A DNA stretch of 41,631 bases, taken from IMG/VR virus record IMGVR_UViG_3300032270_000152, positions 1 through 41,631 of that record. The stretch is one strand, 5' to 3'. Both the position numbers and the translations under genes were made by a program. Shown one piece after another: positions 1 through 41,631 of this stretch. The notes below the pieces were generated by a model. It had not been told where the DNA came from. It did no database searches and worked only from the letters and a program-made list of their open reading frames with translations. The DNA comes from a virus (taxonomy: Duplodnaviria; Caudoviricetes). Position 1 is the stretch's first letter. The number at the start of each line of letters is the position of its first letter.

Positions 1-22
1 CGCGTTGCAATGGAGCCTGCCA

Positions 23-244
23 ATGACTGAACTTTCACCACAAGCGCACGAAATTCTAAAAACAGCTTACAAAGCAACGCGAAACCCGCAGTGGCAAACA
101 AACTTTTATTCCAGCTATGCCGCCGCTATTCTTCGTACTGCTGCACAACAACTCCGTACTGCTTATGCCAATGAGGAGTATGTAGACAGTGCAGACGATT
201 ACCTTGATGACATTGCTAACGAGTTGGAGAAAACTAATGACTGA
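23..244 (+). CDS. hypothetical protein (MTELSPQA family, small-ORF array)
   Basis: ATG at 23 preceded by GGAG; LSPQA...AAAILRTAA...DIANELE resembles the neighbouring ORF. Confidence 0.75.
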   Translation: MTELSPQAHEILKTAYKATRNPQWQTNFYSSYAAAILRTAAQQLRTAYANEEYVDSADDYLDDIANELEKTND

Positions 245-533
245 CCTTACCCCCAACGATCTAAGCCATCTCAGCGATGAAGAGTTCAATGCACTGTGCC
301 CGCAGGGCTACCACGCACCAGGGCTAGCCATGCCTGACCTTTCACCACAAGCTCAAGCTGTTTGGAATGCTTTTCTTACTCATTCAGAGTGGGAGGTAAC
401 ACCTTCCGAACTTACTGGCCTTGCCGCCGCCTTTCGCGCTGCTGCGGATCACATCAATCACGACTGGTCGGGGTTCAACTGCGTTGACGCCTTGTGCGAA
501 ATCGCCGCCGAGTTGGAGGGGGCTAATGGCTGA
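237..533 (+). CDS. hypothetical protein (paralog of 23..244)
   Basis: ATGACTGA overlap with upstream stop; LSPQAQAV...AAAFRAAA...EIAAELE. Confidence 0.75.
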   Translation: MTDLTPNDLSHLSDEEFNALCPQGYHAPGLAMPDLSPQAQAVWNAFLTHSEWEVTPSELTGLAAAFRAAADHINHDWSGFNCVDALCEIAAELEGANG

Positions 534-624
534 CTTCTCCCTGGCGCCCTTCCGCCACTTTGATGGCATGTGCTGGCCCGCGCCCTCGAACAACTCCCCA
601 ACTAATTACCATGAAAAGCCTTGA
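526..624 (+). CDS. short hypothetical protein, possibly a truncated remnant
   Basis: ATGGCTGA overlap with GGAGG upstream; fills the gap between coupled genes; only 32 aa. Confidence 0.4.
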   Translation: MADFSLAPFRHFDGMCWPAPSNNSPTNYHEKP

Positions 625-775
625 CGACTACACAGCACTTGGCGCCATTGTCCTAGTGCTTTTACTGATGGTTGCAACAGCCTGGTGGTGGTTCCCCCAA
701 AAGTGGCAGGCGTGTGAACGGCTTTATGACAATAAACCAGCGCAGATTCTCTGCCTGCTGGCATCTAATGACTGA
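611..775 (+). CDS. small membrane protein
   Basis: Hydrophobic ALGAIVLVLLLMVATAWWWF segment; coupled to the next gene. Confidence 0.7.
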   Translation: MKSLDDYTALGAIVLVLLLMVATAWWWFPQKWQACERLYDNKPAQILCLLASND

Positions 776-1085
776 CCACCTAACCCAACGCGCTCAGCGC
801 TTGATTGAAGAGTTTGAGGAAGGCCAGGACACACGCCATGGTATTGCCAATGTGCTTACTCTCTTGGCTAACGCTTGGGAGAGCTACAGCGATGACGGCG
901 CCCTTGTAGGTGTTCGGTGTTCATTATTAGAAGAGATGGCAGAAGAGCTTACCGCTCCAACATTGATGGAACGCGCTTTGGCTGGCGACAAGGACGCTGC
1001 CAAGCAGTTTCTTTTTGAAGCTGGTTTTACTGACGAACACGGCCAACTCACTGGACCTTACAAATCGGAGCAAACTAATGACTGA
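768..1085 (+). CDS. hypothetical protein
   Basis: ATGACTGA junctions at both ends; MTDHLTQRAQRL... Confidence 0.75.
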   Translation: MTDHLTQRAQRLIEEFEEGQDTRHGIANVLTLLANAWESYSDDGALVGVRCSLLEEMAEELTAPTLMERALAGDKDAAKQFLFEAGFTDEHGQLTGPYKSEQTND

Positions 1086-1347
1086 CTCACGTTATCCCTA
1101 CACATACGCTTGCGATTGGATCCGGATGGCAGGACCCGTCGGATCGGAAGGTGTTGTGCTTTCTCGTTTTGATGCCTCTCGGATTCGTACATGTATTGCA
1201 TCTGCACTTGGCATGGATGACCACGAACTGGCTTGTAAACTTGCAGATGCTCAACTTACAAGTGAAGAAGACCCGGAAGTAGCTAAGCAGCAAGCACAGC
1301 GACTATTGGCTGCTCTCGGACACATATCACTGGAGGCCAATGACTGA
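1078..1347 (+). CDS. hypothetical protein
   Basis: GGAG plus ATGACTGA junction; MTDSRYPYTYACDWIR... Confidence 0.75.
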   Translation: MTDSRYPYTYACDWIRMAGPVGSEGVVLSRFDASRIRTCIASALGMDDHELACKLADAQLTSEEDPEVAKQQAQRLLAALGHISLEAND

Positions 1348-1681
1348 TTTCCGAGCGTTATGTACTGAGTTGATGGATGCCATCGACTCCGGCATTCCAG
1401 TCGAGCGCATCAAACAATCACCGCTTGCTGTTCGTGTTGACGCCGCCCTGGCCCAGCCCGAGCCGCAGGGGCTTAAGCCGACGGATGAGGAGATTGAAGA
1501 AGCGGCAAAGCTGATTCACGCCTCAATGCGTTTTGCCGTTCTTGACAACCACTACACCTGTGGCTGGGTAGAGCATGTCAACTCGCTAATGCAAGACGAA
1601 GCCAGAAGGACCGCCCGCGCCGTCCTCGCCCGCTGGGGCCGCCCTGCCATCGAGCCGGTGTCGGAGCCCCACAATGGCTGA
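1340..1681 (+). CDS. hypothetical protein (MTDFRALC...ARAVLARWG type)
   Basis: GGAGG plus ATGACTGA junction; termini resemble small cyanophage mosaic proteins. Confidence 0.75.
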   Translation: MTDFRALCTELMDAIDSGIPVERIKQSPLAVRVDAALAQPEPQGLKPTDEEIEEAAKLIHASMRFAVLDNHYTCGWVEHVNSLMQDEARRTARAVLARWGRPAIEPVSEPHNG

Positions 1682-1886
1682 ATTCAGCTCCTGCGTCGCT
1701 GGAGTGCGCCTGTCTGCACGCGATCGAGCGACTGCCTTGAGGCTTGGCAACGGCAACATCAGCCAAGGCGTGCGGTATGCGCTGCGGTTTGCTGCTGATG
1801 AACGCGCCAGTGTTGCGCCGCTGTCTGAGATCCTGCGGTCTGCCGCGAGGATGGCCGAGTCCCTTGAACAGAAACAAAAGGCATGA
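1674..1886 (+). CDS. small putative DNA-binding protein (ribbon-helix-helix-like)
   Basis: GVRLSARDRATALRLGNGNISQGVRYAL fits a strand-helix-helix pattern; ATGA overlap with thyX. Confidence 0.55.
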   Translation: MAEFSSCVAGVRLSARDRATALRLGNGNISQGVRYALRFAADERASVAPLSEILRSAARMAESLEQKQKA

Positions 1887-2512
1887 CCACCACCTTCATC
1901 CACTGCACGCCGAACGCTGAGCAGCTGATTGTCAAGATGGCCAGGGTCAGCAACCCGGCCAACGCCGACAACACGGCGACAGCGCCGAAGCTGTTGCAGT
2001 ACCTGATCAGGCACCGGCACTGGTCACCGTTTGAGATGGCCAGCCTGTGCATCAAGATCGAGACCGAGCGTGACATTGCGGCGCAGATTCTCCGGCACCG
2101 GTCGTTCAGCTTCCAAGAGTTCAGCACCAGGTATGCAGAGACCGGCCAGGCCGAGATCCCGGCATTTCGCCGGCAGGACACCGCCAACCGGCAGAACAGC
2201 ACCGACGACCTGGACCCTGAGGTGATCGATGTTCTGCAGATGGACGCCGGCGGTGTCATCGCCGCGGCCTTTCTGACGTACCAGACCATGCTGCTGCAGG
2301 GTGTGGCCAAGGAGACGGCACGCCGGATCCTGCCGCTTTGCACGCCGACCACGTTGTACATGCACGGCACACTTCGTAGTTGGCTGCACTACATCGAGGT
2401 TCGCACCGGGCCTGAGACCCAACTGGAGCACCGGCTGATCGCTGAAGGCTGCCGGGCGATCTTCGCCAAACAGTTCCCCACCATTGCCGAAGCCGCCTTT
2501 GAGGCGTCATGA
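1883..2512 (+). CDS. thyX: FAD-dependent thymidylate synthase ThyX
   Basis: HWSPFE, RHRSFSFQEFSTRY (RHRx7S motif), ETARRILP, TQLEHR. Confidence 0.97.
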   Translation: MTTTFIHCTPNAEQLIVKMARVSNPANADNTATAPKLLQYLIRHRHWSPFEMASLCIKIETERDIAAQILRHRSFSFQEFSTRYAETGQAEIPAFRRQDTANRQNSTDDLDPEVIDVLQMDAGGVIAAAFLTYQTMLLQGVAKETARRILPLCTPTTLYMHGTLRSWLHYIEVRTGPETQLEHRLIAEGCRAIFAKQFPTIAEAAFEAS

Positions 2513-2853
2513 GGTGCCGCTGGTGCAACGGCAAGGCCAGAGTTACCCACGTGACCCATCGCGCAGACGGTACGCATCGCTGGCTGCGGTGCTTCGACTG
2601 TGACGGCGGCTTCCGCACGCTTGAGGCCTATCTGATCCCCAAGCCAGGGCCGCCACTTGGCTCCAAGAAGTCCGGACCTGCCGCCAATGGATCACGCAAT
2701 GCAGCCTCAGTGCTGACCGAAGAAGACGTGACCCGACTGCGACAGATGGCAGCAGATGGGGTGATGCAAAAGGAAATCGCCCGGATCTATGGCATCATGC
2801 CCAATACGGTATCCCGTATCGTCAACCGCAAAGCTTGGAGACACATCCCATGA
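2509..2853 (+). CDS. NrdR-like zinc ribbon fused to a C-terminal helix-turn-helix
   Basis: MRCRWC...RWLRCFDCDGGFRTLE (two CxxC); QKEIARIYGIMPNTVSRIV HTH. Confidence 0.65.
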   Translation: MRCRWCNGKARVTHVTHRADGTHRWLRCFDCDGGFRTLEAYLIPKPGPPLGSKKSGPAANGSRNAASVLTEEDVTRLRQMAADGVMQKEIARIYGIMPNTVSRIVNRKAWRHIP

Positions 2854-3713
2854 CATCCGATCACATCAGGGACTACCTCAACGAAATCGCCCGCTATCCG
2901 CTGCTGACACCAGATCAAGAGATTCAGCTGTCACGGCAGGTGCATCGAATGCTGGAACTGGAGGCAATGCCAGGCGACCGGACGATGCGCGAAAAGCGTG
3001 AGATCAAGGTTGGCGCTCGTGCGCGTGACTCGATCATCCGCAGCAATCTGCGATTGGTGGTTCATATCGCAAAGCGCTACAACTCCAGGTTGCGCCATAA
3101 CAGCCTCGACATGATGGACCTAATCCAAGAAGGCGCCCTCGGCCTGCATCGCGCTGCGGAGAAGTTTGATGGCACCAAGGGTTACAGGTTTTCAACTTAT
3201 GCCTATTGGTGGATCAGGCAGGCGATCAATCGAGGCATTGACACGAAAGAGCGGCTGATCAGGGTGCCGCAACACATGATCGAGCGGATCTATTCAATCA
3301 CGAGGATACAATCCGAGTTTGCGCAAGAACATGGACGACATCCAAGCATCAAGGAGATCTCTGAGATCATTGACCTTCCAATGGATGAGCTGACGATGTT
3401 GCTACAACGCAATACAACGCATTCCAGTTTGGATTCACTGGCTGTTGAGGATGGCAGCGCATTGATTGACATGATACCCAGTCAAACCGACAACAGCGAC
3501 GATCTGACCAATGAATACTACGATCAGCTTCATCTGGCTTTTTTTAAGCTTGATCCAGCGGAGCGAGAAATCTTATCCGGTCAATACGGGCTGAATGATA
3601 CGCCACACATCACGATGCGGGAAATCGGTGAGCGCCAAGGCGTATCACGCGAACGGATCAGGCAGAAGATGGTGGTTGCGAAGCAAAAGTTACGTATTGC
3701 GCTCTGCCAGTAA
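2850..3713 (+). CDS. RNA polymerase sigma factor, RpoD/SigA family
   Basis: YLNEIARYPLLT (region 1.2); NLRLVVHIAKRY, DLIQEG, KGYRFSTYAYWWIRQAI (region 2); GVSRERIRQ (region 4.2); ATGA overlap. Confidence 0.95.
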   Translation: MTSDHIRDYLNEIARYPLLTPDQEIQLSRQVHRMLELEAMPGDRTMREKREIKVGARARDSIIRSNLRLVVHIAKRYNSRLRHNSLDMMDLIQEGALGLHRAAEKFDGTKGYRFSTYAYWWIRQAINRGIDTKERLIRVPQHMIERIYSITRIQSEFAQEHGRHPSIKEISEIIDLPMDELTMLLQRNTTHSSLDSLAVEDGSALIDMIPSQTDNSDDLTNEYYDQLHLAFFKLDPAEREILSGQYGLNDTPHITMREIGERQGVSRERIRQKMVVAKQKLRIALCQ

Positions 3714-3914
3714 GCCCTGCATCTCGATCTCTGCGATGTGACCGGTCGCCTGCTTGATGAGCCTAGACTGATAGGCGTTCTGCCTGATCAGGCTGGCACA
3801 TAGCTTGGCGACTGATTGCGAGTCATGGTGAGCCAGTGCGCAGCGGACTTGTTTCTCAATTTCAAGTTGCTCTTCAAGCGTCAGATTCACCACCATCCAT
3901 TGACCCCAGGCCAT
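3690..3914 (-). CDS. hypothetical protein
   Basis: MAWGQWMVVNLTLEEQLEIEKQ..., helical pattern; TAGAAT -10-like element upstream at 3935-3940. Confidence 0.7.
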   Translation of the reverse strand: MAWGQWMVVNLTLEEQLEIEKQVRCALAHHDSQSVAKLCASLIRQNAYQSRLIKQATGHIAEIEMQGLLAERNT

Positions 3915-3939
3915 GGCAGACAGGCATGATTCCAATTCT

Positions 3940-4083
3940 ATGCCAACCATCGAAAACATTGATGGCGTCTGGCGTATTGAGTACGCAGGTATTGTTAAAG
4001 AGCATCGCCAATACTGGCAGGCCGATTGGCATTACCAGCAGGCGATGCGCCTTTATTTAGCCTCGCGAAGCGGTGACAGTTAG
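3940..4083 (+). CDS. small hypothetical protein (not in ORF track)
   Basis: Manual translation MPTIENIDGVWRIEYAGIVKEHRQYWQADWHYQQAMRLYLASRSGDS; alternative in-frame ATG at 3913. Confidence 0.55.
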   Translation: MPTIENIDGVWRIEYAGIVKEHRQYWQADWHYQQAMRLYLASRSGDS

Positions 4084-4572
4084 ATCACCGTTGTATCTTC
4101 CGGTGATCGCATAGGACTTCTCAGGTCTGCCAGCAATGTGGTGAAATACCATCTGACCGATCTTCATCCCAGGCCACAATGCGATGTTGTGATACCGGCG
4201 GCTGTTGTGTAGTTCCAAAGTGAGACGACTGCCGTGCCATCCTGGATCGCAGTATCCGGCGAGCAGATGTTCGAGCCCTTCGCGTGCGCGGCTTGACTTG
4301 AGGACAAACTGCGCCGCGACAAAATCAGGCAGGTTGAAGATCTCCTGCGTCTCACCTAGTGCAAACTCACCAGGCGCCAGATAGTACGGGCTGGACTGAG
4401 TGTGATGGCTGATGTCGTACGGTTGAAGGTCCAGCGAATGCTTGACCTCCAGCATCAGGTTGTTGCCGAGCAGCACATCAAGGCTAGCAGGATTCTGAAG
4501 ATCTGGATTGTACGGAAGCACCATGGCTTCATGAATACACAATTCCCTGATCTCATGGTCTGGAATGATCAT
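4057..4572 (-). CDS. dcd: dCTP deaminase
   Basis: QNPASLDV, KSSRAREG, AGYCDPGWHG, LTLEL, PGMKIGQ; TGATG overlap with the endolysin stop. Confidence 0.93.
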   Translation of the reverse strand: MIIPDHEIRELCIHEAMVLPYNPDLQNPASLDVLLGNNLMLEVKHSLDLQPYDISHHTQSSPYYLAPGEFALGETQEIFNLPDFVAAQFVLKSSRAREGLEHLLAGYCDPGWHGSRLTLELHNSRRYHNIALWPGMKIGQMVFHHIAGRPEKSYAITGRYNGDLTVTASRG

Positions 4573-5159
4573 CAATAATCCCAACGAACGCGAGGTTGAC
4601 CTTTGCGGATGCCAAGGTGTACAAACCCCTTGGGCGCCCCATAGCCTACCGAGTACGGCCAAATACGATCGCAGAACTTCTGCACTTCGTAGATGTCGGT
4701 CTTCTCAACGTAGAAGTCAACGGCGCCGACGCTAGGTGCGTCGTATAGGTGCTCAGAGCTGCTGGCACCACCAACGCTGCGGTTGATGATTGGCGGCCTG
4801 TATCCGCTGGTGATGACCACGGTATTGTTCCCGAAGGTCATCCTGACGCGCTCCAAGAACTGCGCCAGCTTCAATGCCGTATCGCACTGGTGCTGATGAT
4901 CGAAGCGCCGAACTTCTTGGTAAAGCGCAAACTCGCCGTAGACGATGTTGGGCGTGATGCGGAAGTCGAAGGGACTGTCGGGCTTGAACTGCCCTGACTG
5001 GCTCCAGGTCTTGAACCATGGCCTGTCGCGGCGCATGGCGATGTTGTAGCCGGCAGTGAGGATGTCCTGCTCCAGTTCGGCGATGGCTGCCAGCTGGTGC
5101 GGCATTCCACGATTGAAGCGGAACAGCTGTTCCAGTGTGATCGGTGCGTTGTTAGTCAC
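4572..5159 (-). CDS. endolysin, peptidase M15 family
   Basis: ITSGYRPP..N..VGGASSSEHL...AVDF...GFVHL zinc-peptidase motifs; GTG start chosen by overlap with upstream stop. Confidence 0.9.
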   Translation of the reverse strand: MTNNAPITLEQLFRFNRGMPHQLAAIAELEQDILTAGYNIAMRRDRPWFKTWSQSGQFKPDSPFDFRITPNIVYGEFALYQEVRRFDHQHQCDTALKLAQFLERVRMTFGNNTVVITSGYRPPIINRSVGGASSSEHLYDAPSVGAVDFYVEKTDIYEVQKFCDRIWPYSVGYGAPKGFVHLGIRKGQPRVRWDY

Positions 5160-5325
5160 GTTCCCATGGAGAGTGGATACTGATCGGACCGCCAAGCAAA
5201 CGGCTGTCGCCAGTTTGCGCCTCAGTGTCAACCGGATGATGCTGGATCACCGGCTCAGGCATGGCTGGCGGCTGCGTGGCGTGCCAATCCTTGATGGCAG
5301 CGTCGAGCCGTGGCCCGACGGTCAA
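5152..5325 (-). CDS. Pro-rich lysis-cassette ORF; probable -1 frameshift extension of the holin, or TTG-initiated
   Basis: Open frame LTVGPRLDAAIKDWHATQPPAMPEP...SPWERD exactly fills the gap between holin and endolysin. Confidence 0.65.
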   Translation of the reverse strand: MTVGPRLDAAIKDWHATQPPAMPEPVIQHHPVDTEAQTGDSRLLGGPISIHSPWERD

Positions 5326-5334
5326 CGCTTTGGG
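5301..5334 (-). promoter_or_regulatory. putative -1 programmed ribosomal frameshift signal
   Basis: In-frame C CCA AAG heptamer, 7-nt spacer, then hairpin CGTCGGGC-CACG-GCTCGACG. Confidence 0.6.
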
Positions 5335-5465
5335 AAGGCAAGCCGCAGGAATTGGAGGACCAGCTGGATGATGCTGTTGGACTTGAGCGGGCTGATGCCG
5401 ATGATCTCACTAGCAGCTGCAACAGCAATGGCGATACCTGCTGCGGTGTTGGCGTCGATGCTCAT
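5322..5465 (-). CDS. putative holin (47 aa membrane protein, not in ORF track)
   Basis: MSIDANTAAGIAIAVAAASEIIGISPLKSNSIIQLVLQFLRLAFPKR: hydrophobic with a basic C-terminus, upstream of the endolysin. Confidence 0.7.
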   Translation of the reverse strand: MSIDANTAAGIAIAVAAASEIIGISPLKSNSIIQLVLQFLRLAFPKR

Positions 5466-5731
5466 GGGTTGACGTGATTGGTTGCTTCAAGCCTAGCGAT
5501 GCGTTGCTCAGCGGTGCCCAGGCGTCCGAACAGCTCTCGGCGGTCGGTACGCATGTCCTCGCGAATGGCTGTAAGCTCTGAGGCAATATGCTCGACGCCA
5601 GAAGAGAGTTTGGCGATGGCTAGGTTGGCCGCCTGGTCCTCTTGACCACGACGGTCCACCCATTTGGCAGCCTTGCCGCCCAAACCGCCCAAGAACAAAC
5701 AGGCCACGCCCACGATGAGGTTTTCAATCAT
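5462..5731 (-). CDS. membrane-anchored coiled-coil protein of the lysis cassette
   Basis: N-terminal hydrophobic helix followed by a heptad pattern; ATGA overlap with the holin. Confidence 0.75.
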   Translation of the reverse strand: MIENLIVGVACLFLGGLGGKAAKWVDRRGQEDQAANLAIAKLSSGVEHIASELTAIREDMRTDRRELFGRLGTAEQRIARLEATNHVNP

Positions 5732-5841
5732 GCCTGGTGCGTGGTCTCTATGTAAGTAGCCTACCTACCCTGCCCGCGTGAGCTTAGGCTTGTTAGGAAT
5801 GTGCTCGATGCGGGCAGCGCCGGTTTTGGATTTGACGGCCA

Positions 5842-6090
5842 TCAATCCAAGGGATGCAAGCTGGCTTGGTAGGCAGCGATCACCTCAGGCGTCCAGAGTG
5901 CAGCGGCAACTGCCTGCAGCTCGGGGCAATCGTCGCTCACGTCATCACCAGGGACGCGGGAATGGCGGTGGTAGGTCTTTCCAACTTGAACGCCATCACG
6001 CTCGACGATGTCGGCACGGCGGCATTGAATGACAGAATAAGGTGGGACGATCTCAATCTGATACTCAGAACGCTCGGTGAACTTAGCCAT
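5842..6090 (-). CDS. tail-fibre-associated small protein
   Basis: IQCRRADIVERDG...YHRH...VAAALWTPEVIAAY; GGAGG upstream; directly downstream of the fibre gene. Confidence 0.75.
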   Translation of the reverse strand: MAKFTERSEYQIEIVPPYSVIQCRRADIVERDGVQVGKTYHRHSRVPGDDVSDDCPELQAVAAALWTPEVIAAYQASLHPLD

Positions 6091-6152
6091 TAGGGTCAAC
6101 CTCCGGTTGAAACAGGTTTAGGCCGTAGTTTTGAGCCGTTGCGGGCTGGGAG

Positions 6153-7328
6153 TTATGCTGCTTGATAGGTAATTGTAGCAGTAAATGTTGCGGCTGTATC
6201 CATTGCAAGTGCAGCTGCCGTGCCATTGTTAACAGAGTTAATAGTTCCCGTTGTAGCGTTAGCAGTTACTAAGACAACTGGAATACCTGTAATGGTTAAA
6301 TTGTTAGCGTAAGCTACTGTTGTCGGGTTAAGGTTGGTAACGTTTGCAGAAGTAAACGGCAAACCACTAATGTTCATATTACCTGTGCCAGTGTGAGCTG
6401 ACCAAGTAAGGTTTAGATGTACTGTAACTTTGTTTCCAACTTTTGTGTACCTACCAACTTGCACTGAATAGGTTCCAGCACCTGCAAGTGTTGTGCCTGC
6501 AATTGCTGGTGTCCAAGTTCCTTCTTCATAATCATCTAATGTATTAACATCCGTACAAGCTACTTGAGTAGCAGGGAATGTAACACCGTTAGAAACTTGA
6601 AGTACACCACCGTTAGCAGTAGTAGTTGTAGTGCCGACTAATAAGTTACCAGTGGAGGCATCAAGACGCATCCGCTCAGTAACGGTGCCTGCGCCATCAC
6701 TGCTTACTGTACTTTGAGTGGAAATTTGAAGCGACCCATCTCCAGCTTGCCTGATTCTGGATGTAAAGTAGTTAGCCCCACCTCCAGTCCAACTTGTAAG
6801 ATTTAAATCGGTAGCATTCCCAGAAACAGGAATTGTCCCGACTGAAATTGATGCATAAGTAGTACCGCTACCATTTAAAAGAACATGATAAACTGCTGTT
6901 TGAAAACCAGATGTTGAAGTTGTACCGACCAATAACCTACCAGAACTATCAATGCGGACACGTTCTGTGCCGCCAGTGCTGATGGCGACCTGATCAGCTC
7001 CAGGACTGTAGATGCCAGTGTTAAGGTCGCCAGTGAATGTGATGCCTGGTGTGCTGGCGCTACCCAATGCAGCAGTAAGGGTTCCAGCTGAGGCCAGTAA
7101 CCCTAAGTTGGTGCTGGCTAGGGTGCCAACTGTTACCCATGCCGTATTGGCCGCATTGCGAATCTTCAGCAGCCCAGTTGTTGTGTCTGACCACCACATA
7201 TAGGGGTAGGCTGTAGCGGGCGCAGTGGCGCTGCTGTTGTTGCTGACGATTGCCGCCAGCGCATCATTCAGGTCGCTGCGTACTGCAGCGCCTGATCCAT
7301 TGGCAATGACGTAATCGTGAGTGGCCAC
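6153..7328 (-). CDS. tail fibre / receptor-binding protein
   Basis: N-terminal HDYVIANGSGAAVRSDLN; two ERxRxDxxG.LLVGT repeats; LDDYEEGTWTP; Gly/Thr-rich; follows gpJ. Confidence 0.85.
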   Translation of the reverse strand: MATHDYVIANGSGAAVRSDLNDALAAIVSNNSSATAPATAYPYMWWSDTTTGLLKIRNAANTAWVTVGTLASTNLGLLASAGTLTAALGSASTPGITFTGDLNTGIYSPGADQVAISTGGTERVRIDSSGRLLVGTTSTSGFQTAVYHVLLNGSGTTYASISVGTIPVSGNATDLNLTSWTGGGANYFTSRIRQAGDGSLQISTQSTVSSDGAGTVTERMRLDASTGNLLVGTTTTTANGGVLQVSNGVTFPATQVACTDVNTLDDYEEGTWTPAIAGTTLAGAGTYSVQVGRYTKVGNKVTVHLNLTWSAHTGTGNMNISGLPFTSANVTNLNPTTVAYANNLTITGIPVVLVTANATTGTINSVNNGTAAALAMDTAATFTATITYQAA

Positions 7329-7355
7329 GAATCAATCGCACATTATGAACCCAGC

Positions 7356-10300
7356 TTACACGCGCTTGCCGTAACCGGTTGCACTGTATGTGAAGTTACG
7401 GTCCACTGCTGTGCCAGCACTGTTCCTGAAGGTAATCGTGAAGCCAGTGCCACTGATGCTGGTGATCTGGTAGTAGTCGCCGCTGGCCATGTTTTGCGCC
7501 GTGATGCCGATTGCAGGGAAGACCGTACCGCCAAGCGTGTAGAACGGATCGTCGAACACCACAGCCTTGGATCCTGCGCCGCTGGCAATGGTGGCAGTGC
7601 TTTGGTCAGTGCGGCGCTGGAATGTCGCTTCATAGCCCAGCGCATCGATCAAGATGTTCTGCGATGTGTTGCTGCTTTCTAGTTGGGCCTTGAACTGGAA
7701 CGCCCGAGCTAGGAACGTGCCATTGACAAAATCCTGCCAATCAGACCACGTTGGCGTGCCGGTTGGATCGTCGTTGGTGGAGCGCAGCAGCAAGCGTGCA
7801 TTCACCTGATCAACCACGTCGCCATCGAAATTGGTCCAGTCATCAATCAGATCAAATCGGGCATCAATCGTGTCTGTCGGGTAAAAACCGCGAGTGACGA
7901 AATAACGCTTGAGGTCCAAGGCGTAGATCCCGCCAAGATCAAGGGTACTGGCAAACGTGTATTCGCCTTGCGTCAAGATGTTGCCCAAATAGTCGATGTT
8001 GCTGACCAGATCTAGGTCTGGGATGGCATCAAAGGATGAGTCGCCATCAATGGTCAGCGCATCAAATTCATCGCTGTAAAACACGCCATCCTTGGTGCCT
8101 TGGAACGGTGGAGCATCTTGATCTTCGCGGCGTGCATCAACAACGAGGTATCCCAGCGCATCGGGGAAATCAACGATGACACTTGCCTCGTTGACTGATT
8201 GCCTGCCACCATCATCTTCAAACTTGGCAAGGATCTGACCTTCAACCAATGGCACGATGGCCTCGGTTGCGGCACCTGCCTTGGCGGGGATCAGGTCAAC
8301 GCTGTCGCTCCATGTGCCGCTGCCATCTGTGAGGTTGGTGTGGCGGATGTAGATCTTGCCGCCTGTCTTCACGTCGAGGTCAATGGTCTGATCCCACCGC
8401 AGCCGTGCGCTATTGGCGCTGATCGGCTCAATGGTCAGATTGGTCACGTCTCCTGGCGGTGCGGTCTTGCCGACAAGCTCAAACTGCGCCGTAGCAGCAG
8501 GGCTGAGCTTGCCAAGGCCGTTCATGCTGCGGACTTGAACGTAGAGCGTGCCAGCCTTTAGCCCAGTCAGTCGCACCGATGGCGAGGCTGTTTCGAGCTG
8601 GCTCCAGTTGTTGTCATCAAGGCGGTATTCAACGCGGAAGGTATCAACACGCGCCACCGGGCTGATCCAGCTGAGTTCAACAGCCGTCAAGACGCTTTGG
8701 CCGTCGATGTATAGGTGTTCGGTGGCAGTGATTGAGCTTGGTGGATCAGGGACAGCGGAGAGATCGCTGATGTCCCTGAATTCCAGGCTCAGGTCAGACT
8801 CAATCGCGGCATAAAGGGATTCGTTGTACGAAAGCGCCGTGATCGAGAACGCGCCATCTTGCCCCTCGGCAACGCTGAGCACACGAAATAGGTTGCTTTG
8901 GATGTTGGTGGTTTCAATCAGAAAGACAGCGGCCGGATTGGGCGCCTCACTGAAGGCTGATGACACGGTGAACACGCTGCCAGCAATGGAACTGATGTTG
9001 CGCGTCTCAACAAGGCCTGTAGGCAGCAAAACTGAGATCGTCGGGCTGTTTGCTGTAGTCGTTGGCAGCCCGCTGGTGTTGTCAACCGTGATCGCTGTCG
9101 TGGTGGCAGACGTGATGCGTCCTGACCTCCTAGATCCTGACTTGACTGGATCGGCGATGCCAACCACCATGCCAGGCCGCAGCACAATGCCGGAGTCAAT
9201 GCTGACGCCGAAGCTGACGGTTTCGGTCAGGTTCTGCTCAGTCAGCAGCGCCCACTTACCGAGGCGATGGGCCTGGCCGCGGCTGTAGCAGCCAAAGGCC
9301 TTCAGGTCCTTGTTGATGACGCCGTATTTTGCGACTGCGTTGGAATCTTCGACATATTCAAACTCAACCTCGCCGAGTGATTCGTAGGACTGATAGGCGA
9401 CCGTGGCAGTGCTGTGGCGTGCCTTTTGCGAACTGCCGCTGTAGCTGAAGTTGCCATTAATGACATTGCTCGGCCCGAGGATATATTGCGAATCGATTGG
9501 CTTATCGGCAAGCACCACCATTGAGCCAGCGCCGTAATAGGCGATGCCTCGAAAGATCGAGACGAACTCCTGGATGATGTTGTAGACCTCATCTCTGCTG
9601 TTGAGCAGGACATGGCACATGAAGCGCGGCTCCAATCCGCCAAATCCATTGCTTACCAGCTCATTGCAGTATTGGCTGATTGCATAGAAGTCATAGCGGT
9701 CGAGGCTGGATTCTGGAATACCTGCGCCATATCGAGTGCTGGTGAGCAAATCCCACAAACACCAAGCTGGATCGGCGCACCATGTAGCAGCGCCGAAGGT
9801 GCCATCCCAGACGCCAGCGTAGGTGATGCGGCCTTTGTAAGTGGTGGTATCGACCGTGGCATTAGAGGGAAGGCGTACCTTGATGCCGCGAATTAGGTAT
9901 TTGCGCTGCGGGATGTTGTTGAACTGGCGCGAATCGAAGCGCAGATACGAGAGTGCGCTGTTTGGGTAGCGCAGTTTTTCGTCAATGATTTCGGTGTAGC
10001 TGGACCAATAGGTTATGTTTTGACGTAACGCACTGACCTCATCAGCCGAAACGCGAACCAACTTGATGTCAACGGGGAATGTGCCGGTCAGTGGCACGAT
10101 GTAGTCACGCTGATAGCTGTTCGTAGTTTTGCCGCTGATCGTGTCATCTTTGACTGTGGTATAGCCGCCGCCATTGTATTGAACCTGGATCTGAATCCGT
10201 ACCGAATGACCGACGATGTCACCGTCGGTTTCGCTGATCTGAAGCGAAGGCAGTTGGATCGTGACGCGAACGCGATCAACGTCGGTATCAGTGATGGTAC

Positions 10301-10643
10301 GAACTACAGGCGTAGGGTATGTGATTTCAACATTGACACCAGTCTCTGATTCAATGCCTTGAATGTTGGTGACAGCAGCTTGAGACTGCGTTCCGGTTTT
10401 GAATTCTGTGATGTAGCCAGTGAAATTAGCAGAGCCGGTAGGACCAAGAACAGGCGTATCGTTCAGATAAACACTCTTCAGCCCATCATCAAGCCCCTGG
10501 ATCTCCCCTTCGCTGAGCAGGTCCAGCACTGTGCCGTACTGAACTGACTGGAGTGAATCACTGGATTCAGTAGGCGTATGCTGCCCGCCGCCACCGCCGC
10601 CCTTGCCGCCACCGCCGCCTGCACCACGAATAAGGTCTGTCAT
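7356..10643 (-). CDS. tail tip attachment protein J (host specificity protein)
   Basis: DLLSEGEIQG, LRYPNSA, DPAWCLWDLLT..RYG, GCYSRGQAHRLGKW, FnIII-like repeats; 1095 aa; lambda gene order. Confidence 0.95.
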   Translation of the reverse strand: MTDLIRGAGGGGGKGGGGGGQHTPTESSDSLQSVQYGTVLDLLSEGEIQGLDDGLKSVYLNDTPVLGPTGSANFTGYITEFKTGTQSQAAVTNIQGIESETGVNVEITYPTPVVRTITDTDVDRVRVTIQLPSLQISETDGDIVGHSVRIQIQVQYNGGGYTTVKDDTISGKTTNSYQRDYIVPLTGTFPVDIKLVRVSADEVSALRQNITYWSSYTEIIDEKLRYPNSALSYLRFDSRQFNNIPQRKYLIRGIKVRLPSNATVDTTTYKGRITYAGVWDGTFGAATWCADPAWCLWDLLTSTRYGAGIPESSLDRYDFYAISQYCNELVSNGFGGLEPRFMCHVLLNSRDEVYNIIQEFVSIFRGIAYYGAGSMVVLADKPIDSQYILGPSNVINGNFSYSGSSQKARHSTATVAYQSYESLGEVEFEYVEDSNAVAKYGVINKDLKAFGCYSRGQAHRLGKWALLTEQNLTETVSFGVSIDSGIVLRPGMVVGIADPVKSGSRRSGRITSATTTAITVDNTSGLPTTTANSPTISVLLPTGLVETRNISSIAGSVFTVSSAFSEAPNPAAVFLIETTNIQSNLFRVLSVAEGQDGAFSITALSYNESLYAAIESDLSLEFRDISDLSAVPDPPSSITATEHLYIDGQSVLTAVELSWISPVARVDTFRVEYRLDDNNWSQLETASPSVRLTGLKAGTLYVQVRSMNGLGKLSPAATAQFELVGKTAPPGDVTNLTIEPISANSARLRWDQTIDLDVKTGGKIYIRHTNLTDGSGTWSDSVDLIPAKAGAATEAIVPLVEGQILAKFEDDGGRQSVNEASVIVDFPDALGYLVVDARREDQDAPPFQGTKDGVFYSDEFDALTIDGDSSFDAIPDLDLVSNIDYLGNILTQGEYTFASTLDLGGIYALDLKRYFVTRGFYPTDTIDARFDLIDDWTNFDGDVVDQVNARLLLRSTNDDPTGTPTWSDWQDFVNGTFLARAFQFKAQLESSNTSQNILIDALGYEATFQRRTDQSTATIASGAGSKAVVFDDPFYTLGGTVFPAIGITAQNMASGDYYQITSISGTGFTITFRNSAGTAVDRNFTYSATGYGKRV

Positions 10644-11293
10644 CGCAGTTGATCCACATCAAGGCCGCTGCTGATCACTGCAGAACCAGTGAACACGCGA
10701 CCGTAGGCGATCGGTACGGGCAGACCTTGTTTAGTGGTGTTGACGATGCCGCTGAAGGTAAATGATTCAAGACGTGCGGCTTCCTTGCCAACGTTGAAGC
10801 CCAACTGAGGCTGAGGGGAAATCATCTGCGCAACACCGCCAAGAATGAGGCCGGCACCCATAATGCTCAAAGATGTCGCCAATGTAGTGAGAGCCCCGGC
10901 GGTTCCGGCAGTTGCCGCAGCAGCGCCAAAGATGCTCGTTGTTCCGAAGATGCCCGCACCGGGCAGCAGGAAGGAAATCGCAATCAACCCAATGCCTGCC
11001 AACACGCTGCCAAAGCCTTCTCCAGCGCCGGTAATCACAGGCGTGATGCTGAAGACCTCACGCTCGCTCCAGGGCAGCACGAGGCCTTCGGGTGCGTCGT
11101 TGGTAATCTTCTCGCGGCCGACGGTGACGCGGAAGTGCATCCCATCGCCTTCGCGGTCAACAAACCAACGATCGAGGCCAGGGAAATTGACGCAAAGAGC
11201 TTTCAGCGCCTGCGCTGGCGTGTCAGCGTGAAATTCAAAGCGGCACTGGCCCAGCTTCTTGCGGAGTGCGCCGTAGACCTTAACGACTTTCAT
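10640..11293 (-). CDS. tail assembly protein I
   Basis: Ubiquitin-like N-terminus, Gly/Ala-rich hydrophobic middle, NTTKQGLPVPIAYG. Confidence 0.93.
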   Translation of the reverse strand: MKVVKVYGALRKKLGQCRFEFHADTPAQALKALCVNFPGLDRWFVDREGDGMHFRVTVGREKITNDAPEGLVLPWSEREVFSITPVITGAGEGFGSVLAGIGLIAISFLLPGAGIFGTTSIFGAAAATAGTAGALTTLATSLSIMGAGLILGGVAQMISPQPQLGFNVGKEAARLESFTFSGIVNTTKQGLPVPIAYGRVFTGSAVISSGLDVDQLR

Positions 11294-11993
11294 GCCGTAG
11301 GACCATGGCCGTGTTTTTCACATAATAGCCACCGTAAACATCACGGCTCGACAGCCTGCCTTGAACATGGTGCAGGATCTGCTGATCGCCAAGATAAATG
11401 GCACCATGGTTTGGCAGGTTGGCGCTGAGCTGCATCAGGATCAGATCGCCGCGTTGAAGATCAGCAAATGGGACCTGACGGAAGCCTTGGCTTTTGTAGT
11501 TGTCGATGTAGAGGTTTTCACCACGCTCCCAGAACAAATCGCGGCGCTCGAAATTGGCTAGGTACAGATTCCATTCGCGGGCGTACCAATCACGGATCAG
11601 GGCATAGCAATCGACGACGCCAAAGACAAATTCCCTGCCGACGTATGGCAGCTCGAAATTAGACGGCTCGCAGCCGCCCCATTGCTCGGTCTTGGGATTG
11701 ACGATCACCCATGGCAGGTCCGTGGCATTGCAGCTCAGTTGATCGGCTGGTGACGGCTGCGGCTGCGTAGTCGGGTGGCTATGGATGACAGCGACGATCT
11801 CGCCAGCGTCCTCGGCGGCCGCGTAGTCGGTTGGGTCAATGACGAAATGCTCCGATGGCGTGGCGGCAATGTTGCGGCAGGAAAAGTAGCGACGACGCCC
11901 TTTGACCACAACGACCAGACCGCAGCACTCGCGAGGATCCTCGGCCTTGGCGTGCGCGAGAATCTCAGCCTTAAGGTGATCGGTCAGCCTCAT
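11280..11993 (-). CDS. tail assembly protein K (JAB + NlpC/P60)
   Basis: ECCG, HSHP...PSPAD (JAB); DCYALIRDWY, NHGAIYLG, ILHH (NlpC/P60). Confidence 0.95.
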   Translation of the reverse strand: MRLTDHLKAEILAHAKAEDPRECCGLVVVVKGRRRYFSCRNIAATPSEHFVIDPTDYAAAEDAGEIVAVIHSHPTTQPQPSPADQLSCNATDLPWVIVNPKTEQWGGCEPSNFELPYVGREFVFGVVDCYALIRDWYAREWNLYLANFERRDLFWERGENLYIDNYKSQGFRQVPFADLQRGDLILMQLSANLPNHGAIYLGDQQILHHVQGRLSSRDVYGGYYVKNTAMVLRHESR

Positions 11994-13354
11994 TGCGTCA
12001 GCCCCGCTCCTGGGAATGATCCGAACGGCAGCTCGCTGGTTGCATCACCAAGCGGACCATAGAAACGCAACTTGCAGCTTGATAGCTTTTTGCCGCATAC
12101 ATCATCAGCACTGGCGCCAGATGGCACCAGTGCTAGGTATGCGTCGCGTGCGGTTTCGTAAGCTGTTTTAGCCGTAGCCTCTGCCGAGACAGCCGAGTTG
12201 TAGGCACTTAGGGCCGTGTTGTACGTTGACTGAGCAGCGGAGATGGCAGCGGCATTTGTTGCCCATCGCTGGATCCTGTAATTCTCGTATGAGGCAGAAC
12301 TGCTAACTAGGTCGCCACGTCGATACGTCGCACCTAGCGAAACAGCGGCATTGCTCCATTCTGCGGTTGTGGCTCCCGTTTTCTTGGTGTAACGCACATA
12401 ATCAGTGCTGGAGTTGTAGCGAGTCTCCTGTAGCGTGTAGTTTCCCTGCGCATAAGACAGGGCATTGGTTGCTGTGGCCAGAGTTGCTGATGTTGATCTC
12501 GTGGTGGCGTTAGCGTCTTGATATGTTGCCAGAGCGTCGTAATAGGCCTGCAACGTGGCATTGCTTGATGACGTAAGCCGTTGGTCGTTTGCACCAGCGA
12601 CTGGCGCCCCGGCATAGCCGCATTCCGCCGAGCGGTACTGCCATTGGCAGATGTTGGCGATGATTTGCCGCTTGGGAATCATCATGCCTGCCAGGTCAAA
12701 CTTACTGGCCAGTTCCCATTGCACCACGTCGCGTGTTTCGGCACTCTTGCGGTCGATGTACCAGATTTCATCTGGGAACTTCGCGTGCGGGTCAGCCGCT
12801 GCCTCGCCATCAAGAAACTTTTTCAACGTGCGGATGCGTGTCACGGTCGCACCGCCAAGGTCATTGCCTGGCGTGAACGCATTGGCGATGAGCAGCAAAG
12901 CGCTGATCTCGCCGCCGAGATTCGCGACGCTGAGCGTTGGCCGCGGCAGGGTGCCTGTATTGCCGTACTCGAAGCCCTCTGCCTGGATCGGCAGGCGGAT
13001 GTAGGTCTGACCGTTCCATACGATGTTGCCGGTAACGGCAGCATTGGCGCCAGCATGGAAGTAGTAGGTGTCAGAGCTGCCGTGAAGCGCAGCGACCAGC
13101 TTCAACTGGAATAACTCGATGATGGCATTAGGCGCCAGCGCCGCCAGCTCTTCGTAAACGCTGCTGATCGCCTGCCAGGTTGCCGTGCCGTCGGTGACCG
13201 TGCTGCCGATGTCGGTCGGCCATGCCGGCTCAGTGCTGGCGCTGGTGCCTGCGACGGTGCAGCGGAATACAAGGCCGCTGGTCTGTAGCGTCGTGGCGCG
13301 GCGTACATCACCGACGACGAACGCAGTGGTGGCGGCCCATGCCGTGAAGCTCAT
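11990..13354 (-). CDS. minor tail protein L with N-terminal extension and large insertion
   Basis: LPRPTLSVAN, RIRTLKKFLD, CQWQYRSAECGY ... CGKKLSSCKLRF, FGSFPG. Confidence 0.92.
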   Translation of the reverse strand: MSFTAWAATTAFVVGDVRRATTLQTSGLVFRCTVAGTSASTEPAWPTDIGSTVTDGTATWQAISSVYEELAALAPNAIIELFQLKLVAALHGSSDTYYFHAGANAAVTGNIVWNGQTYIRLPIQAEGFEYGNTGTLPRPTLSVANLGGEISALLLIANAFTPGNDLGGATVTRIRTLKKFLDGEAAADPHAKFPDEIWYIDRKSAETRDVVQWELASKFDLAGMMIPKRQIIANICQWQYRSAECGYAGAPVAGANDQRLTSSSNATLQAYYDALATYQDANATTRSTSATLATATNALSYAQGNYTLQETRYNSSTDYVRYTKKTGATTAEWSNAAVSLGATYRRGDLVSSSASYENYRIQRWATNAAAISAAQSTYNTALSAYNSAVSAEATAKTAYETARDAYLALVPSGASADDVCGKKLSSCKLRFYGPLGDATSELPFGSFPGAGLTQ

Positions 13355-13695
13355 GGCTCGAACACCTGCTCAAATGTCGCCGATAGGTTGGCCCTGCCGG
13401 TGTATGGGATCGCCTTACTCCATTCGCGGCAGATCCACTTGTAGGACGTTGCCGTATCAGGTGGCGTCCAGTCGAAGGATTCCTGCCCGCCGCGTGCATC
13501 AAGGAACGCTTCAAGCGTGTCGCAGTCCGCTTCGGAGATGTTGTTCCATGTCAGCGCCCATGACTTCGGGTTCTGATTCAATCCGAACGTCAAGCGCTGC
13601 TCGTAGCCATCGCCGAACTTGACGCTACGGACTGCTGGCCTGCTGCGCTTTTCGGCGCCGTAGGCAGGTGCTGGCGTGGAGGGAAAGGTAGCCAT
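13351..13695 (-). CDS. minor tail protein M
   Basis: VKFGDGYEQR...GLN, FLDARGG.ESFDWTPP, ATFEQVFEP. Confidence 0.95.
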   Translation of the reverse strand: MATFPSTPAPAYGAEKRSRPAVRSVKFGDGYEQRLTFGLNQNPKSWALTWNNISEADCDTLEAFLDARGGQESFDWTPPDTATSYKWICREWSKAIPYTGRANLSATFEQVFEP

Positions 13696-15824
13696 CAGGC
13701 GAGCAGCCCTCCAGGCCGTTTCTGCTTGATCAATTCCGATTGTACCGCTGCTGCCACTGCTATCCCGAGCTGCCTGCCTTGCGTCTGATCGCCTTGAACG
13801 CTGCTGCCGCCTGTGGTGACGTTAACGGTGACATTGACGCCAGCGCCACCGAAGCTGCCGGTCGGCGCGATGCCGCCACTGCGGCCTGGCATGAACAGCT
13901 CAGGTCCACGCTCGCCGACGAGATACGGCTGGCCAGCGGTGACGCTGCCGCCTTGGGCGCGTGGCTTGAACAACCCACCAAGCAATCCGCCGCCAGTACC
14001 GGTGCCTGACATCGCGCCGAACAGCGCCATATTGACGGCCACGTCGAGCAGCTTGTTGGCGATGCTGTTGAGCAGGTCAACGGCAACCTGCTGCAGGCTC
14101 TTGGTGCCGTCGATGGCACCTTGGATGGCATCAACGACGCCTGACTTGATCGACATGCCGATGTCGGCATAGAGCGATTTCAACTGCTCGGCAGCGCTGA
14201 TCTGTTGCTTGAGTGCTTGCGTCTTCTGAAGTGTGGTTCTGATGTCAGCCTCGTTGAGCGCAGGGTATTGCGCCTTGAGATCACGGATCTGCTGAGTCAG
14301 TATTTCTTCAGCTTCAGTGCCATTTAGCTTGGCCTGCTGCAGTTTGAGTTCATCCTCAAGTTGCTGCATTGCGCCAGCTGCTGACTTGAAGCGCTCCTTC
14401 TCGTAGGTGAACACATCGAATGCAAGCTGCCGCGATACAGTGGCAGATTGCACTGCTAGCTCATCAAGTTTGTTCTTCTTGGCTGCCGCTGGCAGTTCTT
14501 TATCGGTCTTAATCCTGATGGATTCGGCGTTAATGCGCAGCAATTCTTTTTGTGCTTCGCGCGCAAGGACAAGCGGCTGACTGCCTTGCTCCCTAGCACT
14601 CAGAATGCGGCTCTCTACGTCGTAGATAGCACGCGTTAAGTCCAGTTGCTGGCTGGATTGCTGTATCTGTTGCCTGATCCTTTCAGCCTCTTTCTCTCTG
14701 CGCTTTCTCTCTGCCTCCAGTTTCTTAGCCTCTTTATCAGCATCGCCAGCAGGTGCTAGCAAAGCAGGTACAGCCGTGTTGACCGGTCGTTGCTGGGTTG
14801 GCGTTAGCCCGACCTGGGCACGGCGAGCGACCTCGGCATTGATCATGGCATTGGTCATCTGTGCTGCCACTTCTGCCGGCTGACCTTTATAGATCCTGCC
14901 TCCAAGCTTCATTTGTACTTCACCTACGCCAAACACGCCTCCTGGAAGTGGCCCATAATCCCGAGAGATTGACGACTGGGCGCGTGCAAGCATCGCTTGC
15001 TTTTCTTTGTCGGTAATTGACGATGCTGCAAATGCTTGCCCCATACGGGTGACAAGATCAATGGCCACGTCTAAAGCACCTTTAAGTGCTGGCGTCAGGC
15101 TGGTTCCGATTGCCCTTGCGACTTGATCAATTCCGTCTTGCAATGTGCTGAACTTGCCAGCCAAGGTGTCCGATTGCGCGATGGCGCCATTGGCGTATTT
15201 GCCGCCTTTCTCGGTCAGCCTGACGATTGCCACTTCAACGGCCTGAGCACTGATCTGCCCTTTGCTTAGAGCCTTTTGGAACTCTTCACCCGTGAGGCCA
15301 TACATCTTCCGCAGTTCGCCTTGCAGCGCGATGCCACGTTCCTGAAACTGCAATAGCTCCTCGCCTTGCAGTCTGCCTTTCGCCTGTACTTGCCCGTAGG
15401 CAGTCACTAGACCTTGCAGCTCAGCGCCAGTTGCGCCGCTGACATCAGCCAGCCTGCGAGTCGTTTCGACGACGTTCTTTGCCTCGACGCCGAAGGCCTG
15501 CAACCGCTTAGCCGCGTCGATCAGCTCGGTGCTGGTGAATGGCGTTACGGCGCCAAGTTGTTGGAGCTCTGAGATGATCTGTTTGGCTTGTTGTGCGCTG
15601 CCAGTCAGAACCTGGATGCTGCGTGTCTGTGTCTCAAGCTCAGCGGTTTTGACAAAAACAAATTGCGCAGCCTGCATCGCTCCAAATGCAGCGAGCAATG
15701 GTCCCAGTGCTTTTGTCAGTCCGCCAATGGCTGTCTCTGCAGACCTGCCAGCGTTGCCGACCTGCTGCAGATTCCGTACTGCAGCAGAGCTATCTACCCG
15801 TACGTCTACAACAGCAACAGCCAC
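13695..15824 (-). CDS. tail tape measure protein
   Basis: Tape-measure domain (TPFTSTEL...AYGQVQAKGRLQGEELLQFQERG), coiled coil, C-terminal YLVGERGPELF; GTG start. Confidence 0.93.
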   Translation of the reverse strand: MAVAVVDVRVDSSAAVRNLQQVGNAGRSAETAIGGLTKALGPLLAAFGAMQAAQFVFVKTAELETQTRSIQVLTGSAQQAKQIISELQQLGAVTPFTSTELIDAAKRLQAFGVEAKNVVETTRRLADVSGATGAELQGLVTAYGQVQAKGRLQGEELLQFQERGIALQGELRKMYGLTGEEFQKALSKGQISAQAVEVAIVRLTEKGGKYANGAIAQSDTLAGKFSTLQDGIDQVARAIGTSLTPALKGALDVAIDLVTRMGQAFAASSITDKEKQAMLARAQSSISRDYGPLPGGVFGVGEVQMKLGGRIYKGQPAEVAAQMTNAMINAEVARRAQVGLTPTQQRPVNTAVPALLAPAGDADKEAKKLEAERKRREKEAERIRQQIQQSSQQLDLTRAIYDVESRILSAREQGSQPLVLAREAQKELLRINAESIRIKTDKELPAAAKKNKLDELAVQSATVSRQLAFDVFTYEKERFKSAAGAMQQLEDELKLQQAKLNGTEAEEILTQQIRDLKAQYPALNEADIRTTLQKTQALKQQISAAEQLKSLYADIGMSIKSGVVDAIQGAIDGTKSLQQVAVDLLNSIANKLLDVAVNMALFGAMSGTGTGGGLLGGLFKPRAQGGSVTAGQPYLVGERGPELFMPGRSGGIAPTGSFGGAGVNVTVNVTTGGSSVQGDQTQGRQLGIAVAAAVQSELIKQKRPGGLLA

Positions 15825-15850
15825 AGCAGGAACCGACCTTTGATGCCAGT

Positions 15851-16383
15851 CTACCGGCTGCGGCGTTTTGCCTTATCCATCTCCTGTTGCTCGCGCTTGC
15901 CTTTTACCTCGTAGTAGGCGGCAAAATGCACAAACTCATCATCTGTCAATTCTTGCCGCAACTGACTCACGGTCTTGCCTAACTCAGTCGCCAGGAAAAA
16001 CTCAAAGAAGAGCCAGTTGTCGGCTTCTAGTCGTTTTTTGCTGTCTCCAGGGATTCAGCTTGGCCGAGGCCAAACAGGAACAACTCAAGCTCATTCAGCA
16101 CCTGCTCCGGCAGTTCCCGTTGCAGTTTCACCGCATCAGCTGCGGCGAAGGCTTTGGTGCCGTCTTCAAGCTCAGCCTTATGGCACAGCATCTGCGTGCT
16201 GATGTCCAGCGCTTCATCGGTGCCTGAAAGCCCGGTGGCACGTTTGCGATCGGCGCGGGTGATTGGCGTGAAGTAGAGCGACAGCACCACCGTGCCATCC
16301 TCTTTCTTCACGTCAAACCGCCGACGTTGCGTCAGATCAAAAGCACCGGTGAGCAGGTCAACGGTGCGGGTTGTTGCAGGCAT
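15851..16383 (-). CDS. tail assembly chaperone gpGT (-1 frameshift product)
   Basis: A AAA AAC at 16039-16033; the -1 frame RLEADNWLFFEFFLATELGKTVSQLR... is open to TAG at 15851. Confidence 0.8.
16027..16383 (-). CDS. tail assembly chaperone gpG
   Basis: Lies between tail tube and tape measure genes; ends in a slippery site. Confidence 0.85.
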   Translation of the reverse strand: MPATTRTVDLLTGAFDLTQRRRFDVKKEDGTVVLSLYFTPITRADRKRATGLSGTDEALDISTQMLCHKAELEDGTKAFAAADAVKLQRELPEQVLNELELFLFGLGQAESLETAKND

Positions 16384-16802
16384 CAGACACTCAGAGTGAT
16401 TGTTCCGTTCATGGTGAAGTTGATCGTCACCATTTCAAGCTCGCCGACAGTGGCGCCGTATTCGGTGGAGTTGATCACGATGCTACCCGTGATCTTCTTG
16501 CCGCCAGTTTCATCAAGGTACAGCTCAACGAAGGCATTGCCTTCATCGGTTGCTGTGCCGACATCCTTGATCAGGTCCAGCTTATCGCCGGCACCTGGAG
16601 CATCGTACAGCACCTCCATGCTGCCGGTACCACCAAGGAGTCCGCCAATGTTGGCCTTGTAGGTTGCGCCTTGAGCGGTGGTCTCAAGAACATCCTTTTC
16701 CACGGTCATTGACCATGAACGCACGGCAGCGATCTCGGAGATGCCGCCGCTGCTGTCTTTATCGAAAAAGACAGTACCTTGCTCGCCGCGATAGAAAGCC
16801 AT
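16383..16802 (-). CDS. major tail (tube) protein, copy 2
   Basis: MAFYRGEQG...RSWSMTVEKDVLETT...EYGATVGELE; paralog of 16805..17221. Confidence 0.85.
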   Translation of the reverse strand: MAFYRGEQGTVFFDKDSSGGISEIAAVRSWSMTVEKDVLETTAQGATYKANIGGLLGGTGSMEVLYDAPGAGDKLDLIKDVGTATDEGNAFVELYLDETGGKKITGSIVINSTEYGATVGELEMVTINFTMNGTITLSV

Positions 16803-16804
16803 GA

Positions 16805-17221
16805 TCAGATCGAGGTGGTGATGGTACCGGAAGTGGTGAAGTTACAGGTGATAACTTCAAGCTCGCCGACGGTGGCGCCATACTCGGCGGAAGTGATCAG
16901 CCCGGTGAAGCTAATCTTCTTGGTGCCGCTGGTGTCAAGGAACAGCTCAAAGGTGGCTGTCGCTCCATCAGTGGCGGTATTGGCCGCCTTGATGAAGACA
17001 TTAGTCTCATCAGCACTTGATGCGGTATAGAGCACCTCAACGGTGCCGCTACCGCCGATCAGGCCGCCGATGTTGGACTTGTAGGTGGCGCCCAGAGCGG
17101 TGGTTTCCAGCACGTCCTTTTCAATGGTCATCGACCATGAACGCGTGGATGCGATGGTGGTGTTGGCTGAGCCTGCATCGTCAAACTTGACGGAGCCTTG
17201 CTCGCCTCGATAGAAGGCCAT
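16805..17221 (-). CDS. major tail (tube) protein, copy 1
   Basis: MAFYRGEQG...RSWSMTIEKDVLETT...EYGATVGELE; follows the tail terminator. Confidence 0.85.
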   Translation of the reverse strand: MAFYRGEQGSVKFDDAGSANTTIASTRSWSMTIEKDVLETTALGATYKSNIGGLIGGSGTVEVLYTASSADETNVFIKAANTATDGATATFELFLDTSGTKKISFTGLITSAEYGATVGELEVITCNFTTSGTITTSI

Positions 17222-17223
17222 GG

Positions 17224-17649
17224 TTAGAGATCCTCGAAGGTTTCAAAGGTCATGCGGACCTGTGATTGGAAATAGCCTTCAGGAGATGGCGCAGCCATGA
17301 CCTCCGGCCCGGTTGGGGGATCGAAGTGAACTCCCGACACGATAACCCTATTGTAGAGATTGCGAACACGCTTGCCGATCACAAGGTTCGCGCCAGGACC
17401 AACGCCTTTAGGGGTGAAGATGTTGACGACGACGACACCGATGACGCTGTTGTTGCTGCCGGTAGTGCCGCCCATCGTCAGATAGGAGTTGTTGCCGAAG
17501 CTGACAAGACATTGGAGCCAAGTACTGTCCGGTGTCGGCGTGTATGCCATGTTGTGGAACACCACTGCATAGGACGGCGATTGCGCCATCTCCGTGGCCA
17601 GCCTGCCCTCGATGGTGGCACGGACGGTGTTCAGGTCAATAGCAGCCAT
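17224..17649 (-). CDS. tail terminator protein
   Basis: Size and position; GVVVVNIFTPKGVG pattern. Confidence 0.75.
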   Translation of the reverse strand: MAAIDLNTVRATIEGRLATEMAQSPSYAVVFHNMAYTPTPDSTWLQCLVSFGNNSYLTMGGTTGSNNSVIGVVVVNIFTPKGVGPGANLVIGKRVRNLYNRVIVSGVHFDPPTGPEVMAAPSPEGYFQSQVRMTFETFEDL

Positions 17650-18050
17650 CAGTCAGCCCTCCCGAGCTTGTCAGCTTCAGCCCGCGCCCATTGCGTCATC
17701 TCGCGGGCGATGAGATCAGTCCAACCTGCGGGCGCTTGCGGGCTGTGGCCATTAGCCAGTGGCTCGGCGTATGGGAGGCTGTTGTGGATGTGATAGCTGT
17801 TGCCAGCGCGCTCCACCTGGTAATCCAGCCGCCGCGGCGGCAGCACTGCGCCGCCTCCGGCCTGCGGTCCGGCGTCATAGCCTGGCGTGCCCTGCTCGCT
17901 GATGGCCCAGCTCATCCTGAACCGTCCCGTATCAACAGGGCTGCCAAGCTTCAACCGGCCATCAACCTCCAGCACCACCACGCGCAGGAGCTGTTCGTAC
18001 TTCTCAGTGGAGTAGCTGCCGATCTGGGATAGGTTGATGCGACGCGTCAT
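17649..18050 (-). CDS. tail completion / neck protein (HK97 gp10-like)
   Basis: SPVDTGRFRMSW, NSLPYAEPL..GHSPQAPAGW. Confidence 0.85.
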   Translation of the reverse strand: MTRRINLSQIGSYSTEKYEQLLRVVVLEVDGRLKLGSPVDTGRFRMSWAISEQGTPGYDAGPQAGGGAVLPPRRLDYQVERAGNSYHIHNSLPYAEPLANGHSPQAPAGWTDLIAREMTQWARAEADKLGRAD

Positions 18051-18052
18051 GA

Positions 18053-18409
18053 TCAGGCCCTCAGGATCAGCTCGTAGGTGATGGCCGTGTTGTCCTGCTC
18101 GATCGTCTGCACGCGGATGATCTGATGCGACACCGTGCTGATCACCACGCGGTCAGCCGTGTTAGGCGTCACGGCAAGATCCGCAGCCGCCAGGATCAGC
18201 CGCTTGTCGTTGGCTTGGATCAGCTCATTGACCTCACGCTTGTTGACGTCCTCCAGCACGCCACGCACCGTGTAATCGGCAGTGGTTTCAGTGATGGCGC
18301 CAGTCGTGGCGTTGTAGGCGCCACTGCTCACCTGGCGGTAGGTCAAGCTGCCGCCGAACTTAGCCATCAGCTTGGTGGCTGCCTTTCGTAGCGAGCTTGC
18401 AAGTGCCAT
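18053..18409 (-). CDS. head closure protein
   Basis: GAYNATTG, IQANDKRL; position in the head-tail connector block. Confidence 0.75.
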   Translation of the reverse strand: MALASSLRKAATKLMAKFGGSLTYRQVSSGAYNATTGAITETTADYTVRGVLEDVNKREVNELIQANDKRLILAAADLAVTPNTADRVVISTVSHQIIRVQTIEQDNTAITYELILRA

Positions 18410-18657
18410 CAGAGCTTGTAGGCGACGCAGTGGCCAGCCGACAGGTTAATGCTGGTGAACACACCGTACAGCGTAGTTGAGGCGCCGAAAGTTTGCCCTG
18501 ACAACGTACTGCCGTCGTAGTTCGCCGAGACAATAGTGTCGATATGCGTGTTAGTCGTGAAGTGAATCGCGCACCATCGTCCCGTATGCGTTGTGGTGTC
18601 ACCGACGAAGGTAGCGCCTTTTGCGTAATCAATGCCTAGGACGTTGGAGTCGCTCAT
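18409..18657 (-). CDS. small beta-rich virion protein (paralog B)
   Basis: DTTTHTGRW...GVFTSINLSAGHCVAYKL. Confidence 0.75.
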   Translation of the reverse strand: MSDSNVLGIDYAKGATFVGDTTTHTGRWCAIHFTTNTHIDTIVSANYDGSTLSGQTFGASTTLYGVFTSINLSAGHCVAYKL

Positions 18658-18659
18658 GA

Positions 18660-18887
18660 TCAAATCTTGTAGGCGGCGATCTTGCCGGAGGCCAGCGTCA
18701 CGCTGGTGAACACCGCCTCGACTGACTGCCCGGCCTTCAGTGGCACGCTGGTGAAGGTGTTGCCGGTCTGGTTCAGAATCACGGCGCTGGCGATCACCGA
18801 ATCTTCAAAGGCCACAAGCTCATTGAACCGCCCCGTATGCGCAGCGGTGTCGCTGATGTATTCAAAGCCGATGGCGTATTCAGACAT
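18660..18887 (-). CDS. small beta-rich virion protein (paralog A)
   Basis: DTAAHTGRF...AVFTSVTLASGKIAAYKI. Confidence 0.75.
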   Translation of the reverse strand: MSEYAIGFEYISDTAAHTGRFNELVAFEDSVIASAVILNQTGNTFTSVPLKAGQSVEAVFTSVTLASGKIAAYKI

Positions 18888-18889
18888 GA

Positions 18890-19444
18890 TCAGCTCCGGC
18901 GGATGGCGATGTTGCCTGGCCCACTGATTCTAAGCCCTGTCAGGTAGCGCTCCATGAGTGGTGGCACCTTGTCAACGCCCATCGACTGCGCTGGCGTCAC
19001 ATCTAAGCTGCCGATCTTGACATTTTTATAGTCCTCAAGTCCGGTAAGCCCCAGTCCGTCGGTGTTGTTGTTGAGGTAGATGGCAAGCACCACCTGCGCC
19101 CGCTTGACCTGATCCGGGATCTCGGTGTCGGTGAAGTAATCGGTTGTGATGCGGAATGGGAAGCCAACTGCGTATGTATTGATGTAGGTGTCAGGCTTGC
19201 GAACGCCGGTTCTGGGCCATTGCATTGACTGAGTGTCAGTAGCGCGAGCACCAAGGAACCTTTCACGATCCAGCCTCTGCGCAGCGGTGTAAAGTGCGCG
19301 ATTCTTGGCGTCAGTAGTTGCTGTTCCCCATGCGGTGACATCAGCATCTTGCACCATGCCGTCAACGATGGCTTGCGCATCAGCCAGCGTCAGATAGGAG
19401 TTGGCGCTTGCGCCGCCCACTGTTGCGTTGAGGCTGATCGCCAT
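18890..19444 (-). CDS. head-tail adaptor protein (DnaT-like family)
   Basis: ANSYLTLADA, QSMQWPR, IPDQVKRAQ, VKIGSLDV. Confidence 0.85.
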   Translation of the reverse strand: MAISLNATVGGASANSYLTLADAQAIVDGMVQDADVTAWGTATTDAKNRALYTAAQRLDRERFLGARATDTQSMQWPRTGVRKPDTYINTYAVGFPFRITTDYFTDTEIPDQVKRAQVVLAIYLNNNTDGLGLTGLEDYKNVKIGSLDVTPAQSMGVDKVPPLMERYLTGLRISGPGNIAIRRS

Positions 19445-19568
19445 TGAATCGCTCGGTAGTGTCGTCAGTTGCTACGTCAAGCGTAGCCGGGCTCTCTGTG
19501 GAAAAAGAGGCCGCCTCCAAAGAGGCAGCCTCGCGTTCACGCAGTCGCCTAAAAGCGAACAGCCCCAT
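19380..19568 (-). CDS. small hypothetical protein
   Basis: MGLFAFRRLREREAAS; TGATG coupling to the upstream gene. Confidence 0.65.
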   Translation of the reverse strand: MGLFAFRRLREREAASLEAASFSTESPATLDVATDDTTERFNGDQPQRNSGRRKRQLLSDAG

Positions 19569-19981
19569 CAGGCAACAGCAGATCCAGTGGATCCAAGGCC
19601 GTAGAGGGTGATGGCCTGGGAGCCTGCGGTCACGTTGGTGACGTAGCCGATGAACTCCTTCGAGGCGTTCTGCACCACGGTGGCAACACCGGAAACAGTC
19701 ACGCCAGAGCCGCCACCAACGGTGATGGTGATGGCGCTAGCCGCAGCGTTCAGCACAACAACGCGAAAGCACGTACCAACTGCGCAGTCACCGCCGATGG
19801 CGGAGATGATGGCGGAGGCGGCTGCCGTCGTGTAGGTGGCGGTGCTGGTAGGCACGCCACGCACGATTGCGTTGTAGGACTGAGCAGCGGTCAAGGTGGC
19901 CGTGTTGGTCACCTCGGCAAGGGTGCATTGACCTGGCAGAAGGCCACCAGGAATGTCACCGAGTTCAAAGATCGAAGCCAT
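19568..19981 (-). CDS. putative capsid decoration protein
   Basis: Ala/Thr/Gly/Val-rich beta protein right after the capsid gene; GGAGG upstream. Confidence 0.65.
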   Translation of the reverse strand: MASIFELGDIPGGLLPGQCTLAEVTNTATLTAAQSYNAIVRGVPTSTATYTTAAASAIISAIGGDCAVGTCFRVVVLNAAASAITITVGGGSGVTVSGVATVVQNASKEFIGYVTNVTAGSQAITLYGLGSTGSAVA

Positions 19982-19996
19982 GGTTAGGTCCTCCTA

Positions 19997-21001
19997 TCAG
20001 TCGTAGTTGGACGTGATGGTCGCGCGGACGATACCAATGTTCTTGGTTTCGTACACCTTCGACCAGTTACCAACCGTGGCCAGCTGTGCGCCGGTCGGGT
20101 TGGTGGTGGTGACGGCCCACTTGGCACCTACCGGGTGGTAGATGTTGTGCCAGTCAACGGCCATGGCATCGGACTTGGCCAGGATGTCCCGGTCGGTCTC
20201 GGTGCGTAGTGCCTGCTGCTCACCGGTGGCGACGGCGCCTTGGGTGAAGAAGTAGCAGGCGTAGTTGCCGCCGCTGTTGGTGATGTCGTCGGAGACGATC
20301 ACGCGCAGGCCCATGTAGGTCGGGACTGAGTTGTCACCGCCATAGGCAGAGACCAGCGAGCCACCGCTGAAGGTGGTGGTGGTGCCACGAGCGTCAGCAG
20401 TGCTGACGTAGTCGATGGCTTTGCGCTCCACGAGGTCGTAATAGCAGGCGCTGTGCATGGCAACAGCAGCCAGCTTGTCACCTTGATCACCGAGCTTGGC
20501 GCGGGCTTGCGCGACCTGCTTCGGCCCCAGGGTGGTCATGCCACTGGTGTCAAAGCGCAGCGCATCAAAGGCGGGAGAGTCGGAGCCGGTGAGGCTGCCG
20601 AACACGCCTTCAAGGCACTTGTAGAGGTCCTTCTGTTGTTGGTTGGCGATGTACTCGCCGACCTTGTCGCCGATAGCGGCCATGGGATCAGCGCCGGCAG
20701 CAAGAGCCGCCAGGTCGCGTGATTCAAAAGCGCGGCCACGGTGAAGGATCACGCCGATTTGCTTGTCGGCTGTGATCTTGCCAGGCGTGAGGCTGGTTGA
20801 ATCGGTCAGCACTTCAGCGTCGCCGCTGAGGTTGGCTTTCCAGAATGGGATGTTGACAAAGTCACCGCCCTCGGTGGCATTCAGCTCCGCCATGGGTTGA
20901 GCCACGCCACTTTGCAGGAACTGGTTCCTGACGGTGGTTTGCTCAATGACGTACGGAGTAAAAACCTCGGGGATGATGACATCGGAGCGAAGAGTCGCCA
21001 C
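19997..21001 (-). CDS. major capsid protein
   Basis: SDVIIPEVFTPY, GDFVNIPFWKANLSGD, ETDRDILAKSD; AGGAG upstream of GTG; follows the scaffold gene. Confidence 0.92.
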   Translation of the reverse strand: MATLRSDVIIPEVFTPYVIEQTTVRNQFLQSGVAQPMAELNATEGGDFVNIPFWKANLSGDAEVLTDSTSLTPGKITADKQIGVILHRGRAFESRDLAALAAGADPMAAIGDKVGEYIANQQQKDLYKCLEGVFGSLTGSDSPAFDALRFDTSGMTTLGPKQVAQARAKLGDQGDKLAAVAMHSACYYDLVERKAIDYVSTADARGTTTTFSGGSLVSAYGGDNSVPTYMGLRVIVSDDITNSGGNYACYFFTQGAVATGEQQALRTETDRDILAKSDAMAVDWHNIYHPVGAKWAVTTTNPTGAQLATVGNWSKVYETKNIGIVRATITSNYD

Positions 21002-21074
21002 GGTGTTTCTCCTGAAGGGGATTTGTGATCAGTGGGCGCAGCCCTTGGCACCAGCGCGGCCGGTTGTGATTATC

Positions 21075-21746
21075 TTAGCGATTCGCAGATGCTTTGAGTC
21101 TTTCGTATAGATCCCGATCAGTCTTAAAGAGCCGTGATTGCTCGGTGAGATTGAACGATTCGCGGCTGAATGGGTTTTTGATGCCAATTGTGGCGGTGCT
21201 GCTCACCTGCCCTGATGGCGCTCCGCCGCCTTGAGGCTTGGGTTGCTTCTGCATCCATGCCGGCAGACTCTTGGCCCATTCGCCCATTGGCGTCCGCTGG
21301 TAGCCGTCAACCACAACCACAGTGCCGTCAGGCTCGCGTTCGATCTGATCGGCGCTGAGCTTGGTCTTTAGCACCATGTCTGGATCATGCACGATGTCGG
21401 CCAGTGCGGTCACTGCTGGAGTGATGAGTTCCAGTTCTCGGACTCTGACTTCAAGCTCGGCAATGCGCTTGTCCTTCTCCGCCGTCGCCTCGCGGAACTG
21501 CTGCTCCAGAGCCTGTCGAGCTTCCTGATAGTTTCCTTTCGACTCAAGCTGTTGCTGCTCGTAGCTTCGCTTGAACTCCAGCAATTCATCGACATTGACA
21601 CCATCCGGCAGCTTGGGTGCTTTCTTGGCTGCACGCAGCTCTGCAATCAGCTCTTGATTCTTTCGCTCAAGCGCCTCAATGCTGCGCTGCAGCGTTTCAG
21701 CCTCACCAGTTGCCGCAGGCTCCTGGTTCTGGATTTCATCAGACAT
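21075..21746 (-). CDS. capsid scaffolding protein
   Basis: Coiled coil, Gly/Pro linker, C-terminal KNPF...FNLTEQSRL. Confidence 0.8.
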   Translation of the reverse strand: MSDEIQNQEPAATGEAETLQRSIEALERKNQELIAELRAAKKAPKLPDGVNVDELLEFKRSYEQQQLESKGNYQEARQALEQQFREATAEKDKRIAELEVRVRELELITPAVTALADIVHDPDMVLKTKLSADQIEREPDGTVVVVDGYQRTPMGEWAKSLPAWMQKQPKPQGGGAPSGQVSSTATIGIKNPFSRESFNLTEQSRLFKTDRDLYERLKASANR

Positions 21747-21778
21747 GAACAACCCGCAGGGTCAAATACAGATCAAGG

Positions 21779-22054
21779 CTACCATTTTTCGCGGTTGGCC
21801 CAGTAGGCGGGCGACATCTTGCCTTTGGCTATGTTGACGGCATGACGCGCCTTGAATGATGCCCTTCTGGCCTTGTCTGCTGCTGTTTCTCCTTTTCGTG
21901 GCGGAGAGCCAGATACGCCCTGCTGACCGAAACGAATAAGCTTCACCGTCTCGCCTTCCTTGGCGAGTACGGCATGGGATTTGGTTGGGTGGTTCGGCGT
22001 GCGCTTGGGCTGGTTGTAACCCTCGAACTGCTCACCGCGGTAGGTGATGGTCAC
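21779..22054 (-). CDS. basic hypothetical phage protein
   Basis: KLIRFGQQG...RRASFKARH...SPAYWANREKW; GTGA overlap. Confidence 0.8.
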   Translation of the reverse strand: MTITYRGEQFEGYNQPKRTPNHPTKSHAVLAKEGETVKLIRFGQQGVSGSPPRKGETAADKARRASFKARHAVNIAKGKMSPAYWANREKW

Positions 22055-22221
22055 TTGCGTTTCGGCTTGCGTGGCTTGGCAGTTTTGGCCGCGGCCTTGA
22101 ATGCACCCTTGTCTGGGTAGTCAGCTTCACCGGGTCGCGCCTTGCGTTCCTTGGCGCCAGACTCAATCCGTTCGCGCTTGGCGTTGATGTTGGCGTAGAG
22201 GCCGGGCTTCTTGCGTGCCAT
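22051..22221 (-). CDS. small basic protein (not in ORF track)
   Basis: MARKKPGLYANINAKRERIESG...KPRKPKRK; coupled on both sides. Confidence 0.75.
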   Translation of the reverse strand: MARKKPGLYANINAKRERIESGAKERKARPGEADYPDKGAFKAAAKTAKPRKPKRK

Positions 22222-22391
22222 TACTTCCGCTTCCGTGACTTACCGGCTTCGCTCAATGCGATGGCAATCGCCTGCTTGCGGCTCTTGACCTTCGGTCCTT
22301 TGCCGGGACCTGGTTTGCCGGTGTTCAAGGTGCCGCGCTTGAACTCGCCCATGATCTTGGCGACCTTGTCAACCTTCTTGGATTTTGCCAT
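22221..22391 (-). CDS. small basic protein, DUF6496-like (not in ORF track)
   Basis: MAKSKKVDKVAKIMGEFKRGTL...VKSRKQAIAIALSEAG. Confidence 0.8.
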   Translation of the reverse strand: MAKSKKVDKVAKIMGEFKRGTLNTGKPGPGKGPKVKSRKQAIAIALSEAGKSRKRK

Positions 22392-23592
22392 ATCGCTTCT
22401 GAAGGTCCTTCAAGGTTAGCTCTGACCCATCATCACGAACGAGCTTGGCGATGGCATCCTTTGGGCCGTACTTGTCGGACAGTCGATTGAAGTAGGCGGT
22501 CTTGCCTTTGCCGAGCACTTCCTCCTGTGTCTCCTTGGATTGTTTGCTCAGCCAGTCGCCGTAGGACTGGTTTGCAGGCACTTGGCCATCCATTGACGCA
22601 CGCCTTGCCGGTGGTGGTGGGCTGAAGCCGAGGCCCTCGTAGTCGATCACCGGAACGGTCGTTGAGCGGCAGTTGAAATGCTGTGGCGGCATTGGTCCTT
22701 GACCGTACGAAAACTCCCGGCCATCCAAGGCGCGGCAGATGCTGCTGGTTCTGGTGTCAAGCGTGGCGACGTACTTGTATTTCTTGGTGATGTCCTGATT
22801 CGCCTCGTAGACCTGCTGACTGGCGGTGTTAGCGACCTGGTTGATGCTGGTGCGGACGAGTGCCATGACCTGGTTGTTGGCCACCGCGGTGGATTGGCCA
22901 CCAGCGGCGATGAGCTGCTTGACCGTACGAGCCTCCTCGCCGAACTGGAGATTACCGATCAGCCGTTTGGCGATGGATGGCGTCGTCTCACCTGTTAGCA
23001 GGCCATTCCTCACCACCTGGCTGAACCGCTCTGCCTGATCCACAGCGATGCCCCGAAACGCCTTCTCCACGGTGCTGCCATTGGGCAATGTGATCGTTGC
23101 ACCCTTGGCTGCGGTGAGATTGAACGTACCGGTGCCGGCTTGCTGCGCTAGGGCTTCGGTGCCGTAGACGGACTTGTACAGGTCATCCGATAGCGCAACC
23201 ACATTCAGCTGCGTCGGGTCGGTCGTCACCACCGACTGCGCAAACTGCGGGCTGATCTCAACCGTGTTGACGATGCTGCGGCTGCCGGCCGGTAACGCCT
23301 TCCGCAGCTGCTCGGTCACAAACTCAGATTGGAGCTGCGCGAGGCCTTGCAGCTCGGTGGCAGTCAGCTCAGTGCTGTCGCCTGCCCATGTCGCCAGGCT
23401 GTCCTTCAGCTGCGCCAAGATGCCGCGAAGCCGTGCAGCTTTCACCGGTGCCGACAACTCGTCAATGGTGCGGAGCTGGTTCACCGCATCAATGATGATG
23501 TCGTTGTAAGCATTGATCACCCGCCTGCCGACGCTATTGCTGTAGCGGTTCAGGTCGATCGCGTTGCGGTACAGGCTGCTAGGAGTGCTCAT
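22369..23592 (-). CDS. minor head / head morphogenesis protein (SPP1 gp7, Mu gpF family)
   Basis: YVATLDTRTSSICRALDG...PPQHFNCRS. Confidence 0.93.
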   Translation of the reverse strand: MSTPSSLYRNAIDLNRYSNSVGRRVINAYNDIIIDAVNQLRTIDELSAPVKAARLRGILAQLKDSLATWAGDSTELTATELQGLAQLQSEFVTEQLRKALPAGSRSIVNTVEISPQFAQSVVTTDPTQLNVVALSDDLYKSVYGTEALAQQAGTGTFNLTAAKGATITLPNGSTVEKAFRGIAVDQAERFSQVVRNGLLTGETTPSIAKRLIGNLQFGEEARTVKQLIAAGGQSTAVANNQVMALVRTSINQVANTASQQVYEANQDITKKYKYVATLDTRTSSICRALDGREFSYGQGPMPPQHFNCRSTTVPVIDYEGLGFSPPPPARRASMDGQVPANQSYGDWLSKQSKETQEEVLGKGKTAYFNRLSDKYGPKDAIAKLVRDDGSELTLKDLQKRYGKIQEG

Positions 23593-23843
23593 GGCTCGAT
23601 GCCAAGGTCCTGCGGGTTGTATGCCGATTGGATGCTGATGTTGGCGCCGCCGATCAGTCCGGTGCTCACGATCTCATCGAAGGCGTCATACCCGCGTTGA
23701 CCGTCTTCCATCAGGATCACTTCATCAACGCCGTCTGCCTTGTCGCCCTTGTACCAAGTTGTCCTGATGATTGCCAGGATTTCATCGGGCAGGTTGGTGA
23801 TCGTGTAATCGACCGTCTGGCCACGGCGGTTGGGCTTGGCCAT
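23589..23843 (-). CDS. hypothetical protein
   Basis: Fills the portal-to-minor-head gap with an ATGA overlap; start uncertain (23843 or up to 23906). Confidence 0.65.
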   Translation of the reverse strand: MAKPNRRGQTVDYTITNLPDEILAIIRTTWYKGDKADGVDEVILMEDGQRGYDAFDEIVSTGLIGGANISIQSAYNPQDLGIEP

Positions 23844-23853
23844 GAGTGCAAGC

Positions 23854-25239
23854 CTAAGCAGCAGCTTGGCTGTCCATTGTCTCAAGGCCACCATTCGACG
23901 TTGCATCTAGCTCCTCCTCAACGTTGAAGTCATCCCCCAGGATTTCACCATCAGCCAGCTGCTGTAGCAGGGTTTCCTGGGTGATGGTCCCGGCAGTGTA
24001 AAGAGCCAAGAGCGACTGGATCTCCTGCGGTTCGAGCCTGCTGCCGACGAAGTCACGATTCACCAGGCAGCTGCCAGCGGCTTCATTCTGCCCGAGGAAC
24101 TGCGCGTGGAATTGCAGGCAGTTGTCGATCATGTCCTGCACGTTCTGCGCAATCACCATCATGGTGCTGTCGCCTTGACTGCGGTCGATCCGCTTCGCCT
24201 CGGCGGTCTCGGCGCTGAGCTTCTGGCCTAGCACTGCTGACAGGCCCAACTCGTTGATCTGCATCGCAAGCTGCTCAAGCCTGCGGAACTGGTAATCGAA
24301 GCTGCGGCCTTGCGGTTCGATATACTCGGCGCGGCCTTCAGCGGGGAAGGCGATCGCCTCGCCAGGTCCGGCTGACACTTCCTCGGCGGCAGTCGGGAAG
24401 CCGAAGAACGCCAGCATCGGCACTGCTGAGATATGGAGCTGGTTGTCGAGGTCGGACTGCACCTGATAGGTCTTCAGGTTCAGTTCTGCAATGTCCTCCA
24501 TCGGCGGCCGTGACTCCATGAAGCCGTGACGGTTCCCGTAGGCGACGCTGAACGGGATCACGTCAAGACTTGTGGTGCCTTCATCCGTGACCTTGAACTC
24601 GCCATCGTCCTGCCGCTGATGGATCTGGAATTGCCCTGGCGTCAGTACCCGCACCTGCTCGATCGCCTTCTCGCCATAGAGGCCATCAGGCACGACGACG
24701 GATTCCATCAGCCGCAATTGAACCAGCTGCTGCGCTCCATCGCGCTGCTCAGTACGCCAGCCGAGGATCTGCCGTGGCGTGTAGGTGCACCAGTACGGGC
24801 GACCGCCATCGGACGGAGCATCAACCAACGTGCCGACGTGGCCGTAACGGATCAGTTTCCGCGCGGTCTCGTAGGTCCAGACGTTCAGGTCATTGCCTTG
24901 CAGGTCAACATCAAACAGCTGCTCGCGGATCGTGTCGCTGGTATCGGTGAGCCTGACGGGCTTGCGTGTCAGCATCCCAGCCAGCATCCGCTCCAGCCGC
25001 TGGTAATACGGCGGCACCACGCTGCGGGCCAGTCGGTTGTCATAGGACTCGTCAAGCTCGCGGGGCTCCTGCGGCAGGTAACGGCGATGCTTTCGCCGCA
25101 TCCCGTAGGTGCCTTGCATCAGGTCTTCGATCAGGATCCAATGCGGCTCCTGCGCATACCATGCGGAGTTTGGATCGCTGACTGCAGTGACAGGCCGCTG
25201 GGCTGGATTGCGATCGTAGAACGAGTAGCCGGAATACAT
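23854..25239 (-). CDS. portal protein (DUF4055 family)
   Basis: YLPQEPRE...YDNRLAR, DVDLQGNDL, YGHVGTLVDAP; immediately downstream of terL. Confidence 0.9.
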   Translation of the reverse strand: MYSGYSFYDRNPAQRPVTAVSDPNSAWYAQEPHWILIEDLMQGTYGMRRKHRRYLPQEPRELDESYDNRLARSVVPPYYQRLERMLAGMLTRKPVRLTDTSDTIREQLFDVDLQGNDLNVWTYETARKLIRYGHVGTLVDAPSDGGRPYWCTYTPRQILGWRTEQRDGAQQLVQLRLMESVVVPDGLYGEKAIEQVRVLTPGQFQIHQRQDDGEFKVTDEGTTSLDVIPFSVAYGNRHGFMESRPPMEDIAELNLKTYQVQSDLDNQLHISAVPMLAFFGFPTAAEEVSAGPGEAIAFPAEGRAEYIEPQGRSFDYQFRRLEQLAMQINELGLSAVLGQKLSAETAEAKRIDRSQGDSTMMVIAQNVQDMIDNCLQFHAQFLGQNEAAGSCLVNRDFVGSRLEPQEIQSLLALYTAGTITQETLLQQLADGEILGDDFNVEEELDATSNGGLETMDSQAAA

Positions 25240-25241
25240 GA

Positions 25242-26594
25242 TCAGTACAGGCGGATTCCCGTGCTCCGGCCTGCGCCGGCATGTAGCGGGTTGAACTCAC
25301 GCCACACGAGATAGCCTAACGCGTCGTTCATGTGGTCATGCCCTGCATCCTTGTCAGGCTCGCCCTTCTCGCTGTAGCACTGCAATTCCAAGCATTCGAT
25401 CATCCGGCGGCAGGTGCTGGCGACCTTCAATCGCACCTCGCCCTTGCCGTTCTCCAATAGCGCCTGCACTGCTGCGACGCGATCGCGGACTGGCGGGTTG
25501 GCCTTGGGTGATTGGTTGCTGATGCCGTAGGACTCCAGGATCTGAATGTCGGTCTGGCTTGCGTTGGTGCTGCGGTTGCCACCGCTCGCGTCTGGGTAGC
25601 CGTAGATGCGATGGTCTGGATACCGCCTGCGGATCTCAGCGCCGAGTGCATCCGTGTCATGGGCGCCGCTGATCTCGTCGATGATCGCCAGGCCCTTGCC
25701 GCTGCGGACGCCGATGACCGCCGACATATTGCCCACGTTGAAGTCAACGCCAACTCTCAGCGGTTCGCGGCTGATGTCTGGCAACTCGGTGATCACATGC
25801 TTGGCGCGATCGAAGCGGTCGTACACGGTGCCGGTAGTGAGGTTGATGAACTCACCATCCAGGTAGGCGCGTAGCAGATTCGGGTCGTAGTTGGCCTGCA
25901 ACCGTTCGATGAAGTCCGCAGGCAGGTATGGGTTGTCCTGCGTCCGCATCTTGATCAACCGGCGATCGCTGCGACCTTGCGCATCCTCGCTGGCGAAGGT
26001 GTTGAACATCCACCGGAATCCCTCCGGCGTTGATGCTGCGCCAAACTGCCGGATGTTGCCCGACCGCAAACGACCAAGGATCTTCGGGAATGCTCGGCTG
26101 GCGATGCTTGGCGTCACGGTGTCGATCTCATCCGCCAGCACCCATGCAAGGTTCAGACCGATGATCCGCGTCCAGTTTTCAAAGCTGCGACATAGGATCT
26201 TGGTATCACCGCCAGGCAGGTGCAGCACATACTCCGGCAGCGGTGAGGCGCGGAAGGTGTAGGGGATCCCGTAGGACTCCAGGAAGTCATCAAAGTCGTT
26301 CTGCCAGATGTCCCGGATCAGCGGCCCGGTCGGCTCCATCACGGCACCGATAAATCCTTGATTGGCCGCGGCCAAATGCACAGCCTTGGCGCATAATGCC
26401 CGAGTCTTGCCGGCGCCATACCCTGCCGACACTCCGAGAATTTCGGTGGTCTGATCCTCGACGAACGCAAGCTGGCCAGGATGCAGGTCGTTGCGAATGG
26501 CAATCAGCTGCTCATCAAATCGCACCTCACTAGCGCCATTGCGCTCCAGTTGAAGCGTTGCAAGCCGTGCAACAATCGGATCAAGCGTTCGCAT
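25242..26594 (-). CDS. terL: terminase large subunit
   Basis: Walker A GYGAGKT, Walker B VLADEID, STPEG, nuclease GVDFN and DHMNDALGY. Confidence 0.95.
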   Translation of the reverse strand: MRTLDPIVARLATLQLERNGASEVRFDEQLIAIRNDLHPGQLAFVEDQTTEILGVSAGYGAGKTRALCAKAVHLAAANQGFIGAVMEPTGPLIRDIWQNDFDDFLESYGIPYTFRASPLPEYVLHLPGGDTKILCRSFENWTRIIGLNLAWVLADEIDTVTPSIASRAFPKILGRLRSGNIRQFGAASTPEGFRWMFNTFASEDAQGRSDRRLIKMRTQDNPYLPADFIERLQANYDPNLLRAYLDGEFINLTTGTVYDRFDRAKHVITELPDISREPLRVGVDFNVGNMSAVIGVRSGKGLAIIDEISGAHDTDALGAEIRRRYPDHRIYGYPDASGGNRSTNASQTDIQILESYGISNQSPKANPPVRDRVAAVQALLENGKGEVRLKVASTCRRMIECLELQCYSEKGEPDKDAGHDHMNDALGYLVWREFNPLHAGAGRSTGIRLY

Positions 26595-27045
26595 TGTGGC
26601 CAGTCTTTGCGCTGATCCTTAGCAGCAGATCACGCTCCTGATCAGGTGGCAAGCCAGCGTCAATGATTGCCTGCACTGCCATCTCGATACCTTCTTGCCG
26701 ATAGCGCTGCATTGCGGCTGCATCGCTGTAGTGATCACGAAAGGCAGGCGAATGCGTGAGCATCCACGTTGTTGCTTTCAGGTCATTGTTTTCAGCGGCT
26801 TCAGCAACTTTGCCAATCAGCCGCATACCACCTGCAGCCCTACCTTCCTCAATAGCCTCGGACAGCTTGAGTTCTTCCGGTGTTGGACTGGGGCCTTTTG
26901 CATTCTTTAGCCATTGCCAAAGCATGGCATATGAAACCCCAGCAGCAGGCGCCAGATGTTCAAGAGGTGCGCCGAATTCCGCGAGGAAGCGCACCTTCTT
27001 GATCACATCATCGTTGAGTTTTCGATGAGTGCGAACTGGCTTCAT
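26581..27045 (-). CDS. terminase small subunit (putative)
   Basis: N-terminal HTH (AAGVSYAMLWQWL), DLKATTWML; overlaps the terL start. Confidence 0.75.
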   Translation of the reverse strand: MKPVRTHRKLNDDVIKKVRFLAEFGAPLEHLAPAAGVSYAMLWQWLKNAKGPSPTPEELKLSEAIEEGRAAGGMRLIGKVAEAAENNDLKATTWMLTHSPAFRDHYSDAAAMQRYRQEGIEMAVQAIIDAGLPPDQERDLLLRISAKTGHNANA

Positions 27046-28104
27046 TTACCGGACTTGAACAGGCATCACCAGGTACAGGCTATCGGCGTCAGTGGCGGAA
27101 GTGAACACCACAGGCGTCGTTGCCGTATTGGTCTTGATGCTCAGGGTATCACCACTGATGCCCTTGATGCCGTCGATCAGGTAGTGAACGTTTGCCGCCA
27201 TAGTCGGCAGCTTGCCGTCACAGGCGATCAGCTCGCTGCCGCTGTTGGCCTCAGCCTCGGCTGCAACCTTGAGCGCCATGCCATCAACCTGCAGCTTCAC
27301 GACGCTGTTGTGGCTGTCGGCGATGACGGCGACACGCTCCAAAGCGTGCAGCAATGACAGCCGGTTGACGGTCAGCACCTGCGCGAAGGATGCAGGGACA
27401 AGCGCCTGCACGTTCGGGTATGTGCCCTCCAGCGTCCCGGAGATGATCGTGGTGCCGTCTGCGAGCACGATGGCCGCCTGGCGATTGTCCACGGTCAGCA
27501 CGGCAGACTGCTTGACCTGCTGCAGTGTCCGGGCTGGCACCACCACGTCGAGATCTGCGATGTCGGCGGTGATGGATCGAGAGGCAAGCCGATGGCCGTC
27601 GGTGGCCTCGATGCGAAGCGTGCCGCCAGCGCTGCGCAAGTGGATGCCGGTCAGCAGCTGTTTGCTTGCGTCGGTCGCAACAGCAGGCATCACGGCAGCC
27701 AAAGCGCCGGAGAGGTCCACAGGAGCCCCTGCAGCGGCATCCACGGCAGGCAATGCGGGAAAGTCATCCGCAGAGGCCACTGAGAGGCTGTAAGAGCCGC
27801 TGGAAGCGGTCAACGTGACCCGTGCGCCATCAACGGCCAGCGAGAGCGCCTGAGAGCCGTCCAGACGGCCTGCGATGTCCGCCAGCAGCCGATGCGGCAC
27901 GACGGTGGCTCCAGGCACCTCCACGGCGGCGGTGATGGTGGTACTGATGCCGAGGTCCAGGTCGTAGGCGGTGACGCGCAGGTGGCCATCAGCGGCCTGC
28001 AGCAGCACGCCCGACAGGATCTGATGCGTGCGGCCACTGCCGACAGCACGCGAGACAAGTCGGAGCGCGTGTGAAAGTTCAGATTGTGCGACGAGGATTT
28101 TCAT
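27046..28104 (-). CDS. dnaN: DNA polymerase III beta sliding clamp
   Basis: ILSGVLL, AYDLDLGI, DDFPALP, ATDGHRL, GTYPN, YLVMPVQ; 352 aa. Confidence 0.95.
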   Translation of the reverse strand: MKILVAQSELSHALRLVSRAVGSGRTHQILSGVLLQAADGHLRVTAYDLDLGISTTITAAVEVPGATVVPHRLLADIAGRLDGSQALSLAVDGARVTLTASSGSYSLSVASADDFPALPAVDAAAGAPVDLSGALAAVMPAVATDASKQLLTGIHLRSAGGTLRIEATDGHRLASRSITADIADLDVVVPARTLQQVKQSAVLTVDNRQAAIVLADGTTIISGTLEGTYPNVQALVPASFAQVLTVNRLSLLHALERVAVIADSHNSVVKLQVDGMALKVAAEAEANSGSELIACDGKLPTMAANVHYLIDGIKGISGDTLSIKTNTATTPVVFTSATDADSLYLVMPVQVR

Positions 28105-28310
28105 CGAGCAGCTTCGGTGAGTGCGGAGATGATCTTGTCGTAATCGGCCTTGAATGATGCAACCAGATCCATGGGGATGGGTTGCTGATCATCTTGTGCA
28201 TTGTCGCGGATCGCGCAAGCGTAGGCGAGCGCATGATCCATGGCGTCACTGAGCCGGTTGATGACCGGCGTCTGCTTGGCGGGAATGTTGATCAAGTCGT
28301 GTGATGACAT
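28101..28310 (-). CDS. hypothetical protein
   Basis: MSSHDLINIPAKQ...; ATGA overlap with dnaN. Confidence 0.65.
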   Translation of the reverse strand: MSSHDLINIPAKQTPVINRLSDAMDHALAYACAIRDNAQDDQQPIPMDLVASFKADYDKIISALTEAAR

Positions 28311-28530
28311 ACGCAATGAGATGCTCGACATGTTGCTGACGCAAATCACCACGCATGTAGGTGGTGGCATCAGACACGAGGCGATGGTAGTCGGAGACGG
28401 TGAGCCGTGGCAATGCAGGGCTTAACGCTCTGTTACGCACGAGCTCTGCACGGCTGACACCGGCAACAGCAACCTGCTGATCCAGGACGGCGAGGTCTTC
28501 GGCTGGAAAACGGACTTTGACTTCTTGCAT
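28246..28530 (-). CDS. ribbon-helix-helix (CopG-like) DNA-binding protein
   Basis: MQEVKVRFPAEDLAVLDQQVAVAGVSRAELVRNRAL; TATGAT -10-like element upstream at 28553-28558. Confidence 0.75.
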   Translation of the reverse strand: MQEVKVRFPAEDLAVLDQQVAVAGVSRAELVRNRALSPALPRLTVSDYHRLVSDATTYMRGDLRQQHVEHLIAYVITRLDQHSRQADAGHQPAQ

Positions 28531-28559
28531 GGGATGGGAAAAACGAGTGGTGATCATAC

Positions 28560-28785
28560 GTCCAACCAGCGGTTTGAGGTTGGGACAGCGAAACCCCTTG
28601 CGGCGCAAGGCGTCTCCTAACCGTCTAACCTCCTAACCTCTAGTAGTAAGTAAGTAAAGAGGGGAAGGGCGGGGGTACGGGGTAACTCTGTAAGGGAAGT
28701 AGGTCGGCCCGATGGTTAGGCGGCTGAAACCCCTTGCGGCGCAAGGCGTCTGACCGTCTAGCCGTCATGTTGGCCGTCCAACTGG
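28560..28785. repeat. putative replication origin with direct repeats and iterons
   Basis: Identical 26-bp GAAACCCCTTGCGGCGCAAGGCGTCT at 28590-28615 and 28726-28751; short CTAACC/CCAACC units on both strands; directly downstream of the primase-helicase gene. Confidence 0.65.
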
Positions 28786-30827
28786 TAATACCACCGCCGC
28801 TTTCCGGTCGATTCGCGTTTTTTGGACCAACCCAGCTCTTTGAGGATGGATGCAACCTGCATTTGATCGGCTTTGGTCTGGCGCTCCATGGGCTTTTGGA
28901 TGGCCTTGGCGAGGATTTCCTCAGAGGTCAGCGGCTCCATGGATCGCCGGTCGGCAAGGTAGCTGAGGATGGCCGCACGCCATGGAGATTCAATCATGTA
29001 GGCATCATTTTCTTGCTGCACGGCTAATTCCATAGCAACAGGTAAGCGGCTTGTTTCACCATTGCGGTAGGCGTGAACGGCACCAGACCAGATCGCGTCG
29101 CGCTCCATCAGGAGCATGGCGGTGTTGATTTGATCCACTTGCGTCTTGGTTGTTGGTATTACCCAGAACCGGCGATTGCCTGTCTCATCAACCAAGAAAC
29201 CAGCGGTTTTGTTGGTGGTGCCAACAATAATTCCACGTCTAGGAAATGCCTCAACGGCTTTGCCGTATGGCACGCGAAGTAGGTCAACAGCTTGAGAAAG
29301 AAAGGCCTTGACTTGTCCAGCGTGCTTGCGGTTTGTGATGTGATCAAGTTCCGCCCATTCCATAATCCAGGAGCGATGGAGCACCATAACGTCGTCCTTG
29401 GTGCTGATGTCGCCCAAGGCGTCCGAGTAAAACGGACCACCGAGGCAACCCCAGAAACTGGATTTGTAGGCGCCTTGATCACCCATGATCACGCAGGCGG
29501 TGTCGTGCTTGTAGCCAGGGTCAAAGGCGCGAGCGACAGCGCCGATCAAGGTGCGCTTCAGCATTTCGTCGTAGATGGTGATTCCACCGCCTTGGTCGCC
29601 AGGCCGCAAATAGGCGGTTGCCAGACCGTCAATGTAGGCGGGTTCCACCTGCTGCTCGCAATGGGCCAGGTACTCGGTGACAGGGTTGTAGGGGTTTTCA
29701 TTGGCCACCTGCACGAGGCAGTCAATGGCAAGCTCCTTGCCGACCTTGTAGCCCATTTCGGCGAGCTTGAGATAAAAGCGGTCAGCGCCGTCGATGACGG
29801 CACCTTTGACCTCGATTTGCTGTGTGAAGACGTTGTATCGGATCTCGTCCGACTGGCTCCGCAGCAGAGCCAAAAGCTCGGCAGTCTCTAGCTTCTCCGG
29901 CTTGGTGATGATCGGAGGCTTTGGATCAGCTTGCTTGTCGTCGGCAACCGTTGCAAACGCAACCCGCGATTCACGCCTAGACGAGCGCCAACCGTCTTTC
30001 TTGGCCATATCGCCAAGGGTGCCGAGGCTGATGCCTGATTTTTTGAAGCTGCGCCACTTGCGCTGGCAGTCACTGGGCTTGTGCTTGCCCGACTGCGCTG
30101 ACCACTGTTCCCAATCATCCAGCAAAGCGTCGTCGCCCACGCTATGAAGCGCCATCCCAACGGCTAACCAGTCGTCGTAGTCATCGGCCCGGCTGCCAGA
30201 CAGCGCATCAAGGTATGACCGCGCCCTGGCTGAGTCATCCGTGCCGTGCACCACGACGGCAACTGGCACCGGCTCAGGCGCTGGCTTCAGCATCCGCTCA
30301 ATTAGGCAAAGCGGCGCCTCTGCTAGATCGAGGTCTTCGGGGCTGTATTTCGTGACCCAGTGGTAGCCGGTGGTGGTTGGGTGGGCGCCAGCGACGACGG
30401 ATTGACAACCGGTCCAGCGAAGCTCTACCTGTTCTGGCTTGCCGTCAGAGTCGGTGACGCCTGACTTGTATTTGCGTGTGGCAATCTCGGGCCAGAACTG
30501 CTCAGGTACGCGGTAGATGACTTGAAACCTTCCATCGCGACCTGATGTGACAGTCCACGATCGCGGCAGCGATGACATGGGGCAACCCCATTCGCGGAGG
30601 ATGGTGCTAGCGCTGCGACCATCGTGATCAAGAAACAGCAACCCTCCTGATGGCACGCCACAGCAAACGCCAATGGCCTTGGCGTGGCCGGATGCCAGCT
30701 CGGCTTCTAGATCGGCTTTGCTCAGCGGGTTTTCTTGCCACTTAGCCTGGTATGGACGTTTCTGGCCATCGACCGCGACGTAACCCCATTCATCGGGTAG
30801 CCGCGCAAGCTCTTGAGAAAGACTCAT
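28758..30827 (-). CDS. bifunctional primase-polymerase + PriCT-2 + VapE-like helicase
   Basis: FLDHDG, ELRWTGCQSV..G.HP (prim-pol); DYDDWLAVGMALH...WEQWS (PriCT-2); GDQGAYKS, EWAELD, GTTN, DETGNRRFW (VapE ATPase). Confidence 0.92.
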   Translation of the reverse strand: MSLSQELARLPDEWGYVAVDGQKRPYQAKWQENPLSKADLEAELASGHAKAIGVCCGVPSGGLLFLDHDGRSASTILREWGCPMSSLPRSWTVTSGRDGRFQVIYRVPEQFWPEIATRKYKSGVTDSDGKPEQVELRWTGCQSVVAGAHPTTTGYHWVTKYSPEDLDLAEAPLCLIERMLKPAPEPVPVAVVVHGTDDSARARSYLDALSGSRADDYDDWLAVGMALHSVGDDALLDDWEQWSAQSGKHKPSDCQRKWRSFKKSGISLGTLGDMAKKDGWRSSRRESRVAFATVADDKQADPKPPIITKPEKLETAELLALLRSQSDEIRYNVFTQQIEVKGAVIDGADRFYLKLAEMGYKVGKELAIDCLVQVANENPYNPVTEYLAHCEQQVEPAYIDGLATAYLRPGDQGGGITIYDEMLKRTLIGAVARAFDPGYKHDTACVIMGDQGAYKSSFWGCLGGPFYSDALGDISTKDDVMVLHRSWIMEWAELDHITNRKHAGQVKAFLSQAVDLLRVPYGKAVEAFPRRGIIVGTTNKTAGFLVDETGNRRFWVIPTTKTQVDQINTAMLLMERDAIWSGAVHAYRNGETSRLPVAMELAVQQENDAYMIESPWRAAILSYLADRRSMEPLTSEEILAKAIQKPMERQTKADQMQVASILKELGWSKKRESTGKRRWYYQLDGQHDG

Positions 30828-30988
30828 CGCTGGGTGCTCGACAGGATGCCATCGCGGTGCAGATCCATGGATTGCTGAAGCAAAAACCTGATGGCGGTGG
30901 CACGCGACATTCGATCGCCGCGCCATCTGTCAAGCCACTGCAGTAGGCCAGGGCTAAGGCGTACTGGTGTTGGGTGCGCTAACCGCAT
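30824..30988 (-). CDS. small ribbon-helix-helix regulator
   Basis: PTPVRLSPGLLQWLDRWRGDRMSRATAIRFLL; ATGA overlap with the primase gene. Confidence 0.7.
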   Translation of the reverse strand: MRLAHPTPVRLSPGLLQWLDRWRGDRMSRATAIRFLLQQSMDLHRDGILSSTQR

Positions 30989-31006
30989 CGAATCGGGCTT
31001 GGTGGC

Positions 31007-31040
31007 TTGCCAACTGTAGCCGCCACTGCTACCGTGACAA
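31007..31040. promoter_or_regulatory. overlapping divergent sigma70-type promoters
   Basis: Plus strand TTGCCA-17-TACCGT with TGn (31007-31035); minus strand TTGTCA-16-TACAGT (31040-31013); located at the strand switch. Confidence 0.55.
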
Positions 31041-31056
31041 GGCAAGCAGAGATGCC

Positions 31057-31239
31057 ATGCCGCCAACCAAACCAATTTTTCGCATCACCTACCTCCGGCC
31101 CTGGGGGCCATGCGTGGTCAATACCGCGCAGTTCCAAACAGAAACCGAGCTTCGGATTGGTTTTGCCAAATCCTATCCAGGCTGCGAGTTGGTTTCCGTT
31201 GAAGACGTGACCACCTACTTTTTCCCTGCAACCAAATAA
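31057..31239 (+). CDS. hypothetical protein
   Basis: MPPTKPIFRITYLRPWG...; first gene after the promoter; its stop overlaps the next gene's start. Confidence 0.65.
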   Translation: MPPTKPIFRITYLRPWGPCVVNTAQFQTETELRIGFAKSYPGCELVSVEDVTTYFFPATK

Positions 31240-32552
31240 GGATTTTTACAGAGGCAGATGTTTACACTGCATCACAGCAACGCTTAGACTTTATCTTTGC
31301 AAACTTTGCAAGGATTTACGTTTCTTTCTCTGGAGGCAAGGACTCTGGCGTACTGTTGAATCTTGTTATTGATTATGTGCGCAAACATGGAATTAAAACT
31401 AAGATTGGCGTGCAAATCATGGACAATGAAGCGAATTATACGCACAGCGAGCAGTTCATGCACGAAATCATTCAAGACAATTTAGACGTTCTTGATGTTT
31501 ACTGGTGCTGCCTTCCAATTACGCTTCCATGCACCGTTTCTTCTTATGAGATTGATTGGCAATGCTGGGGCGAAAACGATCGCCACAGATGGATTCGCCC
31601 CATGCCGGAGCAAGAGTATATTGTTAATTTGCAAAACCATCCTTTTGGCGATTTGTTTGTCGAAAATATGGACTACGCTACTTTTTGGGATATGTTTGCC
31701 GAGTGGTACAGCCAAGGCGAACCATGCGCTAACCTGATTGGCATCCGCACCGTTGAATCACTCAATCGGTTTCGGGCAATCATGAATCAAGATAAAGAAA
31801 CAATGCATGGAATGATGTGGACAAAGAAAAATACTGATCACACCTTTAATTGCTATCCAATTTACGACTGGCGTACAGAAGACATCTGGACTGCCAACGC
31901 CAAGTTCGGATGGAATTACAACAAACTTTACGACGTATTTTATATGGCTGGCATTCCAATCAAAAAAATGCGGGTTGCCTCGCCGTTCATGTCAGAGTCT
32001 AAATCTAGCCTTGCCATGTATCGGGTGATTGACCCGCAGATTTGGGCCAGGCTTTGCGCACGAGTTGGTGGCGCCAACTTTATGGCCACCTACGGAAAAC
32101 AACTTGACTACAAATCCTTCAGGCTGCCAGCCGGCCACACCTGGAAATCGTTCGTCAAGTTCCTGCTTGCCACTTTGCCAGATCAATCCAGCGCAAATTT
32201 TAAGCAGCGCTTCATTCAGTCAATCCGTTACTGGGGCAGAGTGGGGCGCGGTCTTCCTGATGTCATCATTGAAGCTCTTGGCCGCATTGGCATCCGTTTT
32301 TACATCAACGGCACCACGCGCCATGGCGGCAACAACCTACGCCGTGTTGTCATCAAGGTACCGCCCGACCACCTTGATAACCTGCCATGCCATAACAGCA
32401 TGGTCACGTCATGGAAGCGATTCGCTATCACTGTTCTCAAGAACGACCACACTTGCAAATACCTTGGCCTTGCTCCGACGCAAGAGCAGCAGCGCCGACA
32501 AAAGTCAATTCAACGCAAGTACAGCCAAGTCCTCAACCGCTCAATCAAATGA
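31236..32552 (+). CDS. IbrA/YbdN-like PAPS-reductase-family PP-loop protein with DUF3440; apparent ATA start
   Basis: YVSFSGGKDSG, LIGIRTVESLNR, YPIYDWRTEDIW, YNKLYD, MRVASPF, RVGGANF, SWKRFAITVLKND; the frame is open from 31203 but has no ATG/GTG/TTG before 31356. Confidence 0.9.
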   Translation: MRIFTEADVYTASQQRLDFIFANFARIYVSFSGGKDSGVLLNLVIDYVRKHGIKTKIGVQIMDNEANYTHSEQFMHEIIQDNLDVLDVYWCCLPITLPCTVSSYEIDWQCWGENDRHRWIRPMPEQEYIVNLQNHPFGDLFVENMDYATFWDMFAEWYSQGEPCANLIGIRTVESLNRFRAIMNQDKETMHGMMWTKKNTDHTFNCYPIYDWRTEDIWTANAKFGWNYNKLYDVFYMAGIPIKKMRVASPFMSESKSSLAMYRVIDPQIWARLCARVGGANFMATYGKQLDYKSFRLPAGHTWKSFVKFLLATLPDQSSANFKQRFIQSIRYWGRVGRGLPDVIIEALGRIGIRFYINGTTRHGGNNLRRVVIKVPPDHLDNLPCHNSMVTSWKRFAITVLKNDHTCKYLGLAPTQEQQRRQKSIQRKYSQVLNRSIK

Positions 32553-33484
32553 AAATTTTGAACGCCGCTCAACTTTCTGACGATCGCGTTGTGCAATGCC
32601 CTCGCGGTGGTTTCACCAGTCATCGTCTCGTCGTTGAAACGGATGGCATGGGCTACAGCATGACCAAAACTGTTATCCACCCTGGCAAGCCTCACCGCTG
32701 GCATTATCAGCACCATCTCGAAACTTGCTATTGCATCAGCGGCAAAGGTTTGCTGATCAACGAAGCAACGCAAGAAATGATTACGGTTGGCCCTGACGTG
32801 ACCTACGTGCTTGACAAGCACGATGCTCACACATTTGAAGCGTTAGAGCCAACCACGCTGATCTGCGTTTTCAATCCACCCCTCAAGGGCGACGAGCTTC
32901 ACGATGCAAACGACTCTTATCCTTGGCGATCTCCCGTCTATTCTGTTCGCAGCATTCCTATTGAAAAAGTTACCGCCAACGATTACAACCCCAACTCTGT
33001 GGCGCCACCTGAAATGGCACTACTTGAAACATCAATTTGGGAGGATGGTTACACGCAGCCCGTCGTGGTAGTACACGATGCCGAACAAGACCTTTATGTA
33101 GTTGTTGATGGCTTTCACCGTTATTTGACACTAAAAAACAGCCAGCGCATCCGCGAGCGCGAAGGCGGTCGGCTTCCTGTGGTCGTATTGCGTAAAGAAT
33201 TGCACGACAGGATGGCTTCAACCATCCGACACAACCGTGCACGTGGCTCGCATAACATTGAGCTTATGAGCGTGATTGTGTCAGAGCTTATTGAAATGGG
33301 CAAGGGCGACGCGTGGATCTGCAAGCACATTGGCATGAGCCCAGATGAGCTGTTGCGCCTTAAACAGGTCACGGGCTTGGCTTCTTTGTTTTTTGGCAAA
33401 GAATTTAGCAAATCATGGGAGGTCGATCAAATGGATGAAGCGGAGTTAGCTGATGAAGCTGAAGAGAGTTTGGTTGCCAATTGA
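32549..33484 (+). CDS. ectoine synthase (EctC)-like cupin fused to IbrB/ParB-sulfiredoxin-like domain
   Basis: aa 1-125: HYQHHLETCYCISGKG, YVLDKHDAH, CVFNPPLKGDELHD; aa ~128-311: ANDYNPNSVAPPEM.LL..SI.EDGYTQP, VVDGFHR, RMASTIRHNRARG; ATGA overlap. Confidence 0.9.
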   Translation: MKILNAAQLSDDRVVQCPRGGFTSHRLVVETDGMGYSMTKTVIHPGKPHRWHYQHHLETCYCISGKGLLINEATQEMITVGPDVTYVLDKHDAHTFEALEPTTLICVFNPPLKGDELHDANDSYPWRSPVYSVRSIPIEKVTANDYNPNSVAPPEMALLETSIWEDGYTQPVVVVHDAEQDLYVVVDGFHRYLTLKNSQRIREREGGRLPVVVLRKELHDRMASTIRHNRARGSHNIELMSVIVSELIEMGKGDAWICKHIGMSPDELLRLKQVTGLASLFFGKEFSKSWEVDQMDEAELADEAEESLVAN

Positions 33485-33878
33485 CCAATGGGAAGAGGTG
33501 CCAGCCAATATGTGGGGAGAGGTCGCTAACAGACGCCTTTACCTACAAAGAGCTGTTATCTTTACCGGCAATCATCGCCTTTACGGGCGATACATGAGGC
33601 GAGTCATCCACGAATGGCCTAACAGCTGCGTTAACGCCTTGACTGATTACAACTTGAATCGAAAAGCATGGATAGGGCACGCCGCCTGCGCGTTGGCCCT
33701 TAGATGCCCTGAAGACATCACTCGACAAGCATGGGGATTATTGACCGATGAACAACGGACACTGGCGAACCGACAAGCGGATCGAACCATTTGCGCCTGG
33801 GAGGTGTGCTACCGAGCGAGTCTTGGAATACGTCAAGACTTGGCAGCGCCGCTGCTATTCGGGGGGGATACCAGATGA
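33453..33878 (+). CDS. Trp-rich hypothetical protein of the IbrAB-like cassette
   Basis: WEE...MW, WPNSCVNALT, NRKAWIGHAAC, CPEDITRQAW; GGAG upstream; overlaps both neighbours. Confidence 0.8.
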   Translation: MKLKRVWLPIDQWEEVPANMWGEVANRRLYLQRAVIFTGNHRLYGRYMRRVIHEWPNSCVNALTDYNLNRKAWIGHAACALALRCPEDITRQAWGLLTDEQRTLANRQADRTICAWEVCYRASLGIRQDLAAPLLFGGDTR

Positions 33879-34080
33879 GGTGCCAGCAAAGATAGCTGCA
33901 TCTGGACGCGCTCCGTCTTGGCGTGCCGTGGCCATTGCCATACTTCAAAACGACTTGCATTTGTACCAACTTGGATATGCAAGACCTGCATATGATCAAC
34001 AGCGGCGAACCGTTCGCATGGCGCAGATTGCAATCCATGGTTGCGTACCTGAAGGAACTCAATTGGAGCTGTTTTTATGA
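33748..34080 (+). CDS. stand-alone DUF3440-like domain protein
   Basis: YVKTWQRRCYSGGIPDE...PSWRAVAIAILQNDLHLYQLG matches the C-terminus of 31236..32552; ATGA overlap with the helicase; start uncertain. Confidence 0.75.
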   Translation: MNNGHWRTDKRIEPFAPGRCATERVLEYVKTWQRRCYSGGIPDEVPAKIAASGRAPSWRAVAIAILQNDLHLYQLGYARPAYDQQRRTVRMAQIAIHGCVPEGTQLELFL

Positions 34081-35429
34081 ACCTCCGTCCCTACCAGCAA
34101 CAGCTGATCACCGATATCCGCCTGCAGTACCAGATGGGCAGGCGTGCTGTGCTGGCAGTGCTGCCGACCGGTGGCGGCAAGACCGTGTGTTTCAGCCACA
34201 TCGCCCAATCCGCCGCACGCAAAGGCAACCGCGTCTGCATCCTGGTCCACCGGCAAGAGCTGCTGGATCAAGCCAGCCGCAACCTCAGCAGCATGGGCGT
34301 CGCCCATGGTTGCATCCGTGCAGGCCGCAGCATGGACCTGAGCCATGCGGTGCAGGTTGCCAGCGTGCAGACCCTGGCCCGCAGGCTGCACAAGCTGCCT
34401 CGGGACTTCTTTCAGTTGCTGGTCGTCGATGAGGCGCACCACACCAATGCCAATCAGTGGCGAGTCACGATCGAGCACTTTCAATCAGCGCACCTGCTGG
34501 GGGTGACGGCGACGCCATGTCGTGGTGATGGCCGCGGCCTTGGCGAGTGGTATCAGGCGATGGTCGAGGGCCCGAGCGCTGCATGGCTGACGGATAACGG
34601 CTTCCTGGCGCGTGCTCGGGTGCTGGCACCGCCAGGGTTCGATACCACTGGGCTACGCAAACGGATGGGCGACTTTGACACCAAAGAGGCCGAGCAACGC
34701 GTCGGCACGATCATGGGCGACTGCCTGAGCCACTACCGCAAACACCTAAGCGGTCAGACGGCAATTGCGTTCTGCTGCTCTGTAGCCCATGCCGAGGCTG
34801 TGGCTCATCTATTCATGGGCGCTGGCATCCCAGCCGCCAGCATCGACGGCAGCATGGATGGCGCCACACGCCGCGACCTGCTGCAGGCGCTCGGCACCGG
34901 TCGGATCAAGGTGCTGACGAGCTGCGCCCTGATCGGTGAAGGCGTAGACGTGCCATCGGTCGGCGGCTGCATCCTGCTGCGGCCAACCCAGAGTGTGAGC
35001 CTTCACCTTCAGATGATCGGTCGGTGCCTCAGGCCATCACCAGGCAAGGCGGCGGTCATCCTTGACCACGTGGGCAACACTCTGCGACTCGGGCACCACC
35101 TAGAGCCACGGGAATGGACGCTGGAGGGCATCGCCAAGCGCGACCGCGATAAGGCGCCATCGGTCAAGGTCTGCCCGCAGTGCTTCGCCGCCATGGCCAG
35201 CCAGGTGCGGCAATGCCTGGAGTGCGGCCATCAGTTTGCGCCGGAGGTGCGTGAGCTGCAACAGGTGGAGGGTGAGTTGGTGGAGCTTGCTGCCCGTGAG
35301 CGCAAGCGCGAGCAAGGCACCGCCCAAACCCTCGACGACCTCCGCCAGCTGGCGCAGCAGCGCGGCTACAAGCGAGGATGGGCAGAGCGGGTGTATCAGG
35401 CACGTCTAGCTAAAAGGCACGGACTATGA
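34077..35429 (+). CDS. superfamily 2 DEAD/DEAH-box helicase
   Basis: LRPYQ, PTGGGKT, VDEAHH, TATP, EGVDVP, QMIGRCLR, C-terminal zinc finger. Confidence 0.95.
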   Translation: MNLRPYQQQLITDIRLQYQMGRRAVLAVLPTGGGKTVCFSHIAQSAARKGNRVCILVHRQELLDQASRNLSSMGVAHGCIRAGRSMDLSHAVQVASVQTLARRLHKLPRDFFQLLVVDEAHHTNANQWRVTIEHFQSAHLLGVTATPCRGDGRGLGEWYQAMVEGPSAAWLTDNGFLARARVLAPPGFDTTGLRKRMGDFDTKEAEQRVGTIMGDCLSHYRKHLSGQTAIAFCCSVAHAEAVAHLFMGAGIPAASIDGSMDGATRRDLLQALGTGRIKVLTSCALIGEGVDVPSVGGCILLRPTQSVSLHLQMIGRCLRPSPGKAAVILDHVGNTLRLGHHLEPREWTLEGIAKRDRDKAPSVKVCPQCFAAMASQVRQCLECGHQFAPEVRELQQVEGELVELAARERKREQGTAQTLDDLRQLAQQRGYKRGWAERVYQARLAKRHGL

Positions 35430-35977
35430 CTTGGAATCAAGCCGAGTATTCAAAAAAACGCCGAGATCACTGCAAGCAACTCGGCATGTGCACAAAATGC
35501 TACAAAAGGCCAGCATTGGTACGGCGCAAGCAATGCGCTGATTGTCAAATGGATTCAGTCATTCAAGAAGCATTTAAGTTTGATCGCAGGCGCAAAATGC
35601 CTGGAAGCACCGCAAGGCGAGGATCATGCTATGTCGATCAATTTTGTATCGCCGTGCGCAAGCAGTGGCGAGATGACATCAAAAATAAATGGACAGGCAA
35701 ATGCTTTTACACTGGCCTACAAATTGAAATAGGCGCTACTGCTGGATTGGATCACATGCTTCCAGTTTCAAGAGCGTCGGCATTTGGACCTGCCAAGGTT
35801 TTTCATCCAGACAACCTTGTTTGGTGTCATTCATCTGTCAATATGCTCAAGGGCGACATGACTGCAGACGAGTTTTACGTTTGGCTCAGGCATGATTTAC
35901 CCATGGCCATCGCAAGCATGAGCAGTGACCGAGCAACGCATCCAGCAGGAGATCCGGCTGGCTATCAGCCACGGTGA
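35426..35977 (+). CDS. HNH-like endonuclease with N-terminal zinc finger
   Basis: CTKC...CADC; CFYTG...LDHMLPVSR...NLVWCHSSVNMLKG. Confidence 0.75.
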   Translation: MTWNQAEYSKKRRDHCKQLGMCTKCYKRPALVRRKQCADCQMDSVIQEAFKFDRRRKMPGSTARRGSCYVDQFCIAVRKQWRDDIKNKWTGKCFYTGLQIEIGATAGLDHMLPVSRASAFGPAKVFHPDNLVWCHSSVNMLKGDMTADEFYVWLRHDLPMAIASMSSDRATHPAGDPAGYQPR

Positions 35978-36320
35978 TACCAAAGTCTTCCGCAACAACA
36001 CCGGCACGCTGCGCGACCAGCATGGCCGCCCAGTGAGCTTCGGCCTGTGCAAGGGCAGCGCTGATCTGATCGGCTGGACGACACGCACCATCACGCCGGA
36101 CATGGTCGGGCAGCAGGTGGCGGTGTTCACCAGCATCGAGGTCAAGACCGCAACCGGCAGGCTCAGACCTGAGCAGCAGCAGTGGCTCGACGCCGTACAG
36201 GCGGCAGGCGGCATTGCTGGAGTGGCCAGGAGCGTGGTGGACGCGCAGGGGTTGACCATGGTTGCTGGTGGTGGTATTGTTTCCAAGTCGCCAGCGATGG
36301 CGGCGATCCACCGCACCTAG
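35925..36320 (+). CDS. VRR-NUC domain nuclease
   Basis: EQRIQQEI, FRNNTG, GSADLIG, IEVKT..GRLRPEQ; GTG start. Confidence 0.9.
   Translation: MTEQRIQQEIRLAISHGDTKVFRNNTGTLRDQHGRPVSFGLCKGSADLIGWTTRTITPDMVGQQVAVFTSIEVKTATGRLRPEQQQWLDAVQAAGGIAGVARSVVDAQGLTMVAGGGIVSKSPAMAAIHRT
36252..36280 (+). promoter_or_regulatory. sigma70-type early promoter 1
   Basis: TTGACC-17-TATTGT with TGn extension; repeated three times in this region. Confidence 0.7.
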
Positions 36321-36324
36321 AAAG

Positions 36325-36513
36325 ATGAATACACTCGCAACCCAGTTGCAGGAACTGGCCACGGCGCTCGGCACTGCTGATCGCGTGGTCACGGCATTCC
36401 AAGCGCTGCGGGATTTCTGCTCTGACGAGCAATGGGACGAGCTGTGCAGCTCGGGGCCATTCTCTGATCTGCTGGATGCCTGCAGCGACCTGGAGCACGA
36501 CCTGGGACGGTGA
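36325..36513 (+). CDS. small acidic hypothetical protein
   Basis: MNTLATQLQEL...; lies between promoter 1 and a terminator. Confidence 0.75.
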   Translation: MNTLATQLQELATALGTADRVVTAFQALRDFCSDEQWDELCSSGPFSDLLDACSDLEHDLGR

Positions 36514-36519
36514 TGCACT

Positions 36520-36542
36520 GGCCCGCCTCGGCGGGCTTTTTT
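36520..36542 (+). terminator. Rho-independent terminator
   Basis: GCCCGC-CTCG-GCGGGC followed by TTTTTT, just after a stop codon. Confidence 0.85.
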
Positions 36543-36636
36543 ATTGCTCAGCGGTCGGTCCTGCCCGTAAGGATGGACGCGGTGATGCGGTCGCGGTGGC
36601 CGCATCTGAAACCGTATCGGAGGCCGCTATCAATGG

Positions 36637-36665
36637 TTGACCACGGTTGCCGATGGTGGTATTGT
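36637..36665 (+). promoter_or_regulatory. sigma70-type early promoter 2
   Basis: TTGACC-17-TATTGT with TGn. Confidence 0.7.
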
Positions 36666-36705
36666 TTGAGCAAGCCGGACGACCCGGCGCCCCAACCCGA
36701 GAGAC

Positions 36706-36942
36706 ATGATCCACACCCTCTGCCTGGACAACGCTCAGACTTTCCACTTTCAGCCCAATGGCGACTACGGCTGGGACCCAGCTCGTGAAGCTACTGCGGA
36801 CATTTTGGTGACTCGTTACAACGTGACGCAGGTAACCCGTGACCAGCCTCGCGGGCAGATCACTGGTTGCTGGGTGATGGCTCGCGACGAAGCTCGGAAA
36901 CTCTGGAAGAGCCTCATCAAAGACGGCGCCTTCCGCGCCTGA
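36706..36942 (+). CDS. hypothetical protein
   Basis: Downstream of promoter 2; C-terminal ARDEARKLWKSLIKDG. Confidence 0.7.
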   Translation: MIHTLCLDNAQTFHFQPNGDYGWDPAREATADILVTRYNVTQVTRDQPRGQITGCWVMARDEARKLWKSLIKDGAFRA

Positions 36943-36998
36943 CCACCGTCACGGCCCGCCGGAGCCCATCCGGCACCATTCACGTCAACCCAAGAATC

Positions 36999-37187
36999 AT
37001 GACCACCACAACCATCGCCTTGATCCTTGCCCTGCTGCTGCTGCCTCTGGTGGTGCTGCTGTGGGCGACCGAGACCACCAAGGAACGCGCCATACGCCTG
37101 CGCCGCAGCGGCTGGAGCCAGCGCCGGATTGCTGAGCATATGGGCATCAGCCGCAGTCGCGTGCAGCGGTTGACCATGGCGGCATAG
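36999..37187 (+). CDS. small membrane-anchored helix-turn-helix protein
   Basis: IALILALLLLPLVVLLWA transmembrane segment, then GWSQRRIAEHMGISRSRVQR. Confidence 0.75.
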   Translation: MTTTTIALILALLLLPLVVLLWATETTKERAIRLRRSGWSQRRIAEHMGISRSRVQRLTMAA

Positions 37188-37198
37188 GGTGGTACGAT
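37170..37198 (+). promoter_or_regulatory. sigma70-type early promoter 3
   Basis: TTGACC-17-TACGAT with TGn. Confidence 0.7.
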
Positions 37199-37240
37199 TT
37201 AAGGACAGGAGGCGAGAGCTTCCACCCCGCACCGAGAGTC

Positions 37241-37399
37241 ATGATCAAAAAACAACCCCGCCTTACTGAAGCCGAGCATCTGGCCCGCGCAATCCGCCGC
37301 CAAGAGCTTGAACGCGCTGAACGCGCAGAGCAAGAAGCCCGCAATAAGGCCTTTCTGAGAACGGCATGGTGGTTTGATCAGTCACTGATTGACGACTGA
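37241..37399 (+). CDS. small hypothetical protein (not in ORF track)
   Basis: MIKKQPRLTEAEHLARAIRRQELERAER...WWFDQSLIDD, downstream of promoter 3. Confidence 0.6.
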   Translation: MIKKQPRLTEAEHLARAIRRQELERAERAEQEARNKAFLRTAWWFDQSLIDD

Positions 37400-37456
37400 C
37401 CCCACGCGGCCCGCCGGAGCCGCACCCAATCCGGCATCTATCCCACCTCTAGAGCC

Positions 37457-37597
37457 ATGAAACGCTTCCTCAAAAACGCCGTGATGCTCGCCGCGCTGTC
37501 GATTGCCGGCTTCTGGTGTCTCACCAGTGCCCTCGACGACATGACGCACGCTGACTGCAACGCTGGCATCAAAGCCGCCTGTGATTCCCTGAAATGA
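37457..37597 (+). CDS. small membrane or secreted protein (not in ORF track)
   Basis: MKRFLKNAVMLAALSIAGFWCLTSALDDMTHADCNAGIKAACDSLK; ATGA overlap. Confidence 0.7.
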   Translation: MKRFLKNAVMLAALSIAGFWCLTSALDDMTHADCNAGIKAACDSLK

Positions 37598-37794
37598 ACG
37601 ACTCCGACATCTATTGGACCTTCGAGACCGCTGTTCAATACGGCGGTGGATTCTTCCATCAGCTCGGCATGGCCGGGCTGAAGGCCGATCCGGGCAACAA
37701 GCGTCGCATCCTTGCGGCGTTTCCGGAGATGGTCGCCACCTACGGCACCGCCAGCAAGCTGCATCGCCACCTGCGTGATGGTGTGGCGGCATGA
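37594..37794 (+). CDS. hypothetical protein
   Basis: YGGGFFHQLG.A...ADPGNKRRILAAFPE; coupled on both sides. Confidence 0.75.
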   Translation: MNDSDIYWTFETAVQYGGGFFHQLGMAGLKADPGNKRRILAAFPEMVATYGTASKLHRHLRDGVAA

Positions 37795-38579
37795 CCAGCA
37801 ATGCCGACTACCACGCCGATCCGGCCATCAGCGCCAGCCACCTGCACGCCGTCGCCGCCAGCCCCTACCACTACTGGAGCCGGTTCCTCAATCCCGATCG
37901 TCCGCCGTCGGTGCAGACCGCAGCGATGAAGCTGGGCAGCCTGGTGCATTGCGCCGTGCTGGAGCCTGACGAGCTGGCCAAGCGCTACGGCATCTGCCTG
38001 CCGCGCAACACCAAGGCCGGGAAAGAGATGGCTGCTGAGATGGAGTTCAGCGGCATTGAGGCCGTGACTGCTTCCGACATGGAGCAGGCGATGGCCATGG
38101 CTGGTGCGGTGCGGCAGCATCCCTACGCCGCGGCCCTGTTGTCCAGCGGCAAGGCTGAGCAGAGTTTCTGGTTTGATGATGCGCAGTCCGGACTGCGGTG
38201 CAAGTGCCGCCCGGATTGGCTTGATCGCTCGACGGTGGTTGACCTCAAGACCACCGCGGACGCCAGTCCGGCATCCTTTGCGCGATCCGTCGCATCCTTC
38301 CGCTACCATGTTCAGGCCAGCCACTACTTGGCAGGCACCTTCGCAGAGCGCTTCCTCTTCATCGCAGTGGAGAAACACTACCCGTTCTGCGTGGCGGTTT
38401 ACGAGCTCGATGCAGAGGCGATGAAAGCAGGCGAGACGCTACGGCGCCAGAACCTGCAGACCATCGCCGACTGCCGCGCCATTGATGAATGGCCTGGCTA
38501 CAGCACCACCTGCGAAACACTGCAGCTGCCCAGCTGGGCTTTGCAAGCCTCGTCATCTATTACATCGGAGGATTTTTAA
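37791..38579 (+). CDS. RecE / exonuclease VIII-like PD-(D/E)XK exonuclease (DUF3799)
   Basis: YHADPAISAS, GSLVHCAVLEP, KCRPDW...VDLKTT, YHVQA..Y, FIAVEK. Confidence 0.92.
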   Translation: MTSNADYHADPAISASHLHAVAASPYHYWSRFLNPDRPPSVQTAAMKLGSLVHCAVLEPDELAKRYGICLPRNTKAGKEMAAEMEFSGIEAVTASDMEQAMAMAGAVRQHPYAAALLSSGKAEQSFWFDDAQSGLRCKCRPDWLDRSTVVDLKTTADASPASFARSVASFRYHVQASHYLAGTFAERFLFIAVEKHYPFCVAVYELDAEAMKAGETLRRQNLQTIADCRAIDEWPGYSTTCETLQLPSWALQASSSITSEDF

Positions 38580-38581
38580 TT

Positions 38582-39064
38582 GTGGCATTGCCTAAGGAAG
38601 CAATTGCAGTTTTAACAACACAAGCAAAAACTACACCAACTGGCGGCATTTTTTTCTGGTGTCGTTATTTGATTGACGGTGAGCCAATCGGCTCGGTCTG
38701 GATGCCAGACGAAGAGGCTCAATGGGCGGAATGGCTTGACGCAGGAATGCAAATACTTGTTGAACGTTTAAGGCCAAATCCTGAATATCCATCTAGGGTT
38801 AGCGGGACTGCAAAACTTCTTTGCGATCAAACAGTAGATGTTTTGACTGCTGTCAAGCAATCAAGAGCCGAGGAGCATGATCACCGTCAAACGTCATCAA
38901 TGCCCAAGGCAACCAAAGACCTAGAGTTAAAAAACGCAATTGACAATATCGCTATCAGTACAAACCAAAAACCATCTCAAATAGTGCGTCAACTTTGCTG
39001 GGAAGCAATTTGCTATCGCAGCGCTGTTGTAACTGCTGATCAAATTATTAACCGATCCGAATGA
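38582..39064 (+). CDS. hypothetical protein inserted between recE-like and bet
   Basis: GTG start after GGAGG; AT-richer; ATGA overlap with bet. Confidence 0.7.
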   Translation: MALPKEAIAVLTTQAKTTPTGGIFFWCRYLIDGEPIGSVWMPDEEAQWAEWLDAGMQILVERLRPNPEYPSRVSGTAKLLCDQTVDVLTAVKQSRAEEHDHRQTSSMPKATKDLELKNAIDNIAISTNQKPSQIVRQLCWEAICYRSAVVTADQIINRSE

Positions 39065-39831
39065 CCACCTCATCACTTGCGCTCTGGACACCAGAGCAGA
39101 CCCAACTGATCAGCACCACAATCGCGCCAGGCTGCAGCGTTGACGAGCTGCGCCTGTTCGCCTATGCCTGCCAGCGGACGGGCTTGGATCCGTTCTCGAA
39201 GCAGATCTACGCCATCAAACGTGGCGGCAAGATGACCATCCAGGCCGGCATCGACGGTCTCCGCAGCATCGCTGAGCGCACTGGCCAGCTTGACGGATCC
39301 GAGACGTACTGGTGCGGCGAGGATGGCCAATGGGCTGACGTGTGGCTTGGCAATAAGCCACCTGCTGCAGCCAAGACCATCATCCACCGCAAAGGCGCTA
39401 GCCATCCATTCGTCGGTGTGGCGCGGTTTGCGGACTACAACGCCGGCCAAGGCCTGTGGTCCAAGATGCCTGCCGCGATGATCGCCAAGTGCAGCGAGGC
39501 CCTCGCGCTCCGCAAGGCATTTCCTGCTGACCTCTCAGGCGTCTACAGCACCGACGAGATGGATCAAGCCGTTGAGCCTGTTGCTGTGACCACCGCAGCA
39601 GCAGCACCGGCGCTACCGGCCAAGGCTGGTGATGCCAAGGTGTTTGCAGCTGGCAAGGCTGCCATTGCCAAGGCTGACAGTCTGACCAAACTGGAGGAGG
39701 TCACAGCACGGATGGAGGCTCGCAAGGATGACCTGAGCGATGAGCAGTACCAGCAACTGCTAGCGCTTGCCTGCGAGCGTGAAGACAAGCTGACAGCACC
39801 AGTCGCGGAGGCCGATCCGTTTGACGATTGA
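39061..39831 (+). CDS. bet: single-strand annealing recombinase Bet (RecT family)
   Basis: CQRTGLDPFSKQIY, GIDGLR.IAERTG, WSKMPAAMIAKCSEALALRKAFP, YSTDEM. Confidence 0.93.
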   Translation: MTTSSLALWTPEQTQLISTTIAPGCSVDELRLFAYACQRTGLDPFSKQIYAIKRGGKMTIQAGIDGLRSIAERTGQLDGSETYWCGEDGQWADVWLGNKPPAAAKTIIHRKGASHPFVGVARFADYNAGQGLWSKMPAAMIAKCSEALALRKAFPADLSGVYSTDEMDQAVEPVAVTTAAAAPALPAKAGDAKVFAAGKAAIAKADSLTKLEEVTARMEARKDDLSDEQYQQLLALACEREDKLTAPVAEADPFDD

Positions 39832-40033
39832 GCCGTACCTGACCAATGACCAGCTAGCTAAGCGTTGGGGGATGAAACCTTCATCAATCAAAAACCAACG
39901 CGCCCGCGGCATTGGGCCTGCGTATTACACGATGCCTCGCGTCGGGTTCCCATCTCGGACACCACGCATCCGGTATCCGCTTTCACAAGTCCTGGCCTTT
40001 GAAGAGGCCAACAACATCACTCCCATCTCATGA
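39821..40033 (+). CDS. AlpA/excisionase-like helix-turn-helix protein
   Basis: YLTNDQLAKRWGMKPSSIKNQRARGIGPAY...IRYPLSQV; TTG start. Confidence 0.8.
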   Translation: MTIEPYLTNDQLAKRWGMKPSSIKNQRARGIGPAYYTMPRVGFPSRTPRIRYPLSQVLAFEEANNITPIS

Positions 40034-40374
40034 GTCTCTACGCATCCGGCATTGTTCGCATCATCACTGATCCGCAGCTCCGCGCATTTGATAGCGGCAC
40101 CATGGTCTGCAATTTTGCAGGCGGCATCATGGAGGGCAAGGACAAGCAAGGCAACTGGATCAACAATGCCATCGACATCGAGGCATGGGGCAAGTCGGCT
40201 GAGGTGATCACCGACAAATGCAGCAAAGGCGACTCGATCATGGTGACCGGCAGCATCCGCCGCCAGGAATGGCAGGATAAGGAAACCGGCGCCAAGCGCA
40301 GCAAGCACATCTTGAGCGTGCAGCGGTTTGAATTCCTGCCGCGTGGTGCCGCTGCCACCGAGGAGCCGTTCTGA
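40030..40374 (+). CDS. ssb: single-stranded DNA-binding protein
   Basis: DPQLR, AWGKSAE, KGDSIMVTG, WQDKETG; acidic C-terminal EEPF. Confidence 0.92.
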   Translation: MSLYASGIVRIITDPQLRAFDSGTMVCNFAGGIMEGKDKQGNWINNAIDIEAWGKSAEVITDKCSKGDSIMVTGSIRRQEWQDKETGAKRSKHILSVQRFEFLPRGAAATEEPF

Positions 40375-40535
40375 TGGATCTTGAAGCCATCTTCAAACAG
40401 TGGTGGGAGGCGTCTTACGGGCGCCATCCTGGCACTCATGCCGTGATGACCCATGCGGCCTTCGCTCAATACATCCTCGACAATCATGAACGACCCAGTG
40501 AACCATCCTGCCCATTACACGCAGGGAGAGATTGA
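40374..40535 (+). CDS. small hypothetical protein (not in ORF track)
   Basis: MDLEAIFKQWWEASYGRHPGTHAVMTHAAFAQYIL...; TGATG coupling to ssb. Confidence 0.65.
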   Translation: MDLEAIFKQWWEASYGRHPGTHAVMTHAAFAQYILDNHERPSEPSCPLHAGRD

Positions 40536-40701
40536 GTGCATCGACGCCATACAGGCGGCACTTACGCCTGAAGAATTTGCCGGTTACTGCAAAGGCAACG
40601 CGCTGAAATACATCTGGCGCGAACAGCACAAAGGCGGCGCTGAGTCACTGCTCAAAGCGCAGTGGTACCTAGACCGACTTCTCGTCAGTCAGATCAGCTG
40701 A
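40486..40701 (+). CDS. DUF3310 family protein
   Basis: DPVNHPAHY..G.IECIDAI...GNALKYIWR...K.G.ESLLKAQWYL. Confidence 0.9.
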   Translation: MNDPVNHPAHYTQGEIECIDAIQAALTPEEFAGYCKGNALKYIWREQHKGGAESLLKAQWYLDRLLVSQIS

Positions 40702-40862
40702 TGCGGCTCTGGCACCTTCTCGCCCTGGCCTTAGGTGCCAAGGCACATATCAACGATCGCATCGCTGATCGCGTTGCGCTCATCCGCTTTTTGATCTTTC
40801 TCTCTTACTTGGTGACCAACATGTTTATTTGTGCTGGCGTTATGAGGCATTGGAATGGCTGA
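40701..40862 (+). CDS. small membrane protein
   Basis: ALGAKA...ADRVALIRFLIFLSYLVTNMFICAGVMRHWN; TGATG coupling. Confidence 0.75.
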   Translation: MRLWHLLALALGAKAHINDRIADRVALIRFLIFLSYLVTNMFICAGVMRHWNG

Positions 40863-41427
40863 ATACAAAGCAACGCCTGAGCAGTGGGCAAAGTGTGAGG
40901 CAGACGCTGAAAATTGGTCGGGCTCGTTTGAGTGCATCCTCGAACTCCGCGCCAGGGTTGAGCAACTTGAGGTCAACACCAAGCAGTGGCGCACAGACCA
41001 CCTTCGCCTCGCCAACACGTGTGCCTCGCTTGCACCAGACCGCCTGAAATTCTTTAACGCCCTGCTGCCAGACGACGACAACTCCCAACCAACTCCTAAT
41101 CCAAGCCAAATTGGGAGTTCGCTGGTGAAGCGGGTGGCTGACGGGATCAGCAAGCCATTACAGCTGACGCCGGAGCAAGCGCAGCAGATCAGTGATCTGC
41201 TGGCACCAAACTCCAAGCCAACTCCTAATTCAAGCCAAATTAGGAGTTCGCTGGTGAAGCGGGTTGCTTGCGCCATTGGCGGAGACGGTGAGCCCATCAA
41301 CTGGAAGCCCGAAGCCCGCGCCGCGATCCGTGAGGTGGCTGCGTGGCTTGAAGACGAAAATACGGACATTGGCATGGGCACTGCGGGGAACATCGCCGAA
41401 CAACTGCGCGATGAGGCCGAGCGATGA
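40855..41427 (+). CDS. mosaic hypothetical protein with an internal duplication
   Basis: ATPEQW, CILELRARVEQLE, two copies of NSxPTPNxSQIxSSLVKRVA, EARAAIREVAAWL. Confidence 0.8.
   Translation: MAEYKATPEQWAKCEADAENWSGSFECILELRARVEQLEVNTKQWRTDHLRLANTCASLAPDRLKFFNALLPDDDNSQPTPNPSQIGSSLVKRVADGISKPLQLTPEQAQQISDLLAPNSKPTPNSSQIRSSLVKRVACAIGGDGEPINWKPEARAAIREVAAWLEDENTDIGMGTAGNIAEQLRDEAER
41080..41268. repeat. ~60-bp direct repeat (2 copies, 129 bp apart), each containing a palindrome
   Basis: Copy 2 has AACTCCTAATT-7nt-AATTAGGAGTT (41220-41248); copy 1 has a near-perfect version (41091-41119). Confidence 0.85.
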
Positions 41428-41606
41428 CCGACTTTCACACCGCACCATTCCAAGACTTCTCTACCGAGTTGCGCGACCCATGGCCTGTTATTGAGCGGCT
41501 GCGTCTGACCCTGCGCGAAGCTGAGCGCTACTGCCTTGGATCTGAAAACACCACAGGACATTGCATCACATCACTTCTTAAAATACTGCCCAACGAAGAT
41601 GACTGA
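41424..41606 (+). CDS. hypothetical protein
   Basis: MTDFHTAPFQDF...; ATGA overlap upstream and ATGACTGA downstream. Confidence 0.7.
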   Translation: MTDFHTAPFQDFSTELRDPWPVIERLRLTLREAERYCLGSENTTGHCITSLLKILPNEDD

Positions 41607-41631
41607 ACAACACCCACTTGCCCCACCGCGA
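41599..41631 (+). CDS. 5' end of an ORF running off the window (MTEQHPLAPPR)
   Basis: ATGACTGA junction; frame open to the window end. Confidence 0.45.
   Translation, partial: MTEQHPLAPPR

Follow-up and report, generated by a model that had tools for sequence, protein, structure and literature searches.

A predicted programmed −1 ribosomal frameshift in a lysis-cassette membrane gene of cyanobacterial siphoviruses and podoviruses

The virus record IMGVR_UViG_3300032270_000152, all 41,631 nucleotides of which we refer to as the window, is complete at 41.6 kb, and its head and tail genes are those of a siphovirus; the host is inferred to be picocyanobacterial because the relatives of the locus analyzed here are Synechococcus phages. 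On the minus strand, an 89-aa gene is followed by a gene for a small membrane protein (ORF1), an open −1 frame (the tail), a peptidase M15 endolysin gene and a dCTP deaminase gene (Table 1). The best 19-residue hydropathy of ORF1 is 1.78, and 116 of 170 candidate sequences are homologues. In the −1 frame, 58 residues past the shift would give a 104-aa product; the first ATG lies at 5261, and the TAA (5154-5152) is positioned 3′ of the endolysin GTG (5159). A first-pass annotation of this DNA had described the heptamer, its phase, the 7-nt spacer, the hairpin, the 58 residues and an extended form of about 104 aa, and every coordinate proved exact, as did its statements that the −1 frame has no ATG near its 5′ end and stops across the endolysin start.

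Table 1. Features of the ORF1 locus in the window
Feature	Position	Strand	Remarks
Upstream 89-aa gene, phrog_26178	5462..5731	-	N-terminal hydrophobic segment and coiled-coil-like part; usual neighbour
ORF1, 47-aa membrane protein (short form)	5322..5465	-	phrog_22542, no named function
In-frame slippery heptamer C_CCA_AAG	5328..5334	-	Context TTC CCA AAG CGT TGA; conserved in family
7-nt spacer CGTTGAC	5321..5327	-	Includes frame-0 stop TGA 5324-5322 and non-conserved TTG 5325-5323
8-bp hairpin, possible local stimulator, not family-wide	5301..5320	-	Fold −13.4 kcal/mol, 8 pairs, one G-U
−1 frame tail, 58 aa	5152..5328	-	Helix, Pro-rich linker, C-terminal GDSRLLGGxxxIxxPW; end spans endolysin start
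Endolysin, peptidase M15_3 and conserved 56-aa N-terminal domain	4572..5159	-	phrog_28234; profile position 1 is the GTG at 5159

A single locus of this kind proves little, since XXXYYYZ heptamers occur 75 times on the two strands of the window (0.9 per kb) and the hairpin taken alone is not significant against shuffled sequences (z −1.30; 25 of 200 fold equally well). The evidence is carried by conservation across the family. Assembly error is ruled out by contigs from two other studies (X4 and X9), which span the junction with no indel there. The one RNA run, X20, yielded a 190-nt contig of a relative, which is not evidence of expression.

Elsewhere in the window, a second in-frame slip site, A_AAA_AAC (16039-16033, minus strand), lies at the end of an ORF (16027-16383) located between the genes for the major tail protein and the tape measure. 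From there the −1 frame stays open for 62 codons, with a match to a tail PHROG, making this a candidate for a classic G/GT chaperone pair. ORF1 was itself considered as a tail assembly chaperone of the G/GT type and rejected, the slot between major tail and tape measure genes being occupied by 16027-16383. Two tandem paralogous major tail protein genes (16383-16802 and 16805-17221, minus strand) both belong to phrog_10528.

Homologous loci were collected from viral contigs with three ORF1 alignments (the best 80 of 522, of 557 and of 551 matches) and with the tail as query (the best 80 of 236, which skews the sample toward tail-bearing loci), and from metagenomes (the best 80 of 387), genomes (6) and six GenBank records. 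A tblastn search of cultured phages with the 47-aa protein gave no match, while longer queries did match. The resulting 396 sequences included 391 with a closed ORF1, which reduced to 277 distinct 150-nt junctions. A tail profile matches 233 of the 277: 232 in the −1 frame, one in +1 and none in frame 0. The sole +1 case, L196, has A_AAA_AAG upstream of what appears to be an indel. Three of the 44 junctions with no tail match were cut short and dropped; 16 of the remaining 41 retain a heptamer, and 12 of these, which show an evident divergent tail on reading, were reassigned by eye to the tail-bearing class.

The first-pass annotation proposed that heptamer and phase be compared across homologues, and both are conserved: 231 of the 232 junctions with a −1 tail carry an in-frame slippery heptamer (the exception is L124), and 232 of 233 tails are in the −1 phase. 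The motif is A_AAA_AAG at 188 of the 231 sites, C_CCA_AAG at 27, G_GGA_AAG at 11, C_CCA_AAA at 4 and A_AAA_AAA at 1, so that 226 junctions use one of the first three. The frame-0 stop lies one codon past the heptamer in 205 junctions and directly after it in 26. The codon preceding AAA AAG spans 11 amino acids; among tail-bearing ends that encode [AGPTV]KK, 172 of 179 are written nnA AAA AAG, versus 5 of 119 occurrences in long ORFs of the same loci. Selection for KK at the protein level cannot explain this usage, since just 21% of third positions within ORF1 genes are A, and by this comparison the slip site is kept beyond protein-level needs. Another 29 junction contexts, some of them overlapping loci already sampled, came from a later scan; 27 have the heptamer, L549 has G_AAA_AAG, and in L585 the AAA AAG lies upstream of the scanned region.

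Slip site and tail also tend to occur together. After the reassignment by eye, the heptamer is found in 244 of 245 tail-bearing and 4 of 29 tail-less junctions, which are not independent of one another. A weak tree of 102 columns places 15 changes in tail presence; across six supported independent pairs, changes in the joint direction average 3.8 and in the opposite direction 0.0, which is not significant (median p 0.125). L008 (2130-2160) has a clean deletion of the tail with C_CCA_AAG retained and an endolysin GTG one base after the stop, and looks like a recent tail loss.

One alternative is that the tail has a start of its own. The −1 codon that overlaps the ORF1 stop (n = 231) is CTG in 129 cases, CTA in 46, GTA in 26, TTG in 12, TTA in 11, ATA in 5, GTG in 2 and ATG in none. 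ATG, GTG or TTG is present inside ten codons at 26 of the 231 junctions. The selection test was confined to tails whose first 15 codons contain no ordinary start (178 of 223), which gave 70 non-overlapping pairs. Tail pN/pS in these pairs is 0.18 in the −1 frame versus 1.23 and 2.22 in the other frames, and stop-bearing codon pairs number none in −1 and 20 and 88 in the other two. By these measures purifying selection acts on the stretch of tail that precedes any ordinary start. The first-pass annotation had also asked whether homologues lack a heptamer and share an independent start; in the main family they do neither.

These figures make it improbable that the tail is a separate gene, translated from a coupled start at the stop-overlapping codon (the TTG in the window) behind an A-rich end that merely codes basic residues, even though the −1 phase is the phase of ATGA coupling too and a CTG or ATN codon lies nearby at 179 of 231 junctions. 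The absence of ATG from the overlap, the scarcity of TTG there and the 34 of 231 junctions at which table 11 offers no start as far as five codons beyond the stop all count against such a start, and the near-uniform nnA AAA AAG spelling is at odds with the low frequency of third-position A. Coupling does find precedent in the wider family. A slip site is missing from S-CBS2 gp49/gp48 and L399, where a GTG overlaps the stop, and six loci (L400-L405) encode the tail domain as a free gene, from which we conclude that translational coupling is, as these sequences read, used in a distant branch. A union of the two frames by RNA polymerase slippage, with the ribosome playing no part, is more improbable still: a six-A run is present in 181 of 231 sites, but 38 sites, including those of the window's class, have only three A, seven or more occur in just 8, and the terminal G of AAG is a signature at the level of tRNA. 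The claim of the first-pass annotation that a −1 frameshift yields two products from one gene is strongly supported by the slip site, the phase, selection on the tail and the lack of a conserved start, and we consider it very probable, on this comparative evidence, that a programmed −1 frameshift operates in a lysis-cassette membrane gene of cyano-siphoviruses and -podoviruses.

Elements that might stimulate the shift were less evident. A 5′ internal Shine-Dalgarno (SD)-like stimulator occurs in dnaX and IS911 and is optional; in our 114 representatives an SD-like site is present in 4%, versus 12% and 37% in control windows. Nor is 3′ structure enriched family-wide in the same set: the 40 nt after the site have a mean z of −0.46 at +5 nt, versus −0.25 to −0.37 elsewhere in the tail, and the 14 C_CCA_AAG sites have a mean fold z of −0.91. 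The hairpin that the first-pass annotation put forward as a stimulator folds as described, and in ten close relatives two of its pairs are changed on both sides, with a covariation score of 0.181 versus 0.101 for shuffled alignments (2/500). This signal is modest given how closely the ten sequences are related. The hairpin looks weak and limited to this subgroup, in which it is a possible local stimulator; across the family it does not serve as one.

Sharma et al. (PMC4066793) list C_CCA_AAG, G_GGA_AAG and A_AAA_AAG as the most efficient motifs in Escherichia coli when stimulators are present, tie their efficiency to tRNA-Lys(UUU) on AAG, and report that the motifs shift weakly when no stimulator is provided. 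Given this weak unstimulated shifting and the lack of a family-wide stimulator, the shift rate at ORF1 may be low. A pattern search of 61 picocyanobacterial genomes detected a tRNA-Lys(UUU) arm in 60 and a CUU arm in 4, and hosts with the CUU-like arm might damp shifting at A_AAG. Among the four genomes with such an arm (L504-L506), two have it about 200 nt from the UUU copy.

The case for ORF1 as a lysis protein comes from its position and composition. Its single hydrophobic segment has basic residues solely on the C-terminal side (mean 0.00 before and 2.30 after, 229 genes), and by the positive-inside rule the tail is predicted to be cytoplasmic. Small size, a transmembrane segment and a basic C-terminus, the features used to recognize holins, are all present. 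Where at least 900 nt of downstream sequence is available, ORF1 directly precedes the endolysin N-domain at 163 of 239 loci. It occupies a lysis-cassette position in P60, S-CBS1, S-CBS3, KBS-S-2A, S-CBS4 and DSL-LC07, standing immediately ahead of the endolysin in S-CBS4, with a lysozyme on either side in DSL-LC07, and in P60 between the endolysin and the terminase small subunit, which is the slot of the T7 holin; L345, like P60, has ORF1 before the terminase small subunit. S-EIVl and S-CBS2 are positional exceptions in which the gene has no adjacent same-strand lysin. Holins span many unrelated families, and ORF1 matched no Pfam, NCBIfam or named PHROG family and no clear PDB fold. The suggestion in the first-pass annotation that ORF1 is a holin thus fits gene position and hydropathy and finds no counterpart among holin families. 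We regard a lysis role for the ORF1 family as likely, and it is somewhat more probable than otherwise that the short form is the hole-former, "holin" here denoting what position and hydropathy suggest.

Candidate spanins were considered as well, and none was recognized in the cassette. ORF1 was rejected as a spanin, having no Cys and a charge bias that suggests a C-in topology; nor is the Cys of the myovirus homologues invariant. In S-LBS1 (L165, 2279-2939), the endolysin is related, but the place of ORF1 and tail is taken by small genes unrelated to them, a non-orthologous replacement.

Several cultured phages carry the arrangement. A_AAA_AAG and a tail are present in S-CBS1, S-CBS3, KBS-S-2A, 7B11-B and S-B28, and S-EIVl has G_GGA_AAG; P60, S-CBS4, DSL-LC07 and the uncultured MedDCM-OCT-S37-C6 have ORF1 with neither site nor tail. 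The tail has been mis-started or missed in the GenBank records of S-CBS3 (gp22), S-CBS1 (gp23), KBS-S-2A and S-B28, as a frameshift would explain. In S-B28 (L491, 1765-2043) the annotated terminase small subunit starts within the unannotated tail, and the ORF1 homologue is likewise unannotated.

The tail also occurs joined to other sequences. Protein records of in-frame ORF1-tail fusions of 131 aa, from 12 (JGI) and 23 (Logan, ENA) contigs, join the two parts at the predicted register, and no DNA for such a fusion was found among the best 80 of 169 viral contigs. Fused proteins known from single contigs (P0122, P0123, P0129 and P0130), most of them possibly sequencing indels, serve as proxies for translation only, and in cluster P0138 the junction is garbled. 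A model of one single-contig fusion, used as such a proxy (pLDDT 82.6, pTM 0.40), contains a helical hairpin (7-22 and 27-41), a long helix and a small strand-helix-strand end. In fold searches, all BFVD matches were cyanophage homologues, PDB gave nothing at E ≤ 0.001 and ESM Atlas only hypothetical clusters, and in VIA the best Z of 5.1 falls on a generic helical hairpin and barely covers the tail. L507 (1343-2229) has a distant ORF1 (E 2e-8) that ends in A_AAA_AAG, followed by a −1 frame of 249 residues that runs from tail into lysozyme and has no ATG, GTG or TTG before an internal ATG at the lysozyme start; a shift at this site would yield a membrane-anchored lysozyme. A nine-member protein cluster has the same tail-lysozyme join. 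The tail is further homologous to the C-terminus of cyanomyovirus phrog_3316 proteins (hhalign 96.6%, E 5.8e-10). The N-termini of those proteins (E 0.063) and of the free-standing tail genes could be aligned with ORF1 by eye, but neither alignment is significant, and we do not count them as fused ORF1 homologues. The tail is dispensable in many relatives, and it does not strictly accompany the endolysin N-domain; at 9 of 22 loci with no tail, the same N-domain is still adjacent. Prediction of a complex between tail and N-domain scored 0.02 (mark 0.32), a result that carries no weight either way. Two further arrangements were noted. An ORF1-like segment is embedded in proteins of 177-213 aa (P0146, P0150, P0153, P0155 and P0157), where it precedes a second hydrophobic stretch ending in a lipobox-like Cys (two were tested, with no Pfam match), and in L348 (2931-3137) the endolysin N-terminal domain is a free 69-aa gene.

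The explanation that best combines these observations, and which we think probable as a whole, joins a frameshift, a holin-like 47-aa form and a 104-aa form that would, as a minor accessory subunit, connect the lesion in the membrane with the endolysin. On CCA AAG, tRNA-Pro and tRNA-Lys(UUU) are likely to re-pair on CCC AAA. The majority of ribosomes would stop one codon on, releasing what is probably a holin-like membrane protein, and a minority would shift by −1, skip the stop and add the 58-residue tail behind the same anchor. Shifted ribosomes would end just past the endolysin start and may feed endolysin translation. The linking role assigned to the tail follows from the lysozyme fusion and the gene overlap only, and we offer it tentatively, as the best of several guesses. 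Going further, and more doubtfully, sipho- and podovirus-type cyanophages may share a recoded lysis module in which the shift turns a minority of holins into membrane tethers for the endolysin, with the tail encoded in frame after a membrane anchor in T4-like myoviruses and, in L507, a single holin-tail-lysozyme polypeptide as the product of the shift. If so, recoding would set the amount of membrane-bound enzyme.

Antiholin and non-holin accessory roles follow close behind the endolysin-linking role. The long form could be an antiholin or timer that co-oligomerizes with the short form, its charged tail delaying hole formation so that the shift rate sets the time of lysis, with lambda S107/S105 as a parallel. 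Both forms would have the anchor in common, and tail-less relatives, 25 of 29 of which have no slip site, are expected of a dispensable regulator; a lineage with only the in-frame fusion, the fusion to lysozyme and the membrane-anchored myovirus homologues of the tail are a better fit to a positive role, and we judge the antiholin proposal rather unlikely. The fusions found point, in our reading, at least as much to an endolysin link as to an antiholin role. A similarly low probability attaches to the proposal that the upstream 89-aa protein is the holin and both ORF1 forms are other accessories of envelope lysis, such as stand-ins for a spanin. Members of the 89-aa family have a hydrophobic segment at the N-terminus and make up the largest cluster of genes upstream of ORF1 (144 loci), so that the 89-aa protein is a rival holin candidate, and no spanin was recognized in the cassette; a cytoplasmic tail, as the placement of basic residues predicts, and the lack of a conserved lipobox do not suit a spanin. 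Under the preferred account, a candidate holin module can be named for Synechococcus phages, where the records examined label the lysis genes hypothetical, and since cultured phages carry the module, direct tests can be made of how often the shift occurs and how it affects latent period and burst size.

A frameshift was reportedly proposed for the MS2 lysis gene in 1982 and followed by a termination-activation paper in 1987, to go by their titles. We found no report of an ORF1-family frameshift in the open-access literature searched. The word "holin" is absent from the portion of PMC5009743 consulted and from the texts of PMC3711429 and PMC4066793, and "frameshift" from that of PMC12843271. 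A predicted parallel comes from Streptomyces phages of cluster BI2, for which frameshifts in lysis regions near holins have been listed; those are heuristic GeneMarkS calls for phages of other hosts, with no motif analysis in the passages concerned (PMC9671017).

ORF1 shares features with several known systems and departs from each. Programmed −1 frameshifting in tailed phages is known mainly from tail chaperone and structural genes, and G_GGA_AAG, one of the ORF1-family motifs, is the motif of lambda G/GT. In that pair, too, a short gene carries the slip site at its 3′ end, and a minor, C-terminally extended form has the N-terminal part in common (PMC5009743). ORF1 is in contrast a lysis-cassette membrane protein and not a soluble chaperone before the tape measure gene, and the window has its own, separate site of the G/GT type at 16039-16033. 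Lambda S105/S107 resembles ORF1 as one lysis gene with two products at a set ratio, but the ORF1 forms, whose roles are predicted, differ by a recoded C-terminal domain of 40-110 aa and not by two N-terminal residues. With E. coli dnaX and the IS3 family, the ORF1 family has in common the three most efficient X_XXA_AAG motifs and, in its likely hosts, a tRNA-Lys complement that is mostly UUU only (PMC4066793); it differs in having no conserved 5′ SD-like element or family-wide 3′ structure and in placing the frame-0 stop zero to one codon past the heptamer in all 231 sites. The cyanomyovirus proteins of phrog_3316 (T4-GC 852, S-PM2 p159) also carry a tail-homologous C-terminal domain behind an N-terminal hydrophobic segment and are encoded near lysin-like genes, but each is a single in-frame gene whose anchor is not significantly similar to ORF1. 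The mechanism is already known; the class of lysis genes appears to be new to it, and a conserved case of this kind would add a gene class to −1 frameshifting in phages.

What the first reader, a model, noticed from the sequence alone, without database searches (positions are those of the whole stretch)
31236..34080. Four-gene cassette (PP-loop/DUF3440 + EctC-ParB fusion + unknown + stand-alone DUF3440): candidate new modification system
Seen: four overlapping genes, visibly AT-richer than the flanks, lie between the first rightward ORF and the helicase, so they would be among the earliest transcribed. Established: IbrA/IbrB (YbdN/YbdM-like) pairs combine a PAPS-reductase-family PP-loop enzyme with a ParB/sulfiredoxin-fold protein, and their biochemistry is unresolved as far as I know. 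Relatives include DndC (DNA phosphorothioation) and the ParB/Srx-fold serine kinases SerK and SbnI. EctC cupins catalyse metal-dependent cyclo-condensation. Inference: adenylation, phosphotransfer and cyclisation activities together suggest a pathway that installs an unusual DNA or nucleotide modification (anti-restriction) or makes a small molecule. I know of no description of this version with EctC, but could not search to confirm novelty.
Basis: partly seen in the sequence, partly recalled or inferred. Interest (0 to 1): 0.9.

Follow-up and report, generated by a model that had tools for sequence, protein, structure and literature searches.

The report
Phage IbrAB cassette with ectoine enzymes
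A phage related to cyanobacterial viruses carries a widely conserved four-gene set (an ATP-using enzyme, a ParB-type partner fused to an ectoine-synthase-like enzyme, and two small proteins, one ending in a sliding-clamp-type docking peptide) that likely works as one machine on replicating DNA and probably attaches an ectoine-like chemical group to it to evade host nucleases, although this copy has lost the normal start codon of its first gene.

Summary
The four overlapping genes are real and travel together: 80 of 80 viral loci carry EctC::IbrB, gene 3 and gene 4, 79 carry IbrA, and cultured phages Gaia, Nebkiss and XCL1123 have the set. This scan reported the cassette before on other DNA. 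New here: (1) six distinct relatives insert an ectoine-hydroxylase (EctD)-like gene, two with an O-methyltransferase, and other IbrAB loci carry a GNAT in the same place, which points to a tailored ectoine-like product; (2) natural fusions link the parts and a model docks the IbrB tail on IbrA (0.68, best control 0.01); (3) gene 4 ends in a clamp-binding motif (48 of 96 tails, 7 of 873 controls); (4) close kin most often hold an SNF2-DNA methyltransferase in the same slot. Best reading: a clamp-tethered DNA-modification machine of unknown chemistry (0.45). A free small molecule or a regulatory role remains open. Phosphorothioation and SerK-type kinase activity are poorly supported. Gene 4 is only the tail of DUF3440. 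Gene 1 starts with ATA here and ATG in a near-identical virus, so this copy is probably turned down. No biochemistry exists; all mechanism is inferred.

The parts
31236..32552 (+). Gene 1, IbrA/YbdN-type PP-loop enzyme (PAPS_reduct + DUF3440), 438 codons counted from the ATA
   Evidence: Pfam/PHROG; model closest to FAD synthase (Z 15.0, rmsd 3.4, 170 aligned), APR-B (13.7) and CysD (13.6); dN/dS 0.03 against 60 kin
31236..31238 (+). ATA in place of the ATG start; the same base makes the upstream ORF's stop TAA instead of TGA
   Evidence: ATG at the same codon in 48 of 79 kin, nearly all others have ATG/GTG a few codons up; A at 31238 in run X1 (depth 17, may be the source), G in X2 (2 differences in 341 nt, depth 2.9) and X4 (a relative, depth 9.4)
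31323..31346 (+). PP-loop of gene 1; lost if translation began at TTG 31356
   Evidence: sequence; conserved across 16 diverse IbrA-like proteins
32549..32926 (+). Gene 2 N-terminal EctC-type cupin: metal triad and most ligand residues kept, Trp21 and Asn38 replaced
   Evidence: dN/dS 0.039
32927..33484 (+). Gene 2 C-terminal IbrB/YbdM-type ParB domain with a helix-turn-helix-like segment
   Evidence: dN/dS 0.016
33374..33430 (+). IbrB tail (residues 276-294) predicted to dock on IbrA residues 1-11 and 210-241
   Evidence: score 0.68, best of 3 controls 0.01
33453..33878 (+). Gene 3, all-helical protein of no known family or fold; fused to IbrB, to gene 4 or to a GNAT in relatives
   Evidence: (pLDDT 92)
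33748..34080 (+). Gene 4, free-standing copy of the IbrA C-terminal module; starts 131 nt inside gene 3
   Evidence: start codon kept in 80 of 80 sequences (79 ATG, 1 GTG) while the gene 3 residue varies; background T/C 166/199
34060..34077 (+). C-terminal clamp-binding-type hexapeptide of gene 4
   Evidence: fits the consensus in PMC11139829; 48 of 96 distinct gene 4 tails against 7 of 873 control tails
27046..28104 (-). Phage-encoded DNA polymerase III beta clamp, the likely docking partner (not part of the cassette)
   Evidence: three DNA_pol3_beta domains over cut-off
31057..31239 (+). Small upstream ORF (longest form from 30967) whose stop overlaps the gene 1 start; backbone gene of one phage group, not a fixed part of the cassette

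Best explanation
The four genes are a conserved phage cassette whose products likely assemble into one machine that is probably tethered to the replication sliding clamp and would attach an amino-acid-derived, ectoine-like cyclic amidine group to newly made phage DNA as a likely shield against host nucleases. Shown: gene structure, domain content, co-occurrence, purifying selection, the fusions and the motif. Inferred step by step: (1) IbrB binds IbrA by its C-terminal tail (model) and, with its ParB/helix-turn-helix part, engages DNA; (2) genes 3 and 4 form an adaptor (fusions IbrB::g3, g3::g4, g4::IbrA) whose tail docks on the beta clamp, in place of the SNF2 translocase that accompanies many other IbrAB pairs; (3) IbrA uses ATP to adenylate a phosphate or carbonyl and couples an amine-bearing group, as its FAD-synthase/CysD-like fold would allow; (4) the EctC-type cupin closes an amine onto an acyl group to give an ectoine-like ring, before or after attachment; some relatives then hydroxylate (EctD-like) and O-methylate it, and EctC-less relatives acetylate instead (GNAT). 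In this genome gene 1 has a recent ATG-to-ATA change, so this copy is probably expressed weakly or not at all. Rough odds: acts at replicating DNA 0.65; covalent DNA modification 0.45; the attached group is ectoine-like 0.3.
For: Co-occurrence: EctC::IbrB, g3, g4 in 80 of 80 viral loci, g1 in 79 (one cut by a contig end); Gaia, Nebkiss, XCL1123. Selection: dN/dS 0.016-0.039. One machine: 65 of 65 longer g3 homologues are IbrB::g3 fusions; g3::g4 fusions in 7 of 150 representatives and L255; g4::IbrA in L330; IbrA-IbrB model 0.68 vs best control 0.01, a mark reached by 116 of 157 solved and 2 of 215 mismatched pairs, runs agree in at least 56% of contacts, partner pLDDT at least 61. DNA link: clamp motif in 48 of 96 (strict) or 72 of 96 (loose) g4 tails vs 7 and 38 of 873 controls; clamp gene in the window; the IbrB region also matches the ParB part of a phage DNA-methyltransferase family, PHROG 498, E 8e-10; among 168 IbrAB loci with enough flank, 60 have SNF2, 91 have g3, none both. 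Slot: upstream of the helicase, 27 of 62 bounded kin loci hold an SNF2 + N6/N4 DNA methyltransferase, 3 the cassette, none both; in phage D4276 an SNF2-IbrA-IbrB set lies two genes behind acrIIA5. Tailoring: six distinct EctD-like genes (30-50% alike) inside cassettes, all 4 viral relatives found by the EctD scan among them, needing at least 4 changes on the IbrA tree; O-methyltransferase in L251 and L333; GNAT between IbrA and IbrB in L298, L311, L329 and beside IbrA in Hendrix. Not a plain osmolyte gene: no ectB in 24 viral records; Trp21 and Asn38 absent in 147 of 147 domains.
Against: No modified nucleoside, enzyme assay or protection phenotype is known for any IbrAB system in the papers I could search. 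The EctC and EctD pockets are enclosed small-molecule sites and the EctD-like proteins keep the family's ligand motifs, which fits a free compound at least as well as a DNA-bound one. The slot also holds HNH nucleases, a RecD-like helicase, unknown genes or nothing (32 of 62), so sharing it is weak evidence. Genome-wide exclusion of methyltransferases is not clean: N6/N4 type in 0 of 25 cassette records vs 2 of 10 others, but C5 type in 4 of 25 vs 0 of 14. The SNF2/g3 split follows IbrA clades, and two g3 loci have another helicase next door. Clamp binding is inferred from a short motif. E. coli keeps ybdNM on the chromosome under a LysR repressor (PMC9068703), a setting that does not call for DNA modification.
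Confidence: 0.45

Rival explanations
1. The cassette makes a free small molecule, an ectoine-like cyclic amidine (hydroxylated or methylated in some phages), that acts as stress protectant, DNA stabiliser or signal; IbrA supplies the acylated precursor in place of EctA/EctB.
For: EctC passes the family cut-off and keeps the metal triad and Ser23, Arg25, Thr40, Tyr52 in 147 of 147 domains. EctD-like genes with intact motifs recur in the cassette. EctC is known to cyclise other substrates such as glutamine (PMC6344544). IbrA's closest folds adenylate small molecules.
Against: It leaves the ParB fusion, the clamp motif, the SNF2 partners of other IbrAB pairs and the methyltransferase slot unexplained. 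Trp21, whose loss leaves 9.7% activity in the model enzyme, is never present.
Confidence: 0.2
2. The complex is a regulator or counter-defence device that acts on a protein or nucleotide, not on DNA chemistry: IbrB binds DNA as a co-activator and IbrA adenylates a host or phage factor at the fork or promoter.
For: Annotations call IbrA/IbrB co-activators of prophage gene expression (the original E. coli work is recalled, not read). IbrB has a helix-turn-helix-like segment. IbrAB lies near acrIIA5 in D4276. Chromosomal copies exist in E. coli (PMC9068703) and many gut Alphaproteobacteria.
Against: A pure regulator does not need interchangeable cyclase, hydroxylase, O-methyltransferase and acetyltransferase genes.
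Confidence: 0.22
3. IbrA is a DndC/SspD-like enzyme that installs phosphorothioate or a like backbone change, with IbrB as a DndB analogue.
For: Weak DndC matches (PADLOC E 2e-6; TIGR03183 E 3e-4); same PP-loop superfamily (PMC10853773); a Cys-Cys pair is invariant in 62 of 62 close homologues.
Against: 20 bits against a cut-off of 290; no cysteine is invariant across 16 diverse IbrA-like proteins; genes 2-4 match no PADLOC model; EctC, EctD and GNAT have no role in sulfur transfer.
Confidence: 0.07

Closest known systems
IbrA/IbrB of E. coli and phages; YbdN/YbdM of E. coli K-12 (PHROGs 2302 and 2159)
   Same: PAPS_reduct + DUF3440 enzyme next to a ParB_N protein with the same motifs; 30-41% identical to phage IbrA proteins.
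   Different: A distinct IbrA clade with an EctC cupin, genes 3 and 4 and a clamp motif, and without the SNF2 partner. No chemistry is described for any member in the papers seen.
Mycobacterium phage Gaia gp103-107, Nebkiss, Pseudoalteromonas phage XCL1123
   Same: Same cassette: IbrA 66-69% identical, EctC domain 42-48%, gene 3 57-59%. GenBank already names the fusion.
   Different: Gaia has a GIY-YIG gene inserted; XCL1123 has EctC and IbrB as two genes. Annotation only; no function found in print.
Ectoine synthase EctC and hydroxylase EctD of ectABC(D) clusters (5ONM/5ONN/5ONO, 5BXX; 3EMR, 4MHR)
   Same: Cupin fold, Glu57/Tyr84/His92 and most ligand residues; relatives add an EctD-like gene (E 4e-60 to 3EMR).
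   Different: Trp21 and Asn38 replaced, no ectB in the phage records searched, fused to IbrB, joined by an O-methyltransferase in two loci.
DndC/SspD/BrxP phosphorothioation enzymes with ParB-family DndB
   Same: PP-loop enzyme paired with a ParB-superfamily protein in a conflict setting (PMC10853773, PMC12839542).
   Different: Far below the DndC cut-off; no family-wide cysteines; no DndA/D/E-like partner among the cassette genes.
Phage DNA hypermodification loci (core transferase plus exchangeable tailoring enzymes) and phage SNF2/ParB-methyltransferase pairs
   Same: Fixed core with variable GNAT, hydroxylase, methyltransferase or glycosyltransferase genes; shares its slot with an SNF2-methyltransferase. 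The general pattern of such loci is recalled.
   Different: No described pathway that I found uses an IbrA-type enzyme, an EctC cupin or a clamp-docking adaptor.

Membership tests
IbrA/IbrB (YbdN/YbdM) | PAPS_reduct plus DUF3440 in one protein | tested here: met
   both over Pfam cut-off; PHROG 2302 E 1e-110
IbrA/IbrB (YbdN/YbdM) | adjacent IbrB-type ParB protein | tested here: met
   PHROG 2159 E 2e-76; motifs shared with annotated IbrB
IbrA/IbrB (YbdN/YbdM) | activation of prophage (eib) gene expression | not testable with these tools
   function recalled from E. coli work and seen in annotations only
Ectoine synthase EctC | profile score over the curated cut-off | tested here: met
   PF06339 124.3 vs 27; NF009806 132.1 vs 128
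Ectoine synthase EctC | metal ligands Glu57, Tyr84, His92 | tested here: met
   147 of 147 distinct cassette domains
Ectoine synthase EctC | all six substrate residues, including Trp21 and Asn38 | tested here: not met
   Trp21 in 0 of 147 (Phe 124, gap 19, Gly 4), Asn38 in 0 of 147 (Thr 135); Arg25, Thr40, Tyr52, Glu57 kept
Ectoine synthase EctC | ectB in the same cluster or genome | tested here: not met
   no match in 24 viral records, 16 of them at least 90% complete; ectA and host genomes were not searched
Ectoine synthase EctC | converts N-acetyl-diaminobutyrate to ectoine | not testable with these tools
   needs an assay
DndC / phosphorothioation system | score over the DndC cut-off | tested here: not met
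   20 vs 290.4 bits
DndC / phosphorothioation system | conserved cysteine dyad and Fe-S ligands | tested here: inconclusive
   Cys-Cys invariant in 62 close homologues, no cysteine invariant in 16 diverse ones; no DndC structure among the fold hits to compare with
DndC / phosphorothioation system | DndA/D/E or Ssp partner genes | tested here: not met
   genes 2-4 and the upstream ORF hit no PADLOC model; the rest of the window was not scanned with PADLOC
SerK/SbnI ParB-fold kinases | score over family cut-off | tested here: not met
   14 vs 380 and 13.9 vs 350 bits; Noc and ParB models score better
SerK/SbnI ParB-fold kinases | amino-acid kinase activity | not testable with these tools
   needs an assay
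DUF3440 (gene 4) | Pfam gathering score over the whole domain | tested here: not met
   13.8 vs 25 bits, profile positions 137-179 only; homology to that tail is supported
Beta-clamp-binding proteins (gene 4) | terminal penta- or hexameric clamp motif | tested here: met
   fits the consensus of PMC11139829; 48 of 96 tails vs 7 of 873
Beta-clamp-binding proteins (gene 4) | physical binding to the clamp | not tested
   the one complex job went to IbrA-IbrB

The most novel reading that the evidence does not exclude
IbrA/IbrB is the core of an undescribed, widespread family of DNA hypermodification machines, and this branch rides the sliding clamp to decorate phage DNA with an ectoine-like bicyclic or amidine group, reusing the osmolyte enzymes EctC and EctD as DNA-tailoring enzymes.
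Probability: 0.3. Interest if true: 0.92.

Novelty: new variant of a known kind. Interest (0 to 1): 0.7.

Why it matters
IbrA/IbrB pairs occur in 223 of 50,697 phage records (distant kin included), in E. coli and in many gut bacteria, and I found no biochemistry for them. This branch gives chemical handles: an EctC cupin, and in relatives EctD, O-methyltransferase or GNAT, which predict an amine-bearing, ring-closed product with set mass steps. Three cultured phages on laboratory hosts carry it, so one nucleoside LC-MS run can decide the main claim. If true it adds a new DNA modification chemistry and a new way (clamp docking) to aim it. Either way, viral 'ectoine synthase', 'ectoine hydroxylase' and 'PAPS reductase' calls in these phages should not be counted as salt-stress or sulfur-metabolism helper genes without testing.

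Tried and rejected
Fold of gene 3: no match at E <= 0.001 in PDB, best Z 4.2 among 48,161 chains, only its own XCL1123-like homologue in the viral library, Atlas hits under 0.9; this does not show a new fold. Genome-wide exclusion of DNA methyltransferases: mixed result, dropped as support. Decay of the window's copy: departures at conserved columns (2, 1, 1, 1 in genes 1-4) are in the range of kin, so no decay beyond the start codon. Sequencing error at the start codon: the run that may be the source has A at depth 17, so a real allele is more likely. Expression: no RNA holder listed. Promoters, terminators and Rfam RNAs: nothing above chance. One-clade test for EctD loci and the careful IbrA tree did not finish; only the quick tree is cited. 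Literature: searches gave no functional study; one search was swamped by unrelated matches and only 30 of 111 papers were listed. Restriction-site avoidance was considered and not run, because these phages swap the slot often.
Full report
Setting. The window is a complete 41.6-kb tailed-phage record (CheckV 100%) whose terminase is 77-78% identical to Synechococcus phages S-H1 and KBS-S-2A and whose sigma factor is closest to cyanophage ones, so a picocyanobacterial host is likely. It encodes a primase-polymerase, a beta clamp, a helicase, RecE/RecT-like proteins, ThyX and dCTP deaminase. The cassette lies just right of the point where the primase (leftward) and helicase (rightward) arms diverge.

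Observation. Four overlapping genes fill 31236-34080. Gene 1 is an IbrA/YbdN-type protein, gene 2 an EctC cupin fused to an IbrB/YbdM-type ParB domain, gene 3 has no family, and gene 4 resembles only the last part of DUF3440. GC is 0.490, below all 662 other same-length windows. The 131-nt overlap of genes 3 and 4 is real: the start codon of gene 4 is kept in 80 of 80 sequences that could be aligned there (one, L080, has a short gene 4), although the gene 3 residue at that place varies among D, N, H, Y and S and the synonymous C-ending codon is as common as the T-ending one elsewhere (166 T, 199 C).

Start codon. Gene 1 begins with ATA. Kin have ATG at the same codon in 48 of 79 loci and nearly all others ATG or GTG a few codons up; 67 of 67 scored metagenome loci have ATG or GTG in range. 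The run that may be the source carries A at depth 17; a contig from a second sample with only 2 differences in 341 nt carries G (depth 2.9, so thin), as does a relative in another study. The next ordinary start would cut off the PP-loop and the residues predicted to bind IbrB. The genes show no other decay. This is most simply a recent allele that lowers or removes IbrA; that ATA is a weak start is recalled knowledge.

Distribution. A scan of viral contigs found 215 relatives of gene 2; all of the best 80 carry EctC::IbrB, gene 3 and gene 4, and 79 carry gene 1. These sets are redundant and chosen by likeness. The set also occurs in Gaia, Nebkiss and XCL1123, in bacterial assemblies of several phyla and in metagenomes, fused or split and in more than one gene order. 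Of 217 non-redundant IbrA+IbrB loci, 131 have EctC, and their IbrA proteins form one clade. Selection is strongly purifying on IbrA, EctC and IbrB (dN/dS 0.030, 0.039, 0.016; dS is near saturation, so these are rough).

One machine. All 65 longer homologues of gene 3 are IbrB::gene 3 fusions; 7 of 150 listed representatives and locus L255 are gene 3::gene 4 fusions, and L330 has gene 4 in frame with IbrA. With the EctC::IbrB fusion in the window, this links all five domains. A model of IbrA with the IbrB domain scored 0.68 against a best control of 0.01; that mark was reached by 116 of 157 solved and 2 of 215 mismatched pairs, the runs agree in at least 56% of contacts and the partner's pLDDT is at least 61. 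It places the conserved IbrB tail on IbrA. It supports binding and does not show it; my sequence and fold searches found no close solved IbrA or IbrB.

Link to DNA. Gene 4 ends in a peptide that fits the clamp-binding consensus (PMC11139829, passages): 48 of 96 distinct tails by a strict pattern and 72 by a loose one, against 7 and 38 of 873 unrelated long ORFs; the 96 include a few IbrA fragments and many close kin. The fused SNF2-methyltransferases of kin carry a like motif internally, and 30 of 61 IbrB::gene 3 tails end in a related Q-x-x-aliphatic-Y pattern. Among 168 IbrAB loci with over 1.5 kb upstream, 60 have an SNF2 gene, 91 have gene 3, 17 neither and none both; this follows clades, so it counts as a hint that the clamp adaptor replaces a translocase. 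In 80 kin found by the helicase, the upstream slot holds an SNF2 plus N6/N4 methyltransferase in 27 of the 62 bounded loci, the cassette in 3, and other genes or nothing in 32. The five helicase kin at 91-93% identity all hold the methyltransferase, and one has a clamp 95.5% identical to the window's, so the cassette replaced it or was replaced recently. Genome-wide, methyltransferases are not cleanly excluded.

Chemistry. The IbrA model (pLDDT 75) is closest to FAD synthase, APR-B, CysD and APS/PAPS reductases (Z 12-15), then TilS and thiolases: an adenylating fold. It is far below the DndC cut-off and has no family-wide cysteine. The cupin keeps the metal triad and Ser23, Arg25, Thr40 and Tyr52 in 147 of 147 domains but never Trp21 or Asn38 (roles from PMC6344544, passages), and no ectB was found in 24 viral records: likely an active cyclase with a shifted substrate. 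Relatives add tailoring genes inside the cassette. Six distinct EctD-like proteins, 30-50% alike, sit in L251 (same protein in L410), L253, L333, L334, L335 and L409; in L335 the contig ends before EctC could be seen. They keep the family's signature (TIGR02408 E 9e-51 but under its cut-off; E 4e-60 to 3EMR), all 4 viral loci found by the EctD scan are cassette loci, and they need at least 4 changes on a quick IbrA tree. L251 and L333 add an O-methyltransferase (E 3e-27 to 3SSM). EctC-less loci L298, L311 and L329 have a GNAT-like gene between IbrA and IbrB, a related GNAT is fused to gene 3 in P0417, and distant kin in Hendrix, Laroye and PBC5 lie beside acetyl-, methyl- or glycosyltransferase genes. 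The common thread is a product with a free amine that is acetylated in one branch and ring-closed, hydroxylated and methylated in another.

Mechanism. I commit to a clamp-tethered machine that modifies nascent phage DNA with an ectoine-like group (0.45). The weak point is that EctC and EctD have small enclosed pockets, so tailoring may happen on a free precursor, or the product may never reach DNA (rival, 0.20). A regulatory or counter-defence role on a protein or nucleotide (0.22) fits the old 'co-activator' label and the place near acrIIA5 in D4276. Phosphorothioation is unlikely (0.07).

Known and new. Gene 1 and the ParB domain are members of the IbrA/IbrB family. The cupin works like EctC but fails two defining residues and the ectB context. 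GenBank already labels the Gaia fusion, and this scan had described the cassette in other genomes. I found no functional study in nine searches of the open library; subscription journals are not covered and no supplements were read. Papers seen as passages only: PMC6344544, PMC11139829, PMC10853773, PMC12839542, PMC9068703, PMC4541368, PMC8813620, PMC5874904; all others as search listings. The original IbrAB work, the general layout of hypermodification loci and EctD residue roles are recalled. A words search of earlier scan notes for EctD with this cassette returned nothing. Verdict: new variant of a known but unsolved kind; interest 0.7.

Noticed in passing
window:31238: One base turns the gene 1 start from ATG to ATA while leaving the upstream stop intact (TGA to TAA); a near-identical virus in another sample has ATG. 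A possible natural off or low allele.
   Followed up: partly
L333:4998-6808; L251:2580-5014; L334, L335, L253, L409: EctD-like hydroxylase, and in two loci an O-methyltransferase, inside the cassette; would be mis-counted as osmolyte helper genes.
   Followed up: partly
L086:4746-7004; L087:37-2360: SNF2-like helicase plus N6/N4 DNA methyltransferase, fused (752 aa) or split, is the commonest occupant of the slot before the helicase (33 of 80 loci); fused forms carry an internal clamp-type motif.
   Followed up: partly
L119:358-1410; L098:5847-6875; L156:1037-2032: A 330-350 aa protein of no Pfam family fills the same slot in 10 loci and starts with a clamp-like peptide.
   Followed up: no
L298:5600-6010; L311:5595-5990; L329:5595-6014; P0417: GNAT-like gene between IbrA and IbrB in SNF2-type loci, and fused to gene 3 in one protein.
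   Followed up: partly
L435:1978-5759 (phage D4276): SNF2-IbrA-IbrB lies two genes behind acrIIA5 in the post-lysin region.
   Followed up: no
L081:9197-9571; L078:2532-2852: GIY-YIG endonuclease genes inserted at two different places in the cassette.
   Followed up: no
L171:1-2717; L172:226-6106; L173:4316-7869; L168:2604-6152: A distant IbrA-like branch without the DUF3440 tail sits with several ParB genes and methyl-, acetyl- or glycosyltransferases in Mycobacterium, Arthrobacter, Bacillus and Microbacterium phages.
   Followed up: no
L257-L328: IbrAB with an SNF2-like gene in many gut Alphaproteobacteria assemblies; earlier scan notes cover this.
   Followed up: no
window:35426-35977: AT-rich HNH endonuclease between helicase and VRR-NUC, not found in the 80 cassette loci; probably a recent insertion.
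   Followed up: no
L063:539-4256: A 4.3-kb contig repeats the upstream ORF and the start of gene 1 after the cassette: a tandem copy, small circle or assembly artefact.
   Followed up: no

What the first reader, a model, noticed from the sequence alone, without database searches (positions are those of the whole stretch)
32549..33484. Orphan ectoine-synthase-like cupin fused to an IbrB/ParB-Srx domain
Seen: residues 1-125 follow EctC along its whole length, including CVFNPP..G.E.HD, and join with almost no linker to SPVYSV...ANDYNPN of IbrB. By manual alignment from memory, the EctC iron ligands Glu/Tyr/His are kept (E58, Y86, H94), as are S24, R26, T41, Y53 and H56. The substrate-stacking Trp is Phe (F22) and the Asn/His position is Thr (T39). 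No ectA or ectB is present. Established: solitary EctC-type proteins exist, and EctC has side activities such as glutamine cyclisation. Inference: an active metallo-cupin with altered substrate, channelled to the ParB/Srx nucleotide-binding domain. Automatic annotation as an osmolyte gene would probably be wrong.
Basis: partly seen in the sequence, partly recalled or inferred. Interest (0 to 1): 0.85.

Follow-up and report, generated by a model that had tools for sequence, protein, structure and literature searches.

The report
Phage ectoine-ring enzyme feeding IbrA ligase
This phage gene joins an ectoine-synthase-type enzyme to a ParB-like protein inside a five-part gene set found in many phages, which likely makes a small ectoine-like ring and likely attaches it to replicating phage DNA through a neighbouring predicted ATP-using enzyme, so it is probably not the salt-stress gene that automatic annotation takes it for.

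Summary
Observation confirmed. 32549-33484 encodes an EctC-family cupin (Pfam 124 bits; modelled fold Z 18.5 to EctC) joined to IbrB, with the residues as stated; the fusion recurs in many phages and is already named in GenBank (mycobacteriophage Gaia gp104). The fusion is incidental: about half of the sampled relatives are split. The unit is a cassette of IbrA (PP-loop enzyme), cupin, IbrB, ORF3 and ORF4; 159 of 160 viral cupins lie beside ibrA or ibrB, none beside ectA/ectB. They form their own branch, apart from ectABC-linked and bacterial solitary EctC, and none keeps Trp21 (0 of 96). The product seems to go to IbrA, not to the ParB site: cassettes that add an EctD-like hydroxylase switch two IbrA residues (10 of 10, against 189 and 191 of 191 unchanged), in several IbrA lineages, with no such switch in cupin or IbrB. 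IbrB's tail is predicted to dock on IbrA, and ORF4 ends in a clamp-type peptide. Best reading: an ectoine-like ring is made, adenylated by IbrA and attached to replicating DNA (0.45; untested). This window's ibrA start reads ATA. This scan found the cassette before on other DNA.

The parts
32549..33484 (+). Cupin-IbrB fusion gene, 311 aa; start overlaps the ibrA stop (ATGA)
   Evidence: Met1 shared by 119 of 121 aligned proteins, so the longer frame from 32411 is not the start
32549..32923 (+). EctC-type cupin domain (residues 1-125): E58/Y86/H94 metal ligands and S24, R26, T41, Y53, H56, F108 kept; F22, K40, W51, C60, F96 mark the phage branch
   Evidence: model matches 5ONO at Z 18.5, rmsd 2.0 over 120 residues
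32930..33424 (+). IbrB: ParB/Srx-type domain (YNPN, DGFHR), helix-turn-helix-like helices, and a conserved tail (276-292) predicted to dock on IbrA
   Evidence: complex model
31236..32552 (+). ibrA: PP-loop (SFSGGKDS) PAPS-reductase-like domain plus DUF3440, 438 codons read from ATA at 31236; close relatives have ATG there, and the first ATG/GTG/TTG start (31356) lies behind the PP-loop
   Evidence: fold like FAD synthase, CysH, CysD (Z 10.7-12.0); weak DndC match E 1.7e-6
33453..33878 (+). ORF3, 141 aa, no family match; conserved member of the cassette
   Evidence: present in 102 of 104 loci with 3 kb or more on both sides; no family over a cut-off in Pfam, NCBIfam or PHROGs
33748..34080 (+). 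ORF4, 110 aa, overlapping ORF3; free copy of IbrA's C-terminal module, ending in QLELFL, a sliding-clamp-type peptide (motif recalled)
   Evidence: profile E 3e-17 to IbrA; QxxLF end in 31 of 83 against 4 of 1399 background frames
27046..28104 (-). Context: the phage's own DNA polymerase III beta clamp, a candidate docking site for ORF4
   Evidence: three Pfam DNA_pol3_beta domains; binding not tested

Best explanation
The gene is one part of a five-part phage cassette in which the cupin likely cyclises a common host amino-acid amide into an ectoine-like ring, which the neighbouring PP-loop enzyme IbrA likely binds, activates with ATP and likely attaches to replicating phage DNA. Shown: the domains, residues, cassette, separate branch and covariation. 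Predicted: IbrB's C-terminal tail binds IbrA, so the fusion simply tethers the cupin next to IbrA. Inferred: (1) the cupin is an Fe(II) amide-amine condensing enzyme, about 0.75; its substrate is not N-gamma-ADABA, with glutamine (giving ADPC, a reported EctC side reaction) or an N-acetyl diamino acid such as acetylornithine (my suggestion) as candidates; (2) IbrA consumes the ring, about 0.7 given (1); some cassettes hydroxylate it first with an EctD-like enzyme; (3) the target is DNA, reached through IbrB's ParB/HTH domains and ORF4's clamp peptide, about 0.6 given (2), most likely to shield the genome from host nucleases.
For: Cupin: all catalytic and metal residues except W21 and N38 invariant in 121 of 121 fusions; dN/dS 0.056. 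Cassette: 159 of 160 distinct viral cupin genes lie within 5.5 kb of ibrA or ibrB; among 104 with long flanks ibrA 104, ibrB 104, ORF3 102, ORF4 101, ectA 0, ectB 0; starting from IbrA instead, 77 of 79 loci hold the cupin. Branch: 96 cassette cupins on one side, 35 ectABC-linked and 18 solitary on the other, SH-aLRT 100. No supply of the normal substrate: ectA in 1 of 401 genomes sampled from the cyanobacterial phylum, the likely host group (terminase 74-78% identical to S-H1, KBS-S-2A, MED4-117). Ectoine-like product: an EctD-like gene sits in the cassette in 23 of 23 pattern hits, 18 clusters at 90% identity. IbrA as consumer: Y147 to D and W151 to Y in 10 of 10 EctD-linked IbrA, against Y 189 of 191 and W 191 of 191 otherwise; no complete switch in cupin, IbrB, ORF3 or ORF4; these IbrA are not one clade once columns 141-151 are dropped (AU p 6.9e-7). 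Complex model: score 0.68 against best control 0.01, a mark reached by 116 of 157 solved complexes and 2 of 215 mismatched pairs; runs agree in at least 65% of contacts, partner pLDDT at least 69. DNA link: IbrA matches DndC weakly, IbrB matches ParB/Noc, ORF4 clamp-type ends, neighbours are replication and recombination genes.
Against: No activity, substrate or modified DNA has been measured. IbrA's closest solved folds adenylate phosphate or sulfate on small molecules, not DNA or a carboxylate. The D147/Y151 state also occurs in a distant cupin-less IbrA (L507), and the shared MxDKxFY motif may have spread by segment exchange (the N-terminal tree forces only one origin), so the number of independent events is uncertain. 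The EctD pattern was designed from two phage sequences. Most IbrAB pairs in cultured phages lack the cupin (0 of 8 fetched regions), and one cassette has a peroxiredoxin in its place, so IbrAB can work without it. EctD plus EctC is also what the osmolyte pathway uses. E. coli IbrAB are described as co-activators of prophage genes. This window's ibrA lacks its ATG.
Confidence: 0.45

Rival explanations
1. The cupin makes an ectoine-like ring and IbrA binds or adenylates it, but the outcome is a soluble signal or a regulatory switch: IbrA-IbrB act on gene expression, replication or a host defence protein, and DNA is not modified.
For: Explains the EctD-linked IbrA changes equally well. IbrA's nearest folds act on small molecules. 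[quoted passage not shown] IbrB has HTH-like helices.
Against: The clamp-type peptide on an IbrA-derived module and the DndC likeness point to processive work on DNA; extreme conservation across unrelated hosts fits an enzyme better than a promoter-specific regulator (inference).
Confidence: 0.25
2. Reverse order: IbrA first ligates an amino acid or acyl group to a nucleotide or DNA, and the cupin (and EctD-like enzyme) then tailor the attached group.
For: PP-loop enzymes such as TilS form base-amino acid adducts and share the fold (Z 8.2); removes the need for a special free substrate.
Against: IbrA would not need to change when a later hydroxylase is added, yet it does. EctC has a lid over a small barrel (PMC6344544), and the lid motif is kept, which suits a free small substrate.
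Confidence: 0.12
3. One reading: the cupin's product is handed to the ParB/Srx site of IbrB, which phosphorylates or otherwise uses it, as the SerK/SbnI kinases do with serine.
For: The fusion itself; DGFHR kept; weak profile hits to SbnI and SerK, E about 0.02.
Against: 79 of 162 distinct genes are split; in 14 of 67 split representatives ibrB does not follow the cupin; no EctD-linked switch in 166 IbrB columns.
Confidence: 0.1
4. It is a true ectoine synthase, an auxiliary gene for osmoprotection that uses host N-gamma-ADABA, riding beside IbrAB as cargo.
For: Passes the NCBIfam ectoine synthase cut-off; EctD-like genes accompany it in some cassettes; a stress gene (peroxiredoxin) fills the same slot once; two virome papers read viral ectoine synthase this way (PMC12647753, PMC13079714).
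Against: Trp21, conserved in 437 of 437 cluster-encoded EctC and needed for activity (W21A keeps 9.7%; PMC6344544), is absent in 96 of 96; no ectA/ectB in 104 loci; ectA in 1 of 401 cyanobacterial genomes; cargo would not drive changes in IbrA.
Confidence: 0.08

Closest known systems
Mycobacterium phage Gaia gp103-107 (KJ567043; gp104 'ectoine synthase/ParB multidomain protein'), phage Nebkiss, Pseudoalteromonas phage XCL1123
   Same: Same fusion (67% identity; split in XCL1123) after a 'PAPS reductase' and before ORF3 and ORF4 homologues.
   Different: Annotation only; none of my 10 paper searches found a study of it. Gaia has an extra gene (called GIY-YIG-like in Nebkiss) inside the cassette.
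Ectoine synthase EctC (PF06339; 5ONM/5ONN/5ONO, 5BXX/5BY5)
   Same: Fold, metal ligands, S/R/T/Y/H/F substrate residues and C-terminal lid motif.
   Different: W21 to F, N38/H mostly replaced in fusions, W51, F96, C60, K40; separate branch; no ectAB; bound to IbrAB.
Solitary (orphan) EctC-type proteins of bacteria (PMC5924519, PMC6344544, PMC3979721)
   Same: No ectAB; function unresolved; Cys at position 60 shared with 15 of 18 sampled.
   Different: These keep the Trp (16 of 18 here), lack EctD according to PMC3979721, have no IbrAB context and fall on the other side of the tree.
IbrA/IbrB of E. coli and YbdN/YbdM; phage PAPS reductase + ParB pairs (PHROGs 2302, 2159)
   Same: Same two families, adjacent genes.
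   Different: A distinct IbrA subfamily (63-90% identical within, about 40% or less to others) with a conserved WCCxPxxxPC motif, plus cupin, ORF3 and ORF4.
Dnd phosphorothioation (DndC PP-loop with DndB ParB-type protein; PMC10853773)
   Same: A PP-loop enzyme paired with a ParB-superfamily protein; weak DndC profile match.
   Different: Far below the DndC cut-off (20 against 290 bits); no DndA, DndD or DndE seen; an amino-acid-cyclising cupin instead of a sulfur donor.

Membership tests
EctC family (PF06339) | Profile score over the curated cut-off | tested here: met
   124.3 bits against 27; NF009806 132.1 against 128
EctC family (PF06339) | EctC cupin fold and Glu/Tyr/His metal ligands | tested here: met
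   Z 18.5 to 5ONO, next row 13.2; E58, Y86, H94 in 121 of 121
Bona fide ectoine synthase (ectABC pathway) | Trp21 conserved | tested here: not met
   F22; Trp in 0 of 96 cassette cupins in either register, against 33 of 34 ectABC-linked
Bona fide ectoine synthase (ectABC pathway) | Asn38 (or His) carboxylate/proton-relay residue | tested here: not met
   T39 here and in 27 of 28 fused representatives; His survives in 34 of 68 split ones
Bona fide ectoine synthase (ectABC pathway) | ectA/ectB in the gene cluster or genome | tested here: not met
   0 of 104 loci; no ectB in the virus record
Bona fide ectoine synthase (ectABC pathway) | Nests among ectABC-linked enzymes | tested here: not met
   Separate side of a branch, SH-aLRT 100, quick tree of 118 columns, midpoint root
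Bona fide ectoine synthase (ectABC pathway) | Converts N-gamma-ADABA to ectoine | not testable with these tools
   needs an assay
Bacterial solitary EctC | Groups with them and keeps the (sometimes shifted) Trp | tested here: not met
   18 sampled solitary proteins lie outside the cassette branch; the sample is the best 80 hits from 16 of 64 parts of the genome collection
IbrB/YbdM | YNPN and DGFHR motifs, TIRHNRARG, HTH-like region, adjacent ibrA | tested here: met
   PHROG 2159 E 2e-76; 47% identical to the annotated IbrB of E. coli phage PhiR5_2; ibrA adjacent
Sulfiredoxin | Catalytic Cys in the GxHR motif (recalled) | tested here: not met
   Phe at that position, DGFHR
ParB/Srx NTP-using enzymes | Nucleotide binding and turnover | not testable with these tools
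   motif Arg kept; profile hits to ParB and Noc, E 4e-6 and 5e-5
Dnd/Ssp phosphorothioation system | DndC-level PP-loop enzyme with desulfurase and DndD/E partners | tested here: not met
   TIGR03183 20 bits against 290; no such partners among recurring neighbours
Ectoine hydroxylase EctD (added gene in related cassettes, not in this window) | TIGR02408 cut-off and the WHSDFETWH signature region | tested here: inconclusive
   284.5 and 173.3 bits against 336.5; core signature kept, residues before it changed; outside the bacterial EctD sampled

The most novel reading that the evidence does not exclude
Many tailed phages have repurposed the ectoine ring-making enzymes (EctC, and in some EctD) to decorate their own DNA with an ectoine-like, sometimes hydroxylated, cyclic amidine, installed at the replication fork by the long-unexplained IbrA/IbrB pair: an undescribed class of DNA modification, testable in cultured mycobacteriophage Gaia.
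Probability: 0.33. Interest if true: 0.92.

Novelty: new variant of a known kind. Interest (0 to 1): 0.68.

Why it matters
IbrA/IbrB (YbdN/YbdM) are widespread in phages and bacteria and have no known chemistry. This variant supplies a concrete candidate substrate class (an ectoine-like ring), two candidate pocket residues in IbrA, a predicted IbrA-IbrB interface and cultured phages to test in. It also warns that viral 'ectoine synthase' and 'PAPS reductase' calls are not safe evidence of osmoprotection or sulfur assimilation; two recent virome papers read viral ectoine synthase as a salt-stress gene, though I could not check whether their genes belong to this cassette.

Tried and rejected
Longer fusions (546-2000 aa, e.g. 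IbrA-cupin): none among 23 candidates, weak evidence. ORF3: no solved relative (best E 0.22), PHROGs only single weak hits among 82 members, Atlas look-alikes DUF4872/DUF1839 at 0.79-0.81, a lead only; it was not folded. The fold search of the fusion was filled by cupins and did not test the IbrB half. The cupin is not among the confident contacts of the complex model; this says nothing about whether it touches IbrA. PADLOC: no match for the fusion, ORF3 or ORF4. No RNA holder listed for the stretch. An early reading that the two first EctD-linked IbrA were one lineage (sisters at SH-aLRT 98) did not hold once more were added and the motif columns dropped. A single-protein EctD scan found only itself. 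The start at 32411 was rejected. Neighbour genes of the ectoine synthase genes in PMC12647753 were not in its supplementary table, so those genes cannot be assigned. Three MAGs with the cassette have no ectB over the cut-off, but may be incomplete. How often the fusion arose is unresolved (5 changes, 1 forced). Paper searches with no relevant study: ibrA+ibrB (14 papers), solitary ectC (2), ectoine synthase+phage+ParB (5), DUF3440 (4), PAPS reductase+ParB+phage+DNA modification (4), ectC+auxiliary metabolic gene (0), ectoine synthase+virome (4), TdpC/DndC (6), Gaia+ectoine (0), ectoine+hypermodif+phage (1); most subscription journals are not in that library.
Full report
Setting. The window is a whole 41.6 kb virus record of a tailed phage with terminase, portal, capsid, tape measure and lambda-like tail genes, ThyX, a sigma factor, a beta clamp and a primase-helicase. 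Its terminase is 74-78% identical to those of Synechococcus phage S-H1, KBS-S-2A and MED4-117, so the host is likely a picocyanobacterium (inference). Among 50,697 phage records only 4 cover 80% of the fusion and only 6 hold ORF3, none of them those cyanophages, so the cassette is accessory.

Observation. Confirmed as set out in the observation check. An AlphaFold model (mean pLDDT 77, cupin 85-97) matches EctC best: Foldseek E 1e-14 to 5BXX, Z 18.5 with rmsd 2.0 over 120 residues to 5ONO, next row 13.2. In 51 gap-free close relatives the median dN/dS is 0.056 for the cupin (592 pairs) and 0.014 for IbrB (924 pairs). A contig of the probable source run spans 31100-33481 without differences, which is not independent; the independent proof is the relatives. 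The fusion is already named in GenBank for Gaia gp104, and XCL1123 has the two halves as adjacent genes.

The unit is a cassette. Four viral scans and one genome scan gave 240 distinct cupin genes after removing identical DNA: 160 viral and 80 from bacterial or archaeal genomes. Of the viral ones 159 lie near ibrA or ibrB; the exception has only 0.5 kb downstream. Of the 80 cellular ones 3 are cassettes, 56 lie beside ectA/ectB and 21 are solitary. Of the 162 cassette genes 83 are fused and 79 split (this ratio depends on my queries). Among 104 with at least 3 kb on both sides, ibrA and ibrB are in all, ORF3 in 102, ORF4 in 101, ectA and ectB in none (the label itself required ibrA or ibrB, so the 159 of 160 is the non-circular count). 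Gene order is shuffled in several ways, yet ibrA directly precedes the cupin in 58 of 64 split representatives, while ibrB directly follows it in 53 of 67. Searching from IbrA instead, 77 of 79 loci with enough flank hold the cupin; one has a 1-Cys peroxiredoxin in its place and one is a distant IbrA. Eight regions from cultured phages with more distant IbrA have no cupin; two of them have ORF3.

A third kind of EctC. In a quick tree of 149 representatives (85% thinning, 118 columns) all 96 cassette cupins stand on one side and 35 ectABC-linked plus 18 solitary proteins on the other, SH-aLRT 100. S24, R26, T41, Y53, E58, Y86, E116 and H118 are invariant in nearly all groups. Trp21 is replaced: 93 of 96 have Phe and none Trp in the nine residues before S24, against Trp in 33 of 34 and 16 of 18. 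W51 (95 of 96) and F96 (96 of 96) occur in none of the 53 others; C60 is in 96 of 96 against Val in 35 of 35 ectABC-linked, but Cys in 15 of 18 solitary. That these side chains line the barrel is my inference from strand alternation. PMC6344544 (passages read) reports Trp21 in all 437 cluster-encoded EctC, 9.7% activity for W21A, the roles of Arg25, Asn38 and Thr40, and the glutamine-to-ADPC side reaction; PMC5924519 (passages) says that reaction is weak and favours hydrolysis, which counts against glutamine unless IbrA pulls the product away. The normal substrate needs EctA, found in 1 of 401 genomes sampled from the cyanobacterial phylum.

Where the product goes. Looking at genes inserted in cassettes, I found an EctD-like hydroxylase between ibrA and the cupin in L326 and L291; they are 37% identical. 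A pattern drawn from the two phage proteins gave 4 viral and 19 metagenome loci (two of them are the L326 and L291 contigs). All 23 have ibrA, the cassette cupin or both next to the hydroxylase, none shows ectA/ectB, and they form 18 clusters at 90% identity, 33-86% apart. A column scan of all five proteins (429, 113, 166, 120 and 86 columns) found two complete switches, both in IbrA: Y147 to D in 10 of 10 against Y in 189 of 191, and W151 to Y in 10 of 10 against W in 191 of 191; three weaker IbrA columns; nothing in cupin, IbrB, ORF3 or ORF4 (bacterial EctC loci, the EctD loci from earlier scans and the distant L507 were left out of the background). With columns 141-151 dropped, nine EctD-linked IbrA need 6 changes on a 39-row tree, at least 3 forced; holding them together is rejected (AU p 6.9e-7), and the part between the motif and the hydroxylase gene forces at least 5 changes, while the N-terminal part forces only 1. 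The shared MxDKxFY motif suggests segment exchange as much as convergence; either way the motif and the hydroxylase stay together across a stretch of different ancestry. L507, which has no cupin, also has D/Y. The simplest reading is that IbrA binds what the cupin makes and must change when it is hydroxylated. This is inference.

The chassis. IbrA has an intact PP-loop and folds like FAD synthase, APS/PAPS reductase and CysD (Z 12.0-10.2), then TilS and tRNA thiolases (Z 8-9); its profile matches DndC weakly. PMC10853773 (passages) describes DndC as a PP-loop pyrophosphatase working with the ParB-type DndB. IbrB matches ParB and Noc, and SerK/SbnI only at E about 0.02. The complex model of IbrA with the fusion scored 0.68 against a best control of 0.01 (mark reached by 116 of 157 solved complexes, 2 of 215 mismatched pairs; own alignments, so the counts hold roughly; runs agree in at least 65% of contacts, partner pLDDT at least 69); the interface is fusion residues 276-292 on IbrA residues 1-12 and 211-242. 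ORF4 is a free copy of IbrA's C-terminal module and ends in QxxLF in 31 of 83 representatives against 4 of 1399 background frames; a looser pattern, set after seeing the ends, gives 64 of 82 against 75 of 1399, and 1 of 95 for IbrB. The clamp consensus QL[SD]LF is recalled, and the lead came from note e1-6350650.

This copy. ibrA reads ATA at 31236-31238; four close relatives have ATG in the same overlap, and contigs of two other runs, one nearly identical, read G at 31238. The window's copy is either a variant with a weak or lost start or a consensus error; this does not touch the family-level reading.

What is known. PMC9068703 (passages) shows ybdNM repressed by YbdO with no biochemistry; PMC4490671, PMC4541368, PMC8813620 and bioRxiv 2021.01.05.425418 (passages) only note IbrA/B or DUF3440-bearing CysH in phages; PMC12839542 (passages) covers BrxP; PMC3979721 (passages) says ectD is absent from bacteria with solitary ectC. 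PMC12647753 (one passage and supplement rows) and PMC13079714 (one passage) read viral ectoine synthase as osmoprotection. The original IbrAB paper is recalled, not read. The ten searches listed under Tried and rejected found no study of this cassette; bioRxiv supplements were closed. This scan has noted the cassette several times on other DNA; those notes are not independent evidence.

Verdict. Real, not new as a domain architecture, and not an ordinary ectoine synthase. A distinct, widespread variant of the IbrAB module with a specific, testable chemical hypothesis. Interest 0.68.

Noticed in passing
window 31236-31238: ibrA start reads ATA where close relatives and contigs of two other runs have ATG; the first standard start lies behind the PP-loop, so this copy may be poorly translated or mis-assembled.
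   Followed up: partly
L326:4123-5004, L291:4159-4998, L510-L532: A phage branch of EctD-like hydroxylases found only inside this cassette, tied to IbrA D147/Y151.
   Followed up: yes
L422:2736-3485: A 1-Cys peroxiredoxin occupies the cupin's slot between ibrA and ibrB in one contig.
   Followed up: partly
L291:5001-6500: About 190 residues resembling a SAM methyltransferase (weak match, E 0.002) lie in frame between cupin and IbrB; a close relative (L520) has the ordinary length, so it may be a mobile insert.
   Followed up: partly
L078:2532-2849, L245:1391-1663, L324:4509-4841, L307:4510-5259, L248:5515-6210, L259:5483-6040: GIY-YIG-like and PD-(D/E)XK nuclease genes inserted inside cassettes.
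   Followed up: no
window ibrA, residues 90-110: Cupin-linked IbrA share a WCCxPxxxPC...WQCW motif plus conserved C274 and C407, largely absent from the cupin-less IbrA compared; possible metal or thiol site, in a low-confidence part of the model.
   Followed up: partly
window 33748-33878: ORF4 overlaps the end of ORF3 by 131 bases, and many ORF3 ends also carry a QMLF-like peptide (34 of 86 by the loose pattern).
   Followed up: partly
window 27046-28104 (-), 2835-3713 (+), 1883-2512 (+): The phage encodes its own beta clamp, an RpoD-like sigma factor and ThyX.
   Followed up: no
L157, L158, L159: Cassettes in three MAGs titled Gallionella, Bacteroidota and Planctomycetota, probably prophage or mis-binned phage contigs; L159 has a beta clamp gene nearby.
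   Followed up: no
L363:1-4137: In Microbacterium phage Leaf a distant IbrA lies beside glycosyltransferase, acetyltransferase and methyltransferase genes, which also suggests a modification role.
   Followed up: no
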